Assembly (NCBI GenBank): GCA_965214705.1
Contig: OZ243972.1
Location: 3,616,001 to 3,680,000 of the forward strand
Length of the DNA stretch: 64,000 nt
Direction: 5' to 3'
Origin: Alphaproteobacteria bacterium
GTDB lineage: Bacteria > Pseudomonadota > Alphaproteobacteria > UBA828
Under the pieces are notes generated by a model. It did not search any database, was not told where the DNA came from, and saw nothing but the letters and a program-made list of their open reading frames with translations. Position numbers and translations under genes: made by a program. This document shows, one piece after another, positions 1 through 64,000 of this stretch. The stretch's first letter is position 1. Each line of letters starts with the position of its first letter.

Positions 1-3000
1 GCGCGTGGCGACGAGGCGGTTGTCGGGCCGGAGACGCAGCTCGTTCTCCGGCGCCGAGACGTAGCGGACCAGTGCCGCGGGCTCGCCAAAGCCGCCGTCC
101 CGGAAGCTAAGCACCGCGCCCTTCGGGCCGGCCTCGACGCGCTCGATGCCACTCTTCCGGCAGAGCTGCTTGATGGCCATGATTTCGAGCAGATGGTGCA
201 CCGATGCCGGCGGCGGGCCGAAGCGGTCGGTCAGCTCGTCAACGAAGGCGTCGATCCCGGCCTGGTCTTCGAGCGCGGCGACCCGGCGGTAGAGGGTGAG
301 CCGCACGTCGAGATCGCGCACGTAGCTCTCCGGGATCAGCACCGAGGTGCCGAGGCTGATGGTGGGCGACCAGCGCTCGGCCGGCGGCGCCTCACCGCCC
401 GCAGCGGCGCGCGCGGTGGCCACGGCCTCCTCCAGCATGTGCTGGTAGAGCTCGATGCCGACCTCGCGGATGTGGCCCGACTGCTCGGCGCCCAGAAGGT
501 TTCCCGCGCCTCTGATGTCGAGATCGTGGCTCGCCAGGCTGAAGCCGGCGCCGAGGCCGTCGAGGCGGTGGATGACCTGGAGCCGCTTGTGGGCGGTGTC
601 CGTCAGCCGATGGCCGGGCGGGAGCGTCAGATACGCGTAGCCGCGCAGCTTCGCCCGGCCGATGCGTCCGCGCAGTTGATAGAGCTGGGCGAGCCCGAAT
701 CGGTCCGCGCGATGGACAATCATGGTGTTGACCCGCTGCAGGTCGAGCCCCGATTCGATAATCGCGGTGGAGACCAGCACGTCGAACTTACCGTCGTAGA
801 AGTCGCCCATGACGGTATCGAGGGAGCGCGCCGCGAGTCGGCCGTGGGCGACGGCGACCTTCACCTCGGGCACCAGCCGGCGCACGCGCTCGGCCACCTC
901 GTCGAGGTCGGCGATACGCGGGCACACGTAGAAGGTCTGCCCGCCGCGCAGGTGCTCGCGCATCAACGCCTCGCGCACGACCACCGGGTCGAAGGGCAGG
1001 ATGAAGGTGCGCACCGCGAGGCGATCCACCGGCGGCGTCGCGATGACGCTCATGTCGCGCACGCCGCTCAGCGCCATCTGAAGCGTGCGGGGAATCGGCG
1101 TCGCGGTGAGGGTCAGGACATGGGTCTCGGCCTTGAGTTGCTTCAGCCGCTCCTTGTGGGCGACGCCGAAGTGCTGCTCCTCGTCCACGACGACGAGACC
1201 GAGATCGTTGAAGGCGATTTGCTTGCCGAGCAGCGCATGCGTGCCGATGACGATGTCGGTGGTGCCGGCGGCGATGCCGCGCCTGGTCTCGGCCTGCTCC
1301 TTGGCGGGCACGAGACGCGAGAGCTGGGCGATCTCCACCGGCAGCCGGGCGAAGCGCTCGCTGAAGGTCTGCATGTGCTGCCGGGCGAGCAGCGTGGTCG
1401 GCGTCAGCACCGCGACCTGCTTGCCCGCCTGAACCGCGTGAAAGGCGGCGCGCAGAGCCACTTCGGTCTTGCCGAAGCCGACATCGCCGCAGATCAGGCG
1501 GTCCATCGCGCGACCGGCGTCGAGATCGCCGATGGCCTCGTCGATGGCGCGCGCCTGGTCCTCGGTCTCGACGTAAGGGAAGCCTGAACAAAAGGCGTCG
1601 TAGAGGGCGCCCGGCGCCGTCAACTGCGGCGCGGGCCGGGTCGCGCGCTCGGCGGCGAGGCCGATGAGCTGGTTCGCCATGTCGCGGATGCGCTGCTTGA
1701 GCTTCGCCTTGCGCGCCTGCCAGCCGGCCCCGCCCAGCCGGTCCAGCGCGACCGGACGGTCGGCCGAGCCGTAGCGCGAGAGCAGGTCGATGTTCTCGAC
1801 CGGCAGGAAGAGCCGGTCGTCGCCCTCGTAGAGGATGCGCAGGCAGTCGTGCGGGGCGTGATAGACCTCCAGGGTGACCAGGCCGTCGTAGCGGCCGATG
1901 CCGTGGTCGACGTGCACGACCAGATCGCCGTCGGCGAGCGCCGTCACATCGACCAGGAACTCGTCGGCGGGCTTGCGGCGGCGACGCTCCGGTCGGCTCG
2001 CGCGCGCACCGAGAATGTCCTGCTCGGCGATCACGGCGAGGCCATCCGAGACGAAACCCCGCTCCAGCGGCAGCACGGCCGCCGCCGCCATCTCGGGCGG
2101 CAGCGCGCATGCCGCCTGCCAGTCCGCGACCGGCTCGATCGCGTGCACGCCGTGCTCCCGCAGCAGGCGGACCATGCGGTCGCGGCTGCCCGCGCCGCCG
2201 CCCGCGATCAGCACCCTGAGACCGCTCTCCTGCAGCCGGTCGATGTGATCGCCCACCGCCTCGAACAGCGCCCCGTGACGCTGCGCGCGCTCAGCGACGA
2301 AGTCGCGCCCATCACGGGCGCCTGCGTCCGCGCCGCCCTCAGCCTCGACGAAGGGCGAGCACTGCGCGACCGGTCGGTCCGCGAGGCGCTGCCCCCATTC
2401 GTCGGCGTCGAGAAAGAGCGTTTCGGGTGGGACCGGGTGATAGGGCGTGTCCGCGACCGACGAGGTGGGCGGGTTCGCGCGCGCACCGTAGAAATCGGCG
2501 ATGGTCTCGAAGCGGTCGTCGCGCACGTCCGCCGCGCGGTGGTCGAGGAGCACCGGACCCTCGGGGATGTAGTCGAAGAGCGTCTCCAGCCCGTCGTGGA
2601 ACATCGGCAACCAGTGCTCGATGCCGGGGTAACGCCTGCCGGCGCTGACCGCTTCGTAGAGCGGATCGTCGCCCGTCACGGCCCCGAACGTGCGACGGTA
2701 GGCGCCACGGAAACGCGCGATGGACTGCGGCGTGAGCAGGACTTCGCTGACTGGCGCGAGGTGCAACGCGCCGGCAGGCTCGGCACGGCGCTGCGACACG
2801 GGATCGAACCAGTGCATGGTCTCGATCACGTCGCCGAAAAAGTCGAGCCGCACTGGGCGCTCGGCATTGGGGGGGAAGATATCGACGATGCCGCCGCGCA
2901 CGGCGTAGTCGCCGGCCTCCATCACCGTGCCGGTGCGCACGAACCCATTCCGCTCCAGGTAGGCCAGCAGGGCCTCGGTATCGAGCGACGCACCTCCATC

Positions 3001-3408
3001 CAGCGGCAGGGTGGCGTCGGCGAGCATCGTCCGGGGCGGCACCCGCTGGACCGCTGCGTTGACCGTGGTGAGCACCACCTTCGGCCGCGCGGCGTCGTTG
3101 CCGAGCAGTTTGACGAGGCCGGCGAGGCGCCGGCTGGCGATATCGGCGCGTGGCGAGACCCGGTCGTAGGGCAGGCAGTCCCAGGCAGGGATGGTGACCG
3201 GGGCACAGTCGGGATCGAAGAAGGCGAGCATCGCAGAGAGGCGCGCGAGCCTGGCATCGTCGCGGGCGATGTAGAGGACAGGCGCGGTCTGCGTCTCTGC
3301 CAGCCGGAGCAGAACCACAGCCGCGAAGCCCTCGGGAACGCCGCCCAGGCTGGTCTCGCCTGGCGCGGCGAGGGCGCGCAGGCAGTGGTCGGGGACGAGC
3401 ACGGTCAA
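1..3408 (-). CDS. mfd: Transcription-repair coupling factor Mfd (3' end runs off the window)
   Basis: Not in the ORF track because there is no stop in the window. Manual minus-strand translation gives PAWDCLPYDRVSP, RLICGDVGFGKTEVALRAAF, VVVDEEQHFG and LTLTATPIPRTL. The probable TTG start overlaps the sdhE stop (TTGA). Confidence 0.95.
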   Translation of the reverse strand, partial: MTVLVPDHCLRALAAPGETSLGGVPEGFAAVVLLRLAETQTAPVLYIARDDARLARLSAMLAFFDPDCAPVTIPAWDCLPYDRVSPRADIASRRLAGLVKLLGNDAARPKVVLTTVNAAVQRVPPRTMLADATLPLDGGASLDTEALLAYLERNGFVRTGTVMEAGDYAVRGGIVDIFPPNAERPVRLDFFGDVIETMHWFDPVSQRRAEPAGALHLAPVSEVLLTPQSIARFRGAYRRTFGAVTGDDPLYEAVSAGRRYPGIEHWLPMFHDGLETLFDYIPEGPVLLDHRAADVRDDRFETIADFYGARANPPTSSVADTPYHPVPPETLFLDADEWGQRLADRPVAQCSPFVEAEGGADAGARDGRDFVAERAQRHGALFEAVGDHIDRLQESGLRVLIAGGGAGSRDRMVRLLREHGVHAIEPVADWQAACALPPEMAAAAVLPLERGFVSDGLAVIAEQDILGARASRPERRRRKPADEFLVDVTALADGDLVVHVDHGIGRYDGLVTLEVYHAPHDCLRILYEGDDRLFLPVENIDLLSRYGSADRPVALDRLGGAGWQARKAKLKQRIRDMANQLIGLAAERATRPAPQLTAPGALYDAFCSGFPYVETEDQARAIDEAIGDLDAGRAMDRLICGDVGFGKTEVALRAAFHAVQAGKQVAVLTPTTLLARQHMQTFSERFARLPVEIAQLSRLVPAKEQAETRRGIAAGTTDIVIGTHALLGKQIAFNDLGLVVVDEEQHFGVAHKERLKQLKAETHVLTLTATPIPRTLQMALSGVRDMSVIATPPVDRLAVRTFILPFDPVVVREALMREHLRGGQTFYVCPRIADLDEVAERVRRLVPEVKVAVAHGRLAARSLDTVMGDFYDGKFDVLVSTAIIESGLDLQRVNTMIVHRADRFGLAQLYQLRGRIGRAKLRGYAYLTLPPGHRLTDTAHKRLQVIHRLDGLGAGFSLASHDLDIRGAGNLLGAEQSGHIREVGIELYQHMLEEAVATARAAAGGEAPPAERWSPTISLGTSVLIPESYVRDLDVRLTLYRRVAALEDQAGIDAFVDELTDRFGPPPASVHHLLEIMAIKQLCRKSGIERVEAGPKGAVLSFRDGGFGEPAALVRYVSAPENELRLRPDNRLVATR

Positions 3409-3692
3409 CGGCGGCGATCGCGGTGGCGGCTCATGGCCTCGCGCCTGAGCCGCGCCATGAACGGCGTGTCGTGTTCGGTAGGCACCGGCGTCCGCCCGCT
3501 GATCCAGTTGGTGATGTCCACGTCGTTCGCGGTCAGCAGGCGTTCCGCTTGCGCCACTTCATCGGGCGGGAGCTGGGGACCGAGCCGGGCGATGACATCG
3601 CCGACCAGGAGGTCGGTCTCCTTGGTGCCGGTGCGCGCCGAGCGATAGCGGAGCCGCCTGCGCCTGGTTTCGATGTCGAGGCCTTCGATCAT
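3405..3692 (-). CDS. sdhE: Succinate dehydrogenase assembly factor 2 (SdhE/Sdh5 family)
   Basis: MIEGLDIETRRRRLRYRSARTGTKETDLLVG matches the RRxLxYR..RG.KE.DL motif; typical alphaproteobacterial position upstream of mfd. Confidence 0.85.
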   Translation of the reverse strand: MIEGLDIETRRRRLRYRSARTGTKETDLLVGDVIARLGPQLPPDEVAQAERLLTANDVDITNWISGRTPVPTEHDTPFMARLRREAMSRHRDRRR

Positions 3693-3723
3693 GGCGGGCG
3701 TGGCCTCAGCGCCGCGGGCGCGC

Positions 3724-4920
3724 TCAGCCCGCCATGACGGCGGCCGGGTCACGGCCGACAATCCGGCGGTAGATGGCGGGGTCGGTCGCGCCCTCGCTGC
3801 CGATGACGAGGACCCGGGAGGCTTCGTCCAGGCCCAGGGCCGCGCGCGCCTCCGCATCGCCGGCCACGGCCATCAGCCCGCCGAGCGAGGCGGCGCCGGA
3901 CTCGCCAAGCACGAGCGGCGGATCGCCGCCGATGGGCGCCGCGGCGAAGCGCATGGCGTCGGTGGCACCGTCATCGTCGAGCGCCATGAAGGCGAAGGCG
4001 CCTCGCGCGAGTACTTGCCAGGCCAAAGGCGAGACCTCGGCGGCCGCGAGGCAGGCCATCACCGTGTCGAGATCCCCCGAGGCTGGACTCGGCTTGCCGT
4101 TGACCGCGCTCTGGTAGAGGCAGTCGGCGGTCGTCGGCTCCACCATCACGCCCTTCGGGCAGTCGGTTCCGAGGTCCTGGCGGAAGGCACCGATCACCGC
4201 GGCCGCGAGCCCGCCGACACCGGCCTGGACGAAGAGATGGGTCGGCACTGTGCCGCTCAGCGCATCCCTGGTCTCGTCCACCAGCATGGCGTAGCCGTGC
4301 ATGACCCGGCTCGGTGCCTCGTCGCCGCCGGCGTGGGAGGTGTCGGAGACCAGCAGCCAGCCCCTGGCGCGGGCGTCTTCGGCGCAGGCCTCCACCGCCT
4401 CGTCGTAGCTGCCGGCGATGCGCACGATGGCGGCGCCCTGGCCAGCGATGGCACGCTCGCGACCCTCGCTCACCGGTCCAGGCAGAAACACAGTGCACTT
4501 GGCGCCGGCGCGGCGCGCACCCCAGGCCACCGCGAGTCCGTGGTTGCCGTCGGTCGCACAGCACACCGTCACGTCGCTCACGCGCGCGGCGGCCCGGCCG
4601 GCGGCAACATCCGCGATGGAGACGTCGCTTCCCAGCCGCTCGCGCAATAGGTGCACCACGGCATAGGCGCCGCCCAACGCCTTGAAGCTGCCGAGACCGA
4701 AGCGCCCGCTCTCGTCCTTGAGCCAGAGCGTCCCGATGCCGCGCGTGCCGGCGAGGCCGTCCAATTGATGCAGCGGGGTGGGCTGGTAGCCCTCGAAGCC
4801 CGTGATCGCGGTGCGTGCTGCGGCGCGGCGCTCCGGAACGATCACCGGATCGACGTCGTCGACGCTCCCTCGCGCGGGCGTGTAGCGCGGGTTAACGTGG
4901 AGGCGAAAGGGGACGGTCAT
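3724..4920 (-). CDS. dpaL: Diaminopropionate ammonia-lyase (PLP, fold type II)
   Basis: PTPL...KDESGRFGLGSFKALGG, CATDGNHGLAVAW, FVQAGVGGLAA, GESGAA, GSEGATD. Real start is the ATG at 4920, not 5967. Confidence 0.9.
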   Translation of the reverse strand: MTVPFRLHVNPRYTPARGSVDDVDPVIVPERRAAARTAITGFEGYQPTPLHQLDGLAGTRGIGTLWLKDESGRFGLGSFKALGGAYAVVHLLRERLGSDVSIADVAAGRAAARVSDVTVCCATDGNHGLAVAWGARRAGAKCTVFLPGPVSEGRERAIAGQGAAIVRIAGSYDEAVEACAEDARARGWLLVSDTSHAGGDEAPSRVMHGYAMLVDETRDALSGTVPTHLFVQAGVGGLAAAVIGAFRQDLGTDCPKGVMVEPTTADCLYQSAVNGKPSPASGDLDTVMACLAAAEVSPLAWQVLARGAFAFMALDDDGATDAMRFAAAPIGGDPPLVLGESGAASLGGLMAVAGDAEARAALGLDEASRVLVIGSEGATDPAIYRRIVGRDPAAVMAG

Positions 4921-4934
4921 GGCGTGGTCCCGGT

Positions 4935-5912
4935 CTAGCGCAGGTCCGCGAGCAAGGGCATGACCTCGTCCGCGAAGCGTTGCAGGTGGGCCGCCTTCTC
5001 GCTTTCCGCCGCGAGCGTGTTCACCACGACATGGCGCACACCGACCGCGTGGAAGGCTCGGATCGCCTCCGCGACGTCCGCCGCTCCCCCGAGCGCGCAG
5101 TAGCGCTCCGCTGCTTTGGAAAAATCCATGGCGTAGCGGACGCTCAGGAACTTGGCCGCGAATTCGAGTGCGCTTTCGCGGTCCTTGTCGAGCCGGACGA
5201 ACAGCAGGTGCGATGTGCCGAAGCGTTCCAGGGTGCGGCCGGATTCGGTTGCGGCGGCGGCGATGGTCTCGAGCGAGCGGCGGTAGCGCTTGGGGTCGAC
5301 GACGTAGGACATCCAGCCGTCCGCAAGCCGGCCAGCGCGACGGAGCGCGGGATCGGAGCGGCCGCCGCACCAGATCGGCGGGCCGCCCGGCCGTGCCGGT
5401 GGCGGGTCGATCGCGACTTCGGGGAAGGGGTAGAAGCGGCCGTCGTGGGCGACCGGGCCGCCGGACCAGAGCTTGCGCAGGACGCGAATCCCCTCGCTGA
5501 GCCGGGCACCTCGCTCTTCCACCGGCACCCCGCACAGCTCGAACTCGACGGGGAACTCGCCGCCGACACCGACGCCGAAGATCACCCGACCGTTCGAGAT
5601 CATGTCGAGGCTCGCGACCTGCTTCGCAACGGGCGCCGGATGGCGGAGCGGCAGCAGATAGACCGCCGTGCCCACGGTGAGCCGGTCGCTGATTGCAGCG
5701 GCTTGGGCGAGCTGCACCAGCGGATCGAGGATCGGGCCCGCGAAGGCCACGTGATCGCCTGACCAGATCGAATCGAAACCGAGTGAATCGAGCAAGCGCA
5801 CGGTCTCGGGCAGGTCGCGGCCGGCCGCCGCTCCCTCGGCATCGTCGTATCCCGTCGGCGCCAGCACATTCTGGTAGCCGATGCTCAGTTTCGGTTCGAG
5901 GGGCAGATCCAC
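4935..5912 (-). CDS. LLM-class flavin/F420-dependent oxidoreductase
   Basis: GFDSIWSGDH, PLRHPAPVAKQVASLDMISNGRVIFGVGVG, PPIWCGG, RRAGRLADGW. Confidence 0.85.
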   Translation of the reverse strand: MDLPLEPKLSIGYQNVLAPTGYDDAEGAAAGRDLPETVRLLDSLGFDSIWSGDHVAFAGPILDPLVQLAQAAAISDRLTVGTAVYLLPLRHPAPVAKQVASLDMISNGRVIFGVGVGGEFPVEFELCGVPVEERGARLSEGIRVLRKLWSGGPVAHDGRFYPFPEVAIDPPPARPGGPPIWCGGRSDPALRRAGRLADGWMSYVVDPKRYRRSLETIAAAATESGRTLERFGTSHLLFVRLDKDRESALEFAAKFLSVRYAMDFSKAAERYCALGGAADVAEAIRAFHAVGVRHVVVNTLAAESEKAAHLQRFADEVMPLLADLR

Positions 5913-5947
5913 AACCGGCTCCCGCGTTGGAAAATTGGCCGCGCACT

Positions 5948-5982
5948 CTAAAGGGTTTCCGTTTCACACGAAAACGCTCTAG
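5948..5982. repeat. Short imperfect palindrome ending in CTAG (possible mini-MITE relic)
   Basis: CTAAAGGGTTTCCG-N7-CGAAAACGCTCTAG; arms match 11/14. Confidence 0.4.
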
Positions 5983-6131
5983 GGAACCTCTGATTTATCA
6001 GGTGTTCCCGTGGCACAGGGATGTGCCACCATTTTCGGTGGCTGTAAGTCACTGAAAATGTGAGCAAAGCGGAAAGCGCGCTTCCGCCTTGCGCGTCTGA
6101 GAAATGCAGGAGGCACTTATTCAGACCTTCC
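5983..6131. mobile_element. 149-bp non-autonomous IS5-type MITE
   Basis: Flanked by CTAG at 5979-5982 and 6132-6135. Ends GGAACCTCTGATTTA and (rev-comp) GGAAGGTCTGAATAA resemble the adjacent IS5 IRs. Contains internal hairpins and no transposase. Confidence 0.75.
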
Positions 6132-6135
6132 CTAG

Positions 6136-7337
6136 GGAAGGTCTGATCAAGTCGGGTGTGCCATGATTTGCGCATGAGTCGCGGATTGGATGATCGGGTC
6201 ATGGCACAGGCAAGCTTTGCGGAACTGGAGCACGACTTGAAGAAGCGCCGGACGCGGCGCGAGCTGTTCCTTGAGAAGATGGACGAGCTGGTTCCCTGGG
6301 AGCGGCTGGAGCGACGGATCGAGCCGTTCTATCCGAAGGCGGGGCGCGGTCGGCGCCCGTACCCGCTTGGGGTGATGCTGCGGGTTCACTGCGTGCAGCT
6401 GTTCTACAACCTGAGCGATCCGGGAATGGAGGACCTGCTCTACGAGGTGGAGTCGGTGAGGCGTTTCGTGGGGCTGCGCCTGACGGAGGCGCTGCCCGAC
6501 GAGACCACCATCCTGAACTTCCGGCATCTTCTGGAGAAGCACGGCCTGGGCGAGGGTCTGTTCGAGGAGATCAATGCGCACCTTGCGTCGCGTGGCCATC
6601 GGCTGCGCACGGGGACGATCGTTGACGCGAGCATCATCGAGGCGCCGTCGTCGACGAAGAACCGGCGCCGCGCACGGGACCCTGAGATGCGTCAGACGAA
6701 GAAGGGCAAGCAGTGGTATTTCGGGATGAAGGCGCACATCGGGGTGGACGCCGGGTCGGGTCTGGCGCACAGCGTGGTGACGACGGCGGCCAACGCAAGC
6801 GACGTGACGCAGGCGGGAGCGCTGCTGCATGGCGCTGAGACGACGGCGTGGGGCGACGCGGGCTACCAGGGGGTGGAGAAGCGTCCCGAGCACCGGGATG
6901 GCGGTGTCGAGTGGCGTGTGGCGATGAAGCCGGGGCGGCGCCGGCTGCTGGCCGGGGGTGGCGCCGAAGCGGCGGCGGAGACGCGCAAGGCGTCGGTGCG
7001 GGCGAAGGTGGAGCATCCGTTCCTGTACGTGAAGCGGCACTTCGGCTACGCCAAGGTGCGCTACCGGGGCGTGGCGAAGAACAGGCAGCGCATCGCGTTG
7101 CTACTGGGGTTCTCGAACCTGCTGATCGCCGGCCGCTACGCGACGCAATGACAGGGGAGCAGTCCGCCCGCCGCCGGCGGGACGACGGGGAATGCGGCGG
7201 ATCGACGCGGATATCGCCCGTTCGCTCCGTATCCCGCGACAAAAGCAGCCCCCGGCCTGCCGGCAATATCGTCGAGCTTCAAATCCAAGCCCCCTCTCCC
7301 CCTCGAAGCCGCCAAGATGGGGTTGTTCAGACTTTCC
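6136..7337 (+). mobile_element. Complete IS5-family (IS5 subgroup) element, 1202 bp
   Basis: IRL GGAAGGTCTGATCAA and IRR rev-comp GGAAAGTCTGAACAA match 13/15; CTAG target duplication at 6132-6135 and 7338-7341. Confidence 0.93.
6201..7151 (+). CDS. IS5-family DDE transposase
   Basis: GRRPYPL, LPDETTILNFRHLLE, GTIVDAS, WYFGMKAHIGVD, WGDAGYQG, RAKVEHPF, KVRYRG. Confidence 0.95.
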   Translation: MAQASFAELEHDLKKRRTRRELFLEKMDELVPWERLERRIEPFYPKAGRGRRPYPLGVMLRVHCVQLFYNLSDPGMEDLLYEVESVRRFVGLRLTEALPDETTILNFRHLLEKHGLGEGLFEEINAHLASRGHRLRTGTIVDASIIEAPSSTKNRRRARDPEMRQTKKGKQWYFGMKAHIGVDAGSGLAHSVVTTAANASDVTQAGALLHGAETTAWGDAGYQGVEKRPEHRDGGVEWRVAMKPGRRRLLAGGGAEAAAETRKASVRAKVEHPFLYVKRHFGYAKVRYRGVAKNRQRIALLLGFSNLLIAGRYATQ

Positions 7338-7585
7338 CTAGCAATTCATTGCTCACGGTTGCCTGCCGTCCTGAGGTTCCGCGCGCCTACCGGCGCGACA
7401 GCCCGCATGCCTCGCCAGGGTCACGGCCTGCGTCGCGCCCAGGGACCCACCCGCAGCGTCGCGCGTCGACGCGCGCGGAGCGCACGGTGCGGGGCTCAAC
7501 CGCAGTCCCTGATACGCTTTTCGGCCCGCCCTTGGCGGATCGAGCGCCTGGGCCTAATTCGTGCGAAAATCTGGCTTGGGCCCGC

Positions 7586-9037
7586 TCAGCGGGTGCCGGC
7601 GAAGCCGGCGCCCAAGTCGTCGCGCACGAGCGTGCCGCCCATACCCTCGTGGGAGGCGCCGAAGAACGCGCCGGTGATCACTCCCTCGTCGCCGCCAGTG
7701 CGGGCGAAGACGTTGCCGTCGACGGCGATGTCGTAATTCAGGTCGCCGTCGCCCCACGTTGTGCCGGAGCCGAGAGCGCCGGGAGTGCCGGTCCAGGTTT
7801 CGAGGGACGTGAAGTCCAAGTCGCCGTCCAGGGACGCAAGATCGATGGCGAGGCCGGCGGTGCCGGCCACGGTCTGGCCCGAAGGCGTGAGGCCGAGGAG
7901 GCGGCCGGACCAGCTGGCGCTGCCCATGAGCTCCTGGTTGTCGGCGAGGTCGATGCCGGGGCGCGGGCCCATCGCCCAGGGCCGCACCAAGTCGTTTCGC
8001 AGCGACGCGCCGAACGCAAGGTCGTCCAGGTCGCCGCGCACGTGGAGCGATTCGTCCTCCCAGGGACCGAGACCGCTGGCGATTTCGCCGTTAGGCAGGA
8101 TGCCCACGTCAAGAACATTGTAGACCGCGAGCAAGGCCTCGCGGTCGAGCTGGTGCATGACGTAGCCCTCGGTCCCCTGTGCCCCCGACGACTGCATGAC
8201 GGTGGAGGGGAAGCGCGCGGGATTTACGTGCTGGCGACCCAGGGCGTGAATGATCTCGTGCACGAGCGTTTCCATCCGATCGGCGGCATCGGAGGCCCGT
8301 GTGGGGTCGACCCAGACTCGAGTGGAGTTGATAACTCCAAAGATGGTATGGCGGAGCACCGCTATACCGGCGGCGGTATCGCTTGCGGAGGTTTCCCAAT
8401 TCTCGCGTAGGTCGTATTCGACGAGGATCTGGCCGTCGACCGCGTTGGGGTCCATGAGGCCGCCGGGAGCATGGGGCGCCTCGGAGACGGGCGTCGGATC
8501 GACGGTGAGCTGGAAGTCATCTGGCAGGTTGGCGTTGAGGAGCTGAACGGCGCGGACGATCTCGTCGGCCTGTTCTGCCGTGGTGCCTTCGACAAATCGC
8601 ACGACCGGCGCCTGGATGAACCGAAGAACGCCGAACTTTGAGGCTCTGGCATCTTCTCTAAGGTAATCCGTGAGTGCAGCGGCACCGAGGCCGTCTCTTA
8701 ACTGACCGTAGCGCACGGTCGCGCCGTCGTGAGTTGCGACGGATGCAAGGTCGCTTTGTTCGGGCGCAGGCATAGCGCCGACGCGAAGTTCGTCATCGAA
8801 CTGGATGACAGGGGACTGATGGGCCCCTGCGGCGTGAGCCAGCGGCAGAACGAGCTCGGGGACGGGCTCGGGCTCGGGTTCGGAGACAATGGGGTCTTGG
8901 CCGTCGTCCGGCGGCATGGCCCCGCCCGTCTCCGGACCTCCTCCTCCGCCGCCACAGGCGGCAAGCGACAGGAACGCCGCGGTGCAAGCGACTGCAACGA
9001 TCGAAGTCAGTCTGTTTCTAAGCATGGGACGCTCCAT
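7586..9037 (-). CDS. Surface lipoprotein: zincin metallopeptidase-like domain plus C-terminal TbpB/HupA-like beta-barrel
   Basis: Lipobox LSLAAC followed by a G6 linker; HEIIHALGRQH (HExxHxxGxxH) and a downstream Met (STVM); C-terminus ITGAFFGASHEGMGGTL...GFAGTR typical of TbpB-like barrels. Confidence 0.7.
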   Translation of the reverse strand: MERPMLRNRLTSIVAVACTAAFLSLAACGGGGGGPETGGAMPPDDGQDPIVSEPEPEPVPELVLPLAHAAGAHQSPVIQFDDELRVGAMPAPEQSDLASVATHDGATVRYGQLRDGLGAAALTDYLREDARASKFGVLRFIQAPVVRFVEGTTAEQADEIVRAVQLLNANLPDDFQLTVDPTPVSEAPHAPGGLMDPNAVDGQILVEYDLRENWETSASDTAAGIAVLRHTIFGVINSTRVWVDPTRASDAADRMETLVHEIIHALGRQHVNPARFPSTVMQSSGAQGTEGYVMHQLDREALLAVYNVLDVGILPNGEIASGLGPWEDESLHVRGDLDDLAFGASLRNDLVRPWAMGPRPGIDLADNQELMGSASWSGRLLGLTPSGQTVAGTAGLAIDLASLDGDLDFTSLETWTGTPGALGSGTTWGDGDLNYDIAVDGNVFARTGGDEGVITGAFFGASHEGMGGTLVRDDLGAGFAGTR

Positions 9038-9164
9038 ATCTTTCGGCTGCCTCAGCCCAAGCGCTTGCGATCCCTACTCAAAGTCGTGAGGGTGCCCGGC
9101 TCATAGACGTGTGCCAGTTGCAGCGGTTCAGGGTGAAGATTAGACAGTCAGCGGTGTCTTGCCG

Positions 9165-9180
9165 CCCTCCCGCGGGAGGG
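9165..9180. promoter_or_regulatory. Palindromic candidate operator CCCTCC-CGCG-GGAGGG upstream of the lipoprotein gene
   Basis: Perfect 6-4-6 palindrome; a near-identical copy with matching flanks lies at 12140-12155. Confidence 0.5.
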
Positions 9181-9827
9181 GATTGCGCAAGAAATTCAGT
9201 TAATTCGGTGCGAACGCACGCTACGGAAGCGGGGCGAGCGGCAGCGGCATCAGCACTGCACTCCCGGCACCTCAGCCAGCGGTATCACCAGATGGACCAA
9301 CTCTACCTGCCGGGAGAGCCCGTGTTTGGCGTAGATGTGCTGGATGTGCCATTTGACCGTGGTCCGTTTCCGCCCCGTCCGGACCGCGACCTCATCGATT
9401 GTCATTCCCTGTGCGAGCAGGACGGCGATCTGACTCTCCGCCTGCGTCAAGCCGAGCGCCTCGCGCACCCTTTCCGGGTCGATGCGCATGCGGTCCGCCG
9501 GATCGACCGCCAGCACCAGCGCACCGATGCGGCTCTTACCGAGGTCCGCTGCTGCGTCATTCACGGGACTCACATGAAGCATGAGCTGCGGCAGTGGGCC
9601 TTGACGGCTCACTCGCATCGAACTTCCCATTCCTGGGCGCCTGACAACCGGCAGCGCCCGTGCGAGCAGGCTCCGGAGCGTCGCATCCTCCTCGGGCAGC
9701 GCGGCGCGCAGGTGCCCATCCTCATCCCAGAGCCCATCGCGCTTGCGCAGCAGCGCGCGGGCCCGGTCGTTGTCCGCCATAATCCGACCGCGCCGGTCGA
9801 GCTGGAGGACGCCCAACCTCAAGTTAT

Positions 9828-11440
9828 CCCGACCTATTCATGGAGAGCCTTGCACATGAGGCTCGGCTGAGGGGTCGCGTCGTGGCCTGACGCGGTTTGG
9901 CGCCGGGATCTGAGGATGGGTCGCTATTGGGTTGAGGGTTGAACGAGCCTGGGTTGTCGGGGCACATCGCCCCGGCGCTCAGGGGCCTGCTGCGGCGAGG
10001 CGGCCTGCGAGCAGTCGGAAGAGAGCGGCGTCCGGGCAGGCCGAGGCGAAGTGGATGCGGACGCGGGTGGCCTTCTCGATGACGCGGGCGCCGATCTTGA
10101 GGAGGCGCAGCCTGAGGGTTGCAAACTCGGCGCGGGCGAGCGGCGCTGTGCGGGGAATGGCGTCGCGGAGCGCGAGCATCAGCCAGTAGGCTGCGGTGTG
10201 GAGCACCAGCCTGAGCTGGTTGGCGAGCGGGCTCTGGCAGGAGGTGCGGTCCGAGGCGAGCTGGCCCTTGTGCATCTTGATCAGGTTTTCGGCCTGGCCG
10301 CGGGCGCAGTAGATGTCTTCGTAGAGGTGGCGGGGCTCGCCCTTGAGCGAGGTGACGACATAGCGGGCATCGAAGCCGCGCGTCGTCGCCTCCAGCCGAG
10401 CCACGACCCGGCGTTCGCGGCTCCAGGAGCGGGCGGCATAGGCGAAGGCGGCGAAGCTGCGCATCCTGTCCGCGCCGGCCTCGGCGCGGCGGACCTTGAG
10501 ATCGTCGGCCACCTCGTAGGCCAAGGCGTTGAGCGCGCGGTTGCCCGCGAGGCCGAAGATGTAGTCGACGCCGTTCTGCTCGCACCAGGCCATGGCTTGC
10601 GCGCGGCCATAGTGGCTGTCTCCCCGGAAGACGATCCGAGTGTGCGGCCAGTGGCGGCGGATGCGGCGGACCAGGTGCTTGATGAGGGTGCGGACCTCGA
10701 TCCCCGAGGGCGTCTTGCCGGGGCGCAGGAGGACCGCCACCGGCTTGCCGCTTTCCACGTGATAGACGTGGATGGGGAGGAAGCAGCGGGTGTCGTAATG
10801 AGCGTTGAACAGCGACAGCTGCTGGTGCCCGTGCACGGCATCGCAGGTGTCGTCGATATCCAGCGTGATGGCGGCGGGTGGGGCTGAGAAGGAGCGGCAG
10901 AAGAGATCGACCAGGGCGGCCGTCATGCGCGCCACCTCGATGCGAGACGGAGCGTTCTCCAGGCGGCTCATGGTGGGCTGGGAACAGAGATCGCGGCCGT
11001 TCTCCGGCGCCCGGCCTGAGGCCAGCTTGAACAGAGGGTCCGCGCGCAGCGTGTCGCAGTCGTCGGCGTCCTCGTACCCGCAGGCGATGGCCAACATGCG
11101 AAAGCGGAGCATGGCCGAGAGCGAGTGGATCACCTGCGCCTGATTGCGCCGGTCCCGGATGCAGCCCGCCAGGGTCTCGGCGAGACGCAAGCGGCGTTCC
11201 GCTTCGCGCAGCAGGACGAGGCCGCCGTCAGACGAGATCAGGCCGCCGTCGAAGGCGGCGCTCACCTTCTTGCGCGCGACGGCTGGCAGATCGAAGGGGA
11301 GAAGGCTATCGTCGGTCATGGCGGGCGTGGCGTGGCGTGGCTCGGAGAGGAAGACGCTCGGACAACGAATTCCTACCCGATGGCAACGGCTTACGCTACG
11401 TTCGCCACCCCAAAATCAGACCTGCCATGAATAATCCGGG
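9828..11440 (-). mobile_element. Complete IS1380-family element, 1613 bp
   Basis: Ends CCCGACCTATTCATGG and CCATGAATAATCCGGG (13/16 IR); TTAT duplication at 9824-9827 and 11441-11444. Confidence 0.9.
9979..11319 (-). CDS. IS1380-family transposase
   Basis: FDGGLISSDGG, SQPTMSRLEN, ITLDIDDT, FRGDSHY, YCARGQAENLIK. Confidence 0.95.
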   Translation of the reverse strand: MTDDSLLPFDLPAVARKKVSAAFDGGLISSDGGLVLLREAERRLRLAETLAGCIRDRRNQAQVIHSLSAMLRFRMLAIACGYEDADDCDTLRADPLFKLASGRAPENGRDLCSQPTMSRLENAPSRIEVARMTAALVDLFCRSFSAPPAAITLDIDDTCDAVHGHQQLSLFNAHYDTRCFLPIHVYHVESGKPVAVLLRPGKTPSGIEVRTLIKHLVRRIRRHWPHTRIVFRGDSHYGRAQAMAWCEQNGVDYIFGLAGNRALNALAYEVADDLKVRRAEAGADRMRSFAAFAYAARSWSRERRVVARLEATTRGFDARYVVTSLKGEPRHLYEDIYCARGQAENLIKMHKGQLASDRTSCQSPLANQLRLVLHTAAYWLMLALRDAIPRTAPLARAEFATLRLRLLKIGARVIEKATRVRIHFASACPDAALFRLLAGRLAAAGP

Positions 11441-12139
11441 TTATCGAGCAGCGCGACCGCTGACGAACCCAGTGCCCTCGCGCTGACCAGCGTCTGCCTC
11501 ACCGTCACGTATTGTCGGATATGGGGCAAAAGACGCTCGACCGTCCCGACCTGCGAGGACGACCAGCCATCGCCGTCGATCGGGTCGGCGATCACCCAGA
11601 CAATTCGCGAGCCGTCTGGCCCGTCGAGACGTACATTGAGGCTGTCGCGGGTGTCGCCGAGGGGCAGCGCCTCGTTGTAGACCAACGAAGTCTGCATTTC
11701 CGCGTCCGTGTAAAGGGAGGAGACGTGGACCACCCTGCTGTCGGGTAATTTCCTGATGCGTGGGATGCGTTCGTCGAGGTGGTGATAAGAATTGAAGTAC
11801 AGGCGCTCCAATTCGGGATGTCGTTGTCCGCGATAACAGAACTGGGCAAAGAAAATATCGATGTCGTCTTGTGAAGACCCGTCGCCAGTAATGAGGAAAT
11901 TGCCCTTCGCACCGCAGGCTTCATCGATCAGCCCGGACGTCGCCGGCCAACGGGCATCGTCGAGCACGGTTTTGTGCAGTGATGCCAAGATGCGCTCGAT
12001 CAAGTCCTACCGCCTCAAAGAAATTTCCACTCATCCGGGCGAGCGCCTGTCTCAGAGGTCAGGGACCATCGTCTGCTTCGATGAATCCATGTCCTCTTGG
12101 CTCTCATCCCGATGCTAAGCCACCCTGAGGATTTCGTCG

Positions 12140-12155
12140 CCCTCCTGAGGGAGGG
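12140..12155. promoter_or_regulatory. Palindromic candidate operator CCCTCC-TGAG-GGAGGG upstream of the LuxR-type gene
   Basis: Second copy of the 9165-9180 motif, at a similar distance from the start codon. Confidence 0.5.
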
Positions 12156-12446
12156 GTATTCAGTTTCGGGGGGAGGGAGGATTTCCGTTTCTCCCTCCTG
12201 CATCGCTCCCGGAATATGCTCTCCGACTCCGGCGGGCCTCGCTTGACTAAGCCCGATAGGGGGGGCATGAGATGGCTGCGAGATGAGCGACGCGGCCGGC
12301 CGGCTGCGGACGAGGGAGAGACTGTGACTGACCGGAATCGGCCGGCGACGGTCGCGTCATCGGGCACGCGCCTGCGGCCTTGCGCGCGAGGCAGCGCCGG
12401 CCCCAGCCCACTCGTCTTCGCGGGCATCCCGACCGGGTACTGACGC

Positions 12447-13478
12447 GTGGCCGTGAGCACGGGCGAGGGGCCGACGCGGGGCGGCACCGATTACACGGTG
12501 TCGGCCGCGACGATCCGCCACTGGCGGGACGACGAGCTCCCCGAATGGTTCAAGAAGAAGCGCGGTAGCACGCGCTCGTTGATCGTCAACCGCTGGGTGC
12601 CGCGGGTGATGGTCGGCGTGCCCATCGCGGTGCTGCTCTTCATCGTCGCCTATCCCACGGTGCAGATGGCGTACTACGCCTTCCACGACATCAACATGGT
12701 GAGCCTATTCAAGGGCGACTACGGGCTGATCGGCTTCACCAACTTCGAGCGGGTGCTGACCTCGGACCGCTTCCACGGCTCGGTGCTCCACCTGATCCAG
12801 TACCTGTTCTTCGGCGCCGTGCTGCAGGTGGTGATCGGCACCGCGCTCGCGCTGATCCTGCACCACTGCGTGCGCAACAACGCGGCCCGGCTGGTGATCC
12901 TGGTCATCCTCGTGATGCCCATGATGCTGCCGCCCTCGATCGTGGGCGTGCTGTGGCGCTTCCTGTTCAATCCGTCGAACGGCGCGATCAACCAGGCGCT
13001 GCTCGATATCGGCCTGATCCAGGCGCACATCGAGTGGTTCCAGATCGGCGTCTCGCTCTGGACCATCACCATCGCCGACATCTGGGAATGGACCTCGCTG
13101 CCGTTCCTGATCGTCTTCAGCGGGCGATTGGGGCTGCCGCCCTCGATCTACGAAGCGGCGCGGGTGGACGGCGCCTCGCCCTTCCTCACGCTCCGGCGGA
13201 TCACGCTGCCGATGCTGAAGGAGGTCATCGCCATCGCCTTCATCATCCGCTTCATGGATGCATACAAATTCGTGGACAAGGTCTACGTCATGACCTCGGG
13301 CGGGCCGGCGCAATCGTCCGAGTTACCCGCCTACATCGCCTATCAGCGGGGCGTGCGCGAGTTCGAGATCGGCGAGGCGGCGGCCTATGCGTGGATCATC
13401 TTCCTCTTCGCCATCATCCTGATCACGCTCTTCCTGCGCTACCTCAAGCGCGTGCTGCGCGCGCAGGCGATCGCGTGA
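12447..13478 (+). CDS. Carbohydrate ABC transporter permease (CUT1, MalF-like)
   Basis: Multiple TM segments; EAA loop IYEAARVDGAS...ITLP. Confidence 0.9.
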   Translation: MAVSTGEGPTRGGTDYTVSAATIRHWRDDELPEWFKKKRGSTRSLIVNRWVPRVMVGVPIAVLLFIVAYPTVQMAYYAFHDINMVSLFKGDYGLIGFTNFERVLTSDRFHGSVLHLIQYLFFGAVLQVVIGTALALILHHCVRNNAARLVILVILVMPMMLPPSIVGVLWRFLFNPSNGAINQALLDIGLIQAHIEWFQIGVSLWTITIADIWEWTSLPFLIVFSGRLGLPPSIYEAARVDGASPFLTLRRITLPMLKEVIAIAFIIRFMDAYKFVDKVYVMTSGGPAQSSELPAYIAYQRGVREFEIGEAAAYAWIIFLFAIILITLFLRYLKRVLRAQAIA

Positions 13479-13489
13479 GACCGGCCGGC

Positions 13490-14329
13490 ATGAGCGTCAA
13501 GCACTACAAGCTGGTCCGGCTGCTGCTGCTGATCTTTCTCGGCGTGTGGCTGGTGCTGATCATGTTCCCGTTCTACTTCCAGATCATCACCTCGCTGAAG
13601 GACGTGGCGGAGGTGAACCGGATCGAGCCCACCTTCTGGCCGGAAGTGTTCGTGCTTGAGAACTATTCGGCAATCTGGAACGAGCCGGGCAACTTCAAGT
13701 CGCTGGTGGACAGCTTCATCATCGCGACTTGCAACACCATTCTCTCGCTCTTCTTCGGCACGCTGGCGGGCTACGCGCTGGCGCGCTTCCCGCGCCAGTC
13801 GGGCGGTGAGAACGTGGCGATGTGGATCCTGTCGAACCGCATGTTCCCGCCGGTGGCGGTGTTGCTGCCGATGTTCTTCCTGTTCGAGGAGCTGTTCGGC
13901 ACCACCGACACGCACATGGCGCTGATCATCCTCTATCTGGTCTTCAACATGCCGCTCGCGGTGTGGCTGATGATGGTTTTCTTCCGCGACGTGCCGCGCG
14001 AGCTGGAGGAGGCGGCCTACGTGGACGGCCACAAGCCGTTCAAGGTGTTCTTCACCATCACGCTGCCGCTGGTCGGCCCCGGCATGATCGCGGTCGCCAT
14101 GCTGTGCTGGATCTTCTCGTGGAACGAATACCTGTTTGCCAACATGTTCATCGGCACGGACGTGAAGACCTTCCCGGTGGTGATCCCGAGCTTCACCAGC
14201 GGCAGCCAGACGCTGTGGAACCTGGTGATGGCGTTCAGTCTGGTCGCCATGATCCCGCCGGTGGTGCTGTTCATCATCCTGCGCCGCTACATGGTGCGCG
14301 GCCTCTCGCTCGGCGTGGTGAAGGGCTGA
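13490..14329 (+). CDS. Carbohydrate ABC transporter permease (MalG-like)
   Basis: AGYALAR, PRELEEAAYVDG, FSWNEYLFA; start ATG at 13490 (MSVKHY). Confidence 0.9.
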   Translation: MSVKHYKLVRLLLLIFLGVWLVLIMFPFYFQIITSLKDVAEVNRIEPTFWPEVFVLENYSAIWNEPGNFKSLVDSFIIATCNTILSLFFGTLAGYALARFPRQSGGENVAMWILSNRMFPPVAVLLPMFFLFEELFGTTDTHMALIILYLVFNMPLAVWLMMVFFRDVPRELEEAAYVDGHKPFKVFFTITLPLVGPGMIAVAMLCWIFSWNEYLFANMFIGTDVKTFPVVIPSFTSGSQTLWNLVMAFSLVAMIPPVVLFIILRRYMVRGLSLGVVKG

Positions 14330-14330
14330 G

Positions 14331-15440
14331 ATGGCGCGGCTGGAACTGCAGGGCATCTGCAAGGGGTGGGATTATCCCATCCTGGACCAGCTCGACCTGA
14401 CCATCGAGGAGGGCGAGTTCTTCTGCATCCTGGGGCCGTCCGGCATCAGCAAGACGACGCTGCTCCGCATCATCGCTGGCCTCGAATCGCCGGATGCCGG
14501 GCGGGTAATTCTGAACGGCAAGGACATCACCGAGGTACCGCCCTATCACCGGCCCGTGGCGCTGACCTTCGAGAGCTACGCGCTCTATCCGCACCGCAGC
14601 GTCTTCGACAACATCGCGAGCCCGCTCAGGGCGCAGAGGCTGCCGCGCAGCGAGATGGAGGCGCGCATCGCCGAGGTGGCGCGGATCCTGCGCATCGAGG
14701 AGCTGCTGCCGCGCCGGCCGAACGAGGCCTCGGGCGGCCAGATGCAGCGCATCTCGCTGGCGCGGACCCTGGTCAAGCGGCCTGAGGTCTTCCTCCTCGA
14801 CGAGCCGATCAGCCATTTGGACGCGCGCATCCGATACGAGCTGCGCCAGCAGTTTCACCGGCTGGAGGCGCTGCGCACCGTGGCCACGATCTACGTGACT
14901 CACGATTACACCGAGGCGCTCTCGCTTGGCGACCGGGTCGGCATCATGGGCCGCGCGGGGCTGGTGCAGACCGGCCTGCCGCGGGACATCTTCGAGCGGC
15001 CGAATTCGCTCTTCGTGGCCCAGCACGTGGGCCAGCCGCCGATCAACCTGATCGACTGCGAACTCCGGCATGTCGACGGCGCGCTCCACGTCGCGAGCCA
15101 GGAGACGGCGCTTTCCTACCCGCTCGCGGCCGACCATGGCGCCACGCTGGAAGCGCGCAACGAGCCGACGCTGGTCGCCGGCATCAGGCCGCAGCACCTG
15201 GAGGCGCTGGTGGACGATGCCGATGCGGGCGGGCGGCACGTGATGGAGGGCCGCGCCGAGATTTACGAGGCGCTGGGTTCCATGGGCGTGCTGATCGCCG
15301 ATGTGGGCGGTGCGAAGCTCACGGTGATCACGGCGCCCGATGCCCATGTGGAGCCGGGCCAGCCGGTGCGAATCGCGCTCAGGACCGAGCGCGTGCACTA
15401 TTTCGACATGCAGAACGGCGTCTCCCTGCTCGACGGATAG
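14331..15440 (+). CDS. ABC transporter ATP-binding subunit 1 (MalK-like, variant Walker A)
   Basis: GPSGISKTT, ASGGQMQR, LLDEPISHLD, YVTHD; C-terminal TOBE-like region. Confidence 0.9.
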   Translation: MARLELQGICKGWDYPILDQLDLTIEEGEFFCILGPSGISKTTLLRIIAGLESPDAGRVILNGKDITEVPPYHRPVALTFESYALYPHRSVFDNIASPLRAQRLPRSEMEARIAEVARILRIEELLPRRPNEASGGQMQRISLARTLVKRPEVFLLDEPISHLDARIRYELRQQFHRLEALRTVATIYVTHDYTEALSLGDRVGIMGRAGLVQTGLPRDIFERPNSLFVAQHVGQPPINLIDCELRHVDGALHVASQETALSYPLAADHGATLEARNEPTLVAGIRPQHLEALVDDADAGGRHVMEGRAEIYEALGSMGVLIADVGGAKLTVITAPDAHVEPGQPVRIALRTERVHYFDMQNGVSLLDG

Positions 15441-15445
15441 CGGCG

Positions 15446-16546
15446 ATGGCGGAAGTCAGGCTGAGCGAGGTCAACAAGGTCTACGAGGGCCGCGGGCAGC
15501 AGGTGCACGCGGTGCGCGACCTCGACCTCGTGGTGGAGGACGGCGAGTTCGTCTCGATCGTGGGACCCTCGGGCTGCGGCAAGTCCACCACGCTGCGCAT
15601 GATCGTGGGGCTTGAGAAGGCGACTTCGGGCCAGATCCTGTTCAACGGGGACATGGTCAACGACCTCGACCCGCAAGAGCGGAACGTCGCGATGGCGTTC
15701 GAGAACTACGCGCTCTATCCCAACTTCAGCGCCGAGGAGAACATCGGCTTCCCGCTGGAGGCGCGGGGGATTCCCAAGCAGGAGCGCCGCCGCCGCGTCC
15801 ATGAGCTGGCCGAGCTGCTGCAAATCGGAAACATCCTGCACCAGCATCCCAACACGCTCTCCGGCGGCCAGAAGCAGCGGGTCTCGCTGGCGCGGGCGCT
15901 GATCCGGGAGCCCGCCGCCTTCATCCTGGACGAGGTGCTGGGCCACGTGGACGGGCACCTGCGCTTCCAAATGCTGTTCGACCTCAAGCGCCTGCACCAG
16001 TCGCTCGACAGCACGATGATCTTCGTCACCCACGATCAGATGGAGGCGATCGCGCTCTCCGACCGGATTGCGGTGCTGCACCAGGGCCGCTTGGTGCAAA
16101 GCGGCACGCGCGACGAGCTCTACGACACTCCGGCGACCCGGTTCGTCGCAGACTTTATCGGAGAGCCGCCGACCAACTTCTTCGACACCCGATTCGTCGA
16201 GGAAGGAGGCGAGGAAACGCTGCGCGCGGACGATCTCGCCCTGCAATTGACGGCCGAAACCGCAGCCCGTCTGCGCTCTCGCGACGACCGGCGCTATGTC
16301 GTTGGCATCCGTCCGCAAAACCTGTTATGCACGCCACGAGCGGGCACGATCAGTTTCGACGCCACGATCGACATCCATGAATATCTGGGGGAGCGATCCA
16401 TCCTCACCCTTCGTCGGGGCGGGCTTAGGTTCCAGGCCCTGGCGTCGGCCGAAGGCTCGTGGGCCGCTGACGAGCCGATCACCCTCTATTACCGACCGCA
16501 GGACATCATGGTGTTCGACGCGGAGTCGGAAGCTCTCATCGCCTGA
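15446..16546 (+). CDS. ABC transporter ATP-binding subunit 2 (MalK-like)
   Basis: GPSGCGKST, LSGGQKQR, ILDEVLGHVD, FVTHDQ. Confidence 0.92.
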   Translation: MAEVRLSEVNKVYEGRGQQVHAVRDLDLVVEDGEFVSIVGPSGCGKSTTLRMIVGLEKATSGQILFNGDMVNDLDPQERNVAMAFENYALYPNFSAEENIGFPLEARGIPKQERRRRVHELAELLQIGNILHQHPNTLSGGQKQRVSLARALIREPAAFILDEVLGHVDGHLRFQMLFDLKRLHQSLDSTMIFVTHDQMEAIALSDRIAVLHQGRLVQSGTRDELYDTPATRFVADFIGEPPTNFFDTRFVEEGGEETLRADDLALQLTAETAARLRSRDDRRYVVGIRPQNLLCTPRAGTISFDATIDIHEYLGERSILTLRRGGLRFQALASAEGSWAADEPITLYYRPQDIMVFDAESEALIA

Positions 16547-16609
16547 GCGCGACCGGGCGGAGTGCCGAGCGGCAATGTTTGTGGGTTGAACGCAACGAGG
16601 AGACACGAA

Positions 16610-18157
16610 ATGGGAATGTTTAGTCACATTACGCGGCGCAAGTTCCTCAAGGGCGCGGCGGCCGGTGCAGCGGCCCTCGGCGCCTCGGGCGTCGCGGCAC
16701 CACGGCTCGGCCGTGCGGCCCAGGCGGTGCCGCCGGGCAAGAAGCTCTTCAACGACATCGAGCTGACCTACTTCCAGGATTCCAACTGGCTGCACGCGCC
16801 GCTGTGGCTCTCCGACCATCTGATGGCGGAGGCCGGTGTCGGCATCAAGAGCCGGGAGCAGTACGACGGCGGCGACTCGGTCGCGAAGATTCTGCCGCAG
16901 CTTCTCTCCCGCAATCCGCGCTTCGACTGGGTTCAGTTCCCGAGCCTGTTCTTCGGCGCGTTCGCGGAGACCGGCCAGCTCGAGCCGCTCGACCAGTACC
17001 TCGAGAAGTACGAGGGCACGTCGGAGTATCTGGACTGGGTCATGCCCGCCTACCGCGAGTTCTACACGAAGTGGGCCGGCCAGACCTACGGCATCATGCT
17101 GGATGGCGACATCCACATCCTTCACTACCGCAAGTCCTTCTTCGAGCGGCCGGAGCTTCAGAAGAAGTTCTCCAAGCGCTTCCAGCGCGATCTTGCCGTC
17201 CCGAAGACCTGGTTCGAGTTCCTCGACGCGACACAGTTCTTCACCGAAGAGTTGTCGGAGTCCGAGGGCGTCTACGGCTCGTCGATGGTCATCAACCCGC
17301 CGAACTTCGGCTGGGGCTTCTGGATGGACGTGGCCGCCGGCAACGGGGTCAACTACTTCGACGAGAACATGAACCCGACGATCAACACGGCGCAGGCTGT
17401 CGAGGCGTTGGATCTGTTCAAGGAGATCGTCCAGTTCGGCCCGCCCGGGAAGGAGTCCCTGGGTCTCTCCACCAGCATCCAGCGCTGGCAGTCGGGCGGC
17501 GACGTGATGTCGGTCTGGTGGATCGACCTCGCCGAGTTCACGGTGCAGCAGCAGGGCATGGAGCGCGCCGAGGATCAGCGCGGCGATATCGTTCCCGGCT
17601 GGCCGCAAGAGGATGGCTCGATCAACCACCGGGCGATTTCGCTCTGGTGCCGCACCGGCGCCATTCCGAAGAACGCGCCGGAGGACGTGAAGGAAGCCGC
17701 GTTCTACTTCCTCTACCGGATGTCACACCCTGATTACTCGGACGACATCGTGGCGGACGAGTATTGCGGCTCCGATCCGTTCGGCGTCAGCCACTACACC
17801 GACGCCGCGGCCCAGAAGTACCTGGAGCCCAACCCGCAGCGTGGGACCAACGAGCTGTGGGCCACGAACTCGGGTATCTTCCAGAACTTCGACACCTCGC
17901 GGAACCATCTGGACGCAGGCCTGAAGAACGTCGAGGTCGGCTATCCGCAGTTCTTCTGGGAAGGCGCGTCCGAGTACGGCGACGCGCTCGGACGGAACAT
18001 CCAGAAGGCGATCGCCGGCAACCTCACCAGCCAGCAGGCGCTCGACGAGGCGGCCGAGGAATGGGTCCAGATCGTGCAGAAGCTGGGCATCGATAGTCAG
18101 AAGGCTCAGTATGCCAACTTCGTAGAGGGCGCTCGTTCGCTCGGCTACAAGATCTAG
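16610..18157 (+). CDS. Extracellular solute-binding protein (sugar-type) with Tat signal
   Basis: ITRRKFLKGAAAG twin-arginine signal; LEPLDQY, HYRK, PKTW; GAGGAG RBS before ATG 16610. Confidence 0.88.
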   Translation: MGMFSHITRRKFLKGAAAGAAALGASGVAAPRLGRAAQAVPPGKKLFNDIELTYFQDSNWLHAPLWLSDHLMAEAGVGIKSREQYDGGDSVAKILPQLLSRNPRFDWVQFPSLFFGAFAETGQLEPLDQYLEKYEGTSEYLDWVMPAYREFYTKWAGQTYGIMLDGDIHILHYRKSFFERPELQKKFSKRFQRDLAVPKTWFEFLDATQFFTEELSESEGVYGSSMVINPPNFGWGFWMDVAAGNGVNYFDENMNPTINTAQAVEALDLFKEIVQFGPPGKESLGLSTSIQRWQSGGDVMSVWWIDLAEFTVQQQGMERAEDQRGDIVPGWPQEDGSINHRAISLWCRTGAIPKNAPEDVKEAAFYFLYRMSHPDYSDDIVADEYCGSDPFGVSHYTDAAAQKYLEPNPQRGTNELWATNSGIFQNFDTSRNHLDAGLKNVEVGYPQFFWEGASEYGDALGRNIQKAIAGNLTSQQALDEAAEEWVQIVQKLGIDSQKAQYANFVEGARSLGYKI

Positions 18158-18171
18158 GTGTACCGTTATGC

Positions 18172-18217
18172 GGCCGCGGTGCCGCGCCCACAAGGCGTGA
18201 CGCCGCGGCCCCTTTTT
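18172..18217 (+). terminator. Probable intrinsic terminator of the ABC operon
   Basis: GGCCGCGG...CCGCGGCC stem followed by CCTTTTT. Confidence 0.6.
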
Positions 18218-18291
18218 CCCTCGCACGCGGCGGGCCGGCGGAAGACCGATAGCGGGGCGACGGGCCCGATCCCCCCGCCGAAGAGCGACCG

Positions 18292-19899
<1,608 letters not shown>

Positions 19900-20013
19900 A
19901 GCGCTATTCGGCGCGGGCGGGCTTGCCTCCCTTCACCTGAAACACCACGTTAGCTACAAGGTACTCGCGCAGGCTGCGCAGCGGGCGCAGGTATCGGCAG
20001 GATGGACAACCCC

Positions 20014-21516
20014 ATGAAGATTGCATTTTCCGAAATCGCGACACCGGCCAAGGGAGTGATCGCCGTCGTCGTCACGGAGGAGCGTACCCTCGGCGCGACC
20101 GGACGCGGGCTCGACGAGCAGACGGGCGGTGCACTCAGCCGTGCGCTTGTCGCCGGCCGCTTCAAGGGGAAGCAGGGCACGTCCACCACCATCGTCGCGC
20201 CGCACGGCCTCGACGTCGATGCCGTGATCTTGGTCGGCCTCGGCAAGCCGGGGAAGATCGACGGCCGGGGCTTGAGGGCGCTCGGCGGTAGCGTCGTCGG
20301 CAAGATGAACGCCGCCGGCGCGAAGGCCGGCGCCGTTGCGGTGGACGCGGTCGACGGTGCCAGCATCGCGCCGCCAGCGATGGCGGCTGAAATCGCCCTC
20401 GGCGCGCGCCTCGGCAGCTACAGCTTCGACAAGTACCACACCAAGAAGAAGGACGAGGACAAGAAGAGCCTCGGCGAGCTCACCATGATGCTCGACGATC
20501 CTGCGGCGGCGGAAGACGCATTCACGCCGAACGATAACCTCGTTGACGGCGTCTTCCTCACGCGCGACATGGTCTCCGAGCCGAGCAACGTTAAATATCC
20601 GAAGACCATCACGGAGGATATCGAGGCGCTCGTCGAGGACGGGATCGAGGTGGAAATCTTCGACCGTGAGAAGATGGCCGGCCTCGGCATGGGGTCGCTG
20701 CTCGGCGTCGCCCAGGGCAGCGAGAACGAGCCTTATCTCGCGATCATGCGTTGGAACGGCGCACTCGAAGGGGCCGACGCTCAGCCCGTCGCCTTCATCG
20801 GCAAGGGCGTGACCTTCGATACCGGCGGCATCTCCATCAAGCCGAGCCAGGGCATGGAGGAGATGAAGTACGACATGGCCGGCGCGGGCACCGTGGTTGG
20901 CCTGATGAAGTGCCTGGCGGGCCGCAAGGCGCGGGTCAACGCGATTGGCGTGGTGGGGCTGGTCGAGAACATGCCCGACGGCAAGGCGCAGCGGCCAGGC
21001 GACGTGGTCACCTCCATGTCGGGCCAGACCATCGAGGTCATTAACACCGACGCCGAAGGCCGGCTCGTGCTGGCCGACGCGCTCTGGTACACGCAGGAGA
21101 CCTTCAAGCCGCAGTTCATGATCGACCTCGCCACGCTGACCGGGGCGATCCTCATCAGCCTCGGCACCTACCAGGCGGGCCTCTTCAGCAACAACGACGA
21201 ACTGGCGGAGCGCCTGATCGCGGCGGGCAAAGAAAGCGGTGAGGAAGTGTGGCGCATGCCGCTCGGCGAGCGCTACGACAAGGATATCGACTCCGCCATC
21301 GCGGACATGAAGAACGTCGGCAAGGGTCGCGAGGCCGGCAGCGTGGCCGCGGCACAGTTCCTGCAGCGCTTCGTCAACGGTGTGCCGTGGGCTCATCTCG
21401 ACATCGCGGGCATGGCCTGGATGAAGCGCGGCGACGACCCCACCGTGCCCAAGGGCGCGTCGGGCTACGGCGTCCGCCTGCTCGATCAGTTGGTGCGGGC
21501 GCACTACGAGGGCTGA
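20014..21516 (+). CDS. pepA: Leucyl aminopeptidase (M17)
   Basis: GKGVTFDTGG, MKYDMAG, NTDAEGRLVLAD, DLATLTGA, HLDIAG. Confidence 0.96.
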   Translation: MKIAFSEIATPAKGVIAVVVTEERTLGATGRGLDEQTGGALSRALVAGRFKGKQGTSTTIVAPHGLDVDAVILVGLGKPGKIDGRGLRALGGSVVGKMNAAGAKAGAVAVDAVDGASIAPPAMAAEIALGARLGSYSFDKYHTKKKDEDKKSLGELTMMLDDPAAAEDAFTPNDNLVDGVFLTRDMVSEPSNVKYPKTITEDIEALVEDGIEVEIFDREKMAGLGMGSLLGVAQGSENEPYLAIMRWNGALEGADAQPVAFIGKGVTFDTGGISIKPSQGMEEMKYDMAGAGTVVGLMKCLAGRKARVNAIGVVGLVENMPDGKAQRPGDVVTSMSGQTIEVINTDAEGRLVLADALWYTQETFKPQFMIDLATLTGAILISLGTYQAGLFSNNDELAERLIAAGKESGEEVWRMPLGERYDKDIDSAIADMKNVGKGREAGSVAAAQFLQRFVNGVPWAHLDIAGMAWMKRGDDPTVPKGASGYGVRLLDQLVRAHYEG

Positions 21517-21526
21517 CGCCGGCGCG

Positions 21527-21976
21527 ATGGTCGAGATCGCCTTCTACCAGCTACGCCGCACGCCGCTGGAGAAGGCGCTCCCGAAGCTATTGGAGAAGGT
21601 GTTGGAGAGCGGGCGCCGCGCCGTGGTGCTTACCGCCTCGGAGGAGCGTGCAGAGGCGCTGAACGCGGCGCTCTGGACCTACGAGCAAGGTTCGTTCCTG
21701 CCCCACGGCACGGCGCGGGATGGCAAGTCCGAGCGCCAGCCGATCTTTCTTGCCACCGACGATACCAATCCCAACGGCGCCGAGATCGCCGTCATGGTCG
21801 ACGGTATCGCCCCTGCCGATCCCGGTGGCTTCGAGCGCTGCCTCGACATGTTCGACGGGACCGATCCGGCCGCGCTCGATGCGGCACGCGCACGCTGGCG
21901 GGCGCACAAGGAGCGGGGCGATACGGTCACCTATTGGGAGCAGACCCAGAGCGGCGGATGGGAACAGCGAGCGTAG
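21527..21976 (+). CDS. holC: DNA polymerase III subunit chi
   Basis: FYQL...LPKLLEK, LWTY...SFLPHG, ARARW; conserved pepA-holC order. Confidence 0.93.
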   Translation: MVEIAFYQLRRTPLEKALPKLLEKVLESGRRAVVLTASEERAEALNAALWTYEQGSFLPHGTARDGKSERQPIFLATDDTNPNGAEIAVMVDGIAPADPGGFERCLDMFDGTDPAALDAARARWRAHKERGDTVTYWEQTQSGGWEQRA

Positions 21977-21990
21977 TGGGATCGAAGACA

Positions 21991-23370
21991 GTGACGGACC
22001 GGATCAGGGCCGATCTCTGCGTGATCGGCGCCGGCTCGGCGGGGCTTTCGCTCGCTGCGGGTGCGGTTCAGATGGGCGCCTCGGTGATCCTGATCGAGCA
22101 ATCTCGGATGGGCGGGGAGTGCCTGAACACCGGCTGCGTTCCCTCCAAGGCCCTGCTGGCTGCCGCGGCGCGGGGCGACGATTTCGCCGCCGCCTATGAC
22201 CACATGCGGGGCGCCATCGCAGCGATCGAGCCGCACGATTCGGTCGAACGCTTCCGCGGCCTCGGCGTCCACGTGGAGCTCGGCAAGGCCCAGTTTGTCG
22301 CGCCACGATTCCTGGAGGTGGGCAGCACCAGCGTCACCGCACGGCGCTTCATCATCGCCACGGGATCTGCGCCGGTGGTGCCGGCAATTCCGGGGCTCGA
22401 CTCCGTCCCCTATTTCACCAACGAGACGCTGTTCGACTCGGCGCCGGAGCCGAGCCATCTGCTGGTGCTGGGCGGCGGCCCGGTCGGGGCCGAGATGGCC
22501 CAGGCCTACCGCCGGCTCGGGGCGCAGGTCACGTTGTTCGAATCCAAGCGGCTGCTCGGGCGCGACGATCCAGAGCTCGCGGCCATCGTGCGCGCGCGGT
22601 TGATCGAAGAAGGCGTGACGGTCCACGAGGAGAGCCGGGTCACGGCGGTCGAGGCGAGCGCGGACGGCGGCGTGACGATTGCCTGCGGCGAGGGCGACGC
22701 GAGCCGGCGGGTCAGCGGCTCGCACCTCCTGGTCGCGGCGGGGCGTCGGCCGAAGATCGACGGTCTCGGCCTCGAGAATGCGAAGGTCGCGCTCAACGAC
22801 GGCGTGCCTCTGGTGGATAGGCGCCTGCGCACGACCAACAAGCGCATCTTCGCGGCGGGCGATGTGGTAGGGCCGTACCGCTTCACCCACACGGCGAGCT
22901 ACCAGTCGCGGATCATCATCACCAACGCGCTCTTCCGGCTCCCGGCGAAGGCTCTCTACAGCGCGGTGCCGTGGGTCACCTATACCGACCCCGAGCTCGC
23001 CCACGTCGGCATGAGCGAGGCGGAGGCGCGGGCCAAGGGCCACGAGCTGCTGCGCATCCTGCGCTTCCCCTTCGAGGAGAACGACCGCGCCATCGCCGAA
23101 GGCGCCACGGCCGGGCTGGTGAAGGTGGTCGCGACGAAGCGCGGCCGGGTGCTGGGCGCTTCCATCGTCGGCAAACACGCCGGTGAGCTGATCCTGCCGT
23201 GGGTGCTCGCGGTGCAGTGCCGGATCGGGGTCAGCAAGATCGCGCAGGCGATCGTGCCCTATCCGACCATGAGCGAGGCGAGCGCGAGAGCCGCCGGCAG
23301 CTTCCACGCGCCGATGCTGTTCAGCCCGCGCACCCGTCGCCTGGTGCGCATGCTCGCGCGTTTGGGGTAG
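21991..23370 (+). CDS. Pyridine nucleotide-disulfide oxidoreductase (dihydrolipoamide dehydrogenase/mercuric reductase-like)
   Basis: VIGAGSAG, GGECLNTGCVPSK, IIATGS, LGGGPVGAE, FAAGD; C-terminal PYPT. Confidence 0.88.
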   Translation: MTDRIRADLCVIGAGSAGLSLAAGAVQMGASVILIEQSRMGGECLNTGCVPSKALLAAAARGDDFAAAYDHMRGAIAAIEPHDSVERFRGLGVHVELGKAQFVAPRFLEVGSTSVTARRFIIATGSAPVVPAIPGLDSVPYFTNETLFDSAPEPSHLLVLGGGPVGAEMAQAYRRLGAQVTLFESKRLLGRDDPELAAIVRARLIEEGVTVHEESRVTAVEASADGGVTIACGEGDASRRVSGSHLLVAAGRRPKIDGLGLENAKVALNDGVPLVDRRLRTTNKRIFAAGDVVGPYRFTHTASYQSRIIITNALFRLPAKALYSAVPWVTYTDPELAHVGMSEAEARAKGHELLRILRFPFEENDRAIAEGATAGLVKVVATKRGRVLGASIVGKHAGELILPWVLAVQCRIGVSKIAQAIVPYPTMSEASARAAGSFHAPMLFSPRTRRLVRMLARLG

Positions 23371-23435
23371 GCGGGCGCCACTCGCTGACTCTATAGTCGG
23401 GTCGGCGAAGCAACAGGCGATCGCTCCGGGACATC

Positions 23436-24878
23436 TTGGCTGGGTTTTCCCTTTCGGTGCTGTCGCGAGCCGCCCGCGGCCTCTCGGCGCGGCTGCTGGT
23501 GCTCACGATCCTCTTCGTCCTGCTGGGCGAGGTCTTCATCTACGTCCCCTCGATCGCGCGCCATCGCCTGGTCTTCCTCGAAGAGCGGGTCGACGCCGCG
23601 CGAATCGCGGCGCTGGCGGTGGAGGCGTCGCCCGACGGGATGGTGACCGAGGAGCTTCGCCTCGCCCTGCTGGACCGTGCCGGGGTCTCGGCCATCTCGA
23701 TCAAGCGGCCCGGTACGCGCCTGCTCGTGCTCAGCGATGACATGCCGGTGACGATCGACGCGACCTTCGATTTGCGCGAGGCGACGCCGATGGGCCTGAT
23801 TGGCCATGCGGCCGATGCGTTGCAGAACGGCGGCGAGCGCACGATCCGGGTGATGGGCACAGCACCGGGCGATCCGTCCGACACGGTGGTGGACATCGTG
23901 CTGCCGGAGGCGCCGCTGTTCGCGTCGATGCTCGACTACTCGGGGCGAATCCTGTGGCTCTCGATCATTCTGGCCTTCGTCGTCGCGGGCTTGGTCTATC
24001 TCTCGCTGCACTGGCTCATGGTGCTGCCGCTCGGACGCATGACCGACAGCCTGGTCTCGTTCCGCCGCGCGCCGGAGGACGCGGCCGCGACCGTCAGGGT
24101 CAGCGGCCGGCGCGACGAGATCGGCCTGGCCCAGCGGGAGCTGCAAGTCATGCAGCGGCGCGTGCGCGGGGCGCTCCGTCAGCGGGCGCGGCTCGCCGCC
24201 GTCGGCGCCGGCGTTGCCAAGATCAACCACGATCTCCGCAACATGCTGGCGACCGCCGCCGTCCTGACCGATCGGCTGGCGATGGCACGCGATCCCGAGG
24301 TGCAGAAGCTGGCGCTGCCGCTGGTCGCCGCGATCGATCGGGCCATCACGCTCTGCACGCACACGCTGAGCTTTGCGACGGGCCGTCTGCCGGCGCCCCG
24401 GCGCGCGTCGTTCGCCTTGGCGCCGCTGGTCGATGAGGTACAGGCGGCGCTCCCCATCGACGACGGCTCGATCGACTGGCGCAACGAGGTGCCGCTGGCG
24501 CTCACGATCACCGCCGATCGAGATCAGCTCTATCGGGCCATCAGCAACCTGACCCAGAACGCGGTGCAGGCATTGGCTTGCCAGGATGGGGGCGGAACGG
24601 TGCGGATCGGCGCGTGGCGCGACGCGGACGACACGGTCGTGGAAATCGCCGATACCGGTCCCGGCATTTCCGCTCCGGTGCGCGAGAAGCTGTTCGAGGC
24701 ATTTTCGGACGGTGGCCGCGACGAGGGCACCGGTCTCGGCCTCGCCATCGCCCGCGACCTCGTGCGCAACCATGGCGGCGACATCAGTCTCGAACACTCC
24801 GACCCGACCGGTACCGTCTTCAGGCTGCGCTTGCCCGACACCCCCGATCAGGAAGTCGTCGAACCGCAGGACGAGTGA
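23436..24878 (+). CDS. HAMP-domain sensor histidine kinase
   Basis: Two TM segments, HAMP (RRDEIG), H-box KINHDLRN, N-box NLTQNAVQA, DTGPG, GTGLGLAI. Confidence 0.9.
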   Translation: MAGFSLSVLSRAARGLSARLLVLTILFVLLGEVFIYVPSIARHRLVFLEERVDAARIAALAVEASPDGMVTEELRLALLDRAGVSAISIKRPGTRLLVLSDDMPVTIDATFDLREATPMGLIGHAADALQNGGERTIRVMGTAPGDPSDTVVDIVLPEAPLFASMLDYSGRILWLSIILAFVVAGLVYLSLHWLMVLPLGRMTDSLVSFRRAPEDAAATVRVSGRRDEIGLAQRELQVMQRRVRGALRQRARLAAVGAGVAKINHDLRNMLATAAVLTDRLAMARDPEVQKLALPLVAAIDRAITLCTHTLSFATGRLPAPRRASFALAPLVDEVQAALPIDDGSIDWRNEVPLALTITADRDQLYRAISNLTQNAVQALACQDGGGTVRIGAWRDADDTVVEIADTGPGISAPVREKLFEAFSDGGRDEGTGLGLAIARDLVRNHGGDISLEHSDPTGTVFRLRLPDTPDQEVVEPQDE

Positions 24879-24897
24879 TCGGGGGAGGATCCTCGGC

Positions 24898-26640
24898 TTA
24901 GTGGCCGAGGGCGACCCCTTCGCGGCGCGGGTCGGCGCCGCCTTCCAGCATTCCATCCACCCGGCGGACGGCGTGCAGGCCGCTCGTCAGGGGCCGGATG
25001 CGAACCTCGTGCCCCAGAGCCTCCAGCGCGGGTGCGATCCGTTCGAGAGGGGTGCCCGCCTCCAGCTCGGTCGCACCGTTGCGGTTGACGTGGCGGGGCA
25101 GGCTAAGCGCGGCCTGCGCGTCGAGGCCCCAATCGAGCATGGCGATCACCGACTGGGCGACGAAGCCGATGATGCGCGACCCACCCGGTGAGCCGAGGCT
25201 CGCGACCAGCCGGCCCGCCTCATCGAAGATCAGCGTCGGCGTCATGGACGAGCGCGGGCGCTTGCCCGGCTGCACGCGGTTCGCGACCGGGCCGTGTTCG
25301 CTGGTCGGGGCGAAGGAGAAGTCCGTGAGTTGGTTGTTCAGGAAAAACCCCGCCGCCATGAGGCGCGAACCGAAGGCGCGCTCCACGCTGGTGGTGAAGG
25401 AGACGGCGTTGCCGCGCGCATCGACGACCGAGAGATGGCTGGTGGAGGCGAACTCCGGTGCCGCCGCGTCGGCCCGCGCGAGGCCGCCGGAGCCGGGAGG
25501 GGCGCCCGGCGCGGCTTCACCCATTGCGCGATCGGGGTCGATCAGGCTGGCGCGTCGGCGCAGGTAATCGGGATCAAGCATGCCCGCCACCGGGACCGGC
25601 ACGAAGTCCGTATCCGCCAGGTAACGATTGCGGTCGGCGAAGGCGAGGCGGCTCGCCTCGCTGATCAGGTGGACGGCTTCCACCGAGCCGGGCTTAAGTG
25701 CGGCGAGATCGAAAGGCTCCAGCAGCCCAAGGATTTGCAGCAACGTCACGCCGCCGGAGCTCGGCGGCCCCATGCTGCAAACCCGGTGGCGCCGGTAGTC
25801 GCTGCACACCGGCGGCCGCACCTTGGCGCGATAGCCGGCGAGGTCGGCGAGCGCGAGCGCGCCCGGATTCACCGGATCACCCTGCACGGCGGCGACGATC
25901 TCCGTCGCGATCGGTCCTTCGTGAATTGCGTCTGCGCCATCCCGTGCGATGGCGCGCATGGTTTCGGCGTAGGCCGGGTTGACCAGCGTCTCGCCGACGC
26001 TCTTCGGACTGCCGTCCGGATGGAATAAGTAGTCGCGGGCGTTCGGAAAACGCGCGAGATCGGGGTTTTTCTCGATCATGTGTACAAGCCGGGGCGAGAT
26101 GGCGAAGCCACGCTCGGCGAGCACTGCGGCAGGGTCGAAAAGATGTGCCCAGGGCGTGCGGCCGTGAGCGCGATGGACTCGTTCGAGCATCCGGACGACG
26201 CCCGGTACCCCGACCGGCAGACCGCCGACGGCTGCCTCCGGCCAGGGACGCGGCGTGCCGTCCGCAGTTAGGAACAGACGCTTGTCGGCGGCGGCCGGCG
26301 CCGTCTCGCGTCCTTCGTAGCTTTCCACGGTGTCCAGCGCGGCGTCGTAATAGAGCAGAAATCCGCCGCCGCCGATGCCCGAGGACTGCGGTTCGACCAG
26401 ACCGAGTACCATTTGCGCCGCGATGGCTGCGTCGATGGCGTCACCGTCCGCTGCGAGGACGCGAGCGCCGGCCTCCGCCGCTGCGGGGTGCGCCGCTGCG
26501 ATCATCGCGTGGCCGGTGCGCACCGGGGCGTCGGCCGCGGGCGCGGCCGCCGGCACGCTCAGGACCGTCAGCGCGAAAAAGACCAGCGCGGCCAGCCTCG
26601 CGAGCGGTCCACGTCGTTGCACTACCGCCGTAGGACGCAT
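24898..26640 (-). CDS. ggt: Gamma-glutamyltransferase
   Basis: Signal peptide; EPQSSGIGGG, GRETAP, STSHLSVVD, LNNQLTDF, KRPRSSMTP, GSPGG, ADPRREG. Start ATG at 26640. Confidence 0.94.
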   Translation of the reverse strand: MRPTAVVQRRGPLARLAALVFFALTVLSVPAAAPAADAPVRTGHAMIAAAHPAAAEAGARVLAADGDAIDAAIAAQMVLGLVEPQSSGIGGGGFLLYYDAALDTVESYEGRETAPAAADKRLFLTADGTPRPWPEAAVGGLPVGVPGVVRMLERVHRAHGRTPWAHLFDPAAVLAERGFAISPRLVHMIEKNPDLARFPNARDYLFHPDGSPKSVGETLVNPAYAETMRAIARDGADAIHEGPIATEIVAAVQGDPVNPGALALADLAGYRAKVRPPVCSDYRRHRVCSMGPPSSGGVTLLQILGLLEPFDLAALKPGSVEAVHLISEASRLAFADRNRYLADTDFVPVPVAGMLDPDYLRRRASLIDPDRAMGEAAPGAPPGSGGLARADAAAPEFASTSHLSVVDARGNAVSFTTSVERAFGSRLMAAGFFLNNQLTDFSFAPTSEHGPVANRVQPGKRPRSSMTPTLIFDEAGRLVASLGSPGGSRIIGFVAQSVIAMLDWGLDAQAALSLPRHVNRNGATELEAGTPLERIAPALEALGHEVRIRPLTSGLHAVRRVDGMLEGGADPRREGVALGH

Positions 26641-26696
26641 CGCTGGCCCCGGCCGCTTGACGCGGCACCGGCGCTTCACTAAGTGAAGCCGGCGGC

Positions 26697-26774
<78 letters not shown>

Positions 26775-26971
26775 TTTACCTCCCTCGAATTGCCCAGAGC
26801 CTCGGCCTGAGTGGTCGGTGTGCCCATGCCGCGGCGGCATAATGCGGCGGACCTCTCAAGCTGCGCAAAATTCGACGTAACTACCCAGGTACCCCGCCGC
26901 CAGATCTGAGTGCGTGCTGATGTTGGTCGCCGCCGGTGCCGTTTGTCCGTCGGCGCGTCGATGATCTGCCC

Positions 26972-27000
26972 TTGACTGTATAGGCACGCTCGCCTATGGG
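26972..27000 (+). promoter_or_regulatory. Candidate sigma70 promoter for the MTase-transposase operon, overlapped by an inverted repeat
   Basis: TTGACT-N17-TATGGG; ATAGGC-N6-GCCTAT at 26980-26997. Confidence 0.4.
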
Positions 27001-27028
27001 TTGCTCTCTCGCATGAGAGGAGCAGCCG

Positions 27029-27698
27029 GTGGGGTATTTCGGATCGAAGGCGACGACCGGTCTGAGCCAGGCGCTGATTGCGCTGATGCCCCCGCACTCT
27101 GTCTATATCGAGAGCCACTTGGGGGGGCGGGGCGCTGATGAAGCGCAAGCCTGCGGCCGTGCGCTCGATCGGGATTGACCGCGACGAGCGGGCGCTTGAG
27201 TCCTTCGACTGTGGCTACCCGGTGGAGTTGGTGCACGGCTGCGCCCACTCCTTCCTGGCCTCGTTCCCGTTCCTGGGCCCGGAGCTGGTCTACAGCGATC
27301 CGCCCTATCTGCACGCGACCCGGCGTTCGTCGCAGCGCTACCGCTTCGAGTACGAGGAGGCCGACCACGTCGCGCTCCTCGAACTGCTCAAGGGTCTGCC
27401 CTGCCAGGTGATGGTCTCGGGCCACCCGTCTGCGCTCTATGACGAGTTGCTGGCGGGCTGGCGCCGGCTGGCGCTGCAGGTGACGACCCAGGCCCAGGTG
27501 CGGACCGAGGCGGTGTGGTTCAACTTCGCGCCCGACCGGGTGCACTGGGCGAGCTACGCGGGCCGCAACTTCACCGACCGCCAGCGCATCAAGCGCAAGG
27601 CGGCCAACTGGGGCCGGCGCTACGAGGCCATGCCGGCGGGCGAACGCCTGGCGGTGCTGGCCGCGATCATGGCCGTCGAGGCTGACGAGGGTTTGTGA
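27029..27698 (+). pseudogene. Small Dam/D12-class N6-adenine DNA methyltransferase, +1 frameshift in a G7 tract (possibly phase-variable)
   Basis: GAGGAG RBS then GTG 27029: MGYFGSKA...MPPHSVYIESHLGG. The frame shifts at 27121-27127 into the ORF containing IGIDRD, VYSDPPY, DHVALL and RTEAVWFNF. G6 would give an intact 222-aa protein. Confidence 0.85.
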
Positions 27699-29236
27699 CA
27701 GTGTCGCGCTGGCACGCGGACCTCGCCGCTCACGACGAGGCTTTCGCGTGCCTGCAGGACCTTTTCACCCCACAATCCTTCGCGATGACCGCCGTCAAAG
27801 CCATCCGGGAATGGGGCCAGGGGCTGCTTCGCCTGAGCGCGGCGCTGGTCAAGGAGAACGACGCGCTGGAGCGGGAGAACGCCCGCTTGCGCGAGCGGAT
27901 CGCCGAACTTGAGCGCAGCGCCGCGCTCGACAGCACCACCAGCTCCAGGCCGCCGGCCAGCGACGGCCTGAAGAAGAAGAGCGCAGACCAGGAGAAGCGC
28001 ACCCGGAGCCGGCGCGGCAAATCCGACAGGCCCAGCGGCGGTCAGCCGGGCCACAAGGGAACCACCCTGGAGCGGACCGAGAACCCGGACCACGTCGTGG
28101 ATCATGATCCGTCCGCCTGTGAGGGCTGCGGCGCGCCGCTGTCGGACGCCGACCGTCACGGAGCCCCCGTCTGCCGGCAGGTCTTCGATGTGCCCGAGCC
28201 GCAGCCCCTCGAGGCCACCGAGCATCGCGGCCATCGCTGCCTCTGCGCCGCCTGCGGCACCATGACAACAGCCGCCTTCCCGAACGGCGTGAGCGCCCCG
28301 GTCCAGTACGGGCCGCGCATCACCGCGTGGGTGACCTACCTGCTGCACGCTCAGTTCATTCCGGAGAAGCGCGTCGCCGAGGTCATGAGCGATCTCTTCG
28401 CGGTCAAGATCTCAACGGCCACCATCGCCGCCATGGGCCGGCGCACCGCCCGGCGCTTCGAGGGCTTCCTCGATCGTGTCGCAGAGATCATCCGCACCGA
28501 AGCCCCGGTCAAACACCTCGACGAGACCGGCATCCGCATCGCCGCCCGGACCCATTGGCTCCACGTGCTGTGCACCCCGTTGCTGACCATCCTGCGCGTC
28601 GCCAGCGGGCGCGGCCATTTCGACGAGAAGCTCAACGGCATCGTCATCCATGACGACTATGCCACCTACTTCGCTCTCGAGGGCGTGCGCCACGGGGCCT
28701 GCAACGCCCATCACCTGCGTGAGCTCCAGGCCCTGATCGAGATCGAGAAGGAAGACTGGGCAACGAGCATGCACCAGCTGCTCTCCCGTGCCAACAGAGC
28801 CGCCCGCTTCGCCCGCAAGAATGATCGCGACGTGCCCGCATCGCTGGTCGCCCGCATCTCGCGAGCCTGGGACCGCATCCTCGAACGTGCCATCGCCGCT
28901 CACGAAGAGATGCCGCCGCTCCAGACCGGAAAGCGCGGACGACAAAAGCGCCGCATCGGTCACAACCTCGCGCTCCGGCTCCAGAAGTACAAGGAGGGCT
29001 GCCTGCGCTTCCTCACCGACCCGCGAACCCCGTTCTCGAACAATGAGGCGGAGCGCGATCTGCGAATGGGCAAGCTGCGTCAGAAAATCTCAGGCGGCTT
29101 CCGCTCGATGCAAGGTGCCTGCGACTTCGCCAACCTGCGGTCCGTCATCGCCACCGCTCGAAAACAGCGCTGGAATGTCCTCGAAACCCTGGCGCACCCC
29201 GATCCCATGCAGCTAATCCCGGTACTGCGCTTCTGA
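27695..29236 (+). CDS. IS66-family DDE transposase (TnpC)
   Basis: Coiled coil, DSTTSSRPPASDG, GGQPGHKG, CxxC zinc ligands, HLDETG, IHDDY, CNAHHLREL, FSNNEAERDLR. Start overlaps the MTase stop (GTGA). Confidence 0.95.
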   Translation: MTVSRWHADLAAHDEAFACLQDLFTPQSFAMTAVKAIREWGQGLLRLSAALVKENDALERENARLRERIAELERSAALDSTTSSRPPASDGLKKKSADQEKRTRSRRGKSDRPSGGQPGHKGTTLERTENPDHVVDHDPSACEGCGAPLSDADRHGAPVCRQVFDVPEPQPLEATEHRGHRCLCAACGTMTTAAFPNGVSAPVQYGPRITAWVTYLLHAQFIPEKRVAEVMSDLFAVKISTATIAAMGRRTARRFEGFLDRVAEIIRTEAPVKHLDETGIRIAARTHWLHVLCTPLLTILRVASGRGHFDEKLNGIVIHDDYATYFALEGVRHGACNAHHLRELQALIEIEKEDWATSMHQLLSRANRAARFARKNDRDVPASLVARISRAWDRILERAIAAHEEMPPLQTGKRGRQKRRIGHNLALRLQKYKEGCLRFLTDPRTPFSNNEAERDLRMGKLRQKISGGFRSMQGACDFANLRSVIATARKQRWNVLETLAHPDPMQLIPVLRF

Positions 29237-29514
29237 AATCCCCCGCCGCTCCGCTCCACGTCAGCGGCACCAGGCCAGAGGCATCAGTCCATCACGCGTG
29301 AGTGCTCGGCGGAATCAGACCTGGGCAGTTACAATTCGACTACCATGTACGCTTGCCAAGCGACCGCAGGTATAGCAGCGTGTCGTACCGGCCGTTGGCT
29401 CATCAGCGTCTCAGCATTGGGCGGAGGGTGACGGCGGTGGAGGCCACGCGGGAACGGCTTTGGCCGGCGCGACAGCATAGCCCGCACGGCCTCTTATTGA
29501 GCGGGGACCGAAGA

Positions 29515-29937
29515 GTGAGCGCGCATCTTACCCTCAACATGGAAGCGCATCTCGACGAAATCGAGCGTATTCGCGCGGCGGTCAGGATCTTGTCGCAAGC
29601 CGAATCCTGGCCTCCCGAGCTCCTGTTTCAAATCGAGCTCGTGCTCGAAGAGATCGGCACCAACATCATAAAATACGGTCAGGACGGTGAAAGGGAGACG
29701 GACATCGATATCACCCTGACCTCCGACCGCAAATCTCTCACCCTGGAAATCACCGACAACGGCAAGCCGTTCGATCCGTTTGCCGATGCACCACCGCCAG
29801 ATCTCGACTCGGCGGTCCCGGACCGCCCGATCGGCGGGCTCGGCGTCTATCTCGTGCGCGAGTTGATGGACGAGGCCAGCTACCGGCACGAGGATGGCAA
29901 GAACAAGGTGACCCTCGTCAAGCACAAGTCGCTGTGA
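29515..29937 (+). CDS. RsbW/SpoIIAB-like anti-sigma factor Ser/Thr kinase
   Basis: LVLEEIGTNIIKYG, ITDNGKPFDP, RPIGGLGVYLVRELMD. Confidence 0.88.
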   Translation: MSAHLTLNMEAHLDEIERIRAAVRILSQAESWPPELLFQIELVLEEIGTNIIKYGQDGERETDIDITLTSDRKSLTLEITDNGKPFDPFADAPPPDLDSAVPDRPIGGLGVYLVRELMDEASYRHEDGKNKVTLVKHKSL

Positions 29938-30038
29938 CGCGCTCGCGGTACGTCCCCGGTGCGCCGCCGACGGCGGTTACTGCGGCGCGGGCCTCAGTGC
30001 TCTGAACCCGCGCCGGGGGCAGCGTTCGGTCCCTGTTC

Positions 30039-31202
30039 ATGGATAGTATGGCGATGCTCTGGAGCGGGCTCGCTGCGGCGGGCGCGGCTCTCTGGCTTTG
30101 CGTCCTGGTGCTGCCCTGGCAACCGTGGCGCGTGCGGGAGCGGCTCGAGCCGGAGCCCGGCCACGATGCCGCGGATATCAGCCTCGAAGACGTGACGGTC
30201 CTGATTCCGGCCCGCGACGAGGCGGCAGTCATCGGCGAGACGCTTGCGGCGCTCGGCCGCCAGGGGCGCGGCCTGCGCGTGGTCCTGGTCGACGACCGCT
30301 CCGGCGACGACACGGCAGAGGTCGCGCGGCAGGCCGCGCCCGAAGCGCTCACCCTCGACGTCCATGCCGGCGGCCGGCTGGCCGAGGGCTGGACCGGCAA
30401 GCTCTGGGCCTTGGAGCAGGGACGGCGCCGGATCGAGACCCCGCTGACGCTGCTGCTGGATGCAGACATCACGCTGCGGCCGGGGATGATCCGGGCGCTG
30501 CTCACTAAGAAGGAGGCAAGCGGCGCGGCGCTCGTCTCGGTGATGGCGGCGCTCAGGATGCGGGGAGGCTGGGAGAAGCTACTGCTGCCCGCCTTCATCT
30601 TCTTCTTTCGCCTGCTTTACCCGTTCCACCTGTCGAACGGGCCGGGCCGGCGGGTCGCCGCGGCGGCTGGTGGCTGTGTCCTGATCGAGACCTCGGTGCT
30701 TGCCCAGATCGGCGGCTTCGGGGCGATCGGGGGCGCGCTCATCGACGACTGCGCGCTGGCGCGGGCGGTCAAGGATGCCGGACACCGGACCTGGATCGGT
30801 GTGAGCCGCGGGGCGGAAAGCCACCGGACCTATCCGACCCTCGGGGTCGTGTGGCGCATGGTCGCCCGCACCGCCTACACCCAGCTCCGCTATTCTCCAG
30901 TGTTGTTGCTGGTCTGCGCGCTGCTCATGGCGCTCACGTTTTGGGCACCGCTTATTGGCCTCGGCGGGCCGCTCGCAGCGCAAATCGCCGGCGGCGTTGG
31001 GCTCGTCGGGATGGCGGTCTGCTACTTGCCGACGGTCCGCTACTACCGTCTCTCCCCCGCCTGGGCGTTGACGATGCCGCTGATCGGCACGCTCTACCTC
31101 GCCATGACCTGGCATTCGGCGCTGCGCGATTGGGGTGGGCAGCGGAGCGAATGGAAGGGCCGAGTCTACGGGCGGGAGCCGAAGGGCGGCCCGGCGGGGT
31201 GA
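30039..31202 (+). CDS. Family 2 glycosyltransferase, hopene-associated HpnB-like
   Basis: IPARDEA, VDDRSGDDT, GWTGKLWAL, DADI, AAAGGC, LIDDCALAR, MVARTAYTQLRYS, WKGR. Confidence 0.8.
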   Translation: MDSMAMLWSGLAAAGAALWLCVLVLPWQPWRVRERLEPEPGHDAADISLEDVTVLIPARDEAAVIGETLAALGRQGRGLRVVLVDDRSGDDTAEVARQAAPEALTLDVHAGGRLAEGWTGKLWALEQGRRRIETPLTLLLDADITLRPGMIRALLTKKEASGAALVSVMAALRMRGGWEKLLLPAFIFFFRLLYPFHLSNGPGRRVAAAAGGCVLIETSVLAQIGGFGAIGGALIDDCALARAVKDAGHRTWIGVSRGAESHRTYPTLGVVWRMVARTAYTQLRYSPVLLLVCALLMALTFWAPLIGLGGPLAAQIAGGVGLVGMAVCYLPTVRYYRLSPAWALTMPLIGTLYLAMTWHSALRDWGGQRSEWKGRVYGREPKGGPAG

Positions 31203-31272
31203 GCGGCCGCGCGAGGCCCGGCGACTGGCGCCTCGCTTGACGCACGCAGGGTGCCGTGTCAGCACGGGGCCC

Positions 31273-31593
31273 ATGTCGCAACCAGCGCAGAAGCGACCGG
31301 ATTCGGCGTGCCGGCTCGTGCGTCTAGCCGAGACCGAGCGGCCGGAGGTCACGATCTATCACGACGGGCAGCCGCTGGAAGCGCTCGCCGGCGACACGCT
31401 GCTGACGGCGTTGCTCTGCAACGGAGTCGCGCTCCGCCGGAACGAGTTCGACGGGGGGCTCCGCGCCGGATTCTGCAACATGGGCGCGTGTCAGGACTGT
31501 TGGGTCGTGCTCGAAAACGGGCGTCGCGCCCGCGCGTGCACGACGGAGGTGCAGGACGGCATGCGCGTGCGCGCGCCCGAATCCGAGACATGA
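31273..31593 (+). CDS. (2Fe-2S)-binding subunit of an opine/D-amino-acid oxidase complex (HcnA-like)
   Basis: GDTLLTALL, FCNMGACQDC, RACTT, GMRV. Confidence 0.85.
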   Translation: MSQPAQKRPDSACRLVRLAETERPEVTIYHDGQPLEALAGDTLLTALLCNGVALRRNEFDGGLRAGFCNMGACQDCWVVLENGRRARACTTEVQDGMRVRAPESET

Positions 31594-32993
31594 GCGACGG
31601 CACGCCCAGGGTGCTGATCGTCGGCGCAGGCCCGGCGGGAACGCGGGCGGCGGAGACGCTGGTCGCGCACGGCTTAGCACCGGTCGTGGTCGACGAGAAC
31701 GCGCGCAGCGGCGGACAGATCTATCGCCGGCCGCCGGAGGGCTTCAAGCGGCCGGCCGCCGCGCTCTACGGCTTCGAGGCGGGCAAGGCGCAGGCGGTGC
31801 ACGCGGCGCTCGACGGCTTGCGGGCGCGCATCGACTACCGCCCCGACACCATGATCTGGAACATCGAGGGCGGCGTGGCCCAGGCGCTCGGGCCGGACGG
31901 CATCGAGCGGATCGCGTTCGACGCGCTCATCCTCGCCACCGGGGCCATGGACCGGGTGATCCCGTTTCCGGGCTGGACGCTGCCCGGCGTGTTCACCATG
32001 GGGGGCTCGCAGGTCGCGCTGAAGGCGCAGGGCTGCGCCATTGGCGATCCGGTGGTCTTCATGGGCACCGGGCCGCTGCTCTACCTCGTGGCCTACCAGT
32101 ACGCCCACGCGGGCGCGCGCGTGGCGGCGGTGCTGGACACGTCCCACTTGTCCCAGGCGATCCCGGTGTTTTCCGGCCTGCTCCGGGGCGGGCGGACCTT
32201 CGCCAAGGGCCTCTGGTACATGACCTGGCCGCGCACGGCGGGGATCCCGGTGCGGCGCGGCATCACGCCGGTGGCGGCCGAGGGCGAGGCTGCGCTGGAG
32301 GCCGTGCGCTATCGGGACCGGCGCGGACGCGAGCGCCGCATCGCCTGCACCGGGCTCGGCATCGGCTACAGCGTGAAGTCCGAGGTGCAGCTGGCGGAGC
32401 TTGCCGGCTGCGAGATGGCCTTCGACCCGCTGGCGCAGCAATGGCTGCCGCAGGCGGACGAGGACGGCCGGGCGCTCTCGGGCTCGGTCTATCTCGCGGG
32501 CGACGGTGCCGGCGTGGCCGGTGCCGATGCGGCGGAGGTACGCGGCCGGCTCGCGGCGCTCGCCCTGCTCGCCGACACGGGCATCGCGTCGGACCGCGCG
32601 CTGCAGGCGAGGTTGCGGGGGAAGCTCCGGCGCATCATGCGCTTCCGCGACGCGCTGGAGCGGGCCATGCCGGCGCCCTTCCACATGGCGCGGACGCTGC
32701 CGGATGAGACCGTGATCTGCCGCTGCGAGGCGATCACCGCCGGCGAAATTCGCCAGGGCCGGGCGCTGGATCCGGCCGAAATGAACCGGGCCAAGGCCTT
32801 CACGCGTGTGGGCATGGGGCGCTGCCAGGGCCGGGTGTGCGGTCCCGCCGCCGCCCAGATCCTCGCTGCCGCGCGCGGCCGCAAGGTCGAGGAGGTGGGC
32901 CGCCTGCGCGGCCAGGCGCCAGTGAAACCGCTTACGATCCGCGCGGGCGCCGAAGCCGCGGTCGAGGATCGCGCACGGGCGGCCTCCATATGA
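31590..32993 (+). CDS. FAD/NAD(P)-binding oxidoreductase with BFD-like Fe-S domain (OoxA/HcnB-like)
   Basis: IVGAGPAG, GGQIYR, ATGAMDRVIPFPGWTLPGV, ICRCE, TRVGMGRCQGRVC. Confidence 0.87.
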   Translation: MSDGTPRVLIVGAGPAGTRAAETLVAHGLAPVVVDENARSGGQIYRRPPEGFKRPAAALYGFEAGKAQAVHAALDGLRARIDYRPDTMIWNIEGGVAQALGPDGIERIAFDALILATGAMDRVIPFPGWTLPGVFTMGGSQVALKAQGCAIGDPVVFMGTGPLLYLVAYQYAHAGARVAAVLDTSHLSQAIPVFSGLLRGGRTFAKGLWYMTWPRTAGIPVRRGITPVAAEGEAALEAVRYRDRRGRERRIACTGLGIGYSVKSEVQLAELAGCEMAFDPLAQQWLPQADEDGRALSGSVYLAGDGAGVAGADAAEVRGRLAALALLADTGIASDRALQARLRGKLRRIMRFRDALERAMPAPFHMARTLPDETVICRCEAITAGEIRQGRALDPAEMNRAKAFTRVGMGRCQGRVCGPAAAQILAAARGRKVEEVGRLRGQAPVKPLTIRAGAEAAVEDRARAASI

Positions 32994-34105
32994 GCGAGTC
33001 GCGGACCGACGTGGTCATCGTCGGCGGCGGGCTGGTCGGCTGCGCCGCCGCGCTGCGCCTGCGCGAGCGGGGCGCGAGCGTCGCGGTGGTGGAGAAGAAC
33101 CAGCTCGGGGCGGCGGCGAGCGGCGTCAATTTCGGGGGTGTGCGGCGCAACGGCCGCAAGCTCGCGGAGCTGCCCATCGCGGCGCGCGCCATCGCCGTCT
33201 GGAAGCGCCTGCCGGAGCTGGTGGGCAGCGACTGCGAGTACGAGATCACCGGCAATATCAAGGTGGCGCGCAACGAGAAGGACCTGGAGCAAATCGCGGC
33301 CCACGCCGAGGCGCAGGCCGAGTACGGGGTCGAGGTCCACATGCTGGGCCGCAACGCGTTGCGCGACCGTTATCCCTGGCTCGGGCCGAGCGCCGTGGGC
33401 GCCGCCTATTGCCCGAGCGACGGGCAGGCCAACCCGCGCCTGGTGGGGCCGGCCTTCGCGCGGGCGGCGCGGGCGGCGGGCGCCGAGCTGATCGAGCTGG
33501 ACGGCGCGAAGCACGTGGAACGCGACGGCGGTGGCTTCGTGGTCGAGACCGAATCCGGGCGCACGCTGCGCGGGGGCGCGCTGATCAACAGCTCTGGCGC
33601 CTGGGGCGCGCGGCTCGCGGCGCGCTTCGGCGAGCAGGTCGAGATCTGGCCGATGGAGCCGCAGATGATCGTCACCGAGCCCGCGCCCTACTTCATGGTG
33701 CCCGTGCTCGCCGTGATGGGCGGCGACGTCTACGCGCGGCAGATCCCGCGCGGCAACGTCATCTTCGGCGGGCGCAGCGGGACGGCAGACCTGGACGTGG
33801 GCTTCGGCAAGGTGAGCGCAGAGGAGAGCCTGACCACGCTGGCGCGGACCATCGACATCATCCCCCGCATCGCCGAGCTCTCCGTGATCCGCTTCTGGAG
33901 CGGGGTGGAGGGCTGCACGCCGGATCACCTGCCGGTGCTTTGCCCGAGCCGGACCACGCCGGGCCTGGTCCATGCCTTCGGCTTCAGCGGGCACGGGTTC
34001 TGCCTGGGCCCGGCGTCCGGCGCGGTGGCGGCGGAGCTCGCGCTGGACGGCCGCACCGAGACGCCCATCGAGGGCTTCGACATCGGCCGCTTTTCCGAAG
34101 CGTAG
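32990..34105 (+). CDS. DAO-family FAD-dependent oxidoreductase (OoxB/HcnC-like)
   Basis: IVGGGLVG, ASGVNFGGVR, DGQANP, GAW, TPDHLP, GFSGHGF. Confidence 0.87.
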   Translation: MSESRTDVVIVGGGLVGCAAALRLRERGASVAVVEKNQLGAAASGVNFGGVRRNGRKLAELPIAARAIAVWKRLPELVGSDCEYEITGNIKVARNEKDLEQIAAHAEAQAEYGVEVHMLGRNALRDRYPWLGPSAVGAAYCPSDGQANPRLVGPAFARAARAAGAELIELDGAKHVERDGGGFVVETESGRTLRGGALINSSGAWGARLAARFGEQVEIWPMEPQMIVTEPAPYFMVPVLAVMGGDVYARQIPRGNVIFGGRSGTADLDVGFGKVSAEESLTTLARTIDIIPRIAELSVIRFWSGVEGCTPDHLPVLCPSRTTPGLVHAFGFSGHGFCLGPASGAVAAELALDGRTETPIEGFDIGRFSEA

Positions 34106-34115
34106 CTGGAGGCGT

Positions 34116-35306
34116 CTACGTCTGGCTCGCGACCAGGCGGTCGCCGAGCAGGGCCATGGCGTCGCCGTCGATGTTGGCGAGCGCGAAGCGGAGGTAGCCG
34201 TCCTGGTCAGGGCCGAAGGCGCTGCCGGGCAGGCAGAGCACGTTCTCTTCCCGGATGAGCCGCTGGGCGACATCGACGGCAGGCGTGCCGGCGAAGGGAT
34301 GGCGCACGTAGGCGAAGAAGGCGCCGGCGCAGATCAGCGCGTAGGCGAGGTCCTGGCGCTCGAAGACGGCGCGGAACTGGGCGACTCGCTCCAGCACGAG
34401 GCGCCGCTTGTCGGCGCGGAAGTCCGCGAGATGGTTGAGGCCGTAGAGCGCCGCCTCCTGCGCGATGGCGGGCGCGCAGATGGCGACACAATCGGCGGCC
34501 TTGGCGACCTCGGCGAGCAGCTCGCCCGAAGCCACCAGCGCGCCGACCCGGTAGCCGGTGAGGCTGTAGACCTTGGAGAAGCTGTAGAGGTGGACCAGCG
34601 TCCGGTCCCAATCCGGGCGTGCGAACAGGCCGTGGGGAGGGCCGTCGCCGGGCAGGAAGTCTCGGTAGGTCTCGTCCAGCACCAGGGCGAGGCCGGCGTC
34701 GCGCGCGAGGCGGTGGAACTCCTCGATGACCGCCGGCGGATAGATGGCGCCCGTGGGGTTGTTGGGGGTCACCAGCACGATGGCGCGGGTGCGGGGCGTG
34801 ATCCGCGCCGCCGCATCGGCCGGGTCCGGCACGCCGCCCCGCTCGGGCCGGAAGGGCAGGTAGACCGGCGCGATGCCCAGCATCTCCAGCCACATCTGGT
34901 AGTTGAAGTAGGAAGGCGCGGCGAGAATCGCCTCGTCGCCCGGCCCGGCGAGCGCCATCAGCGCGAGGCAGAAGGCCTGGTTGCAGCCTGCGGTGATCGC
35001 CACCCGATCGCGGGTCACGTCGCCGCCGTAGGTCTCCGACAGGGCCGCTGCGAGGGCGTCGCGCAAATCGTCCCGGCCGACGATGGGGGTGTAGCGTGCG
35101 GTCTCCGGCCGGCGCACCGCGTCCGCCAGATGGGCGGTGAGCGAGTCGGCCGGTGGGTAGGCCGGCACCGCCTGGGCGAGATCGAGCAGCGGCTTCTCGG
35201 GCGGGTAATCGCGCCCCGCGGCGAGCTTCGCGATTTCGGCGATGGGCGGCGGGATGACGGCGCCGAGCGCCGGGTTGATGCGGTAGGCGAGGCCGCCGGT
35301 GCTAAT
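34116..35306 (-). CDS. Class I/II PLP aminotransferase (start uncertain, probably ATT)
   Basis: ITAGCNQAF, VTPNNPTG, LDETYRDF, YSFSKVYSLTGYRVG, PGSAFG, YLRF. No ATG/GTG/TTG near the expected N-terminus. Confidence 0.85.
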   Translation of the reverse strand: MSTGGLAYRINPALGAVIPPPIAEIAKLAAGRDYPPEKPLLDLAQAVPAYPPADSLTAHLADAVRRPETARYTPIVGRDDLRDALAAALSETYGGDVTRDRVAITAGCNQAFCLALMALAGPGDEAILAAPSYFNYQMWLEMLGIAPVYLPFRPERGGVPDPADAAARITPRTRAIVLVTPNNPTGAIYPPAVIEEFHRLARDAGLALVLDETYRDFLPGDGPPHGLFARPDWDRTLVHLYSFSKVYSLTGYRVGALVASGELLAEVAKAADCVAICAPAIAQEAALYGLNHLADFRADKRRLVLERVAQFRAVFERQDLAYALICAGAFFAYVRHPFAGTPAVDVAQRLIREENVLCLPGSAFGPDQDGYLRFALANIDGDAMALLGDRLVASQT

Positions 35307-36663
35307 AGGCGTATTCCTCGAAGAGCGGCTCGATGCTGCGGCCCCAGCGGCCCTCGTAGGCTTCCAGCATGTCGTCGGCGGCGGTGCGCCCGCTCTCGGC
35401 GATCTGGCGCAGGTAGGTGAGGTAAGAGCGCTCGTCGGAATCGAGGTTGCCGGCAACTGCGCGACGCATGAGGCCGCCGGCCGCGATCTCCACCGTGTCG
35501 CGGGCGACCTCCTGTACCGACCTACCACCGACCGTGGCGCGGAGCGCATCCCGCGGCACGGCGCCGAGCATCGCCGCGACGTCGTCGGCGGACCAGTCGG
35601 AGACCAGCGCCTCGGCCTCGTTCAATGCGGTCGAATCGTAGAGCAGACCGACCCAGAGGGCGGGCAGCGCGCAGACCTTGCCCCAGGGGCCGCTGTCCGC
35701 GCCGCGCATCTCGATGAAGGTCTTGAGCCGGACCTCGGGGAAGACGGTGGTGAGGTGATCCTCCCAGTCCTTGAGCGTCGGCCGCTCGCCGGGGAGCTGG
35801 GGCAGGGCGCCTTCCATGAAGTCGCGGAAGGATTCGCCCGCCACGTCGACGTAGCCGCCGTTGCGCGCCACGAAGTACATGGGCGCGTCCAGCACGTAGT
35901 CGGCATAGCGCTCGAAGCCCATGCCGGGCTCGAAGACGAAGCCGAGCAGGCCGCAGCGGTCCGGGTCGGTATCGGTCCAGACATGGCTGCGGTAGCTGCG
36001 GAAGCCGCTCGGCTTGCCTTCGACAAAGGGCGAGATGGCGAACAGCGCGGTGGCGACCGGCTGCAGGGCCATGGCGACGCGCATCTTGCGCACCATGTCG
36101 GCTTCCGAGTCGAAATCGAGATTGACCTGCACGGTGCAGGTGCGGGTCATCATGTCGAGGCCGAGGCTGCCCCGCGTTGGCATGTAGCGGCGCATGATCG
36201 CGTAGCGACCCTTTGGCATCCACGGGATCGCCTCGCGCGGCGCATCGGGGCGGAAGCCCACGCCGTAGAAGCCGATGCCGAGCTCGGCGGAGACCGTCCG
36301 CACCTGATCCAGGTGCGCGTGCACCTCGTCGCAGGTGCGGTGCAGGTTGTGGAGCGGAGCGCCCGAAAGCTCGAGCTGGCCGCCCGGCTCCAGGGTCACC
36401 GACTGGCCGTCCTTGAGCAGGGCGATGGGGTTGCCGTTCTCCAGGTAGGGGGTCCAGCCGTAGCGCTGAAGCCCCTCCAGGAGCGCGCGGATGCCCCACG
36501 GCCCCTCGTAGGGGAGCGGCGCATGGTCCGCGATGCGATGGCCGAACTTCTCGTGCTCCGTGCCGATGCGCCACGTGGAGCGCGGCTTGCAGCCGGATTC
36601 GAGATAGGCGATCAGGTCGCGGCGGGTGAGCGTCTCGCCTCGCCTGGTGGCGCTTTCGTTCAC
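35302..36663 (-). CDS. gshA: Glutamate-cysteine ligase (alphaproteobacterial/plant type)
   Basis: WRIGTEHEKF, TLEPGGQLELSG, MPKGRY, TCTVQVNLD, FPEVRLKTFIEMRGAD. Confidence 0.95.
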   Translation of the reverse strand: MNESATRRGETLTRRDLIAYLESGCKPRSTWRIGTEHEKFGHRIADHAPLPYEGPWGIRALLEGLQRYGWTPYLENGNPIALLKDGQSVTLEPGGQLELSGAPLHNLHRTCDEVHAHLDQVRTVSAELGIGFYGVGFRPDAPREAIPWMPKGRYAIMRRYMPTRGSLGLDMMTRTCTVQVNLDFDSEADMVRKMRVAMALQPVATALFAISPFVEGKPSGFRSYRSHVWTDTDPDRCGLLGFVFEPGMGFERYADYVLDAPMYFVARNGGYVDVAGESFRDFMEGALPQLPGERPTLKDWEDHLTTVFPEVRLKTFIEMRGADSGPWGKVCALPALWVGLLYDSTALNEAEALVSDWSADDVAAMLGAVPRDALRATVGGRSVQEVARDTVEIAAGGLMRRAVAGNLDSDERSYLTYLRQIAESGRTAADDMLEAYEGRWGRSIEPLFEEYAY

Positions 36664-36781
36664 GCCCCCTCCCAACGGTCGCGTCGAAGCTGTGCGGGGT
36701 TTCCCCTATTCGGGCGCTGCTGTCCAGCCTATCGAACGGCGAACCGGGACATGGCAGGGCTGTGTTTCACGCAGCGCGGCC

Positions 36782-37528
36782 TCATCGCCAGTCGCCGGCA
36801 AGGGTCTGCCAGCAGGCAAGAGCGGCTGCGACCGCGGTCTCGGCGCGCAGGATTCGGGGGCCGAGCCGGGCGTGCACGGCTGCTGGGTGATCGGCGAGCA
36901 GGCGCCGCTCGTCAGGCGCGAAGCCGCCTTCGGGCCCGATCAGGATGGCCCAGGACGCGCCGGCGTTGTCCGCCAGTGACTCGGCGACCGAGCGTTCCGC
37001 CTCGGGATCGCAGACCAGCAGCCGGCGGTCCGGCGGCCAGCCGGCGAGCGCATCGGCGAGAGAGCAGGGCGGTGCGATGGACGGCACCTCCAGGCGGCCG
37101 CACTGCTCCGCCGCCTCGATGGCATGCGCCCGGACTCGCTCGACATTGACCCGCCTGGTCTGGCCGTACCGGGTGAGGACCGGGTGGATGGCGCCGACGC
37201 CGAGCTCGGTCGCCTTCTCAACCACGAAGCGGGTGCGCTCGGACTTGAGCGGCGCGAACAGGAGCCGCAGGTCGGGCGGCGGAGGCTGTGCCGCGAGCCG
37301 CGCGCCCAGCCGAATGCCGGCGCGGCTGGGTGCGAGGGTCTCGATGGCGCCCTCCCACTCCCCGTCGCGGCCGTTGAACAGGCGAATCCGGTCCCCCGGC
37401 TTGCGGTGCATCACGTTGCGGAGGTAGTGGGCCTGGCCCGAGGCCAGCGTTGCCGTCGCGCCCACGTCGAGCGGGGCCTCGACGAAGAGGCGGATGGTGC
37501 TCGGGCCGTCGTCGCGCTCGCCCGCCAT
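36782..37528 (-). CDS. rsmE: 16S rRNA m3U1498 methyltransferase
   Basis: HYLRNVM, FNGRDGEW, EKATELGV, EAAEQC, IGPEGGF, LGPRILRAETA. Confidence 0.95.
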   Translation of the reverse strand: MAGERDDGPSTIRLFVEAPLDVGATATLASGQAHYLRNVMHRKPGDRIRLFNGRDGEWEGAIETLAPSRAGIRLGARLAAQPPPPDLRLLFAPLKSERTRFVVEKATELGVGAIHPVLTRYGQTRRVNVERVRAHAIEAAEQCGRLEVPSIAPPCSLADALAGWPPDRRLLVCDPEAERSVAESLADNAGASWAILIGPEGGFAPDERRLLADHPAAVHARLGPRILRAETAVAAALACWQTLAGDWR

Positions 37529-37578
37529 GGGCGGCTCTCCGCTTGTCAGTGCCAGGGCGCCACGATACACCAGCAGCC

Positions 37579-38514
37579 ATGGCCGAGCGCCTGCACACCA
37601 TGGCCGGAGCATCCGCCGGGCGTAGCCCAGGAGGGCCTGGGCCGGTCGAGCGGGCAGCGCCGCCCTTCGCCCGCCCCTTCGTCGCGCTGGCGCGGCTGGA
37701 TCAGCCGGTCGGCGTCTGGCTCCTGCTCTGGCCCTGCCTCTGGGCCATCGGACTCGCCTCCGACGGCCTGCCGGATATCGGGCTGCTGGTGCTCTTCACT
37801 GCCGGCGCCTTCGTGATGCGGGCCGCCGGCTGCACGCTGAACGACATCTTCGACCGCGACTTCGACGCGCAAGTGGAGCGCACGCGGCGGCGGCCGCTGC
37901 CCTCCGGCGCCATCGGGGTGAAAGGGGCCGTCGCCTTCATGGCGGTGCTGCTAGGCGCGGGCCTCGCGATCCTGCTCCAGTTCAACCTGTTCGCGATTCT
38001 GCTCGGCGCGGGCTCGCTGCTGCTGGTGGTGCTCTACCCCTTGATGAAACGTATCACCTATTGGCCGCAAGCCTTTCTGGGGCTTACGTTTAACTATGGC
38101 GCGCTGCTGGGCTGGGCGGCGGTCGAGGGCGGCATCGGCTGGCCGGCGGGGCTGCTCTACGCGGGCGGCATCGCCTGGACGCTCGGCTACGACACGATCT
38201 ACGCGCACCAGGACAAGGAGGACGACCTCCTGATCGGTGTGAAGTCCAGCGCCATCGCCCTCGGCCAGCGGACGCGGCCGTTCCTGATCGCGTTCTACGT
38301 GGCGGCGGTGGCGGGCTTCGCGGGCGCCGGAGTCGCCGCCGAGGCGGCCTGGCCCTACTTCGTGGGCGTGGCGGTGGCGGCGGTGCTGCTCGGCTGGCAG
38401 GCGCTCCGCGTGCGCATCGACAGCCCGGCGGACTGCCTCGCCAAGTTCAAGAACAACAGCTTGGTGGGCCTCGCGCTCTTCGCCGGCATCGTGGCCGCGC
38501 AAGCGCTCGGTTGA
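37579..38514 (+). CDS. ubiA: 4-hydroxybenzoate polyprenyltransferase
   Basis: RLDQPVG, GCTLNDIFDRDFDAQVERT..RPL, YPLMKR, YDTIYAHQDKEDD. Confidence 0.95.
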   Translation: MAERLHTMAGASAGRSPGGPGPVERAAPPFARPFVALARLDQPVGVWLLLWPCLWAIGLASDGLPDIGLLVLFTAGAFVMRAAGCTLNDIFDRDFDAQVERTRRRPLPSGAIGVKGAVAFMAVLLGAGLAILLQFNLFAILLGAGSLLLVVLYPLMKRITYWPQAFLGLTFNYGALLGWAAVEGGIGWPAGLLYAGGIAWTLGYDTIYAHQDKEDDLLIGVKSSAIALGQRTRPFLIAFYVAAVAGFAGAGVAAEAAWPYFVGVAVAAVLLGWQALRVRIDSPADCLAKFKNNSLVGLALFAGIVAAQALG

Positions 38515-38517
38515 AAG

Positions 38518-39333
38518 TCACGGCGCGACGGCCGTGAAGTCGGCGTAAGAGAAGGGCTGCGCCTCTGCCCTGAGCCGCGCGGTACGCTTCTGCCTGACCG
38601 CCTCGTCGGCGACGGCTTCCAGGATGAAATCGTCCAGCGGCCCCCGTGCGCCGAGCATGGCCTGAATCGCCTGCAGCGCCTCGGTCTGCGAGCAGGTGCG
38701 GAAGCGCCGGCCCTCGGCCCGGATGGCGGCGAGGGCGAGCGGCGCGCCCTCCGGCGCGATGTGGCCGTAGCCGCCGACGTAGGTGCTCACCCGGTCCATG
38801 GGCGGCAGCAGGTCGGGCTCCAAGCGGATGTTGCGAAGCGGGCCGAAGCGGTAGGTGTGGCGGCGAAACTCGGTCTCGTGCATGCGGGCAAGCGCGCGCG
38901 CGTCGAGCCAGGTGATGGCGATGTGGCAGACCGTGCCGGGGGAAGGAGCGATGGTCGCCGGCACCGCGCCGTAGCTTGAGATGTGGGCGGCGTGGACGAT
39001 GTCGAAACCGTGGAGCCGCGCCTCGAGGACCGGGAAGACCGCCGGCCCCACGGGCGCGAACTTTCGCTGCAGGCGTTCGGGCGCGGCGTTGGCGCCGTAG
39101 GCCAACACCGGCGTGCGCTGGCTGAGCGGCGCAGGGGCGGCGATGCCGCGTTGCCGCAGCGGGGTGCCCGCCGGCACGGATCGCCCGTCGATTTCGACCT
39201 CCGCGTCTTCCAATGCTTCGCCGAGGGCGTTGAGGCGCCACGCCTCGCCGTCCACGTAGAGGAAGGAATACCCCGGCCGCGGGAAGGGATAGCGCTTCGC
39301 GGTCTCGATCAGGGCAGCGTCCGGGGACGTCAT
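38518..39333 (-). CDS. Hypothetical protein, possibly gamma-glutamylcyclotransferase-like fold
   Basis: Clean ORF; PVLAYGAN resembles the GGCT/ChaC (F/L)xYGS(N/L) motif; MHETE may carry the catalytic Glu. Confidence 0.55.
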   Translation of the reverse strand: MTSPDAALIETAKRYPFPRPGYSFLYVDGEAWRLNALGEALEDAEVEIDGRSVPAGTPLRQRGIAAPAPLSQRTPVLAYGANAAPERLQRKFAPVGPAVFPVLEARLHGFDIVHAAHISSYGAVPATIAPSPGTVCHIAITWLDARALARMHETEFRRHTYRFGPLRNIRLEPDLLPPMDRVSTYVGGYGHIAPEGAPLALAAIRAEGRRFRTCSQTEALQAIQAMLGARGPLDDFILEAVADEAVRQKRTARLRAEAQPFSYADFTAVAP

Positions 39334-39422
39334 GATCGGTCGCACCCTGCCAACGCGCGGTTGCGCGGGCTTGACGGGCGCCGGCGCCTGCCCATGAATG
39401 TGGGCCTCCCGCCGAGGTGCCG

Positions 39423-40931
39423 ATGGCCTATCGATCGTTGCGCGACTTCATCGCCCGCCTGGAGGGCGCGGGCCGGCTCAACCGGGTCTCGGCGCCGGTC
39501 TCGCCCCATCTGGAGATGACCGAGATCCAGACCCGTCTCATCGCAGACGGGGGGCCGGCGGTGCTGTTCGAGAACGTCGTCGGCGAGGACGGCGCCCGCT
39601 TGGACATGCCGGTGCTGGTCAACCTCTTCGGCACGGTGGAGCGGGTCGCCTGGGGCATGAACCGGGAGCCCGGCAGCTTGCGCGAGGTGGGCGAGACGCT
39701 CGCCTTCCTGCGGCAGCCAGAGCCGCCGAGCGGCTGGCGCGAGGCGGTCGAGATGCTGCCGCTGCTCAACACTGTGCGCGCGATGAAGCCCCGCACCGTG
39801 GGCGGCGGGCCGGTGCAGGAGGTGGTGCTCACCGGCGAGGACATCGACCTCGGCCGGCTGCCGATCCAGACCTGCTGGCCGGGGGAGCCCGCGCCGCTGA
39901 TCACCTGGCCGCTGGTGGTGACGAAGGGGCCGAGCCGCTCGCGCATCGACAACTACAACCTCGGCATCTACCGGATGCAGGTGACCGGCCGCGACACCAC
40001 GCTGATGCGCTGGCTCGCGCACCGGGGCGGCGCCCAGCAGCACCGGCGCTGGGGGCAGGAGAAGCGAGAGCCGCTGCCGGCTGCGGCGGTGATCGGCGCG
40101 GACCCCGGCACGATCCTCGCGGCGGTGACGCCGGTGCCGGATACGCTCTCGGAATATCAGTTCGCGGGCCTCCTGCGCGGCCAGAAGGTAGAGCTGGTGC
40201 AGGCCAAGACGGTGCCGCTCGAGGTGCCGGCCGAAGCCGAGATCGTCATCGAGGGCCATGTCAGCCTCGACGACTATGAGGACGAAGGCCCCTACGGCGA
40301 TCATACAGGCTACTACAACGCGGTCGAGCCGTTCCCGGTGTTCACGGTCTCCGCCATCACCATGCGGCGGGAGCCGATCTACCTCTCGACCTATACCGGG
40401 CGCCCGCCAGACGAGCCGAGCATCCTGGGCGAGGCGCTGAACGAGGTGTTCATTCCGCTACTGGTCCAGCAGTTCCCGGAGATCGTGGACTTCTGGCTGC
40501 CGCCGGAGGGCTGCAGCTACCGGATCGCCGTGGTCTCCATCAGGAAGTCCTACGCGGGCCACGCCAAGCGCGTGATGATGGCCGTCTGGTCCTATCTGCG
40601 GCAGTTCATGTATACGAAATGGGTGATCGTGGTGGACGACGACATCGACGCGCGCGACTGGAAGGACGTGATGTGGGCGGTCTCCACCCGCATGGACCCG
40701 GCGCGTGACATCACGATCGTCGAGAACACGCCCATCGACTATCTCGACTTCGCGAGCCCGGAGCCGGGGCTCGGCGCCAAGATCGGCCTGGATGCGACGA
40801 CCAAGATGGGGCCCGAGACGAGCCGGACCTGGGGCACGCGTATCCGCATGGCGGACGAGATCGTGGAGCGGGTGACGGACAAGTGGGAGTCGTACGGCCT
40901 GCCGGGCTCGGGCAAGCCGATCTGGCGGTAA
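39423..40931 (+). CDS. ubiD: UbiD-family 3-polyprenyl-4-hydroxybenzoate decarboxylase
   Basis: [55 protein letters not shown]. Confidence 0.95.
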
Positions 40932-40956
40932 TCAGCACTCAGTTGGGGAATCAGGC

Positions 40957-41907
40957 ATGACTGGAAAGACTGCGTTCGTGACCGGCGCGTCGGGCTTCAT
41001 CGGCACCAACCTGGTGAAGCAGCTGGGCGAGGCCGGCTGGTCGGTGACCGCGATGCACCGCGAGACTTCGGACCTCACCTACCTGAGCCGGTTCCCGGCA
41101 TCGCTGGTGGTGGGCGACATCGGGGACCGGGCGTTTCTGGCGGGCGCGATCCCGGACGGCGTGGATGCCTTGTTCCACGTGGCCGGCAACGTGAGCTTCG
41201 ATTCCGCCGGCGACGAGGCCCAGACCCACGCCAACGTGGCGGGCACCCGCGCCATCGTCGAGGCGGCACAGGCCAGGAACGTCGGGCGCTTCATCCATAC
41301 GTCGACGGGCGCGACGTGGGGTCTTCACGACGGCATGCCCATCGACGAGACCGCGCCGTCGAACGCCGACGAGCTTCCGGTCAACTATTGCCGCTCCAAG
41401 AAGGCCGCCGAGGACATCGTGCTGGAGGCTGTGGCTGGCGGCCTCGATGCGGTCTGTGTCAACCCCGGCAACGTGGTCGGCCCCTACGATCGGGTGATCT
41501 GGGGCCCCTTCGTGCAGGCCATCGCGGGCGGCGCCATGACCACCGTGGGCGTCGGCGGCGGCTCCTTCTGCCATATCGACGGGACCGCGAAGGCGCATAT
41601 CAGCGCCTACGAGCGGGGGAGGAGAGGGGAGCGCTATATCCTCGGCGGCGCCAACGAGAAGTTCGCCACCGCAGCCGGCATCGTGGCCGAGATTGTCGGC
41701 GTCGAGCCGCCACGAGCGACGAGTGAGCGCAACCCCGACGCCAGCGACGAGATCCACTTCGTCACGAACCTGGATCAGATCATGCTGTGCGACAAGGCGA
41801 TACGGGAGCTCGGCTTCAAGCCGGTCCCGCTCCGCACCATGTTCGAAGATCTCTGCCGCTGGATGCGCGAGGAGGGGATGTTGCCCGCTGCCCCGGCCGG
41901 CGCCTGA
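40957..41907 (+). CDS. NAD-dependent epimerase/dehydratase (extended SDR, HpnA/DFR-like)
   Basis: VTGASGFIG, NVAGT, YCRSK, GERYILGG, KAIRELG. Confidence 0.85.
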   Translation: MTGKTAFVTGASGFIGTNLVKQLGEAGWSVTAMHRETSDLTYLSRFPASLVVGDIGDRAFLAGAIPDGVDALFHVAGNVSFDSAGDEAQTHANVAGTRAIVEAAQARNVGRFIHTSTGATWGLHDGMPIDETAPSNADELPVNYCRSKKAAEDIVLEAVAGGLDAVCVNPGNVVGPYDRVIWGPFVQAIAGGAMTTVGVGGGSFCHIDGTAKAHISAYERGRRGERYILGGANEKFATAAGIVAEIVGVEPPRATSERNPDASDEIHFVTNLDQIMLCDKAIRELGFKPVPLRTMFEDLCRWMREEGMLPAAPAGA

Positions 41908-41916
41908 GCACGCTCC

Positions 41917-42048
41917 TTACGGGACGATGCCGCCGGCCGAGAGGCCCGCAAGGACGCCGATGATGAGGACGGCGAGGCCGAGCCCCACCACATAAGGGAT
42001 TCGTGCCCGTGTCAGCTCCTCGAGCGAGGGGCCGTGCTCGTCGCTCAT
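41917..42048 (-). CDS. Small 43-aa single-TM membrane protein (below ORF-track cutoff)
   Basis: MSDEHGPSLEELTRARIPYVVGLGLAVLIIGVLAGLSAGGIVP*; GAGGAG RBS 9 nt upstream; mostly GC-ending codons. Confidence 0.6.
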   Translation of the reverse strand: MSDEHGPSLEELTRARIPYVVGLGLAVLIIGVLAGLSAGGIVP

Positions 42049-42136
42049 CGACGTCCACTCCTCTGGTTAGCGCGCTGCGACTCCTTGAAGGCGCGACGCC
42101 GGAAGATGCCTCAACCGGCGCCGCGTTTCCAGTCCC

Positions 42137-42931
42137 TTACTCGGCGGCCTGATGCAGCGTCGGCGCCGGGGTCAGCGGCTCCAGCGTATAGCCGTGTTCC
42201 GAGAGGGTCGCGCCGATGGTGGTGGCGAGATCGACCGCGTTCGGCCCGTCGCCGTGCAGGCAGATGCTGCGCGCCGAGATCGGCACCCGCGCACCGTCGA
42301 TGCTGAGCGTGTTGCCGGTCTCCAGGAAGAGCCCGAGCTTGTGCCGGGTGTCGTCCAAGTCCGCTCCTTCGTTTGAGCGCTTGAGCACCAGCGTGCCGTC
42401 ATCGTCGTAAGGCAGGTCGAAATAGAGCTCGCCCACCACGTCGATGCCCATACCGGCGGCGATCTTGGTGACCGCGTGGCGTTCCACCGGCGCGGGGTAG
42501 TACATCATCGGCTCGGGGCAGAGATCGATCACCGCGCGGGCGAAGGCCTCGCCCAGCGCCTCGTCGTCGTTGAGCATGCGATAGAGGGCGCCGTGGGGCT
42601 TGACGTGATGAAGCGCCATGCCGTTGGCCTCCAGCGCCGACTTCAGCGCGCCGGTCTGGTAGATCACGTAAGCGTAGAGCTCGTCTGACGTGATCGCCAT
42701 CACCCGGCGGCCGAAGCCCATGAGGTCCGGCAGTCCCGGATGGGAGCCCACGGCCACGCCGTTCTCCTTGGCGAGCGCGATGGTCTTCATCATGGTCATG
42801 GGGTCGCCGGCATGGAAGCCGCAGGCGACGTTCGCGGTGGTGATGTGGGGCATGAGCGCCTCGTCCGCCCCCATGACCCAGTTGCCGAAGCTCTCGCCGC
42901 AATCGATGTTGATGTCGAAGGTGCCGGCCAT
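42137..42931 (-). CDS. pxpA: 5-oxoprolinase subunit A (LamB/YcsF family)
   Basis: DINIDCGESFG, ANVACGFHAGDP, HPGLPDLMGFGRR, HVKPHGALY, SICLHGD. Confidence 0.88.
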   Translation of the reverse strand: MAGTFDINIDCGESFGNWVMGADEALMPHITTANVACGFHAGDPMTMMKTIALAKENGVAVGSHPGLPDLMGFGRRVMAITSDELYAYVIYQTGALKSALEANGMALHHVKPHGALYRMLNDDEALGEAFARAVIDLCPEPMMYYPAPVERHAVTKIAAGMGIDVVGELYFDLPYDDDGTLVLKRSNEGADLDDTRHKLGLFLETGNTLSIDGARVPISARSICLHGDGPNAVDLATTIGATLSEHGYTLEPLTPAPTLHQAAE

Positions 42932-43085
42932 GCCTCGATCTCCTCGTCAGGCGTGTGTCTCGCGCCATCATGCCCCGGTCCGGCGCCGGCGGGAAGGGTG
43001 AAGGGGGTGCCGCCGGTCGAGGCTGGCAGCCAGCGGCGGTTCTTGCTACAAGGGCGCCCGTTCCCCCGGATTATCGGTCTCAGGC

Positions 43086-43703
43086 ATGAGCCAGCCCACG
43101 CGCACGGCCCGCGTCGAGCGGGTTACCAAGGAGACGAGCATTACCGTCGCGGTCGATCTCGATGGGCGCGGCCGCTCGCAGATTGCCACGGGCATCGGCT
43201 TCCTCGATCACATGCTGGAGCAGCTCTCGCGCCACAGCCTGATCGATATCGAGTGCGCGGCGAAGGGCGATATAGACGTGACGCTGCACCACACGGTCGA
43301 GGACACCGGAATCACCATCGGCGAGGCCGTGAGCAAGGCCCTCGGCGAGCGGCGCGGCATCCGGCGCTATGGCAGTGCGGTGATCCCCATGGACGAGGCC
43401 TGCGCCAGGGTCTCGCTGGATGCGAGCAACCGGCCCTACCTGATCTGGCGGGTCACGTTCCAGAGGCCGCGCCTCGACGGCATGGATACCGAGCACTTCA
43501 AGGAGTGGTTTCAGGCGTTTGCGCAATCGGCGGGGCTCACGCTCCACGTCGAGGTCATGTACGGCGAGAACAGCCATCACATGATCGAGGCCTGCTACAA
43601 GAGCCTCGCGCGGGCGCTGCGCCAGGCGATCGAGCCCGACCCGCGCATGGCGGGCGAGGTGCCGTCCACCAAGGGCGTGCTCGGCGGCAGCCTGGAGGCT
43701 TGA
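43086..43703 (+). CDS. hisB: Imidazoleglycerol-phosphate dehydratase
   Basis: [38 protein letters not shown]. Confidence 0.96.
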
Positions 43704-43706
43704 GAC

Positions 43707-44183
43707 GTGCGCTTCTACACGGTCCACATTCCGGCCGGCGGGGAAGGCGGAGACGAAAGCGCGCTTGGCCACGCCGTGCTCGTGCGCGAAGGCTTCAACT
43801 GGCTCGCGTTCTTCTTCGCGCCGTTCTGGGCGCTTGCGGAGGGGTTGTGGCTTGCCGCCCCGGTGCTGATCGTGGCGCTCGGGGCGATCGTCGCGGTGCC
43901 CCTGGTGCTGGGCCTCGGGCCGGTCCTGCCCGTGGTGCTGGGCCTCGGCTATGCGGTGCTCGTCGGCCTATCGGCTAACGACCTGCGCCGGGCCGGGCTG
44001 GCCGGTCGCGGCTATCGGCTAGCCGAGGTGGTGGCGGCGCCGAGCCGCGCGCACGCGCTCATCCGCTACGCCGAGGCCATGACTCCGGCGCCGGCTTCGC
44101 GGCCGGCATGGGCGGCCGCCGGCGCCGCCCCGATGCCGTTCGGCCCGCGCGATCGCGATCCGAACCCCGGCTTCTGGAGCTGA
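43707..44183 (+). CDS. DUF2628-like membrane protein
   Basis: MRFYTVH...VREGFNWLAFFFAPFWAL; position between hisB and hisH. Confidence 0.75.
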   Translation: MRFYTVHIPAGGEGGDESALGHAVLVREGFNWLAFFFAPFWALAEGLWLAAPVLIVALGAIVAVPLVLGLGPVLPVVLGLGYAVLVGLSANDLRRAGLAGRGYRLAEVVAAPSRAHALIRYAEAMTPAPASRPAWAAAGAAPMPFGPRDRDPNPGFWS

Positions 44184-44189
44184 GACGCC

Positions 44190-44834
44190 GTGACCACCGC
44201 GATCATCGACTATGGCTCGGGCAATCTGCGCTCCGCCGCCAAGGCGTTCGAGCGGGCCGCGGCTGATGCCACGCCGGCCGAGCCGGTGCTGGTGACCGAC
44301 GACCCCGACCGGGTGCGGGAGGCCGACCGCATCGTGCTGCCGGGTGTTGGTGCCTTCGCCGACTGCAAGGCCGGGCTCGCCGCCCGAAGGGGCATGATCG
44401 AGGCGCTGGAGGACGCGGTGCTACGACGCGGCATGCCCTTCCTCGGCATCTGCGTAGGCATGCAGCTCATGGCGCGCGTGGGACACGAGCACGGCGAGCA
44501 CGAGGGGCTCGGCTGGCTCGACGGCGAGGTGGGGCCGCTCACGCCCGAGGACGAGGCGCTGAAGGTCCCTCACATGGGATGGAACGATCTCGCTCTGGAA
44601 GGCAAGACGCATCCGGTGCTCAAGGGCCTGCCCGGCGATGCCCATGCCTATTTCGTGCACAGCTACGGGTTGACCTGCCGCAAGCCCGGCGATGTGTTCG
44701 CCACCGTGGACTATGGCGGCCCGGTCACCGCGGTCGCGGGCCGCGACAACATGGTGGGCACGCAGTTTCATCCGGAGAAGAGCCAAGAGGTGGGCCTGAC
44801 CGTGATCGGTAACTTCCTTCGGTGGCAGCCATGA
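44190..44834 (+). CDS. hisH: Imidazole glycerol phosphate synthase, glutaminase subunit
   Basis: [37 protein letters not shown]. Confidence 0.96.
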
Positions 44835-45403
44835 GCCAGCTCGCGACAGTCGGACCCCGCATCGAGGTCGGCACGGTCGAGCGGCTGCGCAAGCGCGAGC
44901 TTGCCGAGCTCTGCGAGGCCGCCGCCGCCGCGATCAACGACGGCGCCGGATTCGGCTGGGTGCGCCCGCCCCAGCCCGCCGCCTTCGAGCGCTACTGGCG
45001 CGGCGTGACCGTGGTGCCCGAGCGGCTGCTCTTCATCGGCCGCATGGACGGCGTGGTGGCGGGGTCGGTCCAGCTCGTGTCGGCACCGCCCCAGAAGGAG
45101 GCCTGGCGCCTCTCCTGCCTCATCGACACGCACTTCGTGGCGCCCTGGGCGCGCGGGCACGGCCTCGCACGGCGGCTGCTGGAGGCGGCCGAGGCGGAAG
45201 CGCGCGCACGCGGCTACAAGGTGGTGAACCTGAGTGTGCGCGAGACCCAGGAGGCCGCCATCGCGCTCTACGAATCTTTGGGTTTCGAGCGCTGGGGCAC
45301 GCATCCCAAGTACGCGTTCGTGGACGGCGAGCCGATCGCCGGCCACTACTACTGCAAGGACCTGACCGATCTGACGGACGCGCCGCCGGACGCGGCGCCG
45401 TGA
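44831..45403 (+). CDS. GNAT-family N-acetyltransferase
   Basis: [26 protein letters not shown]. Confidence 0.85.
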
Positions 45404-46125
45404 TCCTCTTCCCCGCGATCGACCTCAAGGACGGCGCTTGCGTCAGGCTCGTGCAGGGCGACATGGCACGGGCCACGGTGTTCTCGAACGATCCCCCGGC
45501 GCAGGCGCGGGCCTTCGAGGCGGCGGGCTTCGCCTGGCTCCACATCGTCGATCTGGACGGTGCGTTCGCCGGCAAGCCGGTCAACGGCGATGCGGTCGAA
45601 GCCATCCTCGCGGCGGTCGATCTCCCGGTCCAGCTCGGCGGCGGCATCAGGGACATGGCGACAATCGAGGCGTGGCTGGGGGCCGGCGTGCAGCGGGTGA
45701 TCCTAGGCACCGTGGCAGTGCGCGATCCCGAGCTGGTGCGCGATGCCTGCCGGGCCTTCCCCGGCCGGATCGCGGTCGGCATCGACGCGCGCGACGGGCG
45801 CGTGGCGGTGGAAGGCTGGGCCGAGACGGTGGACATGGAGGCGCTGGAGCTGGCGCGCCGTTTCGAGGATGCCGGTGCCGCCGCGATCATCCACACCGAC
45901 ATCGCGCGCGACGGGGCGCTGGAGGGCGTTGCCGCCGCGGCAACCGGGGCGCTGGCGCGGGCGCTGGAAACACCGGTCATCGCGTCCGGCGGCGTCGCCT
46001 CTCACGCCGACCTCGAAGCGCTCAAGCCGTACGAGGCGGACGGGGTCTGCGGTGTGATCTGCGGCCGGGCGCTCTACGACGGGCGCATCGACCCGGCGCA
46101 GGCGCTGGCGCTGCTCGCCGCCTGA
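45400..46125 (+). CDS. hisA: ProFAR isomerase
   Basis: [41 protein letters not shown]. Confidence 0.96.
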
Positions 46126-46149
46126 ACCCGCCGGCCGCGGCTCCGCGCC

Positions 46150-46905
46150 ATGCTGAAGATGCGCGTCATCCCGTGCCTCGACGTCCACGCCGGGCGGGTG
46201 GTGAAGGGCGTGAACTTCGTCGATCTGGTGGACGCCGGAGACCCGGTGGAGCAGGCCAGGATCTACGACGAGCAGGGGGCGGACGAGCTCTGCTTCCTGG
46301 ACATCACTGCCTCCCATGAGCAGCGCGAGACCATCTACGACGTCGTTGCCGGCACCGCCGAGGTCTGCTTCATGCCGCTCACCGTGGGCGGCGGGGTGCG
46401 CACCATCGAGGATGTCCGCGCGCTGCTGCTGGCGGGCGCCGACAAGGTCTCGATCAACACGGCGGCCGTCCACAACCCGGCGTTCGTGGCCGAGGCGGCG
46501 GAGAAATTCGGCACCCAGTGCATTGTCGTCGCCATTGACGCCAAGCGGGTCGAAGGCGGCTTCGAGATCTTCACCCACGGCGGGCGCAAGCCGACGGGGA
46601 TCGAGGCCATCGGGTGGGCCCGGCGCATGGCGGACGCGGGCGCCGGTGAAATCCTGCTGACCTCGATGGACCGGGACGGCACCCGCGTCGGTTTCGATCT
46701 CGAACTGACGCGCGCCGTGGCGGACGCGGTGACGATCCCGGTGATCGCGTCGGGCGGCGTCGGCACGCTGGATCATTTGGTGGAGGGCATCCGCGACGGC
46801 CACGCGACGGCGGTGCTGGCGGCCTCGATCTTCCATTTCGGTGAGCACTCCATCGGCGAGGCGAAGGCGCACATGCGCGCCGCCGGCATCCCCATGCGGC
46901 CATGA
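46150..46905 (+). CDS. hisF: Imidazole glycerol phosphate synthase, cyclase subunit
   Basis: [44 protein letters not shown]. Confidence 0.97.
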
Positions 46906-46958
46906 CGGCGCGAACGAATTCTGTTAACCAGACGCGCTGAACGGGACGGGGCGGCAGG

Positions 46959-47306
46959 ATGAAGAGTGCGCAGGCCGGCGACGTTATCGAAGAGCTGTAC
47001 GGCGTGATCGAGCAACGCAAGGGCGGTGACCCGGAGACCTCCTACGTCGCACGCACACTCGCGCGCGGCCAGGAGCATGTCGCGAAGAAGGTGGGGGAAG
47101 AGGGCGTCGAGGTGGCGCTCGCAGGCGCCCTTGGCGACAGGAAGGGCCTCGTCTCCGAGAGCGCGGACCTGCTGTTCCACCTTCTGGTCCTGTGGTCGGC
47201 CGCAGGCGTCAAGCCGGCCGAGGTGTTCGGCGAGCTCTCGAAGAGGCGCGGCGTCTCGGGGCTGGCGCGCGAGGCGAGCAAAGGCAAGTCCGGGGACGAG
47301 CGATGA
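46959..47306 (+). CDS. hisE: Phosphoribosyl-ATP diphosphatase
   Basis: SYVA, KKVGEEGVE, ESADLLFHLLV. Confidence 0.94.
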   Translation: MKSAQAGDVIEELYGVIEQRKGGDPETSYVARTLARGQEHVAKKVGEEGVEVALAGALGDRKGLVSESADLLFHLLVLWSAAGVKPAEVFGELSKRRGVSGLAREASKGKSGDER

Positions 47307-47665
47307 GCTACGACGACAGCAACATATTCGCCAAGATCCTGCGCGGCGAAATCCCGAACGACACCGTCTACGAGGATGATGCCGTTCTCGCCTTTCGCGA
47401 CATCTCGCCGCAGGCGCCGGTGCACGTGCTGGTGATCCCGAAAGGGTCGTATATCTCGCTCGACGATTTCACGCAGAAGGCCTCGGCCGGGGAGGTGGGG
47501 CGCTTCTTCAAGACCGTGGGCGAGATCGCCCGCTCGCTCGGGCTCGAGCAGGAGGGCTTCCGCACCATCGCCAACACCGGCGTCAACGGCGGCCAGGAAG
47601 TGCCGCACTTCCACGTTCACCTCTGCGGCGGCCGGCGCCTGGGGCGCATGATCGCCAAGGACTGA
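47303..47665 (+). CDS. hinT: Histidine triad nucleotide-binding protein
   Basis: NIFAKILRGEIP, AFRDISPQAPVHVLVIPK, GQEVPHFHVH. Confidence 0.93.
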   Translation: MSYDDSNIFAKILRGEIPNDTVYEDDAVLAFRDISPQAPVHVLVIPKGSYISLDDFTQKASAGEVGRFFKTVGEIARSLGLEQEGFRTIANTGVNGGQEVPHFHVHLCGGRRLGRMIAKD

Positions 47666-47698
47666 TCGCGGCCGGGCCGTCTCGCTCGGCGCCTCCCC

Positions 47699-49219
47699 TT
47701 ATCCGTACGGGCCGATACGGCGGTAGGAGAGCGCTTCCGCGATATGCCGGCGCGCGACGGTCTCGGCGCTGCCCAAGTCCGCAATCGTGCGCGCGACCTT
47801 GAGCACGCGATGATGGCCGCGCGCCGAGAGCCTGAGCCGGTCGGTCGCCTCGGCGAGCAGCTCCCGTCCGCCCTCGTCCGGGGTCGCGATTCGGGTCAGC
47901 AACTCGCCTTCGGCCTCGGCATTGGTGCGCACGTCGGGCGGCGCATCCACGGCGCGAAAGCGCACCCGCTGGGCCGCGCGGGCGGCCGCGACCCGCGCTG
48001 CGACCTCGTGCGAGCCCTCTGCGGGCGGCGGCAGCGTGAGGTCGGCGGCCGAAAGCTCCGGCACCTCGACATGGAGGTCGATGCGGTCGTAGAGGGGGCC
48101 CGAGATGCGCGCCTGGTAGTCCTGCGCGCAGCGCGGCGCGCGGGTGCAGGCGCGCGCGGGGTCCGACAGGTAACCGCAGCGGCACGGGTTCATCGCGGCG
48201 ACGAGCTGGAAGCGCGCGGGATAGCGCACGTGGGCGTTGGCGCGGGCGACCGCCACCGCGCCGCTCTCGATGGGCTGGCGCAGCGCGTCGAGGACGGGAC
48301 GGGGAAACTCGGGCAGCTCGTCCAGGAACAGGACCCCGAGGTGGGCGAGCGAGACCTCGCCGGGGCTGGCGTGGACGCCGCCGCCCACCATCGCCGCCAT
48401 CGAGGCTGAATGGTGTGGATCGCGGAAGGGCCGGCTGCGCGTGAGGCCGTTGTCTCCGAGGAGGCCCGCGACCGAGGCGATCATGCTGACGCTCAACGCC
48501 TCCTCGGGCGCGAGCGGCGGGAGGATGCCGGGCAGGCGCGAGGCCAGCATCGACTTGCCGGTGCCGGGCGGGCCGATCATGAGCAGATTGTGGCCGCCGG
48601 CAGCGGCCACTTCGAGGGCACGCTTGGCGGTCTCCTGCCCCTTGATGTCGCGGAGGTCGGAATAGCGCGGGGGCGCGGCGAGTGCCGCCGCCTTGGGCGG
48701 TGCCTGCAGCTGCGTTCCCTTGAAGTGGTTGATGAGCGCCAGCAGGTCGGCGGGCGCAACGACCTCGCCGCCACCGGCCCAGGCGGCCTCCGTGCCGTTG
48801 GCCGCCGGGCAGATCAGCCCGCGCTCGCGCGCGTTTGCGCCGATGGCGGCCGGCAGTACGCCCGCCACCGGTATCAGCGCGCCGTCGAGACCGAGTTCGC
48901 CGAGCGCGACATAGGTGCCGAGATCCTCCGCCGACAGCACCTCCATCGCCGTCAGCAGCCCGAGCGCAATTGGCAAATCGAAGTGGCTGCCCTCCTTCTG
49001 CATGTCCGCCGGCGCGAGGTTCACGATGATCCGCCTTGCCGGCAACGCCAGCCCGAGACCGGCGAGCGCGCCGCGCACCCGCTCCCGGCTCTCCGCCACC
49101 GCCTTGTCGGGAAGGCCCACCACCATGAACGCGGGCATGCCCCCGCCGATATGTACCTGCACGTCGACCGGCAACGCCTCGATGCCCTGGAAGGCGACGG
49201 TCTCGACGTGGGCAACCAT
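47699..49219 (-). CDS. comM: YifB/ComM Mg-chelatase-like AAA+ ATPase
   Basis: VNLAPAD..KEGSHFDLPIA, GPPGTGKSM, PFRDPHHS, GVLFLDE, AAMNPCRCG. Confidence 0.92.
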   Translation of the reverse strand: MVAHVETVAFQGIEALPVDVQVHIGGGMPAFMVVGLPDKAVAESRERVRGALAGLGLALPARRIIVNLAPADMQKEGSHFDLPIALGLLTAMEVLSAEDLGTYVALGELGLDGALIPVAGVLPAAIGANARERGLICPAANGTEAAWAGGGEVVAPADLLALINHFKGTQLQAPPKAAALAAPPRYSDLRDIKGQETAKRALEVAAAGGHNLLMIGPPGTGKSMLASRLPGILPPLAPEEALSVSMIASVAGLLGDNGLTRSRPFRDPHHSASMAAMVGGGVHASPGEVSLAHLGVLFLDELPEFPRPVLDALRQPIESGAVAVARANAHVRYPARFQLVAAMNPCRCGYLSDPARACTRAPRCAQDYQARISGPLYDRIDLHVEVPELSAADLTLPPPAEGSHEVAARVAAARAAQRVRFRAVDAPPDVRTNAEAEGELLTRIATPDEGGRELLAEATDRLRLSARGHHRVLKVARTIADLGSAETVARRHIAEALSYRRIGPYG

Positions 49220-49372
49220 GGGGCAACTCTGGACTGACTCACCCGCTCGATGACTGGCGGGCGCACGTGCTCGTCCGGTTTCATATCAGAATCGGTATGA
49301 TTGCGCAGCTTCCACGGAAGACGGGTGAGTTCGATGCTGGTCCGGCGGCGGGGCGGCGGCTATGCTCGCGCC

Positions 49373-50074
49373 ATGCCGGGGACCGTCGAACGCTGGGGCG
49401 CAAGTACCGATCTCGCCGTGCTGGACCGGCTGGTGCCGGCGCACGGTCGTTCGCTCATCGATGTCGGTTGCGGCGGCGGCGCGCTGGCCCGTGCGCTGGC
49501 CGAGCGCGGTGCAACGGTACTGGGCGTCGAGCCGGACCCGGTTCAGGCGAAGCGCAATCGCGCGGCCCCGGAGACCGAAGGCGTGACCTTCGTCGAGGGG
49601 CGGGCCGAGTCGCTTCCGGCAGACGACGGTTCGGTCGACGGGGTGATCTTCGGGCGCTCCCTGCATCACGTGCCGCAAGCAGCCATGCGCCCCGCGCTGG
49701 CCGAGGCGCGCCGCGTGCTCGCACCGGGCGGCTTCGTCTACGTGATGGAGCCGGTGATGGAGGGGCCGTTCTCGGCGGTCATCAAGCCCTTCCACGACGA
49801 GACCGAGGTCCGCGAACAGGCGCGCGAGGCGGTGCGCGAGTCGGCGCCGCGCTTCGCCCGCGCGCGCGAGGTCCACTACGAGATCGAGCGGCGCTTCGAG
49901 AGCCACGACGAGTTCGTCGAGCTCTTCTCTGGCCTGACCTACAACAGCTATGGCGCCGATGCGGTGCGGAGCGAGACCGTAAGGCGCCTGTTCGAGGCCG
50001 GCCGCACGGACGCCGGCGATTACGCCTTCGTGCAACCGATGCGGGTCGATCTGCTCTTCGCCGACTCCGAATGA
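49373..50074 (+). CDS. Class I SAM-dependent methyltransferase
   Basis: IDVGCGGG, AESLP, SLHHV, RVLAPGG. Confidence 0.85.
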   Translation: MPGTVERWGASTDLAVLDRLVPAHGRSLIDVGCGGGALARALAERGATVLGVEPDPVQAKRNRAAPETEGVTFVEGRAESLPADDGSVDGVIFGRSLHHVPQAAMRPALAEARRVLAPGGFVYVMEPVMEGPFSAVIKPFHDETEVREQAREAVRESAPRFARAREVHYEIERRFESHDEFVELFSGLTYNSYGADAVRSETVRRLFEAGRTDAGDYAFVQPMRVDLLFADSE

Positions 50075-51531
50075 GCGACGCCAGCGCTCTCGCGCTCATT
50101 TCCGTTGCTGAGATGTATGAGGCCGACGCGGCGGCGGCACGCGCGGGCACGCCGGGGCTCACGCTGATGGAGAACGCCGGCCGGGCGGTGGCGGACGCTA
50201 TTGTGCGGCGGTGGGGGACGCGGCCGGTGGCGGTCCTCTGCGGCCCCGGCAACAACGGCGGCGATGGGTTCGTCGTGGCCCGACTGCTGGCGGAGGCCGG
50301 TTGGCCGGTGCGGCTCGGGCTCCTGGGCGCCCGAGAACGCCTCAAGGGCGACGCTGCAGCCATGGCCGAACGGTGGGAGCACCCGGTCGCGCCGCTCGAT
50401 CCGGCGCTGCTCGAGGGCGAGCCGCTGGCGGTCGATGCGCTGTTCGGCGCCGGGCTGACGCGACCGCTCGAGGGCGTGGCGCTGGCGCTCGCGGAGGCGT
50501 GCACCGGGCGCGATCTGCCCTGCGTCGCGGTCGACATCCCGAGCGGCGTCCACGGCGACACCGGCGAAGTCCTGGGCGGGAGCTTCGAGGCGGCGGTGAC
50601 CGTGACCTTCGCCCGGCGCAAGTACGGGCACCTGCTGTTGCCGGGGCGCGCGCGCGCCGGCGAAGTAGTGGTTGCCGACATCGGCATTCCGGAGGCGGCG
50701 ATCGACGAGCTGGCGCTTCGGGTGCATGAGAACGCGCCGGCGCTCTGGCAAGGGCTGATGCCCGGCCCCGAAGCGGTCGATCACAAGTACAGCCGCGGCC
50801 ATGCGCTCGTGGTGGGCGGCGACGGCGCGCATTCCGGCGCGGCGCGGCTCGCGGCGCGCGCGGCGCTCCGCGTGGGCGCCGGTCTGGTCACGGTCCACGC
50901 GCCCGAAGCTGCGTTGCCCGTCTATGCGTCCCAGTTATCCGCCGTCATGGTGGCATCCCTGGACGATCTGGGGGCGGCGCTTGCCGACGAGCGCCGCAAC
51001 GCGCTGCTGGTCGGCCCCGGCTGCGGCGTGAGCCCCGCGACCCGCGCAAGGACGCTCCAGGCGCTCGGCGCGGGAAAGCGCTGCGTGCTGGACGCCGACG
51101 CGCTCACCGCGTTTCAGGAGGAGCCAGCCGCGCTCTTCGCGGCCCTCGGGCCCAATGCGGTGCTGACCCCGCACGAGGGCGAGTACCGGCGTCTCTTCGC
51201 CCACGAGGGCGACAAGCTCTCCCGTGCCCGTGCCGCAGCGGTGGAGTGCGGGGCCGTGGTGGTTCTGAAAGGCGCGGATTCCGTGATCGCGGCGCCCGAC
51301 GGCAGCGCGGCGATCAATGCCAATGCGCCGCCGACCCTGGCGACGGCGGGCTCGGGCGACGTGCTGGCCGGCTTCATTCTCGGCCTGCTGGCGCAGGGGA
51401 TGCCGGCGTTCGAGGCTGCCGCTGCGGGAGTTTGGCTGCACGGCGCCGCGGCGGCCGCTTTCGGCCCCGGTTTGATCGCCGAGGACCTGAGCGAATCGCT
51501 GCCGGATGTGCTCCGAGACCTGACACTATGA
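50071..51531 (+). CDS. nnr: Bifunctional NAD(P)HX epimerase/dehydratase
   Basis: LMENAG, GPGNNGGDG, DALFGAG, DIPSG, HKYSRG, DADAL, TPHEGE, TAGSGDVLAG. Confidence 0.94.
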   Translation: MSDASALALISVAEMYEADAAAARAGTPGLTLMENAGRAVADAIVRRWGTRPVAVLCGPGNNGGDGFVVARLLAEAGWPVRLGLLGARERLKGDAAAMAERWEHPVAPLDPALLEGEPLAVDALFGAGLTRPLEGVALALAEACTGRDLPCVAVDIPSGVHGDTGEVLGGSFEAAVTVTFARRKYGHLLLPGRARAGEVVVADIGIPEAAIDELALRVHENAPALWQGLMPGPEAVDHKYSRGHALVVGGDGAHSGAARLAARAALRVGAGLVTVHAPEAALPVYASQLSAVMVASLDDLGAALADERRNALLVGPGCGVSPATRARTLQALGAGKRCVLDADALTAFQEEPAALFAALGPNAVLTPHEGEYRRLFAHEGDKLSRARAAAVECGAVVVLKGADSVIAAPDGSAAINANAPPTLATAGSGDVLAGFILGLLAQGMPAFEAAAAGVWLHGAAAAAFGPGLIAEDLSESLPDVLRDLTL

Positions 51532-51667
51532 GCAGATGATGATTCCAGCGGTACAGGAGCGGGCGAGGCTGGAGGCACGAGCCACGTTATCCCTGGAGCT
51601 ATACTCGCAAATATCAACAAGTTAGTGGGTAGGTGCGAACCAAGGCGGGGTCCATACGCGTTCGCAA

Positions 51668-51696
51668 TTGACAGCCCCGGCGAACGTGGTCATGGT
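51668..51696 (+). promoter_or_regulatory. Candidate sigma70 promoter of amt
   Basis: TTGACA-N17-CATGGT. Confidence 0.45.
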
Positions 51697-51732
51697 TCAC
51701 AAAACCGTGAATTAGGGGACAGGGACCCGGCT

Positions 51733-53163
51733 ATGCGGCAGGAGTGTAGAAGTACACGCGGAATAGTATCGAAGCTTACTTTCGCAGGCCTTTCGCCCTT
51801 CAGATTCACCGGCAGATCCCGCTGGCGGACCGTCGGTCTGGTCCTCGTCTTCACGCTCTCGCTCGTGTTCGTGGTGCCGCAGGCCTACGCCGCGGTCACC
51901 GCCGAGACGCAGTTCATCCTCAACAGCTTCTCGTTCCTCATCTGGGGCGCGCTGGTGATGTGGATGTGCGCCGGCTTCACCATGCTGGAGGCCGGATCGG
52001 TCCGCACCAAGAACGCGTCGGTCATCTGTCTCAAGAATATCGGCCTCTATTCCATCGCCGGCCTCACCTACTACCTGGTCGGCTACAATCTCATGTACGT
52101 CGATGTGGTGAGCTGGGTCGGGTCGTTTGCGCTGCCCTATTCGACGACACCCGAGGAGATCGCTCTGCTCGGCGGCGACGAAGCCGCGGCCGAGGCCGTC
52201 ATAGAGGGCGGCTATTCCACGATGTCCGACTGGTTCTTCCAGATGGTGTTCGTGGCGACCACCGCCTCGATCGTCTCGGGCACCCTGGCCGAACGCGTGA
52301 AGCTCTGGTCGTTCTTCATCTTCATCGCGCTGCTGACCGCCTTCATCTATCCGGTGATCGGCTCCTGGACCTGGGGCGGCGGCTGGCTCTCCCAGATGGG
52401 GTTCCAGGACTTCGCCGGGTCCACGATCGTGCATTCGACCGGCGGCTGGGCGGCTCTCGCCGGCGCCATGATCGTCGGCGCACGAAAGGGCAAGTTCCGC
52501 GCCGATGGCAGCGTCAAGGTGACGTCGCCCTCCAACGTGCCGGCGGTGACGCTCGGGGTCTTCATCCTCTGGTTGGGCTGGTTCGGGTTCAACGGAGGCT
52601 CGCAACTCGCGCTGAGCGGGGCAATCGACGCGGTGGCGTTGAGCAACATCCTGGCAAACACCAATCTCGCGGCGGCGGCCGGTGTGCTCGCGGCGATCAC
52701 ACTCTCGCGGCCGATCATGGGTCGTGTCGACCTGATCACCAGCCTGAACGGCGCCATCGCCGGTCTGGTGGCGATCACCGCCGGACCCGACATCGTCGAT
52801 CACTACTTCGCGGTCATCATCGGTGCGATCGGCGGCGCGATCGTCGTGCTCGGCGTGAAGCTCCTCGAGATCGTCAAGGTGGACGATGTCGTCGGCGCGG
52901 TCCCGGCGCACCTCTTCGCCGGGGTGTGGGGAACACTCGCGGTCTGCATTGCGGCCGGCGGCGACCCCGGCGTGCAGATCATCGGTATCCTCGCGATCGG
53001 CGCCTTCGTCTTCGGCACCTCGTACCTGGCGTGGTTCATCCTCGACAAGTCCCCGCTCCGGGCACGGATCCCAGAGGCGCACGAGGAGCTTGGCCAGGAT
53101 GCGGCGGAGCTCGGCATTGAGTCTTACCCGGAATTCGTGCTAATGCCCGAAACAGACGACTGA
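51733..53163 (+). CDS. amt: Ammonium transporter (Amt family)
   Basis: FFQMVF, DFAGSTIVH, WFGFNGGS, DDVVGAVPAH; both pore His residues are present. Start uncertain. Confidence 0.93.
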   Translation: MRQECRSTRGIVSKLTFAGLSPFRFTGRSRWRTVGLVLVFTLSLVFVVPQAYAAVTAETQFILNSFSFLIWGALVMWMCAGFTMLEAGSVRTKNASVICLKNIGLYSIAGLTYYLVGYNLMYVDVVSWVGSFALPYSTTPEEIALLGGDEAAAEAVIEGGYSTMSDWFFQMVFVATTASIVSGTLAERVKLWSFFIFIALLTAFIYPVIGSWTWGGGWLSQMGFQDFAGSTIVHSTGGWAALAGAMIVGARKGKFRADGSVKVTSPSNVPAVTLGVFILWLGWFGFNGGSQLALSGAIDAVALSNILANTNLAAAAGVLAAITLSRPIMGRVDLITSLNGAIAGLVAITAGPDIVDHYFAVIIGAIGGAIVVLGVKLLEIVKVDDVVGAVPAHLFAGVWGTLAVCIAAGGDPGVQIIGILAIGAFVFGTSYLAWFILDKSPLRARIPEAHEELGQDAAELGIESYPEFVLMPETDD

Positions 53164-53285
53164 CGCCGTCGCGCCACGGTGTGCGGGGAGGGCCGCGGCG
53201 CTTTGGAATTCACGCGAGTTAGAGTGTGGCGCGCCCCCAAACAAGGTATATGATCGTACCAGCACGGTCTTAGGAGACGACGGCG

Positions 53286-53624
53286 ATGGAGTTGACGATC
53301 GAACGCGGCGATAACGCCCTGACCGCCAGCGTGAATGGGCGCATCGACAGCACCAATGCCCGTGATTTCGAGGAAGCGATCCGAACCAAGATCGAAGACG
53401 GCGACCGCGCCGTGATCATGGACTTCGAGAACCTCTCCTACATCAGCAGTGCGGGGCTCCGGGCCGTGCTGATGACCGCCAAGACCCTGTGGAAGCGGGA
53501 CGCCAAGTTTGCGCTTTGCTCGCTCTCGGGCCCGGTCAAGGAAGTGTTCGAGATCAGCGGCTTCGACAAGATCATCCCGATCCACGATACCCGAGAAGGG
53601 GCGCTGAGCTCACTCGACAATTAG
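53286..53624 (+). CDS. STAS-domain anti-anti-sigma factor (RsbV/SpoIIAA-like)
   Basis: GRIDS, LSYISSAGLR, VFEISGF; GGAG RBS. Confidence 0.9.
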   Translation: MELTIERGDNALTASVNGRIDSTNARDFEEAIRTKIEDGDRAVIMDFENLSYISSAGLRAVLMTAKTLWKRDAKFALCSLSGPVKEVFEISGFDKIIPIHDTREGALSSLDN

Positions 53625-54260
53625 CGCCCTCCGCAGACGGGCCATCAGCCCGTCGGCAGTTACGATACCTGAAGGAGAGATCGCCACGCCTGCGGCGCGC
53701 AGCATGCGCGCCGTCCATGTGTTGCACGTGTTGAACAGGTGGAATTCGCCGCGGGCATTGTAGAAGCGGCTGCCGGGGTAGAGACCGCGAGAGACGGACT
53801 CGGCACGGCCAGCGGCAGGGCGTTCGAACTCCGCCGCAAGCGCCTCGACCAGATTGAGGAATCCCGCCTCGGTTAGCGGCACGGCGACGACCTCGCGGCT
53901 GGTACCGCCGTCTCTCGGTGCGGCCGCGAGCCCAGCCATGTGCATGACCGCGGGCGTGGGCACAAGCGCCGCAGAGAGAGTCATGCCGATCGTCTTCTCC
54001 TTCGCCGGGTAGTAGACACGGTCCCCCCAACCGAACTCGAGGGACGAGGCGTCGGGAAAGTCCGCCACCTCCGGCAGCAGGCCGGTGGCGACGAGGTCGG
54101 GCGCGGGCACCACGATCGCCGTGTGCCAGCCGTTGCTGGCGACCTGGATGAGGCGGGTGTGCGGGGCGTCGTTGTCGGCTGGTGGGGGAGGCGCGGTCTC
54201 ACAGGTGGCAAGCCAGAGCGCGCAGAGCGCGAGCGCCGGCCCGATCAGCCAGCGCCTCAC
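53610..54260 (-). CDS. DUF2459-like lipoprotein
   Basis: LATC lipobox; GWHTAIV, FGWGD..YY, FHLFNTCNTWTA. Confidence 0.75.
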   Translation of the reverse strand: MRRWLIGPALALCALWLATCETAPPPPADNDAPHTRLIQVASNGWHTAIVVPAPDLVATGLLPEVADFPDASSLEFGWGDRVYYPAKEKTIGMTLSAALVPTPAVMHMAGLAAAPRDGGTSREVVAVPLTEAGFLNLVEALAAEFERPAAGRAESVSRGLYPGSRFYNARGEFHLFNTCNTWTARMLRAAGVAISPSGIVTADGLMARLRRALIVE

Positions 54261-54286
54261 GGTGCGCCTCCCGCCGGCGATCCCTG

Positions 54287-55330
54287 CTAAAGCAGCTCCT
54301 CGGCAAGGAAGCGGATTTCCTCACGCCCGGCACCGGCGAGCAGAAGTGCCGTCACCGAGCCCTCGGCCTCCGCCTGCTTCCATGCGGCGAGCCGCTCCCG
54401 GATGTGCGCCTTCGGTCCCACCAGGGCGATGCCGTCGGCGAATTCGTCGGGCACGGCCTCCACAGCGCCCTGCTTGTCGCCGGAAAGGAAGCGGTCCTGG
54501 ATTATTTCGGCGGCCTCACCGAAGCCCAGCCGGCGCGCGTAGTCGTTGTAGAAGTTGCGGCCCTTCGCGCCCATGCCGCCGACGTAGAGCGCGAGCGATT
54601 GCTTGACCGAGAGCAGGGCACGGGCGTGGTCCTCGTCGATCTTCACGTCGACGAAGGGGGCGATGGCGAAGCCCTCGCGCCCCTCGCCGTAGCCGCCCCG
54701 GCGGAAGCCCTCGACCAGCGGTACGCGGTAGACGTGGGCGCGCTCCGGCATCATGAAGAGCGGAAACAGGCCGTCGGTGATCTCGCCGGCCAGCCGAAGC
54801 CCCGCAGGCGAGACCGAGCCGGTGTAGATCGGCAGCGGATGGCTGGCGTGGATGATGCTCTTCAGCGGCTTGCCGAGCCCGGTGGAATCCTGGCCGCGAT
54901 AGGGCATGGCGTAATGCATGCCTTCGTGGACGACCGGCTCCTCTCGCGCGACGATGCGGCGCACGATCGAGACGTATTCCCGCAGCCGCTCGTGGGGCTT
55001 GCCGTAGGGGACTCCGTGCCAGCCCTCGATCACCTGCGGCCCCGACGGCCCGACGCCGAGGACGAAGCGGCCACCCGAGAGCGCCTGCAGGGTCATCGCG
55101 GTCATCGCGGCGCAGGCCGGTGTGCGCGCCGGCATCTGCATGAGCGCGGTGCCCACCGTCATTCGCTCGGTCTGGGCCAGAATCCAGGCGGCCGGCGTCA
55201 CCGCGTCCGAGCCGTAGGCCTCGGAGGTCCAGATCGACTGGTAGCCGAGAGTCTCCGCCTCGCGGATCAGGTCGATGTCGATGGCGAAGTCCCGGCCCGA
55301 ATAGCCGAGCACGAGCCCAAGTTGCAGCAC
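54287..55330 (-). CDS. LLM-class (F420-dependent type) oxidoreductase
   Basis: WTSEAYGSDA, ARTPACAAMTAMTL..LSGGRF.LG.GPSGPQVIEGWHG, YVGGMGAK..NFYN. Confidence 0.87.
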   Translation of the reverse strand: MLQLGLVLGYSGRDFAIDIDLIREAETLGYQSIWTSEAYGSDAVTPAAWILAQTERMTVGTALMQMPARTPACAAMTAMTLQALSGGRFVLGVGPSGPQVIEGWHGVPYGKPHERLREYVSIVRRIVAREEPVVHEGMHYAMPYRGQDSTGLGKPLKSIIHASHPLPIYTGSVSPAGLRLAGEITDGLFPLFMMPERAHVYRVPLVEGFRRGGYGEGREGFAIAPFVDVKIDEDHARALLSVKQSLALYVGGMGAKGRNFYNDYARRLGFGEAAEIIQDRFLSGDKQGAVEAVPDEFADGIALVGPKAHIRERLAAWKQAEAEGSVTALLLAGAGREEIRFLAEELL

Positions 55331-55431
55331 TTCTCTTCTCCCGTGACGCGCGGTGAGGAAGCCGCGCCGTGACTGTGGGGAGATAGGCCAGTTCTGCTAC
55401 AATGGCCAGTGAACAAAAAGGGGAGGAGACC

Positions 55432-56580
55432 ATGGGCAACATGTGGAACAGCGACCCGCGCGGCTGGCGCCTGTCACGGCGCGGATTCATGAAGGGTGCG
55501 ACCGCGCTCGCCGGCACGGCAGCGCTCTCCAGCACCTTCGCGGGCCGGAATGCCGGAGCGCAGGAAAATACGCTCACTTATCTGAGCTGGCCGGGCCATG
55601 CCGACCCGTTCATCGTCGAGCCCTTCGAGCAGGAGCACGGCGTGAAGATCGTCGGCAAGGAGTATGTCGGCGGCGAGCAGATGCTGGCGCTGGTCAACCA
55701 GTCGCCGCCCGGCACCTACGACGTCATCCTGTCCGACCGGGAGTACATCGTGCAGCTGCGCGATGCCGGCTTTATCGACAAGATGAACCCGGCCGATTAT
55801 CCGTTCGACGACTTCTGGCCCGAGTTCCAGCAGCTCGAAGGCCACTGGCTCGACGGCGACCTCTACTCGGTGATGGTGGACTTCGGCTATCTCGGCCTCG
55901 TCCACAACACCGACCACCTGAGCGAGGCCGACTGCAGCAGCTACGGCGTGATGTGGGAAGACCGGGTGAAGGGCAAGGTCGGCCACTTCGACTGGTACCT
56001 GCCGACCATGGGCTGCCTTAGCCTCTATAACGGCAACAAGGACCCGTTCAACATCGACGATGCGGCGTTCGACAAGCTGCGCGATACCACCTTCTCGCTG
56101 GCGCCGCAGCTCGCCGGCTTCTACGCCATGGCCGACGTGTTCACCTCGATGACCAACCAGGACGCCTGGGTCATGCCCGGTATCGGCGAGTGGATCTCGA
56201 TCATCCTGCATCGGGGCGGTCTGCCGATCACCACCACCATCCCGGACGAGGGCGGCATCCAGTGGACCGAGTCGTGCTCGATCGGCCTGGGGTCGGAGAA
56301 GCAGGACCTGGCTGCGAAGTTCATTCAGTACCTGGCCAGCCCCGAGGGGCAGTGGCGGATCGCCGCCAAGCCGTCCTACAACGCCTCGATCCCGAACAAG
56401 AAGGGCTGGGAGGCGCTCAACGAGAACGATCCCGAGTTGTCCGAGCTGCTGCGGCACCGGTTCGACAAGCGGAACGTCATGGACGAGTACAAGGACGGCA
56501 AGATCCAGCTTCGCAAGACGCCGGTGCAGCAGTCGATCGACGACTGGACCGAGGTCTGGAACGAGTACAAGAACATTTAG
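55432..56580 (+). CDS. PotD/PotF-like solute-binding protein with Tat signal
   Basis: LSRRGFMKG; LSWPG...PFEQEHGVKI, YDVI, PDEGGIQW, AAKFIQYL; GGAGGAG RBS. Confidence 0.87.
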   Translation: MGNMWNSDPRGWRLSRRGFMKGATALAGTAALSSTFAGRNAGAQENTLTYLSWPGHADPFIVEPFEQEHGVKIVGKEYVGGEQMLALVNQSPPGTYDVILSDREYIVQLRDAGFIDKMNPADYPFDDFWPEFQQLEGHWLDGDLYSVMVDFGYLGLVHNTDHLSEADCSSYGVMWEDRVKGKVGHFDWYLPTMGCLSLYNGNKDPFNIDDAAFDKLRDTTFSLAPQLAGFYAMADVFTSMTNQDAWVMPGIGEWISIILHRGGLPITTTIPDEGGIQWTESCSIGLGSEKQDLAAKFIQYLASPEGQWRIAAKPSYNASIPNKKGWEALNENDPELSELLRHRFDKRNVMDEYKDGKIQLRKTPVQQSIDDWTEVWNEYKNI

Positions 56581-56588
56581 CGTCAAGC

Positions 56589-56612
56589 GGGGGCCGCGGG
56601 TTTGCGGCCCCC
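56589..56612 (+). terminator. Stem-loop after the binding-protein gene (terminator or mRNA stabiliser)
   Basis: GGGGGCCGC-GGGTTT-GCGGCCCCC; weak U-tract. Confidence 0.5.
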
Positions 56613-56644
56613 TAACTTTCGGGTGCCTGTACACGACCTAATTC

Positions 56645-57541
56645 ATGGCTGTCGCCGAGACTGAAGGCGTAACGGCCTCCGCCGGCCGCAACGCCCCTCG
56701 GCCCGACGGTTACGCGCTCTTCTGGGGCCTGCCGCTCGCGCTCTGGCAGGGGATGTTCTTCCTCGCCCCTCTGGCCTTCCTCGTCGTGATGACCTTCTGG
56801 TCGGTGAAGAATTTTCGGCTCGAGCCGGACTTCGACACCGTCAACTGGGTCAAGATGTGGAGCAAGGGCTATGTCGTGGACACCTACCTGCGCACCTTGG
56901 GCTATGCCGTGCTCGCGGCCGTGGTGTGCAGCGTGCTGGCCTTCCCCGCGGCTTACGCGCTTGCCTTCAAGGTCTCGCCCGCGATCCGGCGCCTCGGAGT
57001 GTTCCTGCTCATCACGCCCTTCTTCACGAGCTACGTGGTGCGGGTCTATTCCTGGCAGGCGGTGATCTCCGACAACGGCATCCTGAACACGGTCTTTGCT
57101 TTCCTCGGCTTCGGCCCGGTGGAGATGCTGAACACGCTGTTCGGCACCGTGGTCGGCTACATGACGCTCTGCCTGCCGCTGGTGATCCTGCTCCAGCTCT
57201 TCAGCCTGGCGAACGTCGACCGCAGCCTGATCGAGGCCGCCCACAACCTCGGCTGCGGGCGGATCAGGACCATCTTCCTGGTGATCATCCCGTCCGCCAA
57301 GGTGGGCCTGATCCTGGCCGCGACCTTCACCTTCATCCTCTGCTTCGGCGACTTCGTGAGCCCGGTGAGCCTCGGTGGGAGCAAGCCGCCGACGCTCAGC
57401 ATCCTGATCGTGGACACGGTGAAGCAGGGCAATCACTGGCCGCGCGCGGCGGTGGTGGCGGTGACCATGGTGGCGACGCTCATCGTGGTCGCCTTCACAG
57501 CGCTCTACTTCGCCTACGGCCACGGGCGGGCGCGGCGATGA
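56645..57541 (+). CDS. PotB-like ABC permease
   Basis: PFFTSYVVRVYSW, SLIEAAHNLG, GDFVSPVSLGG, HWP. Confidence 0.9.
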   Translation: MAVAETEGVTASAGRNAPRPDGYALFWGLPLALWQGMFFLAPLAFLVVMTFWSVKNFRLEPDFDTVNWVKMWSKGYVVDTYLRTLGYAVLAAVVCSVLAFPAAYALAFKVSPAIRRLGVFLLITPFFTSYVVRVYSWQAVISDNGILNTVFAFLGFGPVEMLNTLFGTVVGYMTLCLPLVILLQLFSLANVDRSLIEAAHNLGCGRIRTIFLVIIPSAKVGLILAATFTFILCFGDFVSPVSLGGSKPPTLSILIVDTVKQGNHWPRAAVVAVTMVATLIVVAFTALYFAYGHGRARR

Positions 57542-58347
57542 GGCTCGACCGCATCATCCGCGGCTCCCTGCTCGGCTACGTGTTCGTGGCGCTCGGCTTC
57601 ATCTTCGTGCCGATCGTGATTAGCTTCATCTTCTCCTTCAACGAAGGGCGCTTCCCGGTCCTGCCGATCGAGACCTTCTCCACGGTCTGGTACGAGGCGA
57701 TCTGGAACGAGGCGCCGGTGCCGCGCGCCTTCCGCTTCAGCATCATCGTCGGCCTCTCGGTCGCGGCCATCTCCACCTTCATCGGCTTCGCCACGGCGTA
57801 TACCGACTTCCGCTACCGCTTCTTCGGCAAGAACGTCTACCTCGCGCTCGCCCTGCTGCCGCCGACGATTCCGGTGCTGATCCTGGGGCTTGTCATGCTG
57901 ATGTTCCTGGGACGCGTGAGCCTGGTGGGCGAGCTGCACTCGGTGATCTTCTCCCACGTGGTCTACTGCACGCCCTTCGCCATGGCGCTGATCCGGCTCA
58001 GGCTCTCGCAGATGGACCCGGACCTGGAGCGGGCCGCGTGGAACCTCGGCGCCAACAACTGGCGGGGAATGCTGTTCGTGATCCTGCCCTTCACGATGCC
58101 CTCGATCTTTGCCGCGCTCTTCCTCACGGCAGCGGTCTCGTTCGACGAGTTCATGATCGCGTTCTTCGTGGGCGGCGTAAACGAGACCCTGCCGGTGCGC
58201 GTGCTCAACATGATGCAGGGGCAGGTGAGTCCCCGGATCAACGCGGTTGGCAGCGTCGTCTTCGCGGTATCGATCACGCTCGTTATTCTGGCGCAGGTGT
58301 TCTTGTTGACCCGCCGCGGCACCGGCCGCCTCAAGGCGCCGGTGTGA
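57538..58347 (+). CDS. PotC-like ABC permease
   Basis: FSFN, FSTVWY, LERAAWNLGA, SFDEF, TLPV, PRINA. Confidence 0.9.
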   Translation: MRLDRIIRGSLLGYVFVALGFIFVPIVISFIFSFNEGRFPVLPIETFSTVWYEAIWNEAPVPRAFRFSIIVGLSVAAISTFIGFATAYTDFRYRFFGKNVYLALALLPPTIPVLILGLVMLMFLGRVSLVGELHSVIFSHVVYCTPFAMALIRLRLSQMDPDLERAAWNLGANNWRGMLFVILPFTMPSIFAALFLTAAVSFDEFMIAFFVGGVNETLPVRVLNMMQGQVSPRINAVGSVVFAVSITLVILAQVFLLTRRGTGRLKAPV

Positions 58348-58369
58348 GGGAGCGGTGTGGAGGAAAGTG

Positions 58370-58612
58370 ATGTTTGTGACAATGGCATCGAAATACTTGG
58401 TCGCCTTGGCTGCTCGCGTGCTGAAGGCGTTGAAACTCAAGTCCGGCGAACAGCTCGAACTGCTGGAAGACTCGGACGCCTTTTTGTTGCCGTCTCGGCG
58501 TATCGACCCAACTCGCCTCGCGCCGCTGCGCGATAAGCTTCGGCGTGGACGAGGCACGTTCAACTTAGCGCGCATCCGTGAGCAGGCCCATGAGCCGTCG
58601 CTTCGGGATTGA
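58370..58612 (+). CDS. AbrB/MazE/SpoVT-like antitoxin, probably degenerate
   Basis: MFVTMASKYLVALAARVLKALKLKSGEQLEL matches the xTxTSKxQVTxPxxVxxxLxLxxGDxL pattern with substitutions; GGAGGA RBS; atypical codon usage. Confidence 0.6.
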   Translation: MFVTMASKYLVALAARVLKALKLKSGEQLELLEDSDAFLLPSRRIDPTRLAPLRDKLRRGRGTFNLARIREQAHEPSLRD

Positions 58613-58676
58613 TGTTTCGACGGTCGCGCAAGCCGGCGGCGCCCGCTCAATTAGCCACCGCACGGCGTTGGTTTAG
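58590..58676 (+). pseudogene. Truncated PIN/VapC-like toxin remnant
   Basis: Overlaps the antitoxin 3' end; MSRRFGIDVS resembles the PIN first strand (xxIDT(S/N)); stops after 28 codons. Confidence 0.4.
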
Positions 58677-58690
58677 CCGAGGCACGCGCG

Positions 58691-59776
58691 ATGGCTGAAC
58701 CCCTGCTGGAGCTCGATGGCCTGACCAAGCGCTTCGGCGAGCACGAGGCCGTGAGCGGCATCGATCTGGAGATCGCCGAAGGCGAGTTCGTCGCGCTCAT
58801 GGGGCCGTCCGGCTGCGGCAAGACCACGACGCTGCGCATGATCGCGGGTCTTGAAGAACCGACGAGTGGCGAGGTGCGGCTCGACGGGGAGCGGGTCAAC
58901 GAGCGCAAGCCCTGGGAGCGCGACACGCCCATGGTGTGGCAGAGCCTCGCGCTCTTCCCCTATCTCAGCGTGCGTGGGAACGTGGAGTTCGGCCTCAAGA
59001 TGCGCAGCATACCGGCCAGGGAAGGCCGCGCGCGAGCGCTCAAATGGCTGGAGCAGGTGGGCATCGCCGATTACGCGAACCGCAACATCGCGCAGCTCTC
59101 CGGCGGCGAGCGGCAGCGGGTGGCGCTCGCCCGCGCGCTGGTGACCGAGCCGCGCATCCTGCTGCTCGACGAGCCGCTGAGCGCGTTGGACGCCCATCTC
59201 AGGGTGCGCATGCAGGCGGAGATCACCGAGCTTCAGCGCCGGCTCGGCATCACGTTCGTCTACGTGACCCACAACCAGTCCGAAGCCTTCGCCATGGCGA
59301 GCCGCGTCGTCATCATGGACGCGGGCCGCATCCAGCAGATCGGTGCGCCGCGCGAGGTCTACCGCGCTCCAGCCAACCGCTTCGTCGCCGAGTTCGTCGG
59401 CACCAACAACATCATCGAGGGGCGCGTGCGGACGGCCGAGGGCGGGCGCATCGGCGTGGAGTCGGTCCACGGTGACATCCAGGCCGCCGTGCCGTCGGCG
59501 CGTGCGCCGGCGGTGGGCGATTCGGTCAACTTGGTGGTGAGCGGCGACCGGGTCGCGCTAAACGCAGAGGCGGAGGCGCATAACAACGCCGTCACCGGCA
59601 CCGTAATCAGCGAGGAGTTCATCGGCTCGGTGGTGACGCTGCATCTCGATGTCGGCGGCGGCGCGGTGTTCCGCGTCCAGAAGCAGGCGCACGAGCTCGA
59701 CACGGTCGACATCACGCCGGGCCAGACGTTTCGTGCGTCCTGGCGGGCGGAGGACACCTATGTGCTGCCGGCGTGA
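58691..59776 (+). CDS. PotA-like ABC ATPase
   Basis: GPSGCGKTT, LSGGERQRVALAR, LLDEPLSALD, YVTHNQ, FVAEFVG; TOBE domain. Confidence 0.93.
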   Translation: MAEPLLELDGLTKRFGEHEAVSGIDLEIAEGEFVALMGPSGCGKTTTLRMIAGLEEPTSGEVRLDGERVNERKPWERDTPMVWQSLALFPYLSVRGNVEFGLKMRSIPAREGRARALKWLEQVGIADYANRNIAQLSGGERQRVALARALVTEPRILLLDEPLSALDAHLRVRMQAEITELQRRLGITFVYVTHNQSEAFAMASRVVIMDAGRIQQIGAPREVYRAPANRFVAEFVGTNNIIEGRVRTAEGGRIGVESVHGDIQAAVPSARAPAVGDSVNLVVSGDRVALNAEAEAHNNAVTGTVISEEFIGSVVTLHLDVGGGAVFRVQKQAHELDTVDITPGQTFRASWRAEDTYVLPA

Positions 59777-59809
59777 CCGGGCGGCGTCCGAAACGGGGGA
59801 GAGGAGTGC

Positions 59810-61336
59810 ATGTCGATACTAATTGAGGGGGCTACCATCGTCTCGATGGACCCGGAGCACGGAAGCGAGCCGTTCCAGGGCAACATTCTGATCGAGGGCG
59901 AGCGCATCGCCGCCATCGGCGAGACCGCGCCCGACGTCGAGGCCGACCGGGTGACTTCCGGCCAGGGCAAGCTGGTAATTCCGGGCCTCATCAACGGCCA
60001 CATCCACACGCCGGAGGCCTTCGCCAAGGGGCGCTACGACAACATGCCGCTGGAGCTCTGGATGACGCTCGCCTACGGCATCCTGGGCGCGGCCGAGCTT
60101 ACGCCGCGCATGATCTACCTGCGCTCCGCGCTCTGCGCCATGGATGCGATCAAGACGGGCGTGACCTTCTTCTCCGACGACATTCTCGAATTCCCGCTGC
60201 AGTCCATGGAGACCATCGGCGCGGTGTTTCAGGCCTACGAGGACGTGGGCTTGCGCGCTTCCATCTCGGGCCACGTGATCAACCGCAAGTTGCCCGACAC
60301 CATCGTCTACCTGAACGACCTTCTGCCGGGCGATCTCAAGGACGAGATCGACGAGATGGTGCCGCCGACGGCGGACGAGTTCACCGCCTTCTGCGAGGAG
60401 GCGCTCGGCCTCTATCACAACCGCGCCGGCAGGCTCCGCTTCATGCCGGCGCCCTCCGGCCCCCAGCGCTGCACCGAGCCCCTGATGCACGCGGCCGACG
60501 AGTTCGCCCGCGCCAATGGGCTGCCCTTTCACACCCACATCCTCGAATCGAAGGTGCAGGCGGTCACCGGCCGCGAGCTCTACGGCAAGACCCTGATCCA
60601 GTACATGCACGACCTCGGCCTGCTCACCCGCAACACGACCATCGCGCACGGCATCTGGCTCACGGACGACGACATCGCGCTGATGGGCGAGGCGCGCTGC
60701 TCAGTGGTCCACAACGCGCTCTCCAACCTCAAGCTCGGCTCGGGCATCTGCGCGGTGCGCCGGCTGCTCGATGCGGGCGTCAATCTCGCGTTGGGCTCCG
60801 ACGGGTTATCCACCAGCGACACGCCGCGCATGTTCAGCGTGATGCAGTGCGCGGGCCTGATGCACAACATCTCCTCGCCCGACAACGCGTACTGGCTCGA
60901 CGCCCACGAGGTGCTGCACGCGGCGACCCTCGGCGGGGCCTACAGCGTGCTCTTGGAGGACGAGATCGGCTCCCTGGAGCCCGGCAAGCGCGCCGACCTG
61001 TCAATCCTCGACATGCGGACGGCCAACTTCACGCCGCTCAACGACGTGCGCAACCATCTGGTCTATTGCGAGAACGGCTCCTCGGTGGAGACGGTGATCG
61101 TCAATGGCGAGATCATGGTGGAAGACGGCGAACTCACGCGGGTCGACGAAGCGGCGCTGATGGACGAGCTGCGCGACATGATGCCGGCCATCCAGGCCGA
61201 CCAGGAGCGGCTGGAGGCCAAGAACAAGGCGTTCATCCCGCCGCTCGCCGAGGTCTGGCGCCGCTGCGCCGAGACCGATATCGGCATCAACCGCTGGGGC
61301 AGCGACAATCAGCCGCGCTGGCCGACCAACCGCTAG
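59810..61336 (+). CDS. Metal-dependent amidohydrolase/deaminase (AtzA/TriA/SsnA-like)
   Basis: PGLINGHIH, HTHILES, AHGIW, SNLKLGSG, LGSDG, ATLGGA, GSLEPGKRADL. Confidence 0.88.
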   Translation: MSILIEGATIVSMDPEHGSEPFQGNILIEGERIAAIGETAPDVEADRVTSGQGKLVIPGLINGHIHTPEAFAKGRYDNMPLELWMTLAYGILGAAELTPRMIYLRSALCAMDAIKTGVTFFSDDILEFPLQSMETIGAVFQAYEDVGLRASISGHVINRKLPDTIVYLNDLLPGDLKDEIDEMVPPTADEFTAFCEEALGLYHNRAGRLRFMPAPSGPQRCTEPLMHAADEFARANGLPFHTHILESKVQAVTGRELYGKTLIQYMHDLGLLTRNTTIAHGIWLTDDDIALMGEARCSVVHNALSNLKLGSGICAVRRLLDAGVNLALGSDGLSTSDTPRMFSVMQCAGLMHNISSPDNAYWLDAHEVLHAATLGGAYSVLLEDEIGSLEPGKRADLSILDMRTANFTPLNDVRNHLVYCENGSSVETVIVNGEIMVEDGELTRVDEAALMDELRDMMPAIQADQERLEAKNKAFIPPLAEVWRRCAETDIGINRWGSDNQPRWPTNR

Positions 61337-61368
61337 AGGCACCGGCCGAGCGCGAAGAGGAGGCCGCC

Positions 61369-62169
61369 ATGACCCGCCCGGTGCGTGTCGCGGAGATCGA
61401 CTGGACCGAGTACGACCGGCGCGTGCGGGAGGAGCAGCCGGTGGTGATCCTCCCGGTGGGCTCGCTGGAGCAGCACGGGCCCCACCTGCCCATGAACTGC
61501 GATGCCGCGATCCCGACCGCGCTTGCAGAGCGGGTCGCGGCACGCACCGGCGATCTGGTCGCGCCTACCCTCTGCTACGGCTACAAGTCGCAGCCGAAGT
61601 CCGGCGGCGGCAACCACTTTCCCGGCACCACCAGCCTCGACGGCGAGACCCTGATCCGCATGGTCCGCGATATCGTCAGCGAGTTCGCCCGTCACGGCGT
61701 GCGCCGCATGGCGGTGGTGGACGGTCACTACGAGAACAACATGTTTTTAGTGGAGGGCATCGACCTCGCCCTGCGCGGGCTCCGGCGCGACGGCATCGAC
61801 GATATGCGGATCGCCAAGATTCCCTATTGGGAGTACGTCACCCAGGAGACCATGGACGCCGCCTGGCCCGAGGGCTTCCCCGGTTGGCCGCTGGAACATG
61901 CCGGCCTGATGGAGACCTCGGTCATGCTGCACCTCTATCCGGAGCTCGTGGACATGACGAAGGCGCCCGACCACCCGCCGGCCGACTTCCCGCTCTACGA
62001 CATCTATCCGACGGACACCTCGCGGGTGCCCTGGACCGGCGCGCTCTCGCCTTCAATCGCCGCGACGGCGGAGAAGGGCGAGCGTTTCGTTGCCGACTAC
62101 GTGGACGGCATGACCGCCGCGCTGATCGAGATTTTCGGGTCGAGGCGCCAGGACATCGCGGCCGAATAG
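61369..62169 (+). CDS. crnA: Creatininase (creatinine amidohydrolase)
   Basis: PVGSLEQHG, GYKSQPKSGGGNHFPGTTSLDG, GHYENNMFLVEGIDLALR, EHAGLMETS, DHPPADFP; closely follows the recalled Pseudomonas putida CrnA. Confidence 0.88.
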   Translation: MTRPVRVAEIDWTEYDRRVREEQPVVILPVGSLEQHGPHLPMNCDAAIPTALAERVAARTGDLVAPTLCYGYKSQPKSGGGNHFPGTTSLDGETLIRMVRDIVSEFARHGVRRMAVVDGHYENNMFLVEGIDLALRGLRRDGIDDMRIAKIPYWEYVTQETMDAAWPEGFPGWPLEHAGLMETSVMLHLYPELVDMTKAPDHPPADFPLYDIYPTDTSRVPWTGALSPSIAATAEKGERFVADYVDGMTAALIEIFGSRRQDIAAE

Positions 62170-62184
62170 AAGGGGACGCCAGCC

Positions 62185-63144
62185 ATGAGCGAGGGCTTCT
62201 ACGAGCCGGTCAGCGGCATGGACATGCCGCGCTTCAGCGCGATGCCGACCTTCATGCGGCTTCCCCACGTCACCGATTTCTCGGCCGTGGACATCGCGCT
62301 GGTGGGCGTGCCCTGGGACAACGGCACCACCAACCGCGCCGGCGCCCGCCACGGCCCGCGCGAGATCCGCAACATGTCGAGCCTGATGCGGCGCACCCAT
62401 CACACCCTCGGCATCTGCCCCTACGAGCTTTGCCGGGTGGCCGACTGCGGCGACGCCAGCATCAACCCGATCGACCTGCACGACACCATCGGGCGGATCG
62501 AGCGCTTCTTCACCGGCCTGCACGCGGCCGGCGCGGTGCCGCTCTCTGCCGGCGGCGATCACCTGATCACGCTCCCGATCATGCGCGCCATCGCCAGGGA
62601 CCGGCCGGTCGGCATGATCCACTTCGACGCCCATTCCGATACCTGGGACAGCTACTTCGGCGGCTACACCATCACCCACGGCACGCTCTTCCGCCGCGCT
62701 GTGGAGGAGGGGCTGCTCGACCCCAAGCGCACCATCCAGATCGGCATTCGCGGCTCGGTCTACGACCTTCACGACCTGGACTTTGCGCGCGACTCGGGGA
62801 TGCGCGTCGTCACCATCGAGGAGTACTTCGATGTCGGCTGGGAGAAGGTGATTGCCGAGGCCCGCGCCGTGGTCGGCGACGGCCCGACCTACATCAGCTT
62901 CGACGTGGACGGGCTCGACCCGGTCTATGCGCCGGGCACCGGCACGCCCGAAATCGGCGGCTTCTCTACCCACGAGGCGCAACGGATGCTGCGGGGCGCG
63001 CGCGGCCTCAACCTGGTGGGCGGCGACGTGGTGGAGGTTGCGCCGCCTTTCGACCCCAGCGGCAACACGGCGCTGGTGGGCGCCACCATGATGTTCGAAA
63101 TCCTGTGCGTTCTGGCGGAGGCGGTGGCCGAGGCCAAGAGCTGA
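62185..63144 (+). CDS. Ureohydrolase (agmatinase family), guanidinopropionase GpuA-like
   Basis: TFMRLP, GVPWD.GTTNRAGARHGPRE, GGDH, HFDAHSD, SFDVD.LDP, TALVGATMMFE. Confidence 0.88.
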   Translation: MSEGFYEPVSGMDMPRFSAMPTFMRLPHVTDFSAVDIALVGVPWDNGTTNRAGARHGPREIRNMSSLMRRTHHTLGICPYELCRVADCGDASINPIDLHDTIGRIERFFTGLHAAGAVPLSAGGDHLITLPIMRAIARDRPVGMIHFDAHSDTWDSYFGGYTITHGTLFRRAVEEGLLDPKRTIQIGIRGSVYDLHDLDFARDSGMRVVTIEEYFDVGWEKVIAEARAVVGDGPTYISFDVDGLDPVYAPGTGTPEIGGFSTHEAQRMLRGARGLNLVGGDVVEVAPPFDPSGNTALVGATMMFEILCVLAEAVAEAKS

Positions 63145-63158
63145 CGAAGGAGGGGGCC

Positions 63159-63629
63159 ATGGACCACGAAGGCTACATGCGGCAAGCGATCGCGCTCTGC
63201 GAAGAGAAGATGGCGGCGGGCGAAGGCGGCTACTGCGCGACGCTCATCGTGCGGGACGACGAGGTGATCGGCGAGGGCTGGAACAACGTGGCCGAGAACT
63301 GCGATGCCACCGGCCATTGCGAGATCAACGCCATCCGCGATGCGGGCAAGCGCACCCGCAATTGGGACCTCTCCGGTTCGACCCTCTACACCACCTGGGA
63401 GCCCTGCGTCATGTGCGCGGCGGCGATCTGGTGGGCGCGGATCGACCGGGTGTTCTACGGCAATCTGCTCTCCCACGCGTCCGACCTCGGCATCGACCTC
63501 GCCGGACTGGACAAAGAAGTCGCGACGCCGAGCGAGCAGCGGGACCGGCCCTACCGGCGCCTGCTGGGCGATGAGACCTACGCCATGTTCAGGGCGTGGT
63601 GGGACAGCGGGGACCGCACCACCATCTAA
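63159..63629 (+). CDS. Zn-dependent nucleoside/guanine deaminase (CDA fold)
   Basis: GHCEINAIR and EPCVMC zinc motifs; GGAGGGG RBS. Confidence 0.85.
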   Translation: MDHEGYMRQAIALCEEKMAAGEGGYCATLIVRDDEVIGEGWNNVAENCDATGHCEINAIRDAGKRTRNWDLSGSTLYTTWEPCVMCAAAIWWARIDRVFYGNLLSHASDLGIDLAGLDKEVATPSEQRDRPYRRLLGDETYAMFRAWWDSGDRTTI

Positions 63630-63635
63630 TGGTGC

Positions 63636-63664
63636 TTGCACGGCTGAGACGGGCGCGCCATATA
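63636..63664 (+). promoter_or_regulatory. Candidate sigma70 promoter of a small transcript
   Basis: (C)TTGCAC-N17-CATATA, an alphaproteobacterial-type promoter. Confidence 0.5.
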
Positions 63665-63698
63665 CGAGGCGTCGTCAACAACGAAAGGAGGTGATCCA

Positions 63699-63773
63699 GT
63701 GTCAGACTGTCCTAAACCGCGATCGGCGGTCATCGCGAGCTGGGTCTCCCCCTGCGATGGGGCCCACGGCTGA
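63699..63773 (+). CDS. Candidate 24-aa small ORF within an sRNA-like transcript
   Basis: GAAAGGAGGTGATCCA directly precedes GTG; peptide MSDCPKPRSAVIASWVSPCDGAHG*. Confidence 0.45.
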   Translation: MSDCPKPRSAVIASWVSPCDGAHG

Positions 63774-63809
63774 CGGTGACGACGCGATCTGCGGATCGCG
63801 GATTGACGG

Positions 63810-63840
63810 GGAAGGGCCGCCCCAGCCGGGCGGCCCTTCC
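63810..63840 (+). terminator. Perfect 13-bp GC hairpin closing the small transcript
   Basis: GGAAGGGCCGCCC-CAGCC-GGGCGGCCCTTCC; no long U-tract. Confidence 0.6.
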
Positions 63841-63854
63841 AACGTTCCGAGCCC

Positions 63855-64000
63855 ATGACTGACGAGACTCCGGAGGGCGCCACACTCGGCGTCATCCCCG
63901 CCGGATTCTGGCGGCGGGTCGCGGCGTGGGTCATTGACACGATCATCGTGCTGGTGGGCGTCTACCTCGTCGGCTCGTTCCTGTGGCCCGACCTGGTGGA
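63855..64000 (+). CDS. RDD-family membrane protein (5' part, runs off the window)
   Basis: MTDETPEGATLGVIPAGFWRRVAAWVIDTII matches the RDD AGFWRRxxAxxID motif. Confidence 0.8.
   Translation, partial: MTDETPEGATLGVIPAGFWRRVAAWVIDTIIVLVGVYLVGSFLWPDLV

What the first reader, a model, noticed from the sequence alone, without database searches (positions are those of the whole stretch)
26869..29340. IS66 element whose accessory gene is a minimal DNA adenine methyltransferase coupled to the transposase
Seen: within matched IRs and a perfect 8-bp duplication there are only two genes, a Dam-fold MTase (GYFGSK, motif I ESHLGGGA, IGID, motif IV DPPY) and the transposase, overlapping as GTGA. In the repaired 222-aa protein DPPY falls at about residue 90, and there is a basic helical C-tail (DRQRIKRKAANWGRRY). 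Known: classical IS66 carry tnpA/tnpB here and the ISBst12 type only tnpC; in E. coli Dam DPPY is near residue 181, after a ~100-aa target-recognition domain. Inference: an IS lineage with a TRD-less MTase that may be low-specificity or directed by the transposase, protecting the element from restriction, marking its ends or regulating transposition. This is the best candidate for an undescribed system here.
Basis: partly seen in the sequence, partly recalled or inferred. Interest (0 to 1): 0.8.

Follow-up and report, generated by a model that had tools for sequence, protein, structure and literature searches.

The report
Jumping gene carrying its own DNA methylase
This is an active, multi-copy IS66-type insertion sequence that carries, in front of its transposase, a small Dam-like DNA methylase with its own conserved palindromic promoter, a pairing that recurs across many environmental bacteria and may let the element control or protect itself by DNA methylation.

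Summary
Window 26877-29332 is a 2456-bp IS66-family element with 14-nt inverted repeats, a perfect 8-bp duplication and two overlapping genes: a Dam-related methylase, frameshifted here by a G7 run, and a 513-aa DDE transposase.

The genome holds 12 full copies, all with 8-bp duplications. Seven encode an intact 222-aa methylase. The protein has Dam motifs I and IV but lacks about 110 aa of Dam's target-recognition domain.

It is not a one-off capture. In 80 of 80 related genome loci and at least 62 of 80 metagenome loci the methylase sits just upstream of an IS66 transposase. dN/dS is 0.04-0.32. Its tree conflicts with the transposase tree (AU p=0.007), and one relative rides an IS1634 element.

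A near-invariant TTGACA-N-CATAG-N10-CTATG promoter palindrome precedes the gene in 148 of 156 loci and on two plasmids.

The protein family itself is known. Relatives of 42-54% identity are annotated on conjugative plasmids (IncP-1 Upf31.0) and P2-like phages.

My best reading, which is inferred, is a self-regulated methylase cassette that drives and gates transposase expression. Anti-restriction cargo is the main rival. I rate it a new variant of a known kind, of moderate to high interest.

The parts
26869..26876 (.). Left copy of the 8-bp target-site duplication, AATTCGAC
   Evidence: It is identical to 29333-29340.
26877..26890 (+). Left terminal inverted repeat, GTAACTACCCAGGT
   Evidence: pair I23 (14 nt, 93%). 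The same tips occur in 69 of 80 related loci and in methylase-less sibling elements.
26972..27000 (+). Conserved promoter-like palindrome. TTGACT (26972-26977), TATAG (26979-26983), 10 nt, CTATG (26994-26998). TATGGG (26995-27000) would be the -10 element, 17 nt after the -35 element.
   Evidence: Read. The family consensus is C-TTGACA-N-CATAG-N10-CTATG, found in 148 of 156 loci and in 82 distinct sequences, with N10 spacing in 70 of 82. The tool's own promoter rule did not list it.
27017..27022 (+). GAGGAG ribosome-binding-site-like sequence, 6 nt before the methylase GTG start
   Evidence: Read directly. This is an inference.
27029..27698 (+). Small Dam-related N6-adenine methylase gene, frameshifted in this copy into ORFs 27029-27178 and 27138-27698
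   Evidence: The intact 222-aa allele is present in 7 of 12 genomic copies.
27121..27127 (+). G7 homopolymer inside the motif I codons (LGGGA) that causes the frameshift. Intact copies have G6.
   Evidence: The one-base-shorter form is seen in contigs of all four runs laid (table 4).
27695..29236 (+). IS66-family DDE transposase, 513 aa, with DUF6444, zf-IS66 and DDE_Tnp_IS66 domains. There is no TnpA or TnpB.
29319..29332 (-). Right terminal inverted repeat (reverse complement GTAACTGCCCAGGT)
   Evidence: pair I23.
29333..29340 (.). Right copy of the 8-bp target-site duplication, AATTCGAC

Best explanation
SHOWN:
- The locus is one copy of an active, multi-copy insertion sequence of the single-ORF (ISBst12-like) branch of the IS66 family.
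- At its left end it has acquired a cassette made of a promoter-like palindrome (TTGACA-N-CATAG-N10-CTATG) plus a 222-aa Dam-related adenine methylase that lacks Dam's target-recognition domain.
- The transposase gene follows immediately, overlapping by 4 nt here and spaced 3-25 nt in a sister clade.
- The methylase is kept under purifying selection and has been exchanged among distant IS66 lineages and an IS1634 element.
- In this window copy the methylase is broken by a G7 frameshift. Seven other copies in the genome are intact.

INFERRED:
- Both genes are expressed from the cassette promoter.
- The methylase acts back on its own promoter. It could do so by methylating the adenines of the CATAG/CTATG half-sites, one of which overlaps the -10 element, or by binding the palindrome.
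- Transposase synthesis would then be high when the element enters a naive, unmethylated cell or just after replication, and damped once methylase accumulates or copy number rises.
- This would be a self-encoded version of the Dam control known for IS10 and IS50.
- Genome-wide methylation by the same enzyme may additionally protect the DNA that carries the element.
For: - Anatomy and activity. All 12 of 12 full copies have distinct 8-bp duplications, in two near-identical sub-lineages.
- Dam relationship without the recognition domain: TIGR00571 E 7e-6. The profile against solved structures gives DpnM 1.8e-8 and E. coli Dam 3e-5 in two blocks that skip about 110 aa. The AlphaFold model has pLDDT 91.8, and its top Foldseek hits are E. 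coli Dam, Mcbe1 and DpnM. D90, P91 and P92 are invariant in 44 sequences.
- Linkage: 80 of 80 genome loci from 14 assemblies have the transposase downstream. 69 of 80 have both inverted repeats and 51 of 80 a perfect duplication.
- Of 80 metagenome loci, 52 are adjacent and 9 have a hit elsewhere, 8 of them downstream. Two more were shown by Pfam to carry IS66 transposases.
- In the window's own genome every methylase match lies next to this transposase type or in an element fragment.
- Selection: methylase dN/dS is 0.12-0.32 in 21 pairs and 0.04-0.18 in the 16 of 21 sister-clade pairs where dS could be computed.
- Cassette behaviour: methylases linked to transposases of 28-32% identity are 66-77% identical. 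They nest inside one methylase clade, and the AU test rejects congruence at p 0.007.
- An IS1634 element carries the methylase within its own 16-nt inverted repeats.
- The promoter palindrome is in 148 of 156 loci, in the IS1634 element and on 2 of 7 plasmid or phage relatives examined. It is absent from the methylase-less sibling element with the same inverted-repeat tips.
Against: - No methylation data, no target motif and no expression data exist. The feedback loop is inference from architecture and from analogy with IS10/IS50, which I recall rather than tested.
- The simple promoter scan listed no sigma-70-type site here, because the -10 element is TATGGG.
- The half-sites are 15 bp apart centre to centre, which is unusual for a dimeric repressor.
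- Methylase-less siblings with identical inverted-repeat tips also reach about 13 copies in this genome.
- The frameshifted clade reached 5 copies. The methylase is therefore dispensable for transposition, at least when supplied in trans.
- Five of 7 plasmid or phage homologues examined lack the palindrome.
- CATAG/CTATG shows no unusual genome-wide frequency, with observed/expected of 1.18.
Confidence: 0.5

Rival explanations
1. The methylase is anti-restriction cargo. It is an orphan enzyme, possibly of relaxed specificity because it lacks the Dam recognition domain. It would pre-methylate the host chromosome and any plasmid or phage that carries the element, raising survival of that DNA in recipients with restriction systems. 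It would have no role in the transposition reaction or its control.
For: Full-length relatives of 42-54% identity are found in 198 plasmid records, 134 of them typed as conjugative. They include IncP-1 Upf31.0 and sit next to transfer and anti-restriction-type genes. Relatives also occur in P2-like phages. PADLOC matches the Type II methylase model at 3.6e-21. Elements transpose without a cis-intact methylase.
Against: This reading does not explain why the gene is almost always placed directly upstream of, co-oriented with and tightly spaced to a transposase. It also does not explain why the same promoter palindrome is kept so strictly. An element that moves within a cell gains protection only indirectly. 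This reading is compatible with the best explanation rather than exclusive of it.
Confidence: 0.3
2. The methylase has no recognition domain of its own, is recruited by the transposase, and marks the element's ends or the transpososome.
For: The two genes overlap (GTGA), which is compatible with coupled synthesis. The methylase lacks the Dam recognition domain.
Against: Closely related methylases pair with transposases that share only about 28-32% identity, and with an IS1634-family transposase. Homologues work on plasmids and phages that have no such transposase. A conserved C-terminal basic helical hairpin could bind DNA by itself.
Confidence: 0.05
3. The methylase is a neutral or decaying passenger. 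It was captured by chance and has no selected function, as the frameshift in this copy might suggest.
For: Five of 12 copies in this genome carry the G7 frameshift. Many database clusters begin at residue 37, as the truncated form would.
Against: dN/dS is 0.04-0.32, as low as or lower than for the transposase. 76 of the 80 genome loci have a full-length reading frame of 219-222 codons. The catalytic DPPY is conserved. The pairing persists across transposase divergence to 28% identity.
Confidence: 0.05
4. The enzyme is not a DNA methylase. It would modify RNA or protein, as some (D/N)PPY enzymes do.
For: Scores are below the Pfam and NCBIfam cut-offs (14.6 against 22; 25.8 against 114.85). Foldseek also lists RNA methylases such as TGS1, Trm11 and RlmL with similar scores.
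Against: The best sequence and fold matches are DNA adenine methylases (DpnM, E. coli Dam, T4 Dam, Mcbe1). PHROGs and PADLOC place it among DNA methylases. Its genomic contexts are mobile DNA.
Confidence: 0.05

Closest known systems
IS66 family, single-ORF (ISBst12-like) group. The subgroup name is recalled from ISfinder, which I could not query.
   Same: It has the DDE_Tnp_IS66, zf-IS66 and DUF6444 domains and scores above the NF033517 cut-off. It has terminal inverted repeats and an 8-bp duplication, and no TnpA or TnpB. Sibling elements of about 1.67 kb with identical inverted-repeat tips and only the transposase lie in the same genome.
   Different: It carries an extra promoter-plus-methylase module of roughly 0.8 kb at the left end. 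Classical IS66 elements carry tnpA/tnpB in that position (recalled).
Dam / D12-class (alpha-group) DNA adenine methylases: E. coli Dam, DpnM, T4 Dam
   Same: The order motif X (GSK), motif I (E-x-h-L-G-G-G-A), motif II and then DPPY is shared, and these are the best sequence-profile and fold matches.
   Different: About 110 aa between motifs II/III and IV, the Dam recognition domain, are replaced by about 19 aa. A C-terminal two-helix basic hairpin at 181-221 is added. Scores fall below the family cut-offs. The target sequence is unknown.
Plasmid and phage orphan small methylases, such as IncP-1 Upf31.0, Xanthomonas, Shewanella and Acinetobacter plasmid 'DNA adenine methylase', and P2-like phage methylases
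   Same: They belong to the same ~220-aa family, with 42-54% identity over the full length. Two plasmid members share the CATAG-N10-CTATG promoter palindrome.
   Different: In the seven records I opened they are not next to an IS66-type transposase and not inside inverted repeats; in the Sphingobium plasmid an IS1380-like ISSp1 transposase gene follows about 200 nt downstream. The element-linked methylases form their own clade against three plasmid outgroups, with SH-aLRT 99. The papers I read call Upf31.0 only a putative site-specific methylase (PMC6266692, passages read).
Dam control of IS10/Tn10 and IS50/Tn5 transposition (recalled textbook knowledge)
   Same: The proposed logic is the same: adenine methylation sites in the transposase promoter -10 region tie transposase expression to methylation state.
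   Different: In those systems the methylase is the host's Dam and the site is GATC. Here the element would bring its own methylase and its own site. None of this has been tested for this element.
Insertion sequences with passenger genes ('transporter IS', recalled from reviews of ISfinder)
   Same: It is an insertion sequence bounded by inverted repeats that carries a non-transposase gene.
   Different: The passenger here is conserved across a large radiation, selected, swapped between transposase lineages, and placed as the promoter-proximal gene of the transposase operon.

Membership tests
IS66 family insertion sequence | Transposase with the IS66 DDE domain, above the curated cut-off | tested here: met
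   PF03050 E 3.5e-39 (135 bits against 23.1). NF033517 scores 285.1 bits against a cut-off of 180.
IS66 family insertion sequence | Terminal inverted repeats and an 8-bp target duplication, with multiple copies | tested here: met
   The inverted repeats are 14 nt, 13 of 14 matching. All 12 of 12 copies have perfect 8-bp duplications.
IS66 family, classical three-gene type | tnpA and tnpB accessory genes upstream of tnpC | tested here: not met
   The only upstream gene is the methylase. The element therefore belongs with the single-ORF group plus a new module.
D12-class / Dam methylases (PF02086, TIGR00571) | Score at or above the curated family cut-off | tested here: not met
   PF02086 scores 14.6 bits against 22. 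TIGR00571 scores 25.8 bits against 114.85.
D12-class / Dam methylases (PF02086, TIGR00571) | SAM-binding motif I and catalytic DPPY motif IV in the alpha-group order | tested here: met
   ESHLGGGA is at residues 28-35 and DPPY at 90-93. G32, D90, P91 and P92 are invariant in 44 sequences. The profile matches DpnM at 1.8e-8.
D12-class / Dam methylases (PF02086, TIGR00571) | Target-recognition domain between the N-terminal motifs and DPPY | tested here: not met
   DpnM residues 73-183 have no counterpart. The query has about 19 residues there, and the model shows only one strand-helix unit.
D12-class / Dam methylases (PF02086, TIGR00571) | N6-adenine methylation of DNA at a defined site | not testable with these tools
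   This needs methylome or biochemical data.
Upf31.0-like small orphan methylases of plasmids and phages | Full-length similarity of a ~220-aa protein | tested here: met
   Identity is 42-54% over 96-98% of the query in plasmids and 45-49% in P2-like phages.
Restriction-modification system | A cognate restriction endonuclease gene next to the methylase | tested here: not met
   Inside the inverted repeats there are only the methylase and the transposase. PADLOC gave no hit for the transposase.

The most novel reading that the evidence does not exclude
The palindromic promoter plus small Dam-like methylase is a portable epigenetic switch. Unrelated transposases (at least four deep IS66 lineages and an IS1634 element), and some plasmids, would have captured it repeatedly. 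It would give an insertion sequence a self-encoded, methylation-based sensor of 'new host / just replicated / copy number' that gates transposase expression. That would be the first transposon-encoded equivalent of host Dam control. The enzyme would also be a natural minimal adenine methylase that reads its site without a classical recognition domain.
Probability: 0.25. Interest if true: 0.8.

Novelty: new variant of a known kind. Interest (0 to 1): 0.62.

Why it matters
Accessory genes of IS66 elements are poorly understood, and self-encoded methylation control of transposition has not, to my knowledge and in my literature searches, been described.

This pairing is abundant. There are 3750 protein clusters at 90% identity within E 1e-3, the element is multi-copy in many environmental genomes, and the gene is under selection. 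A simple set of experiments (methylome, reporter, transposition assay) could therefore reveal a new regulatory logic for mobile DNA.

It could also reveal how a 222-aa Dam-fold enzyme recognises DNA without the usual recognition domain. That is of interest for methylase engineering and for interpreting orphan methylation motifs in metagenomes.

Tried and rejected
- Predicted complex of transposase (alignment A3) with methylase (alignment A1). The verdict was 'no answer' (score 0.00, mark 0.32). This is no evidence either way.
- Promoter scan. It listed no site because its rule needs T at the last -10 position. The promoter reading rests on family conservation instead.
- Random sample of 400 genomes of the same phylum. 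Only 2 had a distant homologue, so this route gave no context data.
- Genome-wide counts of CATAG/CTATG and of CATAG-N10-CTATG in the host. Nothing unusual was found. The window copy itself has TATAG in the first half-site.
- Public runs. Contigs from three RNA libraries of two studies cover relatives of both genes. One contig of run X17 spans the gene junction (27595-27827). RNA libraries can hold DNA, and a contig across two genes does not show one transcript, so I do not count this as expression evidence. Uncovered flanks mean nothing here.
- First attempts to pick sibling transposase ORFs by length chose spurious frames in this GC-rich DNA. I corrected this by using the tblastn frame.
- Literature. 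Seven searches found no paper describing an IS66 or IS1634 element with a methylase accessory gene. One search was badly posed and noisy. I read passages only of PMC4914505, PMC6266692 and PMC9296519. ISfinder, TnPedia and REBASE could not be queried, and supplements were not opened.
- I considered and rejected programmed frameshifting at the G run. Intact G6 copies exist in the same genome, and 76 of 80 related loci are in frame.
Full report
**What is in the window**

- Searches show a 2456-bp element at 26877-29332.
- Its 14-nt terminal inverted repeats are GTAACTACCCAGGT and GTAACTGCCCAGGT, 13 of 14 matching.
- It is flanked by a perfect 8-bp duplication, AATTCGAC (26869-26876 and 29333-29340).
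- It sits about 100 nt downstream of a tRNA-His gene at 26698-26774.
- Two genes lie inside on the + strand.
- The downstream gene (27695-29236, 513 aa) is an IS66-family DDE transposase. PF03050 gives E 3.5e-39, with DUF6444 and a weak zf-IS66 match. NF033517 scores 285 bits against a cut-off of 180.
- The upstream gene is split in this copy into 27029-27178 and 27138-27698 by a run of seven G at 27121-27127, inside the codons of the SAM-binding motif.
- The transposase start overlaps the upstream stop as GTGA.
- There is no tnpA or tnpB.

**The element is alive and the frameshift is an allele**

- The host genome has 7.9 Mb in 3 contigs and 67% G+C. It holds 12 full-length copies plus fragments and two copies diverged to 82%.
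- All 12 of 12 full copies have different perfect 8-bp duplications.
- Five copies, including the window's, have G7 and differ from each other at 0-1 positions.
- Seven copies have G6 and an intact 222-aa frame. Six of these differ at 0-1 positions and one is older, at 16-17 differences from the other six G6 copies.
- The two sub-lineages differ at 12-14 positions.
- Both forms have therefore transposed recently, so an intact methylase in cis is not required.
- The one-base-shorter form is also what contigs of four public runs show at 27121 (table 4).

**What the upstream protein is**

- The intact protein is P0001. It scores only weakly against curated models: PF02086 gives 14.6 bits against 22, and TIGR00571 gives E 7e-6 with 25.8 bits against 114.85.
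- A profile of 44 family members matches DpnM (1.8e-8), E. coli Dam (3e-5) and T4 Dam (0.06).
- That match falls in two blocks, query residues 5-60 and 80-156. It skips DpnM residues 73-183, which form the Dam target-recognition region.
- G5, H23, G32, D90, P91, P92, H113 and S130 are invariant.
- AlphaFold gives a confident single-domain Rossmann-type model (pLDDT 91.8) ending in two long helices at 181-221. The first of these is the basic DRQRIKRKA segment.
- The best Foldseek matches in the PDB are E. coli Dam, Mcbe1 and DpnM, with TM about 0.5.
- PHROGs and PADLOC file it with DNA methylases.
The substrate and site remain untested.

**The protein family is known; the context is what is unusual**

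- The family is large. It has 3750 clusters at 90% identity and 6013 clusters at 50% identity with E up to 1e-3.
- In plasmids it occurs in 198 records, all below 60% identity and 134 typed conjugative. These include IncP-1 Upf31.0 and methylases of Xanthomonas, Sphingobium, Shewanella and Acinetobacter plasmids.
- In the five plasmid records I opened it is not part of an IS66-type element, though an IS1380-like ISSp1 transposase gene lies about 200 nt downstream in the Sphingobium plasmid.
- P2-like phages of Klebsiella and Salmonella carry 45-49% identical copies.
- The papers I read call Upf31.0 only a putative site-specific methylase (PMC6266692 and PMC4914505, passages).

**Linkage to transposases**

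- Among the 80 closest genome loci, methylase identity is 88-97%. They come from 14 assemblies labelled Alphaproteobacteria, Dehalococcoidia, Binatia and Tectimicrobiota, and many hold many copies.
- All 80 of these loci have the IS66 transposase downstream on the same strand.
- 69 have both inverted repeats around the pair and 51 a perfect 8-bp duplication.
- 76 have a full-length methylase frame.
- A second set of 80 metagenome loci has methylases 64-73% identical to ours. The script classed them as 52 with an adjacent IS66 transposase, 9 with a hit elsewhere (8 of them further downstream and 1 upstream only), 5 with no downstream sequence and 14 with no hit.
- Of those 14, two proved to be divergent IS66 transposases and one an IS1634-family transposase (NF033559, 8e-74). 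Two have ordinary cellular neighbours, and seven had under 900 nt of downstream sequence.
- In that clade 34 of 80 loci show both inverted repeats (GTAACTACTC[AG]CCCC) around a 2.24-2.34-kb element. Only 5 of 32 have matching duplications, as expected for repeats assembled from metagenomes.
- In the window's own genome every methylase match lies beside this transposase type or in a fragment of the element.

**A module, not just a lineage**

- Within clades the two genes diverge together: methylase identity of 75-100% goes with transposase identity of 71-98%.
- Methylases 65-75% identical, however, go with transposases of about 28% identity.
- The transposase tree has three deep clades plus long branches. 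The methylase-less sibling elements of this genome are sister to our clade.
- Those siblings have 56-59% identical transposases, are about 1.67 kb long, and share the same inverted-repeat tips GTAACTGCCCAGGT.
- In the methylase tree, element-borne methylases form one clade against three plasmid outgroups, with SH-aLRT 99.
- Within that clade, the methylases attached to transposase clade 2, to the long-branch IS66 transposases, to the IS1634 element and to the two transposase-less loci nest inside the clade-1 methylases.
- Forcing clade-1 methylases to be one clade costs 72 log-likelihood units, with AU p 0.007. The group had been defined from the transposase clustering. The trees are 'quick' LG+G4 trees with some long branches.
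- The gene has therefore moved between elements, or transposases have been swapped behind it.
- Methylase dN/dS is 0.12-0.32 in 21 pairs. In the sister clade it is 0.04-0.18 in the 16 of 21 pairs where dS was not saturated. This is as low as or lower than for the transposase, at 0.15-0.56 and 0.08-0.19.

**A conserved promoter palindrome travels with the methylase**

- Left ends of the different clades are otherwise unalignable, yet all carry C-TTGACA-N-CATAG-N10-CTATG 55-81 nt before the methylase start.
- A pattern search found it in 148 of 156 loci that had at least 120 nt upstream. These give 82 distinct sequences, with the 10-nt spacing in 70 of 82. The half-sites are as invariant as the TTGAC.
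- In the window it is TTGACT (26972-26977), TATAG (26979-26983) and CTATG (26994-26998). TATGGG lies 17 nt after the -35-like hexamer and GAGGAG lies 6 nt before the GTG start.
- The same palindrome precedes the methylase of the IS1634 element. It occurs twice in tandem before the Xanthomonas and Shewanella plasmid genes.
- It is absent before the IncP-1, Sphingobium, Acinetobacter and two phage genes, and from the methylase-less sibling element.
- It therefore belongs to the methylase, not to the transposase.
- The tool's own promoter rule does not list it.

**Mechanism**

- Shown: the anatomy, the copy number, the linkage, the selection, the incongruence of the two trees and the conserved palindrome.
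- Inferred: both genes are transcribed from this promoter, and the methylase feeds back on it by methylating the half-site adenines (one half-site overlaps the -10 element) or by binding. Transposase output would then depend on methylation state and methylase dose.
- This would work like host Dam control of IS10/IS50 (recalled), but with the enzyme carried by the element. I put this at about 0.5.
- The main rival, at 0.3 and not exclusive, is plain anti-restriction cargo, as the plasmid and phage relatives suggest.

**Novelty and limits**

- Seven literature searches found no description of an IS66 or IS1634 element with a methylase accessory gene.
- ISfinder and REBASE could not be consulted.
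- I rate it a new variant of a known kind. The protein family and the transposase family are both known. Their conserved, selected and exchangeable pairing, with its own promoter palindrome, appears undescribed.

Noticed in passing
G000 C1:2605500-2609800 (L105, element 1128-2793) and C1:43000-47000 (L107, element 1137-2817): About 13 copies of a ~1.67-kb single-ORF IS66 sibling lie in the same genome. Its transposase is 56-59% identical and its inverted-repeat tips (GTAACTGCCCAGGT) are the same, but it has no methylase and no CATAG palindrome. Cross-mobilisation between the two element types seems possible.
   Followed up: partly
L122:16-3192 (metagenome contig): An IS1634-family transposase (NF033559, E 8e-74) is preceded by the same small methylase and palindrome, all within a 16-nt inverted-repeat pair. 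This is a second transposase family carrying the cassette. L124 looks similar but was not examined.
   Followed up: partly
G000 C1:1549935-1556339 (L106): Two identical copies of an 82%-diverged relative (methylase plus a frameshifted transposase) lie in inverted orientation, with their methylase ends facing inward. They sit around about 1.7 kb that holds a 177-aa ORF of unknown function. This could be a composite arrangement or an inverted duplication.
   Followed up: no
G000 C1:2066576-2071152; C3:2819842-2822350; copies C2:50068, C3:2219079, C3:2961265: The copies show structural variants. One copy is split by an insertion of about 2.1 kb. One has a 32-nt insertion that breaks the transposase frame. 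Four carry a 21-nt (7-codon) insertion in the transposase.
   Followed up: no
L093 (Xanthomonas plasmid) and L190 (Shewanella plasmid), upstream of the methylase genes: These plasmid homologues have two tandem copies of CATAG-N10-CTATG. Several plasmid and phage homologues share a GCTGCAGG string just after the -10-like element. This suggests an old, shared regulatory region for the family.
   Followed up: partly
window 26600-29600 in coded runs X16, X17, X18: Contigs from metatranscriptome libraries (coral-labelled and another coded organism) cover relatives of both genes at much higher summed depth than the flanks. The flanks are host-specific, so this is not a valid control and does not show transcription.
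   Followed up: partly
target duplications listed: Duplicated target octamers are often A+T-rich (for example GAAAAATC, AAATATTC, TAATTATT) in genomes of about 67% G+C. This hints at a preference for A+T-rich or intergenic targets.
   Followed up: no
G000 C3:2999166-2999825: The host also encodes one canonical D12-class methylase, scoring above the Pfam cut-off (87 bits). The element-borne enzyme is therefore not the only Dam-type enzyme in the cell.
   Followed up: no
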